Part shown: piece after piece, positions 1 to 20,000 of the stretch
How the letters are laid out: each line of letters opens with the position of its first letter
How positions within the stretch are numbered: the first letter of the stretch is position 1
Notes under the pieces: generated by a model
Told to the model about the DNA's origin: nothing
Database searches by the model: none
What the model saw: the letters and a program-made list of their open reading frames with translations, nothing else
Assembly: GCF_004010195.1 (NCBI RefSeq)
Contig: NC_057754.1
Span: 4,097,971 to 4,117,970, forward strand
Reading direction: 5' to 3'
DNA length: 20,000 nt
Source of the DNA: Chiloscyllium plagiosum
Lineage: Eukaryota
Translations under genes and position numbers: made by a program

Positions 1-356
1 TCCTCTCTAGGAAAGAGAAGGCTGAGGGGAGACTTTAGGAGATTGCTAGATGTGGAGAAGGTCTTCCTACTTGAGGTGGGGGAGAGGATGAGGGAAACAA
101 GACTACAAGAAGGGCCCAAAAAAATGGGTTGTCATCAAACAAATGCAATAGGAGATTCGGGAGAAACTTCAGTGAATGGTGAGCATGTAGAATTTGCATG
201 GAAAGGTTTTGGTAACGAGCACACGGGAAAATTTAAGGGGAAACTGGATAAGTACTTGAGGAAGAAATATTGATAAACAGAAGGGTGAAGGAGACTTCTC
301 TGGAGCAGAAATGTGGGCTGAAAGACCTGTGACTGTGCTGTAATGCTGTGTAATTC
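1..356 (+). mobile_element. Degenerate CR1-type LINE 3' fragment
   Basis: Start encodes SLGKRRLRGD, like the CR1 ORF2 motif SLEKRRLRGDL. Later FKGKLDKYL, then a CR1-like 3' UTR. Confidence 0.65.
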
Positions 357-668
357 TGGAACAGCGCCATATGTTTTGGATAGCATTTGTCTGTCTTTAA
401 ATTAAAATGTACTATTGGGCTGAAATGATATTGTGTATATGTTTAACTTCACCTTCCCACCTTCTTGCCCTCCCCCTTAATCCCTTTCAGAAACCATTAC
501 TGGATCCCATATTGTCTGTATCCATATCCTCCCCCGACACAGAAATCCTATTTTAGATTTGATCACTTTTTCTCACACAAACTGACCCTTTTAGGCCCAA
601 CCTCTTTACTCTGTTTCTCCTTGTGTCCACTCCATGCTCTAGGTCTCACTCTTCTCTCTCTCACCCAG

Positions 669-783
669 AAAATGATGGGTCCAATTTCTGCTCCACGACT
701 TGAGCCTGTAGCCAGACTGACACTCCTCAGGGAGAGTATCACTGAAGGAACACTGCACTTATTGGAGAAGTGCCATCTTACAG
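669..783 (+). CDS. SIPA1: Candidate internal coding exon of SIPA1 (KMMGPISAPRLEPVARLTLLRESITEGTLHLLEKCHLT)
   Basis: Polypyrimidine tract and CAG acceptor at 666-668 (alternative AG at 641-642). Only one frame is open. RLTLLRESIT resembles RTLSLRNSIS of mammalian SIPA1 as recalled. The exon would end phase 1 at a non-canonical CAG|GCGAGA donor, which fits the downstream phase-1 exon. Confidence 0.45.
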
Positions 784-1178
784 GCGAGACACGAAAACAA
801 ACCCTGCTTCCTTTGCCCCACCCCACTCCACCATCTATCTATATGGGCAGATGTCAACAATCCCAAGGCCAATGCTGGAAGAAGAATTGTGGGGTGGGAG
901 GGGGTGTTTGGTGGTTCTCCTAATGTCCTGGAACCAATATTCTTCTCTCAACTACTTCCACAAAAAAGACAGATTAACTGCCCATCAATCCTATCATGCA
1001 AAATGACTGATGCATTTGGCTACATACCATTCTAAAGTAATGTGCTGTGTATGACAACGTGTTAAGGTAGTGTATGAATGTAAGTATAACATTATTACAA
1101 GTCCAAGAACAATTTCAGTAATGCTACCAGAAGCCCCCATGGTCATGCAACTGATAGATGTTTCTGATTCCAATCTAG

Positions 1179-1356
1179 GCTGCTATTCTCCAACACACTC
1201 TCTCTGGGACCAACTCTGCAGGGATTTTCTCCAGTTGTTCCAGCGGCTCTGATCCTGACCTTCAGGACCCCCAACAGGCCCTTCGGACTGAATCCATGTT
1301 GAGCGATTCACCTGCTGGTTCCAACCAAAACTTGCCACCTGACCTCAAATTAGATG
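1179..1356 (+). CDS. SIPA1: Candidate Ser/Pro-rich internal coding exon of SIPA1 (AAILQHTLSGTNSAGIFSSCSSGSDPDLQDPQQALRTESMLSDSPAGSNQNLPPDLKLD)
   Basis: 59 open codons after a TAG acceptor (1176-1178), ending at a phase-1 donor G|GTAAAA (1357) that matches the 1709 exon. A second acceptor CTCTGCAG|GG (exon start 1222, phase 1) would join the 669-783 exon in frame. No homology recognised, and the 5' boundary is uncertain. Confidence 0.5.
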
Positions 1357-1708
1357 GTAAAATAACCGCATTGGGGTGAGGAGAGATAATTGGAAAATGC
1401 TCGGGTTTCATAGTCATCATGGGAAATTTTATTTTCTAGCCTCATCCTTCCCTCAGGGGCAAAGACTCTGAGCTGTGTTTCTACTCTTGCTTGCTGCTGG
1501 GTTTGGCTTGGTGTAAGGTTCCCAACAGTTGAGTAGTCTACTAGTAGTCTACTAAACACACATAAGGGGCAATTAGATAAGGTACATCCAATAGCTAGCC
1601 CCACACAAAGTGTCATGATGGAGGAGGAAGGGTAAGGAATGATTCAGAATAACACTGAGAAGACATCTCATTCTGTGAGAGTTACGTTATTTCATCTTTC
1701 CCTTTTAG

Positions 1709-1804
1709 ATACTGTGACCTCTGATAACTCCAACACTGAATGGCAGTCACTGGCAGACATAGCTTCATACTGTGATAGCCTGGTACAGTCTCTTTCCTTG
1801 GAAG
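1709..1804 (+). CDS. SIPA1: SIPA1 coding exon ((D)TVTSDNSNTEWQSLADIASYCDSLVQSLSLE)
   Basis: Acceptor tttcccttttag|AT and donor AAG|GTGAGT, phase 1/1. EWQSLADIASYCDSLVQSLSLE aligns with EWQAISEIASTCNTILESLSRE of human SIPA1 (recalled). Confidence 0.88.
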
Positions 1805-2303
1805 GTGAGTAGGTTGCTGAATGGAACACTTGGTCCATGAAGTGTCTTCGTTTGGTTTTATTCTTAGGTGGGAGGGCGAACCACTTGTTTGAAATATATC
1901 ACAAGGTGACTGGACTGGTATAAGTCACTGTGGTTCTGGCAAGCGGGCTGAGTAACACTTCCCCTTTCCAAGGCCACTGACCTCTCCCCTGTTGCCCAGG
2001 GCTATTGACCCATCAATATGGCCCAGGACAGTTGACCTTTCCCCTTTGCACAGAGTTGTTGACTCTTCCCTGTGACCTTGGGCCAGTGCCCCTGTTAAAA
2101 AAATTGCAACACTACCAACAGGCAAAATGGTCCGATAACATCACAGCATTTGCCCCTTTGCCCAACCACTGGAGAGGGGCATTGCTCATCACTGGGCATG
2201 ATTATTTGCTCTCTGTAGTTAGCCCTGTGCCCAACCCTTGAATAGTGGTATCACAACCTCTTGCAGGTGTCACTTGCTCCAACTAATCTTTTTCTTTTAT
2301 CAG

Positions 2304-2370
2304 ATGAGAGCACAGTGGAGCCATCCAGAGCTGATGACAAGGTTGACTTAATGGAAGCGGGCAGACCAAG
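2304..2370 (+). CDS. SIPA1: SIPA1 coding exon ((D)ESTVEPSRADDKVDLMEAGRP(S))
   Basis: Strong acceptor with branch-like ACTAAT, then tttttcttttatcag. Donor AAG|GTAGGT. 67 bp, phase 1/2, bridging the phase-1 donor at 1804 and the phase-2 acceptor at 5346. Confidence 0.82.
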
Positions 2371-2469
2371 GTAGGTTGATCTCGACATCAGAGGGGTTAC
2401 GTTAGATGGTCAAAGAATTCTGCAAGTGTGTCAAAGTTTCTAAGGACTCAGAACTCATTGATTTGACTA

Positions 2470-2645
2470 TAAGACCATAAAACCTAGGAGCAGAAATTAG
2501 GCCATTCCATCCATCAAGTCTGTCTGCCATTTAATTATGGCTGATAAGTTTCTCAACCACATTCTCCCACTTTCTCCCAGTGACCCTTGATACCTTTTAC
2601 AATCAATAACCTATCTATCTTTGTCTTAAATATACTCAATGAAGT
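2470..2645 (-). mobile_element. CR1-type LINE 3' end
   Basis: The minus strand encodes SLSIFKTKIDRLLIVKGIKGHWEKVGECG, typical of a CR1 ORF2 C-terminus, followed by the 3' UTR. Confidence 0.75.
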
Positions 2646-2787
2646 TTGGATACAGATTGACTCAGTTAGTGGTGCACATTTCAACAGTGGTCTCTGGAGG
2701 CCTGGGAGGAGAAACGTAGGGAGGTGTTGTATAAGATAGATAAGTGTTTGACAATAGGGTCCCAGGAGTTGATCGCAGTCCTTGCAC

Positions 2788-3132
2788 CAGTACTGAGGGA
2801 GCGAGCACTGTAAGATATGCCATTTTTTGGTTGAGATCTTAAACCTGAGTAGTTCCAATCTGTCCTTTCAGATAAACACTGCTTTGAAAAGCAAAACACA
2901 AGCATTCTCTTCAGCATCCTGGGTCAATATTTATTGATCATCTAGCATCACTGAAATCAGATGATGTGGGTCATTATCACATTGTTATTTTTGGGAGCTT
3001 GCTCTACACAAATTGGCAATCCTGCATTTCCTGTGTACAGCAGCAAGTGCACTCCAAAAAAAGTACCACAGTGGCATTTTGAGACATCCAGAGTGATGTG
3101 ATAAGGCAAATAAAAATGCTGCAATTTCTTTT
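2788..3132 (+). mobile_element. Deu-domain SINE (SacSINE1/AmnSINE1-like), body and tail
   Basis: Recalled DeuSINE motifs appear in order: CAGTACTGAGGGAG..CACTG, TTGAGATCTTAAACC, CAATATTTAT, CAGATGATGTGGGTCATTATCACATTG, CAAATTGGC, and a tail near AAATGCTGCAATTTCTTT. Confidence 0.7.
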
Positions 3133-3454
3133 CACCAGCCACTAAAAGGTCAAACTCTCAGACATTGCTAGGTCAGGGAGAGGATGGGTGGTGAGCAGGG
3201 CTGTAGTACCTCAAGCTGTCTGTCAGTGACAGTGTTGAGGCCGGCCAGTGCTGTTCAACAGCATGATGGTGCCATCTGTAGGCTCCTGAGAGTTATTGAT
3301 TGCAAGTTGAATGGAGGGAGGACTGAGTTTTGTAGTTTCCAATGACCTCATCCAGCTCCCCCCAAACCGGATAACACCACTTTCTTACACCCCTCATCCA
3401 AACAAGGGAGATATGGGAAAGTGTCAGAAAGTTTCTCGCTGGGCCAGAACACTG

Positions 3455-4725
3455 GAACATAAGAAATAAGAGTAAGTAATTTGGCCTCTTGGTTTGTTTC
3501 ATCATTCGACCAAATCATGGTTGATCTTTTGCCTCAATACCATTTTCCCACACTATCTCCATATCCTTGAAAGTTGCCACCCAGGTTGAAAGGGTTGTTG
3601 GGAAGGCATACAGTTTTCAGCTTTTATTAATAGAGGGATCGAGTTCCAGAACCATGAGATTATGCTGCAGCTGTACAAAGCTCTGGTGTGGCCGCACTTG
3701 GAGTATTGTGTACAGTTCTGGTCACCACATTATAAGAAGGATGTGGAAGCTTTGGAAAGGGTGCAGAGGAGAAGTTTCTTTACTCAGAGAGTAGTAAGGG
3801 TATGGAATGCTTTGCCTGCAACGTTAGTAGATTCGCCAACTTTAAGTACATTTAAGTCGTCATTGGATAAGCATATGGACGTACATGGAATAGTGTAGGT
3901 TAGATGGGCTTCAGATTGGTATGACAGGTCGGCACAACATAGAGAGCCGAAGGGCCTGTACTGCGCTGTACTGTTCTATGTTCTATCCATTGATAAATTT
4001 AGTATCTAGGAATCTATTGATCTATGACTTGAATATACTCATTGACTGAGGCCTCACTGCCCTCTGAGGAAGCAAATTCCAAAGATTCAGCCCACTCTGA
4101 ATAATTTCTTCTGAATCTCAGTCCTAAATGGCCTGTTCTTTGATCTGAGACTGTGTCCCCTGATTCTAGATCTCTTAGCCAGACAGAAGAAACATTCTTT
4201 CTGCATCTGACCTATAAAGCCCTGTACGCTTCAATGAGATCACCTCTCATTCTTCTAAACTCTACACAATAGTAAGGCCACTCTTTTCAATTTCTCCTCA
4301 TAAATCCTCCCAGAAATCAAATGAGTCTTCATTGCATTCCATCTGGTAAGTATATCCAGTCATAGGTAAGGGAACCAAAAATGTACATGATACTCCAACT
4401 GTGGTCTCATTGCAGCAAGACTAATTTACTCATGAGCTCAAATCATCTGGTCATTAAGATCAGCATACATTTGCTGTCCAAATTGTTTGCTCCACTGGCA
4501 ATTTCAATGATTTATACGTGGGAATACCCAGGTCTTTTCCCACATCTCTCACCATTTAAGAAATACTCTACATTTTTGTTTTAACTGCCAAAGTGGATAG
4601 CTTCATATTTTTTCCACAGTATACTCCATCTGCTATGTACATGCTCACTCATGGCCTGTCTAAATCATCTTAAAACCTCTACGCAACCTCCTCATAGCTC
4701 ACATTCTTGCCTAGTTTAGTGTCAG
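3455..4725 (-). mobile_element. Older CR1-type LINE fragment, interrupted by a + strand CR1 at 3567-3986
   Basis: GAACATAAGAAATAAGAGT tail at the left end. The reverse complement of AGATCACCTCTCATTCTTCTAAACTCTA encodes LEFRRMRGDL. Confidence 0.7.
3567..3986 (+). mobile_element. 5'-truncated, internally deleted CR1 (HER1-like) LINE 3' end
   Basis: ORF 3662-3898 carries LYKALVWPHLEYCVQFWSPHYKKDVEALERVQRR and FFTQRVVRVWNALP, hallmark CR1 ORF2 C-terminal motifs. Ends in a (GTTCTAT)2 tail. Confidence 0.9.
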
Positions 4726-5098
4726 GATATGCTGAGTTAGCACGACTCAGACATGACTGAGGCTACACTAAGCTTCCATGTCCCCTGGGTTAAATAGTGG
4801 TGAAATCAGAATGGAGAAGTCTGGATTCTAGCCCCTGGAACTAACTATCAACTCGTTGCTCATTCCCTTTTCCCCACCTTGTCGGCAATATCTGAGTGTT
4901 GAAGGAAGGAAGACATGGACCGTATTACGACAACTCCAAGGTTTGTTTGCCTACTGGCACTCCCTTCCTGCACTAACCAATCAGTGGACAGCCAAAGCCA
5001 TACCCCAGTAAAATTCAGTGCCCAAAGACGAGCTTAAAGAGAAAACTTTCAGAAGTGAGCAGACAATTGAATTTCTGTGATATGGTCTGAATTGGGAT

Positions 5099-5297
5099 TT
5101 AGAGTAATAGAGCTGTACAGCATGGAAACGGACCCTCCGGACCAACTTGTCCATGCTGACTAGATATCCTAATTTCATCTAGTCCCACCTGCCAGCATTT
5201 GACCCATATCCCTCTAAACGCTTCCTATTCATGTACCCATCCAGGTGCCTTTTAAATGTTGTAATTGTAGCAGCCTCCATGATTTCCTTTAGCAGCT
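5099..5297 (-). mobile_element. CR1/HER1-like LINE 3' end
   Basis: Reverse complement of a shark-type CR1 tail (TACAGCATGGAAACGGACCCT...CCATATCCCTCTAAAC...TTTTAAATGTTG). Confidence 0.75.
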
Positions 5298-5345
5298 TAT
5301 CTTTTAATCAACTTATTTATTTAATTTTCTTGTTTTTCCTCACAG

Positions 5346-5424
5346 TCAATCTCCGGCAGGCCTCAATGAGAAAGTGGTTCATTTGGAAGCTATTGTCAAG
5401 CAACTGCGTGAGAAGTTGATCAAG
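5346..5424 (+). CDS. SIPA1: SIPA1 penultimate coding exon, start of C-terminal coiled coil (QSPAGLNEKVVHLEAIVKQLREKLIK)
   Basis: Acceptor ttttcttgtttttcctcacag and donor AAG|GTGAGG (phase 0). Peptide resembles LSEKVSHLESMLRKLQEDLQK of SIPA1. Confidence 0.9.
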
Positions 5425-5569
5425 GTGAGGCAGCAGGATCAAATGGGCCATGCTGTGAGGTCAGTGATCTGTGTGAAATCAGGGAGGAGGAAACAGGCTC
5501 ACGGGGAACTGAGGGGAGAAAGCCCCTCGCGTACATCATGCAAGCCCCTAAAACTAGTGCAAAAAGGTT

Positions 5570-5700
5570 AGGGTTAGAAATCAGATGTAGAGGAAGCTTT
5601 ACTCTGTATCTAACCCTGTAATTTACCTACTCTAGAAGTGTTTGATGGGAACAGGGTAGTGGGAATTTCATTCCGTATCTAGCCCTGTATTGTACCTATA
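5570..5700 (-). repeat. About two units of the ~68-bp minisatellite family, inverted relative to 6985-7470
   Basis: AGCTTTACTCTGTATCTAACCCTG is the reverse complement of CAGGGTTAGATACAGAGTAAAGCT. Confidence 0.75.
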
Positions 5701-5775
5701 GCAGACTATGGAATGAAAACCTGGCAAAGTTTTTTGAAATACAACAATGGATTTATTTTTGTTTTCGAAAATCAG

Positions 5776-5922
5776 GAGCAAGAGGACAAGGCTTTGCTGG
5801 AGACTGAGGTGGAGCAGCTGCGGCAGAATAACCAGCGTCTTCATCTGGAGTCACAGACCACGGTGTGCCACCTTTTAAAAGTAACTGAATTACTGTGCCG
5901 TACTGCCCCAAAGCCTTCATAG
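5776..5922 (+). CDS. SIPA1: SIPA1 last coding exon (EQEDKALLETEVEQLRQNNQRLHLESQTTVCHLLKVTELLCRTAPKPS*)
   Basis: Acceptor ...atcag|GAG, phase 0, TAG stop at 5920-5922. Resembles EKADRAALEEEVRSLRHNNRRLQAES of SIPA1 and the equivalent SIPA1L C-termini. Confidence 0.9.
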   Translation, partial: EQEDKALLETEVEQLRQNNQRLHLESQTTVCHLLKVTELLCRTAPKPS

Positions 5923-6900
5923 TGTGCATTAAGTAGGAGGGAGTGAGAATTCGCTGGTTCTCTGTACCTGAGTGGGACCTGCCTCTCAGTGGCGAGAAAG
6001 GCCAGGCAGTTGTATCTGCCGCTGACTCGTTTTTCTCTGGAATCTTTCGGCACTGGGCTGCTGCTCTGTCAGAGTTCCTTTTTTTTTTGTGTTGTGTTAT
6101 TCTTTCTACTGTGGTTTAGTGCTTCTAGCATCATAACACTGACAGCACGTTGTGACATCCATGTTTCAGGGAGTACACTTTTTGCCTCCTTTGGTGTTCT
6201 GCTAAATTTGGGAACATTTTTGCCGTCACTGTATGGGAACAGGAGTTGACTGTTTGGTCTAGCTGGTCTATGCTCCTCATGAGCCTTCTCCCACCTGTCT
6301 CCCCCATTTCCACCTCACCCTGTCAGCGTGACCTTGGCAGCTTTTTTAACTGACGTTTCCCTTAATAATTACAAAATATGACTTTTTTTTAAGCTTTATG
6401 GAGTCCAACCAGAGAACATGGGGCTTGTAAATGTTAAAGCTCACGGAGGCCAATGGTGTCAATTTCACCTACACCCTCACCTGGACTTTGCTGCATGCTG
6501 TGGGTTGGGTTGTGGTGGGGTTGGTGTGATAGCACATGGAACCAACGTGTGGTTAGCATGTGCACCATCTACTGTTTGGCAGTGTGAAGAAAGTGTGCAA
6601 TTCAATATGGCAGAAAGGATGCAGAGATGCTGATTTGACCTTGTCGATGAATCCATGCCTTCCAGCCTCTCAGCCCTCCAGTGGCCAGGAGATGAAAGAC
6701 AGCAAATGTCACCATTCATAAGGTGATCAGCCTGGGGTAGACCCTTCGAAAAGGAGCTGGGTTTTCCTTAGCACTTGTGCTGCATCACGTCAAATCAAAT
6801 TAATGTGGAAAATTACGCCAAGTTTTCCCATAGCTTATGTAATACATTCCAAAGCCAAACAGAAAAATCTTTAAATAAATAATAATCTTTTTAATGTCTT
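5923..6900 (+). other. SIPA1: SIPA1 3' UTR (~1 kb)
   Basis: Lies between the stop codon and the poly(A) signal. Contains U-rich tracts and no recognisable TE. Confidence 0.65.
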
Positions 6901-6915
6901 CTGTTTTTTTGTGTG
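6874..6915 (+). terminator. Polyadenylation signal AATAAA with downstream U/GU-rich element
   Basis: AATAAA at 6874-6879, followed by TTTTTAATGTCTTCTGTTTTTTTGTGTG. Confidence 0.7.
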
Positions 6916-6984
6916 CATCAGTGAGAGGATTGTCCTACTTTGGTCTTGACAAATGTACCCAAATGAAGTTTAGCTACAGTAAGA

Positions 6985-7470
6985 CTGTCTCTACACTGTC
7001 ACCATCAAAAACTCTCAGGACAGGGGGACAGAACAGGGTTAGATACAGAGTAAAGCTGTGTACCCATCACACACTCCCAGGATAGGTACAGCTCAGGGTT
7101 AGATACAGAATACAAAGCTCCCTATATGCTGTTGTCATCATATATTCCCACGGCAGGTACAGCATCAGGTCAGATACAGAGTAAAGTTTGCGTTACATTG
7201 TCCTCCTCAAATACACCCAAGTCAGGTATAGCATAGAATTTGAGAGCAAAGCTTTGTCTACACCGTCCTGATCAAGTACTCCCAGATACAGCATGAAGTT
7301 AGATACAGAGTAAAGCTTCCTCTATATTGTCCCCATAAAATACTCTTAGGATGGGTACAGCGCAGGGTTACATACAGAGTAAAGCTCCGTCTGTACTATT
7401 CCCCATCAAAAATTCCAAAGGAAGATCCAACAGGTCCATCTACATTGTCCTCATCAAATACTCTTAGGGA
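6985..7470 (+). repeat. ~60-71 bp minisatellite, ~7 degenerate units
   Basis: The AGATACAGA core recurs at 7041, 7101, 7172, 7301 and (as ACATACAGA) 7370. Approximate unit: GGGTTAGATACAGAGTAAAGCTCCCTCTACACTGTCCCCATCAAACACTCCCAGGACAGGTACAGCA. Confidence 0.85.
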
Positions 7471-7689
7471 AAGTTTTGCACTGCTTAGATACTTCTCCCC
7501 AGCTGAGGAAATCTTCTCAGTGAAGTGAGGACAGAACAGCATTGACAGGGTCCAAAAAGAAGACCTTGTCGCCCATGTTATCAGTCCTGTTTCAAAGAAA
7601 TGGAATAAGTGAGGAAACATTAAAAGAGAAAGGAAGATAAAGTGCTTTTAAAAAATACAGTACATTGAAATGAAATTCCAGTCAACAAA

Positions 7690-7940
7690 AATAACTTATG
7701 TGTGTATGGTACCTTTAATGTCATTCAATTGTAATAAGACACTTTGCAGATATTTGCAGGCACAAATTGATATTCTCAAAAGCTTGGTTAAAGGAGCAGA
7801 TTTTAACTGAAGTTTTAAAGGCACGAAGAAAAGTAGAGATTTTTAAATGTTTGAATTTCAGAGCTTAGGATCAAGACAGTTGAACGCACAGACAATTGTG
7901 GAATGCTTAAGATTGGATTTATATAAGAGACCGGAAAGTT
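7690..7940 (-). mobile_element. Degenerate L2-like LINE 3' fragment
   Basis: Recalled shark L2-type tail motifs (AAAAGCTTGGTTAAAG, GAATTTCAGAGCTTAGG, CAGTTGAACGCAC), highly diverged. Confidence 0.45.
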
Positions 7941-7946
7941 TTATAC

Positions 7947-8267
7947 GGGCGGCACGGTGGCTCAGTGGTTAGCACTGCTGCCTCACAGCACCAGGGTCCC
8001 AGGTTTGATTCCAGCCTCGGGTAACTGTCTGAGTGGAGTTTGCACATTCTCCCTGTGTCTGCGTGGGTTTCCTCCGGGTGCTCCGGTTTCCTCCCACAAT
8101 CCAAAGATGTGCAGGTCAGGTGAACTGGCCATGCTAAATTGTCCATAGTGTTAGGTGCATTAGTTAGAGGGAAATGGGTCTGGGTGGGTTGCTCTTTAGA
8201 GGGTCGGTGTGGACTGGTTTGGCCGAAAGGCCTGTTTCCACACTGTAGGGAATCTAATCTAATCTAA
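7947..8267 (+). mobile_element. Full-length HE1-type V-SINE (tRNA-derived)
   Basis: Pol III box A TGGCTCAGTGG (7958-7968) and box B GGTTTGATTCC (8002-8012). V-domain GGAGTTTGCACATTCTCC...GGGTTTCCTCCGGGTGCTCCGGTTTCCTCCCACA. CR1-like tail ending in (AATCT)3. Confidence 0.92.
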
Positions 8268-8379
8268 ACATGGAGATTTGTAATACTGGAGGAGGTTTTG
8301 CACACACTAAGAATTGAAATCAGACATCATCTCACAGAAGCTGTATTATCCCTTAATAACTTGTGTCTGCAGTAATTGT

Positions 8380-8700
8380 CAGGAAAATCCTAGATTGCTT
8401 CTGTTTTTGGGAAAATCCTAGAACTCTTCAGCCATCTTGAAAATCTTAAACCTCTTCAGCCATCAGGAAAATCCTAGGCCACGACTGATATCAAGAAAAT
8501 CCCAGGTCTCATCAGCAATGATGAAAAGCACAGATCTCTCCTGCCATCTCGAAAATCCTAAATCTCTACTGACGTCAAGTTAATCTCAGGTTTCATCAGC
8601 TATCAGAAAATTCCAGATCTTTCAACCAACAGCAAAGTCCTCTAGCTCTCTGGAAAATACTAGGCCTCTTTAGCCATCAGGAACATCTCAAGCCTCTTTG
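8380..8700 (+). repeat. 28-bp degenerate minisatellite, ~11 units, consensus about GGAAAATCCTAGGCCTCTTCAGCCATCA
   Basis: The GAAAAT-like motif starts at 8383, 8411, 8439, 8467, 8495, 8523, 8551 and 8579, an exact 28-bp spacing. Confidence 0.85.
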
Positions 8701-9971
8701 GATAGGAACTGAAGTTCAGGCTATACTTGCTAAAATGTAACTTTGTATGATCACTCTCTGTTGCATTGTCTTTCTATGTCATGTATACTCTACCTTACCA
8801 TAGATCCTACAATCCATAGAATTTTCTCCCATTATCAAATCCTCTCTACTCTCACTGACTTTACTGACCATTTAATCTCCTTCCACAGCTATTACTGTTC
8901 ACATCTGGGCAGTTGCCCTTCATCTATTTGTGTCAAAGAGTCTCAAGGCCAGGTTCCCAATATTCCAGAAGATATTTGACTATCTCAATCTATCCTTGTG
9001 TTTTAAGCCTCAAGTTATTTTTTGTTCTGCTCTCTATCAATAGGAGGGGCAAGCCAGTATATTTTTCCACTTTTATGAATATGCAGCCTCCAAACTCAAC
9101 ATCCTTGACATCTGAAAGGTGACATCAACATTCCAAATCTTGGTTGGATTCGATTCAAGGTCCTGAATATCGGCTATTATATTCTGTTTAACTTTCTCCC
9201 CCGCTCTACAACAGAGCTTCTTTTGTGGCAACTTTGAATTAGTATTAAAGCTATTGGAAAAACTCAGACATAATTAAAAAGGCTAATGAAATCTTTACAC
9301 TTATTCTTTAACATGATGTGACTGTCACTGCTGAGGCCCAACATTCATCACCCATAATTTCCCCGGAGAACGTGGCGGAAAAGCACTGCAGTCCTTGGCA
9401 TGTAGGGACATCTACAATGCAGTAAGGGAGAAGATTGCAGGATTTTGACCCAGTTACAGTGAAGGAACAGCGATATAGTTCCAAGTCAGGATGGTATGCT
9501 GCCTAGAGTGGAACTTGCAAGGATGGCGTTCCCAGGCATAAGCTGCCCTTGTCCATTTAGATGCCAGAGCCCTCAGGTTTGAAAGGTGCATTTAAACTGG
9601 AATTGGTGAGTTAATGTTGTGCATCCTTGAGATAGTACACACTGCTATCACTGTATGTCAACAAAGGATCGAGTGAATATTTAAGATTGTGAATGGGATA
9701 GCAACAAAGCAAGCTGCCATGACCTGCGTTGTATCAAGCTCTTCGAGTTTGTTGGAGATGCACCTATCCAGTAGAGAGTGTTCCATCACAAAACTAACTT
9801 ATGCCTTATAGATGGCAGATAGGCTTTAGGGAGTTAGGAATCGAATTATTTGCCACAGAATCCCCAGTCACTCACCTGGTCTTATAGTCACAGTATTACT
9901 TGTTGGGTCCAGTTCAGCTTCTAGTCAATAGCAATCTCCAGGATATTGACAGTCAGGGATTCAGCAATGGT

Positions 9972-10132
9972 GAAAGTGAGGACTGCAGATGCTGGAGATT
10001 AGAGTCGAGAGTGTGGTGCTAGAAAAGCACAGCAGGCCAGGCAGCATCCGAGCAGCAGGAAAATCGACGTTTCGGGCAAAAGCCCTTAATCAGGAATGAG
10101 GCTGAGAGTCTCGGGTGGCTAGATTTAAAAAA
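9972..10132 (-). mobile_element. Penelope-like element pseudo-LTR fragment with mutated hammerhead and 17-bp TSD
   Basis: Homologous to 10638-10735 and 17329-17430. Flanked by AGGGATTCAGCAATGGT (9955-9971) and AGGGATTCAGCAGTGGT (10133-10149). Confidence 0.75.
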
Positions 10133-10637
10133 AGGGATTCAGCAGTGGTAATGCTTTTGACCATAAAAGGGAGATAAATTCTCTCTTGTTGGAAATGGTC
10201 ATCACTTGGCATTTGGTGCAATTGTCACTTGCCAATCGTCAGCCTAAGCCTGGATATTGTCCTGCTCTTGCTTCATTGTCAGAGGAGTCTCAAATGGTGC
10301 TGAATACTATGCAAACATTAACAAAAATGCCCAGTTATGACCTTGTGATAGAGGGAAGGACATTAGTGAAGCTGCTGTCGATGTTTGGGTCTAGGACACC
10401 ACCCTGAGGAACTCTACAGTGATGTCCTTGGACTGAGGTGATTGAGCTCAGAAAACCAAACCTTTATGCGAGGCATGACTTCAACCAGTAGAGAGTTCCC
10501 CTCTAATTCTCGTTGATTTCAGTTCTGCTCGAGCTCCTTGATTCGTAACAATCTACACTGAGTAAAATAATGCCTTGATGTCAAAGGCAGTCACTCTCAC
10601 TTCACCTCTTGACTTCAACTCTTCTGCCCATATTTGG

Positions 10638-10811
10638 GGAGAAAGTGAGGACTGCAGATGCTGGAGATCAGAGCTGAAAATGTGTTGCTGGAAAAGCGCA
10701 GCAGGTCAGGCAGCATCCAAGGAGCAGGAGAATCGGCTCATGCCCGAAACGTCGATTCTCCTGCTCCTTGGATGCTGCCTGACCTGCTGCGCTTTTCCAG
10801 CAACCCATTTT
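10638..10811. mobile_element. Penelope-like insertion with inverted pseudo-LTR arms (foldback) and 16-bp TSD
   Basis: 59-bp inverted arms at 10677-10735 and 10753-10811 with one mismatch. Direct repeat TTCTGCCCATATTTGG at 10622-10637 and 10810-10825. Confidence 0.8.
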
Positions 10812-11109
10812 CTGCCCATATTTGGACCAAGATAAGGACTGAGTGGCCCTGTTGGAACCCAAGTTAAGCATAAGTGAGCAAGTATAAGTGCTGCTTGATA
10901 ACACTGGTGCTGACAATTTCCATTGTCTTGAAGATTGGGAGTAGATTGATGAGGCAGGAATTGTCCTAATTGGATGTTTTTCTGATTCCGCTCAAAAGGA
11001 CCGGGAGACAAAGGATGGAGTATTTATGTTGCAGCTTAATATGCTTTGACCACATTTGAGCACCACATTTTGGAAGTGGCACAACACAGATTCATCAGAA
11101 TGAAAACTC

Positions 11110-11465
11110 AGTCATAGAATCATACAGCACCATGACAGACCCTTCGGTTCAACCAATCCATGCTAAACATAATCCTAAACTAAACTAAACTAGTCCCATC
11201 TGCCTCCTCCTGGCTCATATCCCTCCAAATCTTTCCTATTGATGTACTTTTCCAAATGCCTCTTAAACATTGTAATTTTCCCCATCCACTACTTACTCAG
11301 GAAGTTCATTCCACATGCAAACCACCCTCTGTGGGAAAAAAAAGCCTCTCATGTCTTTTTTAAGCCTCTCTCCTCACTTTAAAAATGTGCCCCCTAGTCT
11401 TGAAATCTCCCATCCCAGGGAAAAAAACACTACCATTAAATCCATTTATACCCCTCATAATTTAG
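11110..11465 (-). mobile_element. CR1-type LINE 3' fragment, nested in an older + strand CR1 remnant (~11000-11840)
   Basis: AGTCATAGAATCATACAGCA tail, then reverse-complement CR1 motifs (TCATTCCACATGCAAACCACCCTCTGTG corresponds to TQRVV.WN-like). Confidence 0.75.
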
Positions 11466-12789
11466 TCAAATGAGTAAAATGATGAGGCTATTATAGAGTT
11501 GGCTTCCAATTCTTTGAACAGAGAAGATTTGAGTGTTTTAAATAACGAAAAGATTTTGAAGGGTCAAACAGGAGAAACAATTGCCTCAAGTAAGATGGTG
11601 TAGTTTTAAAATTAGTCTGTTCAGGATTGATGTCAGGAAGCACTTAGTCAATCAAAAAATGGTGGAAATCTGTTTTCCCAAAACAATGTTGTATGTAGAA
11701 CTCATATAAAAATTTCATGACTGAGAAAGATAGATTTTATTTTGGTTAAAGTATTAATGGTTACAGAACCGAAGCAGGGAATGGAGTCAAGGCATGGATC
11801 AGCATTGATTGTATTGTAACGAGGCTGAAAGACCACCTGTAACCCCATTTTGCTTTTGATGGGATGGTAGAGTATGGATTCTCAATGCCATGCGAACTCA
11901 AATTTCTGATCTTCTGGGTACATGTCTATGTCTTCACCAAAGTGCTTTTCTCTGGTGATTATCATGTGAAAAGCTGCACATGGTAAGATTAGGGCAGGCA
12001 GCTTCATCCTGCGGAGAAGAAACTGATGGCAATGCCTCCTGAGTCATGGAGGGAACAAACTCTGTCAGGATGTACCTTGCTGATTATGAGTCTGCGTCCT
12101 CCATCTCCTTCAATGCTGAAAAAGTACATGCATGTGGATTGCAAATGAGCTGTGATGCACCCCGTGATGGAATAACATATCAGAAGTCTCACACTTCTCT
12201 TAAGATTAAATTATTCTATTTATGAGTAGACGAATGTTCTGAATATGGGTGGGATATGCTAGGCTTCTAGGGAGAAACTAATGATGGGATAATATCACTG
12301 GTGGGGGAGGAATTTTGAGAGGGTCAGGGATTGTGCATGAGGGGGGATAATGTGCCATTATGTATCTGCTAGTTCCTGTTTGATCTTGTCATTTCTCTTT
12401 ATTTTGCAGATGACAATCCAGGAGGGGGATTCACCATCGTGACGATTAACCCTGGTCTCTCTGACTGCAGAGATTAACTGTGATCCCTCTCACCATTGAG
12501 GATTAACTGTGGCCTCATTAACTGATTGGACATTCTCTATACCAATTACTGTGCAATAAACACACTATTCACTCGCTGCACCACACCTCAGTTTCATTCA
12601 GTCTCTTGAACACAATGATTGCAGGTAATTTTTCACCCACTGGATGCATCCCAGCTGGGAAGAAAGGATTAATCTAGAGGTGGTGGTGAGTTTGGAGATG
12701 CAACAATTAACCTTTGGCATCATTGTGAGTTTGGAGCTACCAGGATTAATCTTGGGGTGGGAGTGAGTTTGGAGGTGCATATCAGGCAT

Positions 12790-13105
12790 AAACCATAAGA
12801 CAATATAATAAAGGCGCAGGATTAGACCAGTCTGCTCTGCCACTCAATCATTGCCGATATGTTTCTCAACCCTACTCTGCTGCCTTCTCCCCATGTCCTT
12901 TGATTCCCTTACTAATCAAGAAATTAAACATATGACTAGCAAACGAATTGGCTACAGGAGTAGGACATTTGACCACTCAAGTCCGCTCAATCTCTCAAGA
13001 AGAGCGTGGGGAGACCTAATTACACTAGATTCCTGTCCAGTTCTGACAACCTTTTACCTCTTGGTTTGTCAAGGATTTGTCATTCTTTGCCATTAAAATA
13101 TGATT
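12790..13105 (-). mobile_element. Two short degenerate CR1-type 3' ends
   Basis: 12791-12925 is similar to 2470-2645 (ACCATAAGAC, GTTTCTCAACC, CTTCTCCCC). A second tail begins ACAGGAGTAGGACATT near 12954. Confidence 0.55.
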
Positions 13106-13179
13106 CCAAGCCACCTCTCAGTCAGATGGTCATATATTCCAGAGGACTAAGAAAAAAACCCAGTCCAATGTATCGAGTG

Positions 13180-16100
13180 CAGTAGTGAGTGCGTGCCCAA
13201 CTCATAGAAGATCAGAACTGAGGGATGCCTCACTGTTGAAAGGTCAGTACGGAGTGAGTGCCTCATTGTTGGAAGGTCAGTACGGAGGGAGTGCCTCACT
13301 GCTGGAAGATCAGTACGGAGGGAGTGCCTCACTGTCGGAAAGTCAGTACTGAGGGAGTACCTCACTGTTGGAAGGTCAGTACTGAGGGAGTGCCTCACGG
13401 TTGGAAGGTCAGTACGGAGAGTCCCTCACTTTTGGAAGGTCAGTACGGAGGGAGTGCCTCACTGTTGGAAGGTCAGTACTGAGGGAGTGCCTCACTGTTG
13501 GAAGGTCAGTACGGAGCGAGTGCCTCACTGTCGGAAGGTCAGTACTGAGGGAGTGCCTCACCTTTTGAATGTCAGTACGGAGGGAGTACCTCACTGTTGG
13601 ACGGTCAGTACGGAGGGAGTGCCTCACTGTCGGAATGTCAGTACGGAGGGAGTGCCTCACCTTTGGAAAGTTAGTACAGAGGGAGTGCCTCACTATTGGA
13701 AGGTCAGTACGGAGGAAGTGCCTCACTGTTGGAAGGTCAGTACTGAGGGAGTGCCTCACTATTGGACGGTCAGTACTGAGGGAGTGCCTCACTATTGGAA
13801 AGTCACTAAGGAGGGAGACCCTCACTATTGGAAGGTCAGTACGGAGAGTCCCTCACTGTTGGAAGGTCAGTACAGAGGATTTGCCTCACTATTCGAAGGT
13901 CAGTACGGAGGGAGTCCCTCACCATTGGAAATTCAGTACGGATGGAGAGTCTCACTTTTGGAAGGTCAGTGCGGAGGGAGTGCCTCACGATTGGAAGGTC
14001 AGTACAGAGGGAGTGTCTCACTGTTGGAAGGCCACTACGGAAGATGTGCCTCATTGGTGGAATGTGAGTACAGAGGGAGTACCTCACTGTTGTCAGGTCA
14101 GTATGGAGGGTGTGCCTCAATGTCGGAAGGTCAGTAATGAGGGAGTGCCTCACTGTTGGAAGGTCAGTACAGAGGGAGTGCCTCACTGTCGGATGGTCAG
14201 TATGGATGGAGTGCCTCACTATTGGAAGGTCATTACTGAGAGTCCCTCCCTGTTGGAAGGTCAGTACAGAGGGAATGCCTCACTGTTGGAAGATCAGTAC
14301 TGAGGGAGTGCCTCACTATTAGAAGATCAGTCCTGAGGGAGTGCCTCACTGTTGTCAGGTCAGTACGGAGGGTGTGCCTCATTGTCGGAAGGTCAGTACA
14401 GAGGGAGTGCCTCACTGTCGGATGGTCAGTACGGATGGAGTGCCTCACTATTGGAAGATCAGTACTGAGGGAGTGCCTCACTATTGGATTATCAGTCCTG
14501 AGGGTGTGCCTCAGTATTGGAAGGTCAGTACGGAGGGAGTGCCTCACCTTTGGAAAGTTAGTACAGAGGGAGTGCCTCACTGTCGGAAGGTCAGCAGGGA
14601 GGGAGTGCCTCATTGTTGGAAGGTCAGTAGGAAGGGTGTGCCTCACAATTGGAAGGTCAGTACGGAGGGAGTGCCACACTGTTGGAACGTCAGGATGGAG
14701 GGAGTGCCTCACTGTTGGAATGCCAGTACGGAGAGATTGCCTCTCCTTTGGAAAGTTAGTACAGAGGGAGTGCCTCACTGACGGAAGGTCAGCAGGGAGG
14801 GTGTGTCTCATTATTGGAAGGTCAGTACTGAGGGAGTGTCTCACTGTTGGAAGATCAGTACGGAGGGAGTGCCTCACTGTTGGAAGGTCAGTACGGAGGG
14901 AGTGCCTCACTATTGGAAGGTCAGTATGGAGAGTCCCTCACCGTTGGAAGGTCAGTACGGAGGGAATGCCTGACGGTTGGAAGGTCAGTACGGAGAGTCC
15001 CTCACTGTTGGAAGGTCAGTATGGAGGGAGTGCCTCACTGTTGAAAGGTCAGTACGGAGAGTCCTTCACCTTTGGAATGTCAGTACAGAGGGAGTGCCTC
15101 ACTATTGGAAAGTCACTACGGAGGGGGTCCCTCACTATTGGAAGGTCAGTACGGAGAGTCCCTCACCTTTGGAATGTCAGTACAGAGGATGTGCCTCACT
15201 ATTCGAAGGTCAGTACGGAGGGAGTCCCTCACCATTGGAAATTCAGTACGGATGGAGAGTCTCACTTTTGGAAGGTCAGTGTGGAGGGAATGCCTCACTA
15301 TTGGAAGGTCAGTACAGAGGGAGTGCCTCACTGTTGGAAGGCCACTACGGAAGATATGCCTCATTGTTGGAATGTGAGTACAGAGGGAGTGCCTCACTGT
15401 TGTCAGGTCAGTACGGAGGGTGTGCCTCAATGTCGGAAGGTCAGTACGGAGGGAGTGCCTCACTGTTGGAAGGTCAGTACGGAGGGAGTGCCACACTGTC
15501 GGATGGTCAGTACTGAGGGAGTGCCTCACCTTTGAATGTCAGTACGGCGGGAGTGCCCCACTGTTGTCAGGTCAGTACGGAGGGTATGCCTCATTGTCGG
15601 AAGGTCAGTACGGAGGGAGTGCCTCACTGTTGGAAGGTCAGTAATGAGGAAGTGCCTAACTGTTGGAAGGTCAGTACGGAGGGAGTGCCACACTGTCGGA
15701 TGGTCAGTACTGAGGGAGTGCCTCACCTTTGAATGTCAGTACGGCGGGAGTGCCCCACTGTTGTCAGGTCAGTACGGAGGGTATGCCTCATTGTCGGAAG
15801 GTCAGTACGGATGGAGTGCCTCACAGTCGGAAGGTCAGTACGGATGGAGTGCCTCACTATTGGAAGGTCATTACTGAGAGTCCCTCCCTGTTGGAAGGTC
15901 AGTACGGAGGGAATGCCTCACTGTTCGAAGATCAGTACTGAGGGAGTGCCTAACTATTGGAAGGTCAGTACAGAGCGAGTACTTCCCTCTTGGAAGGTCA
16001 GTACGGAGGGTATTTATCACTATTGGAAGGTAAGTACGTAGGGAGTGCCTCACTGTTGGAAGATCAGTACTGAGGGAGTTCCTCACTATTGGAAGATCAG

Positions 16101-17328
16101 TACGAAGGGAATGCCTGACTGTTGGAAGATCAGTCCTGAGGGAGTGCCTCACTGTTGGAAGATCACTACGAAGGGAATGCCTCACTGTTGGAAGGCCAGT
16201 ACGGAGCGAGTGCCTCACTGTCGGAAGGTCAGTACGGAGCGAGTGCCTCGCTGTCGGAAGGTCAGTACGGAGGGAGTGCCTCACCTTTGGAAAGTTAGTA
16301 CAGAGGGAGTGCCTCACTAGTGGAATGTCAGTACGGAGGGAGTGACTCACTGTTGGAAGGTCAGTACGGAGGGAGTGCCTCACTGTTGGAAGGTCAGTAC
16401 GGAGAGTCCCTCATTGTTGGAAGGTCAGTACGGAGGGAATGCCTCACGGTTGGAAGATCAGTATGGAGGGAATGCCTCACGGTTGGAAGATCAGTATGGA
16501 GGGAGTGCCTCACTGTCAGAAGGTCAGTACGGAGGGAGTGCCTCACTGTCGGAAGGTCAGTACTGAGGGAGTGCCTCACTATTCGAAGGTCAGAACGGAG
16601 GGAGTCCCTCACCATTGGAAATTCAGTACGGATGGAGAGTCTCACTTTTGGAAGGTCAGTGCGGAGGGAGTGCCTCACTATTGGAAGGACAGTACAGAGG
16701 GAGTGCCTCACTGTTGGAAGGCCACTACGGAAGATGTGCCTCATTGTTGGAATGTGAGTACAGAGTGTGTGCCTCACTGTTGTCAGGTCAGTACGGAGGG
16801 TATGCCTCAATGTCGGAAGGTCAGTACGGAGGGAGTGCCTCACTGTCGGAAGGTCAGTACGGAGGGAGTGCCTCACTGTTGGAAGGTCAGTACGGAGGGA
16901 GAGCCTCACTGTCGGATGGTCAGTACTGAGGGAGTGCCTCACCTTTGAATGTCAGTACGGCGGGAGTGCCTCACTGTTGTCAGGTCAGTACGGAGGGTGA
17001 GCCTCATTGTCGGAAGATCAGTACGGAGGGAGTGCCTCACTATTGGAAGGTCATTACTGAGATTCCTTCCCTGTTGGAAGGTCAGTACGGAGTGAATGCC
17101 TCACTGTTGGAAGATCAGTACTGAGGGAGTGCCTAACTGTTGGAAGGTCAGTACAGAGCGAGTGTCTCCCTCTTGGAAGGTCAGTACGTAGGGTGTGCAT
17201 CACTATTGGAAGGTAAGTACGTAGGGTGTGCCTCATTGTTGGAAGATCAGTACTGAGGGAGTGCCTCACTGTTGGAAGATCAGTACGGAGGGAATGCCTC
17301 ACTGTTGGAAGATTAGTACGGAGGGAAT
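13180..17328 (+). repeat. 33-bp tandem repeat array, left block (consensus TCAGTACGGAGGGAGTGCCTCACTGTTGGAAGG)
   Basis: Roughly 125 head-to-tail units with no unique spacers. Includes 31-bp (CAGTACGGAGAGTCCCTCAC) and 32-bp variants. Confidence 0.97.
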
Positions 17329-17554
17329 AGGTTGAAACTTTATTGCTGGAACAGCACAGCAGGTCAGGCAGCATCCAGGGAACAGGAGATTCGACGTTTC
17401 GGGCACAGGCCCTTCTTCAGGAATAAGCAGAGAGTGTTCAGCAGGAGAAGATAAAAGGTAGGGAGGAGGGACTTGGAGGAGGGGCGTTGGAAATGTGATA
17501 GGTGGAAAGAGGTCAAGGTGAGGGTGATAGGTCGGAGTAGGATGGAGGCGGAGA
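17329..17554 (-). mobile_element. Penelope-like element pseudo-LTR fragment abutting the satellite
   Basis: Homologous to the 9972 and 10638 copies. The minus strand has a pyrimidine-rich tract, then a hammerhead motif, then AATAAA (plus-strand TTTATT at 17339-17344). Confidence 0.8.
17389..17424 (-). ncRNA. Minimal type I hammerhead ribozyme motif
   Basis: Minus strand reads AUUC-CUGAAGA-A-GGGC(CUGU)GCCC-GAAAC-GUC-GAAU. It has the CUGANGA and GAAA cores, a 4-bp stem II, a 4-bp stem I (AUUC/GAAU), a loopless palindromic stem III (ACGU) and a GUC cleavage triplet. Confidence 0.78.
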
Positions 17555-17633
17555 ATCCCAGTCTGGTTCACTGTGATCCTGACCTAATTAAATGTGATCC
17601 CAGTCTGCTTTACCGTGATCCTGACCTAACTAT
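17555..17633 (+). repeat. 21-bp minisatellite (42-bp dimer) running into the gap
   Basis: ATCC recurs at 17555, 17576, 17597 and 17618, alternating CAGTCTG and TGACCTAA subunits. Confidence 0.7.
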
Positions 17634-18548
17634 NNNNNNNNNNNNNNNNNNNNNNNNNNNNNNNNNNNNNNNNNNNNNNNNNNNNNNNNNNNNNNNNNNN
17701 NNNNNNNNNNNNNNNNNNNNNNNNNNNNNNNNNNNNNNNNNNNNNNNNNNNNNNNNNNNNNNNNNNNNNNNNNNNNNNNNNNNNNNNNNNNNNNNNNNNN
17801 NNNNNNNNNNNNNNNNNNNNNNNNNNNNNNNNNNNNNNNNNNNNNNNNNNNNNNNNNNNNNNNNNNNNNNNNNNNNNNNNNNNNNNNNNNNNNNNNNNNN
17901 NNNNNNNNNNNNNNNNNNNNNNNNNNNNNNNNNNNNNNNNNNNNNNNNNNNNNNNNNNNNNNNNNNNNNNNNNNNNNNNNNNNNNNNNNNNNNNNNNNNN
18001 NNNNNNNNNNNNNNNNNNNNNNNNNNNNNNNNNNNNNNNNNNNNNNNNNNNNNNNNNNNNNNNNNNNNNNNNNNNNNNNNNNNNNNNNNNNNNNNNNNNN
18101 NNNNNNNNNNNNNNNNNNNNNNNNNNNNNNNNNNNNNNNNNNNNNNNNNNNNNNNNNNNNNNNNNNNNNNNNNNNNNNNNNNNNNNNNNNNNNNNNNNNN
18201 NNNNNNNNNNNNNNNNNNNNNNNNNNNNNNNNNNNNNNNNNNNNNNNNNNNNNNNNNNNNNNNNNNNNNNNNNNNNNNNNNNNNNNNNNNNNNNNNNNNN
18301 NNNNNNNNNNNNNNNNNNNNNNNNNNNNNNNNNNNNNNNNNNNNNNNNNNNNNNNNNNNNNNNNNNNNNNNNNNNNNNNNNNNNNNNNNNNNNNNNNNNN
18401 NNNNNNNNNNNNNNNNNNNNNNNNNNNNNNNNNNNNNNNNNNNNNNNNNNNNNNNNNNNNNNNNNNNNNNNNNNNNNNNNNNNNNNNNNNNNNNNNNNNN
18501 NNNNNNNNNNNNNNNNNNNNNNNNNNNNNNNNNNNNNNNNNNNNNNNN
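17634..18548. other. Assembly gap (915 N)
   Basis: Run of N. Confidence 1.
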
Positions 18549-20000
18549 AGGTCAGTACAGAGGGAATGCCTCACTGTTGGAAGATCAGTACGGAGGGAAT
18601 GCCTCACTGTTGGAAGATCAGTACGGAGGGAGTGCCTCAAGTTTGGAAAGTTAGTACAGAGGGAGTGCCTCACTGTTGGAAGATCAGTACGGAGGGAGTC
18701 CCTCACTGTTGGAAGGTCAGTACGGAGGGAATGCCTCACGGTTGGAGGGTCAGTATGGAGAGTCCCTCACTTTTGGAAGGTCAGTACGGAGGGAGTGCCT
18801 CACTGTTGGAAGGTCAGTACTGAGGGAGTGCCTCACTATTGGACGATCAGTACGGCAGGAGTGCCTCACTATTGGAAAGTCACGAAGGAGGGAGACCCTC
18901 ACTATTGGAAGGTCAGTATGGAGAGTCCCTCACTGTTGGAAGGTCAGTACAGAGGGTGTGGCTCACTATTCAAAGGTCAGTACGGAGGGAGTCCCTCACG
19001 ATTGGAAATTCAGTACGGATGGAGTGTCTCACTTTTGGAAGGTCAGTGTGGAAGGAGTGCCTCACTGTTGGAAGGTCAGTACTGAGGGAGTGCCTCACTA
19101 TTGGAAAGTCACTAAGGATGGAGACCCTCACTATTGGAAGGTCAGTACGGAGAGTCCCTCACTGTTGGAAGGTCAATACAGAGGGAGTACCTCACGAATG
19201 GAAAGTCACTAAGGATGGAGACCCTCACTACTGGAAGGTCAGTACGGAGAGTCCCTCACCATTGGAAATTCAGTTCGGATGGAGAGTCTCACTTTTGGAA
19301 GGTCATTGCGGAGGGTGTGCCTCACAATTGGAAGTTCAGTACAAAGGAAGTGCCTCACTGTTGGAAGGCCACTACGGAAGATGTGCCTCATTGTTGGAAT
19401 GTGAGTACAGAGGGAGTGCCTCGCTGTTGTCAGGTCAGTACGGAGGTGGTGCCTCACTGTTGGAAGGTCAGTAATGAGGGAGTGCCTCACTGTTGGAAGG
19501 TCAGTACGGAGGGAATGCCTCACTGTCGGATGGTCAGGACTGAGGGAGTGCCTCACCTTGGAATGTCAGTACGGTGGGAGTGCCTCACTGTTGTCAGGTC
19601 AGTACGGAGGGTGAGCCTCATTGTCGGAAGGTCAGTACGGAGGGAGTGCCTCACTGTCGGAAGGTCAGTACAGAGGGAGTGCCTCACTATTGGAAGGACA
19701 TTACTGAGAGTCCCTCCCTGTTGGAAGGTCAGTACGGAGGGAATGCCTCACTGTTGGAAGATCAGTACGGAGGGAATGCCTCACTGTTGGAAGATTAGTA
19801 CGGAGGGAATGCCTCACTGTTGGAATATCAGTACGGAGGGAATGCCTCACTGTCGGATGGTCAGGACTGAGGGAGTGCCTCACCTTGGAATGTCAGTACG
19901 GTGGGAGTGCCTCACTGTTGTCAGGTCAGTACGGAGGGTGAGCCTCATTGTCGGAAGGTCAGTACGGAGGGACTGTCGGAAGGTCAGTACAGAGGGAGTG
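18549..20000 (+). repeat. 33-bp tandem repeat array, right block (continues past the window)
   Basis: Same monomer, orientation and diagnostic variants as the left block. Confidence 0.97.

Follow-up and report, generated by a model that had tools for sequence, protein, structure and literature searches.

The unit described for Penelope-like elements (PLEs) places an inverted, 5'-truncated copy beside the element's 5' end, mostly head-to-head and with a target-site duplication (TSD) (PMC8557442, PMC3846280), and carries a tail of 30-40 bp at one end only (PMC8557442, PMC11167929). The pLTRs of metazoan PLEs contain minimal hammerhead ribozymes (min-HHRs), pairs of which on opposite strands have been noted (PMC4209133). 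A role for the PLE hammerhead in transposition was called hypothetical in 2014 (PMC4209133) and in 2021 (PMC8557442), and the in vitro work of 2024 describes the hammerhead as dispensable (PMC11167929). In that study, both target strands are nicked and extended by the protein of an anole PLE, which begins copying at two internal sites of the RNA, with the tail between them. RNA with an inactive ribozyme is inserted normally, RNA-seq reads with a start or an end at the cut were absent, and the anole ribozyme cleaves when its protein is present (PMC11167929). Within the openly licensed literature, neither a statement that PLE inversion junctions fall on a hammerhead cut nor a per-base count of PLE inner ends was found.

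Here, the window is the whole stretch of DNA that was analysed, comprising 20,000 nt of Chiloscyllium plagiosum contig NC_057754.1 (GCF_004010195.1; positions 4,097,971-4,117,970). It contains a hairpin-shaped insertion, the confirmed structure of which consists of two end segments, arranged head-to-head, of a shark repeat that is very abundant. The insert is likely to be the product of a PLE and is a clean, young example of an insertion shape that has already been published.

Structure of the foldback insertion

The insert comprises 172 bp (10638-10809) flanked by a 16-bp TSD. The left (10622-10637) and right (10810-10825) copies of the TSD, annotated on the plus strand, are identical at 16/16 positions with no extension of the match, for which the probability of chance occurrence is ∼5e-8. 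The arms of the hairpin (10676-10735 and 10753-10812) are complementary at 59/60 positions when G10735 is counted, and a spacer of 17 nt (10736-10752) separates them. The lone mismatch, at 10683/10805, coincides with a private C at 10805 in the short arm, where the repeat family has A. The values given for these features in the first-pass annotation (arms of 58/59, a 17-nt spacer and a perfect 16-bp TSD) all held when the sequence was measured again.

Read on the minus strand, the long (left) arm extends from +1 at 10734, the base that follows the GUC triplet, to +97 at 10638, which is the common 3' end of the family and a position at which loose ends of the aligned records pile up. The right-hand copy starts in hammerhead stem II (-19/-18), runs through GAAAC-GUC and the cut site, and reaches its outer end at +56, or at +59 when the first three bases of the TSD, which also fit the element, are included. 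The short arm, annotated on the plus strand at 10753-10809, crosses the predicted cut at 10753|10754. The spacer (plus strand) corresponds to the 3' half of a minimal hammerhead and contains a stem II remnant, a loop, the GAAA core and an ACGU palindrome. By sequence comparison, the junction base, G10735, can be assigned to either arm and to no particular strand, and constitutes a microhomology of 1 nt; should it be part of the left arm, copying of that arm went one base beyond the predicted cut. Re-checking of the coordinates thus agrees with the earlier placement of the left arm immediately after GUC, with the double fit of G10735 and with the start of the opposite copy within stem II.

The outer end of the long arm exceeds that of the short arm by 38-41 nt, giving a one-sided tail. 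This tail, which matches that of PLEs, covers +60 to +97 (10638-10675, minus strand) and measures 38 nt, or 41 nt without the bases shared with the TSD. At the right outer end, 6/8 bases at the start of the TSD (10810-10817) are identical to the continuation of the element, the first 3 exactly. A match of 6/8 at the inner start is expected by chance with a probability of 0.6% at a fixed register and 2.6% over ten registers.

The predicted hairpin fold of the insert has an energy of -127.8 kcal/mol (z -17.9), a strength that would be expected of any fresh inverted repeat. A search of Rfam returned seven matches, all to miRNA models, with no hammerhead among them. Given that 7/7 scored below the gathering threshold and reflect only the long hairpin, a miRNA precursor was considered and rejected.

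Relationship to Penelope-like elements

The assignment of the insert to Penelope, made in the first-pass annotation, is supported by an end sequence that appears to be of PLE type and by an architecture equal to that of the published PLE unit. With the endonuclease-bearing (EN+) PLE unit it shares head-to-head inverted ends, one of them a 5'-truncated copy, an arm shortened by the one-sided tail of 38-41 nt, a TSD (16/16) and a hammerhead motif in the end repeat. It differs from that unit in that it consists of two stubs with no ORF, and the 16-bp TSD contrasts with the 8-10 bp of the examples in the rotifer paper (PMC8557442). No copy bearing an RT or endonuclease ORF, by which the family could be tied directly to PLEs, was found in the window, and the shark family is not named in the papers searched. 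Family copies numbered zero in public viral contigs and zero in the genome-contig collections searched, and all of the matches in metagenome collections (11/11) were chance matches of 20-34 nt.

A non-LTR retrozyme, the definition of which requires units in head-to-tail tandem and a complete hammerhead in every unit (bioRxiv 10.64898/2026.07.22.740005), was also considered. It was rejected on the basis that the arms lie head-to-head, with no tandem head-to-tail units and no whole hammerhead.

Evidence that the insertion is real and young

Four sequencing runs, consisting of three DNA contig sets and one RNA set, were aligned to positions 9900-10950. The right junction, which includes arm, TSD, flank and the private C at 10805, was recovered with 0 differences in contigs from two studies that span 10783-10950 (possibly from the source sample) and 10789-10950. 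Neither the central nor the left junction was present among the 24 of ∼305,845 pieces listed. An older multicopy repeat, with raised depth in all DNA runs, lies at 10548-10619, immediately to the left of the TSD, and it is because of this repeat that contigs break on that side.

The first-pass annotation had called for related species to be checked for an empty site. A contig from a related species, with flanks that are ∼3.3% divergent, fits from exactly 10810, the first base of the TSD, and is preceded by 42 unaligned letters. On the coordinate reading of this one contig the site looks empty, and is likely to be so in that species. The youth of the insertion also stands, given the perfect TSD and the single arm mismatch, and we infer that it is lineage-restricted.

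Complex PLE units are a source of difficulty in short-read assemblies (PMC8557442), and the central junction was absent among the pieces listed. An assembly artefact would, however, have to account for a perfect TSD, asymmetric arms, a private mismatch, a right junction that is exact in two studies and a related species in which the site is likely empty, and is very improbable.

The hammerhead motif and the predicted cut

The cleavage site considered here is a prediction from the hammerhead consensus. Two other family copies in the window carry the whole motif on the minus strand, with cores at 10093 and 17420. In both, the motif consists of CUGANNA, a single additional base, a stem II of 4 bp, GAAA, a loopless ACGU palindrome and GUC; the min-HHR core (CUGANGA / GAAA / NUH), stem II and palindromic 15.2-16.2 are present in the window copies. 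The min-HHRs of metazoan PLE pLTRs have the same CUGANGA, an extra base before stem II, a G-C closing pair, GAAA, a palindromic ACGU without loop III and a short stem I (PMC4209133); for a min-HHR, stem I is expected to span 4-5 bp. By contrast with these, all but the 3' half of a single motif is missing from the foldback, and stem II is 4 bp. Given that the CUGANGA half is missing, the foldback copy cannot be an active ribozyme. Minimum-energy folds of both whole motifs, calculated for monomer and dimer, contained no active hammerhead fold, a result that is uninformative for minimal hammerheads.

The copy at 9969-10132 (minus strand) belongs to another subfamily (87%), is in simple orientation and has a whole motif with a degenerate core. 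It passes through the cut site, ends at approximately +94 to +97 and is bounded by a 17-bp duplication (16/17) at 9955-9971 and 10133-10149. This copy is older than the foldback and lies only 0.5 kb away. The copy at 17331-17553 (minus strand; upstream boundary inferred) also passes through the cut and ends at approximately +60 to +62, the end class of the short arm. It has a 4-bp stem I between the bases after GUC and those before CUGA, and on this basis the predicted cut was placed at GUC|GA. Outer ends in the window fall into two classes (+97 with approximately +94 to +97, and +56 to +59 with approximately +60 to +62), and the cut site is crossed by 3/4 arms or copies. As far as sequence can tell, the two whole-motif copies support the hammerhead motif and the position of the predicted cut that had been proposed.

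In the subfamily of the foldback, GAUU follows the cut. When paired with the upstream AUUC of family reads, it would give a stem I of C-G, U-A, U-U and A-U, and the U-U mismatch within these 4 bp would be expected to weaken cleavage. TCGA and ACGT dyads lie on either side of the cut site. In the three DNA runs, the upstream-running consensus loses family character ∼7-10 nt before CUGA (family reads at 10735-10760), and in RNA reads the upstream family character extends further than it does in the DNA runs. This loss could be subfamily divergence.

Family breakpoints around the predicted cut

According to the first-pass annotation, ribozyme cleavage had set the breakpoint, and a sharp peak of family breakpoints at the cut would support this. 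The position itself stands, in that the long arm ends on the predicted cut, GUC|GA, to within 1 nt, its stop lying either there or a single base beyond. The peak did not emerge, and an approximate count shows scattered breakpoints with no pile at the cut among the rows listed. Contig records that match the family numbered 165,890, 102,182 and 159,382 in the three DNA runs, in which piles of 1019 + 382, 707 + 266 and 1142 + 453, respectively, run past the cut into the core. The cut site with unrelated sequence beyond it was observed in 0/18 of the DNA loose-end rows listed, and 0/24 of all loose-end rows listed (of 2,762) fall on the cut. Head-to-head joints accounted for 7/15 of the joints listed (of 1,694), with antisense arm ends at +68, +57, +53, +42, +39, +38 and +38, and no row with inserted letters at 10734-10736 was present among those listed. 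The breakpoint tables hold best-supported rows only, are partly uncounted, mix subfamilies and do not follow a strict ranking by count (a row of 7 records is included); they rule out dominance of ends at the cut site but bound such ends only loosely, at < ∼12-17% if ranked by count, so that a minor class may exist.

The RNA run provided 4,099 matched reads from ∼2% of a single scRNA run. In this fragmented polyA library no pile of read beginnings or ends was observed at the predicted cut. From 10735, 185 reads continue into the hammerhead with an agreement of 0.79, equivalent to ∼71-90% read-through, and 357 reads reach the hammerhead core. On the 9969-10132 copy, the RNA depth was 1130, 872 and 569 across 10061, 10079 and 10088, without an abrupt drop at the cut.

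Assuming uniform ends over 60-150 nt, 2.6-6.6% of foldbacks would by chance have one of their two arms terminate within the 2-nt interval at the cut. At this rate per foldback, a family as large as this one should contain many such coincidental cases. The posterior for cleavage at this arm, calculated with a background of 2%, was ∼0.02, 0.2 and 0.57 for cut-site classes of 0.1%, 1% and 5%, respectively, and ranged over 0.1-0.7 with a class of 1-5%. A coincidence is more likely than a trace of cleavage as the explanation for the end of the long arm on the predicted cut.

Proposed formation by two priming events

The insertion was probably formed when a PLE nicked both target strands and reverse transcription was primed twice, with a stop in the long arm that did not derive from cleaved RNA. 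The staggered nicks would have been placed 16 nt apart on the target strands. Priming of the top-strand end would then have taken place without homology at the outer start of the family (+97), and that of the bottom-strand end at +56 to +59, the inner start, perhaps aided by the 6/8 pairing. Synthesis of both cDNAs would have ended prematurely, within the hammerhead or next to it, and their 3' ends would have met and been joined across the 1-nt overlap. The stop of the long arm at +1/0 would most likely be an ordinary early stop or the result of later central trimming. Two priming events are needed given that a single cDNA path fails from either end (see below), and two pLTR copies or two RNAs are needed given that both arms carry the same sequence. 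Loose-end piles were observed at 10638 (+97) in all four runs (1722, 814, 1849 and 630 records or reads), and no pile at the inner start was present among the loose-end rows listed.

Among the closest described counterparts is Poseidon PAc from Anolis carolinensis, which has the same two tail-separated start sites with extension of both strands, and in which, as here, the cut lies upstream of these starts by some tens of bases (PMC11167929). By contrast, priming by PAc is homology-free, whereas the inner start in the shark has a 6/8 match to the target, a difference that counts against the formation proposed above. No protein that could place the shark family in the Poseidon clade was found in the window. 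The 6/8 match suggests that the second priming was annealed, and it offers a test of microhomology use in second priming in vivo.

In L1 twin priming, both ends of the target prime cDNA, an inversion is left inside the TSD, and microhomology is found at the second site. The shark insertion shares the inversion within the TSD and the second-site microhomology, and would share the two-end priming; in L1 the two arms are taken from parts of a single RNA that do not overlap, whereas both arms here are the same sequence. None of the papers listed in a search on twin priming and Penelope concerned such a link by title.

The first-pass annotation had proposed a different course, in which reverse transcription ran to the 5' end of a ribozyme-cleaved RNA and then switched strand. 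A single cDNA of this kind, from which fold-back or strand switching made the second arm, would yield near-identical arms, and self-priming has been proposed for palindromic PLE junctions (PMC3846280). The anatomy of the junction and tail contradicts this course. A cleaved RNA and its cDNA would lack the 17-19 nt after the junction, from stem II to GUC, which lie upstream of the cut, and the tail of 38-41 nt could not have been templated by the shorter arm. Snap-back at stem II cannot supply the tail either and would require an extra deletion of 9 nt, so that snap-back of a single cDNA is ruled out from either end. Overall, the course via one cDNA and the cleaved 5' end is highly improbable, and with a further template, either antisense or uncleaved, it becomes a two-template model. 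A rearrangement after landing was also considered, in which the arms were originally longer, the near-perfect palindrome subsequently lost its centre by deletion, and the junction is a product of DNA repair. Long palindromes are unstable, and the 1-nt overlap at the junction and the TCGA and ACGT dyads that flank the cut would fit such an event. Given that the insertion is young, with a perfect TSD and 1 mismatch, and that no allele with a longer centre was seen, although the pieces listed do not show the centre, we consider it very unlikely.

Two-primer insertion can also be combined with cleavage, such that the template of the long arm was an RNA with a 5' end made by hammerhead self-cleavage, and that of the short arm an RNA, or a second pLTR, that had not been cleaved and may have been the other member of a ribozyme dimer. 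The end of the arm at +1 within the 1-nt overlap is what this would produce, and agreement of the arms at 59/60 positions, including sites that are variable in the family, is as expected from one source. Dimers of min-HHRs via a palindromic helix III have been proposed, and an ACGU palindrome is present here, but PLE minimal hammerheads cleave poorly in vitro (PMC4209133). The anole ribozyme cleaves with its protein (PMC11167929); in the foldback subfamily, the U-U mismatch in the 4-bp stem I of GAUU would predict weak cleavage, and, if the shared G was used at the junction, the template was uncut. A precedent exists in R2, where HDV-like ribozymes set 5' junctions (PMC3774820) and the logic is the same in that self-cleavage marks genomic 5' junctions. 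In R2 the copies agree in this match, which was also tested in vitro, whereas here it concerns one arm in a family that mostly reads through. The lack of a cut-site pile among the rows listed, the scattered joints, the RNA read-through and the read-through by 3/4 of the arms and copies in the window also argue against a cleaved template, and this origin of the long arm is unlikely.

A more specific version, in which two RNAs paired via the ACGU palindrome reached a single target together, the cut one giving the long arm and the uncut one, copied into stem II, giving the short arm, is doubtful. If true, cleavage by PLE hammerheads during transposition would be documented in vivo for the first time by a small class of junctions of this kind, and the dimer would explain identical head-to-head pairs of PLE ends. 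The abundance of the shark family makes cleavage by the PLE hammerhead testable by per-base counts of inner arm ends.

Neighbouring gene and other features of the window

Upstream of the insert, at 5773-5922 on the plus strand, a Rap-GAP gene of the SIPA1 family has its last coding exon, which is 98% identical to two carpet-shark proteins. In the homolog search this exon matched carpet-shark proteins named SIPA1-like 2; Pfam and Atlas searches of the upstream exon gave no naming match. The only AATAAA within 5900-7200 is at position 6874, 3.76 kb before the insert. The hairpin had been placed ∼3.8 kb past the poly(A) site of SIPA1; the distance is correct, and the gene is better described as SIPA1-family, the matched proteins being named SIPA1-like 2. 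The bins 10116-10223, 10440-10547 and 10836-10950, which cover unique flanking sequence, had an RNA depth of 0 in ∼2% of a single scRNA run, a sample too small to indicate silence.

The window also contains several further repeats. A 33-bp minisatellite of ∼126 + 44 copies occupies both sides of a 915-N gap (13207-19972). The third family copy adjoins it at 17331, and a different short tandem repeat then follows at ∼17555-17633. Just past the poly(A) signal of the SIPA1-family gene is a diverged tandem repeat of ∼60-70 bp (6983-7470), an inverted relative of which is located in the last intron (5585-5699). A tRNA-derived SINE-like sequence, perhaps of an HE1-like family, lies at 7947-8260, and a diverged 28-bp tandem repeat is found at 8351-8704.

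What the first reader, a model, noticed from the sequence alone, without database searches (positions are those of the whole stretch)
17389..17424. Intact minimal hammerhead ribozyme in a Penelope-like pseudo-LTR beside a satellite array
Seen: the minus strand reads AUUC CUGAAGA A GGGC CUGU GCCC GAAAC GUC GAAU, with all core nucleotides, perfect stems I and II, one extra A before stem II, and an AATAAA ~45 nt downstream. Established: Penelope-like elements carry minimal type I hammerheads with a loopless palindromic stem III, proposed to cleave as dimers. Inference: this copy could self-cleave after GUC. A minus-strand transcript reading past the AATAAA would enter the 33-bp array, giving satellite RNA with a ribozyme-defined 5' end.
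Basis: partly seen in the sequence, partly recalled or inferred. Interest (0 to 1): 0.72.

Follow-up and report, generated by a model that had tools for sequence, protein, structure and literature searches.

The report
Lone Penelope-type hammerhead beside a satellite
The motif is a real, intact-looking minimal hammerhead ribozyme of a kind already described in Penelope-like jumping genes, carried here by one short, young fragment of a very common repeat that ended up at the edge of a satellite array, with no sign that it cuts or shapes satellite RNA.

Summary
Observation confirmed. Minus strand 17424-17389 has every feature of the minimal type I hammerhead of Penelope-like elements (PLEs); 0 of 2000 shuffles gave such a motif. 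It lies in a 224-nt fragment (17331-17554) that differs by one letter from a contig of another run and belongs to a very abundant family (27,321 contigs of one run laid). Three more pieces lie in this window; their 3' ends fall 62 or 94 nt past the cut site, the PLE 'tail' pattern. Variation spares the core. The link to an RT-endonuclease gene could not be tested here. The satellite idea is not supported: the array has no ribozyme, the element ends at its ordinary tail-less end, no RNA read of 1,989 laid ran into the array (weak, as one locus would give few reads), and a lone minimal hammerhead needs a partner core to cut this site; none is visible. The 'perfect' stem I and the AATAAA are subfamily traits. 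This scan has reported the same kind many times, in this genome too. New member of a known kind; interest low.

The parts
17389..17424 (-). Minimal type I hammerhead motif (core, extra A between 9 and 10.1, 4-bp stems I and II, loop-less palindromic stem III; predicted cut between 17393 and 17392)
   Evidence: features as in PMC4209133
17331..17554 (-). 224-nt young fragment of the pLTR-like end of an abundant PLE-type family; 5'-truncated at 17554, tail-less 3' end at 17331, 62 nt after the cut site
   Evidence: X7 contig matches 17331-17554 with 1 other letter and continues with family sequence on both sides; X1, X5 and X7 loose ends at 17554, X5, X7 and X23 at 17331; distance
17339..17344 (-). 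AATAAA, part of this subfamily's sequence, absent from the 3 other window pieces
   Evidence: within the X7 match
17329..17330 (.). 2 nt between the element's 3' end and the array; on the minus strand the array then starts with ATT
13207..17328 (.). 33-bp satellite array, left block (125.6 copies, 81% matches); holds no hammerhead core and no AATAAA/ATTAAA on the minus strand
17555..17633 (.). Unrelated 42-bp tandem repeat (about 2 units visible) at the element's 5' side
   Evidence: 32 of 37 matches at period 42; X5 joint 'goes back 42'
17634..18548 (.). Assembly gap of 915 N; hides the other junction and any second arm
18549..20000 (.). 33-bp array, right block; holds an uninterrupted exact match (19766-19810) of the 45 nt that abut the element, i.e. 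an empty-site paralogue
9972..10109 (-). Sibling copy with tail (3' end 94 nt after its cut site), core broken (G8 to U)
10641..10815 (.). Inverted pair of sibling pieces: minus arm 10735-10641 with tail (94 nt) that starts at the cut site +-1 nt; plus arm about 10735-10815 that starts inside stem II and ends tail-less (62 nt)

Best explanation
A recently retrotransposed, 5'-truncated 3'-end fragment of a PLE-type family, carrying the family's minimal hammerhead, sits at the edge of an older 33-bp satellite. Shown: motif, family membership, youth, ends, empty-site paralogue. Inferred: the element's RT-endonuclease nicked AT-containing DNA (ATT at the junction), began reverse transcription at the tail-less start site 62 nt past the hammerhead cut site and stopped after 224 nt. 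The motif is intact because the copy is young and the parent family keeps its core; in the parent element it works as a dimer or with element protein. In this lone fragment it is most likely a silent passenger and plays no part in satellite RNA biology.
For: Motif far beyond chance. One-letter difference to the X7 contig over 224 nt; 27,321 X5 contigs, 3,128 X1 contigs and 1,989 of 12,955,460 X23 records laid. Four window pieces end 62, 62, 94 and 94 nt after the cut: an optional 32-nt tail, as described for PLEs (30-40 bp; PMC8557442 passages; PMC11167929). Inverted pair in the window and opposite-strand joints in X23 and X5, also a PLE hallmark. Of the 26 X5 variant places at 5% or more, 23 are visible; inside the 36-nt motif they hit only N7, three loop II positions and one stem I position (P=0.0004; 0.005 if all 3 hidden places were in the core). 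Array units continue normally at all 23 listed paralogues of the abutting 45 nt. Double-hammerhead fold -13.1 kcal/mol against -14.2 for two monomers and -18.3 for the best dimer; stem I probability 0.00-0.08 in native context.
Against: No RT or GIY-YIG frame in the window and no genome held, so the PLE link rests on structural hallmarks, the papers and unchecked earlier notes. No compensatory change was seen: stem II pairs are invariant in the visible rows except C11.1 to U (3% of X5 depth), so covariation is untested. The 85% likeness filter and the family's youth both favour apparent conservation. No listed read or contig bridges the array-element junction, no target-site duplication can be checked, and the gap is 79 nt away, so a mis-join is possible. 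Folding energies ignore tertiary contacts and protein help.
Confidence: 0.85

Rival explanations
1. One reading: minus-strand read-through is cut at 17393/17392 (with a partner from another locus, a second copy of the same RNA, a second arm in the gap, or element protein) and yields satellite RNA with a ribozyme-made 5' end.
For: All core positions intact. Family RNA is abundant, about 59% of depth in the direction expected for the ribozyme strand (993.9 vs 690.3 at 17367-17377), so trans partners exist. The array has no AATAAA/ATTAAA on the minus strand to stop a read-through. Protein-assisted cleavage is shown for the anole element in vitro.
Against: X23 depth 0 at 17290-17322; 115 and 215 loose ends at 17331 and 17333 continue with the ordinary tail; no place where many molecules begin or end. 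No promoter or transcript known for this strand. Published monomers inactive, dimers weak; no RNA-seq reads began or ended at the cut site in anole. The minus-strand partner at 10.0 kb has a broken core.
Confidence: 0.05
2. The adjacency to the satellite is an assembly mis-join near the gap; the motif is real but belongs elsewhere.
For: 915-N gap 79 nt from the element; three unrelated repeats meet within 310 nt; no listed piece bridges the junction; PLE structures are known to trouble short-read assemblies.
Against: The junction falls exactly at the tail-less end seen in an independent insertion (62 nt) and at an ATT, which a random mis-join would rarely do; X1 has low depth (3.5-6.6) on the array side with one record running over the end, not shown to be bridging.
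Confidence: 0.07
3. The repeat is a non-PLE SINE-like or retrozyme-like element that carries a PLE-derived hammerhead.
For: No coding frame seen; only short pieces in the window; non-autonomous hammerhead repeats derived from pLTRs are described (bioRxiv 10.64898/2026.07.22.740005).
Against: Not tandem; tail and inverted pairs fit PLE insertion; family sequence continues at least 255 nt upstream in X7. A non-autonomous derivative would still be the same known kind.
Confidence: 0.03

Closest known systems
Minimal hammerheads (min-HHR) in pLTRs of metazoan Penelope-like elements (Cervera and De la Pena 2014, PMC4209133; parts 1-2 of 4 read)
   Same: Type I core, no helix III loop with palindromic 15.2-16.2, a nucleotide between 9 and 10.1, G10.1-C11.1, short helix I; mostly found as single motifs in truncated copies, some as opposite-strand pairs.
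   Different: Host appears to be a cartilaginous fish (recalled, and so named in earlier notes); 'shark' and 'Callorhinchus' were absent from the 2 supplement files searched, file 1 not searchable. Helix II is 4 bp, not the 7-8 bp of the schistosome motifs. Parent ORF not seen here.
Poseidon PLE of green anole, PAc (Frangieh et al. 2024, PMC11167929; parts 1-2 of 4 read)
   Same: Hammerhead a short way upstream of the insertion's 3' end (RT start 85-92 nt after the cut by the paper's numbers; 94 nt for tailed copies here); optional tail; ATT at the target.
   Different: PAc is a full coding element tested in vitro; this is a 224-nt non-coding fragment, with no start codon at stem II.
Newt/axolotl satellite 2 and non-LTR retrozymes (PMC7229834 passages; bioRxiv 10.64898/2026.07.22.740005 part 1 and passages)
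   Same: Type I hammerhead and tandem DNA at one locus; dimer dependence.
   Different: There every repeat unit carries a ribozyme; here the 33-bp unit has none and a single motif lies outside the array.

Membership tests
PLE minimal hammerhead (min-HHR) | Conserved core CUGANGA, GAAA, UH | tested here: met
PLE minimal hammerhead (min-HHR) | No loop III, palindromic 15.2-16.2 | tested here: met
   17397-17394 palindromic; feature
PLE minimal hammerhead (min-HHR) | Extra nucleotide between 9 and 10.1; G10.1-C11.1 pair | tested here: met
   A17413; G17412-C17401; features
PLE minimal hammerhead (min-HHR) | Short helix I (4-5 bp) and a helix II | tested here: met
   4 bp and 4 bp; most family members have U.U at the third pair
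PLE minimal hammerhead (min-HHR) | Family of genomic copies with conserved core | tested here: met
   (3 of 26 X5 variant places not shown)
PLE minimal hammerhead (min-HHR) | Compensatory changes in the stems | tested here: inconclusive
   stem II nearly invariant at 85% likeness or more; no two-sided change visible
PLE minimal hammerhead (min-HHR) | Self-cleavage as a dimer or with protein | not testable with these tools
   needs in vitro assay; folding model does not favour the active dimer
pLTR of an EN+ Penelope-like element | Adjoins an RT plus GIY-YIG ORF in full-length copies | tested here: inconclusive
   none in window; no genome held; no relatives in collections
pLTR of an EN+ Penelope-like element | 5' truncation and optional 30-40-bp tail | tested here: met
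   ends at 62 vs 94 nt after the cut in 4 of 4 pieces
pLTR of an EN+ Penelope-like element | Adjacent inverted 5'-truncated copy | tested here: met
   for the family: 10641-10815, opposite-strand joints; for this copy unknown (gap)
pLTR of an EN+ Penelope-like element | Both insertion junctions / target-site duplication | tested here: inconclusive
   5' side is a 42-bp repeat, then gap
Satellite 2 / non-LTR retrozyme | A hammerhead in each tandem unit | tested here: not met
   0 CTGANGA on either strand of 13207-17328; one full motif in the window
Rfam hammerhead families | Covariance-model match | tested here: not met
   no hammerhead family at E<=5 (whole window) or E<=10 (17330-17480)

The most novel reading that the evidence does not exclude
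In a genome flooded with this family, scattered lone hammerheads are cut in vivo by pairing in trans with other family RNAs or with help from element protein; at this locus that gives an uncapped satellite RNA starting at G17392, and across the genome some inverted insertions (such as the arm that starts at 10734/10735) are fossils of RNA ends made by the ribozyme.
Probability: 0.05. Interest if true: 0.6.

Novelty: new member of a known kind. Interest (0 to 1): 0.14.

Why it matters
As found, little: it is one more truncated copy of a ribozyme class described in 2014 and already reported many times by this scan in the same genome. It would matter if cleavage in vivo were shown, because no in vivo activity of a metazoan PLE minimal hammerhead was found in the papers read here, and a ribozyme-defined satellite RNA made by a chance insertion would be a new route to satellite transcripts. 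This locus (gap-adjacent, lone, junction unverified) is a poor place to test that; a full-length young element would be better.

Tried and rejected
Rfam: no hammerhead match; the miRNA-family hits at 10.69-10.80 kb are below their gathering scores and are the inverted pair. Own genome: not held. Hammerhead patterns in metagenome and viral contigs: 0 hits each. A 20-23-nt family word gave 17 metagenome and 3 bacterial loci, all 20 chance matches of 20-34 nt with no extended likeness. Run search: no RNA holder listed; X23 was added by species label. Earlier findings by sequence (element, satellite) and near: nothing. Pfam on 5 frames: nothing above cut-off; Atlas and PDB on one exon-like frame: generic coiled-coil leads only, recognition below threshold. 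Lunse et al. (RNA Biol 14:1499) is not held; only its title and a review's summary were seen. Paper searches for a shark PLE hammerhead or a hammerhead feeding an unrelated satellite gave 1 paper each, none on this by title or abstract (only the first was searched further); the library lacks most subscription papers. Rejected: retrozyme/satellite 2 membership; 'perfect stem I' and AATAAA as signs of selection on this copy.

Full report
Observation. A descriptor that asks for the core, stems I and II and a loop-less stem III finds only this site in the window; 0 of 2000 dinucleotide shuffles gave a site with 4+4 bp and 1 of 2000 with 3+3 bp. The bare core with a spacer is not significant by itself (80 of 200 shuffles). 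Rfam has no matching hammerhead model. The features seen, including the extra A between positions 9 and 10.1, the G10.1-C11.1 pair and the palindromic 15.2-16.2, are those listed for PLE minimal hammerheads in PMC4209133 (parts 1 and 2 of 4 read).

The carrier. Laying four runs on 17290-17600 at 85% likeness placed 27,321 contigs of X5, 3,128 of X1, 1 of X7 and 1,989 of 12,955,460 raw RNA records of X23. These are counts of records, not copy numbers, but they show a very abundant family. The X7 contig (669 nt, another organism label) matches 17331-17554 with one other letter (17425, outside the motif) and goes on with 45 nt before 17331 and 255 nt behind 17554; X1 and X5 show the same loose end at 17554. 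So the window holds a young 224-nt piece, cut short at its 5' side and lacking the family's last 32 or so nt. Three sibling pieces lie in the window: 9972-10109 on the minus strand with a broken core (G8 to U), and an inverted pair at 10641-10815. Their 3' ends lie 94, 94 and 62 nt after the cut site, and the present copy's at 62 nt. An optional 30-40-bp tail, heavy 5' truncation and adjacent inverted copies are the described marks of PLE insertions (PMC8557442, passages); in the anole element the tail reflects RT start sites and the endonuclease prefers ATT (PMC11167929, parts 1 and 2 of 4). The array begins with ATT on the minus strand two nt after the element's end; one three-letter match is weak evidence. 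What I could not show is linkage to an RT-GIY-YIG gene: the window has none, no genome is held, and the collections hold no relatives. That the host is a cartilaginous fish is my recall, echoed by unchecked earlier notes.

Conservation. X5 lists 26 variant places at 5% or more; 23 can be read from the shown rows and 3 (transitions) are hidden. Inside the 36-nt motif the visible ones are N7 (17416), three loop II positions (17406-17408) and one stem I position (17390): 4 of 5 fall in the 5 free positions (P=0.0004; 0.005 if the 3 hidden places were all in the core). No core position or stem II pair is among them; C11.1 to U is seen at 3% of X5 depth and in 138 of 1,105 X23 reads, a one-sided change. 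No compensatory change was seen, so covariation is untested, and the likeness filter favours conserved copies. The majority letter at 17390 gives a U.U pair in stem I (72% of X5 depth, 49% of X1, 927 of 1,224 X23 reads), so the perfect stem I is a subfamily trait shared with X7, and the AATAAA is missing from the 3 other window pieces.

Can this copy cut? Alone it cannot close stem III. In a double hammerhead the bond at 17393/17392 is cut by the partner's core (inference from the topology). The only other minus-strand core in the window is broken; the 915-N gap could hide another arm. Nearest-neighbour energies put the active dimer at -13.1 kcal/mol, two monomers at -14.2 and the best dimer at -18.3; in native flanks stem II forms (0.90-0.95) but stem I does not (0.00-0.08). 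These ignore tertiary contacts and protein. Published: monomer no cleavage, dimers low; anole motif active only with the element's protein, not needed for insertion in vitro, and no RNA-seq reads ending at the site. Lunse et al. was not held; a review says such motifs likely work as dimers with very low rates (PMC6765202 passages).

The satellite. The 33-bp array has no hammerhead core on either strand of the left block, so it is not a satellite 2 or retrozyme array, where each unit has one (PMC7229834 passages; bioRxiv 10.64898/2026.07.22.740005 part 1 and passages). The 45 nt abutting the element recur exactly at 19766-19810 and, at all 23 listed near matches, continue as ordinary array: the element interrupts or abuts a pre-existing array. 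In X23 the family is read in both directions (about 59:41), 95% of laid reads run on into unlike sequence, depth on 17290-17322 is 0, the loose ends at 17331 and 17333 (115 and 215 reads) continue with the normal tail, and no place of many starts or ends is listed. This fits passive transcription of many scattered copies. No listed piece bridges the junction either, so a mis-join near the gap stays possible, though the junction's position at the ordinary tail-less end argues for a true insertion end.

A side lead. The minus arm of the inverted pair starts at the cut site (10734, or 10735 given one shared letter), and a few contig joints in table 5c end at 17391-17393 (one in X1, three in X5 of the 12 shown; their kind is not given). 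Others end at 17379-17382, the opposite-strand joints lie at 17412/17413 and 17424, many loose ends sit at 17405 and 17424, and depth falls without a step at the cut. So fossil cut ends are a possibility only.

Novelty. The kind is known since 2014. Searches for a shark PLE hammerhead or for a hammerhead feeding an unrelated satellite gave one paper each, none on this by title or abstract; file 1 of the 2014 supplements could not be searched and the preprint's supplements were not seen, and either may list shark motifs; the preprint does report hammerhead tandems in one chondrichthyan genome. This scan has 56 findings with these words in at least 6 genomes, several in this genome. Verdict: correct catch, new member of a known kind, satellite link incidental at about 85-90%, interest 0.14.

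Noticed in passing
window 10641-10815: Inverted pair of the same family; the minus arm starts at the hammerhead cut site (+-1 nt) and the plus arm starts inside stem II. It gives the spurious Rfam miRNA hits.
   Followed up: partly
window 13207-17328 and 18549-20000: The 33-bp array has higher-order structure: rare 25-mers recur at offsets of 197, 327, 1310, 1380 and 2690 nt.
   Followed up: partly
window 2788-2801: A 14-nt exact match to the satellite unit (E=0.007) in what may be a decayed interspersed repeat; the satellite may derive from such a repeat (recalled DeuSINE-like, not tested).
   Followed up: partly
window 2304-2370, 5346-5424, about 5768-5920 (+): Exon-like pieces of a plus-strand gene ending in a coiled-coil frame; recalled as like the C-terminus of SIPA1-family proteins, not confirmed by Pfam, Atlas or PDB. 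The hammerhead is antisense to read-through from it.
   Followed up: partly
window about 7945-8260 (+): Looks like a tRNA-derived V-SINE (HE1-type) copy; recalled, not tested.
   Followed up: no
window 1-270 and about 3570-3990 (+): Decayed 3' ends of CR1-like LINEs by recalled peptide likeness; no Pfam hit above cut-off.
   Followed up: partly
window 8411-8611; 6983-7470 with inverted relatives at 5585-5700: A 28-bp minisatellite and a roughly 65-bp degenerate tandem repeat with an inverted copy 1.4-1.7 kb away.
   Followed up: no
window 17555-17633: A separate 42-bp tandem repeat joins the element's 5' end before the gap; whether it belongs to the insertion or to the host is unknown.
   Followed up: partly
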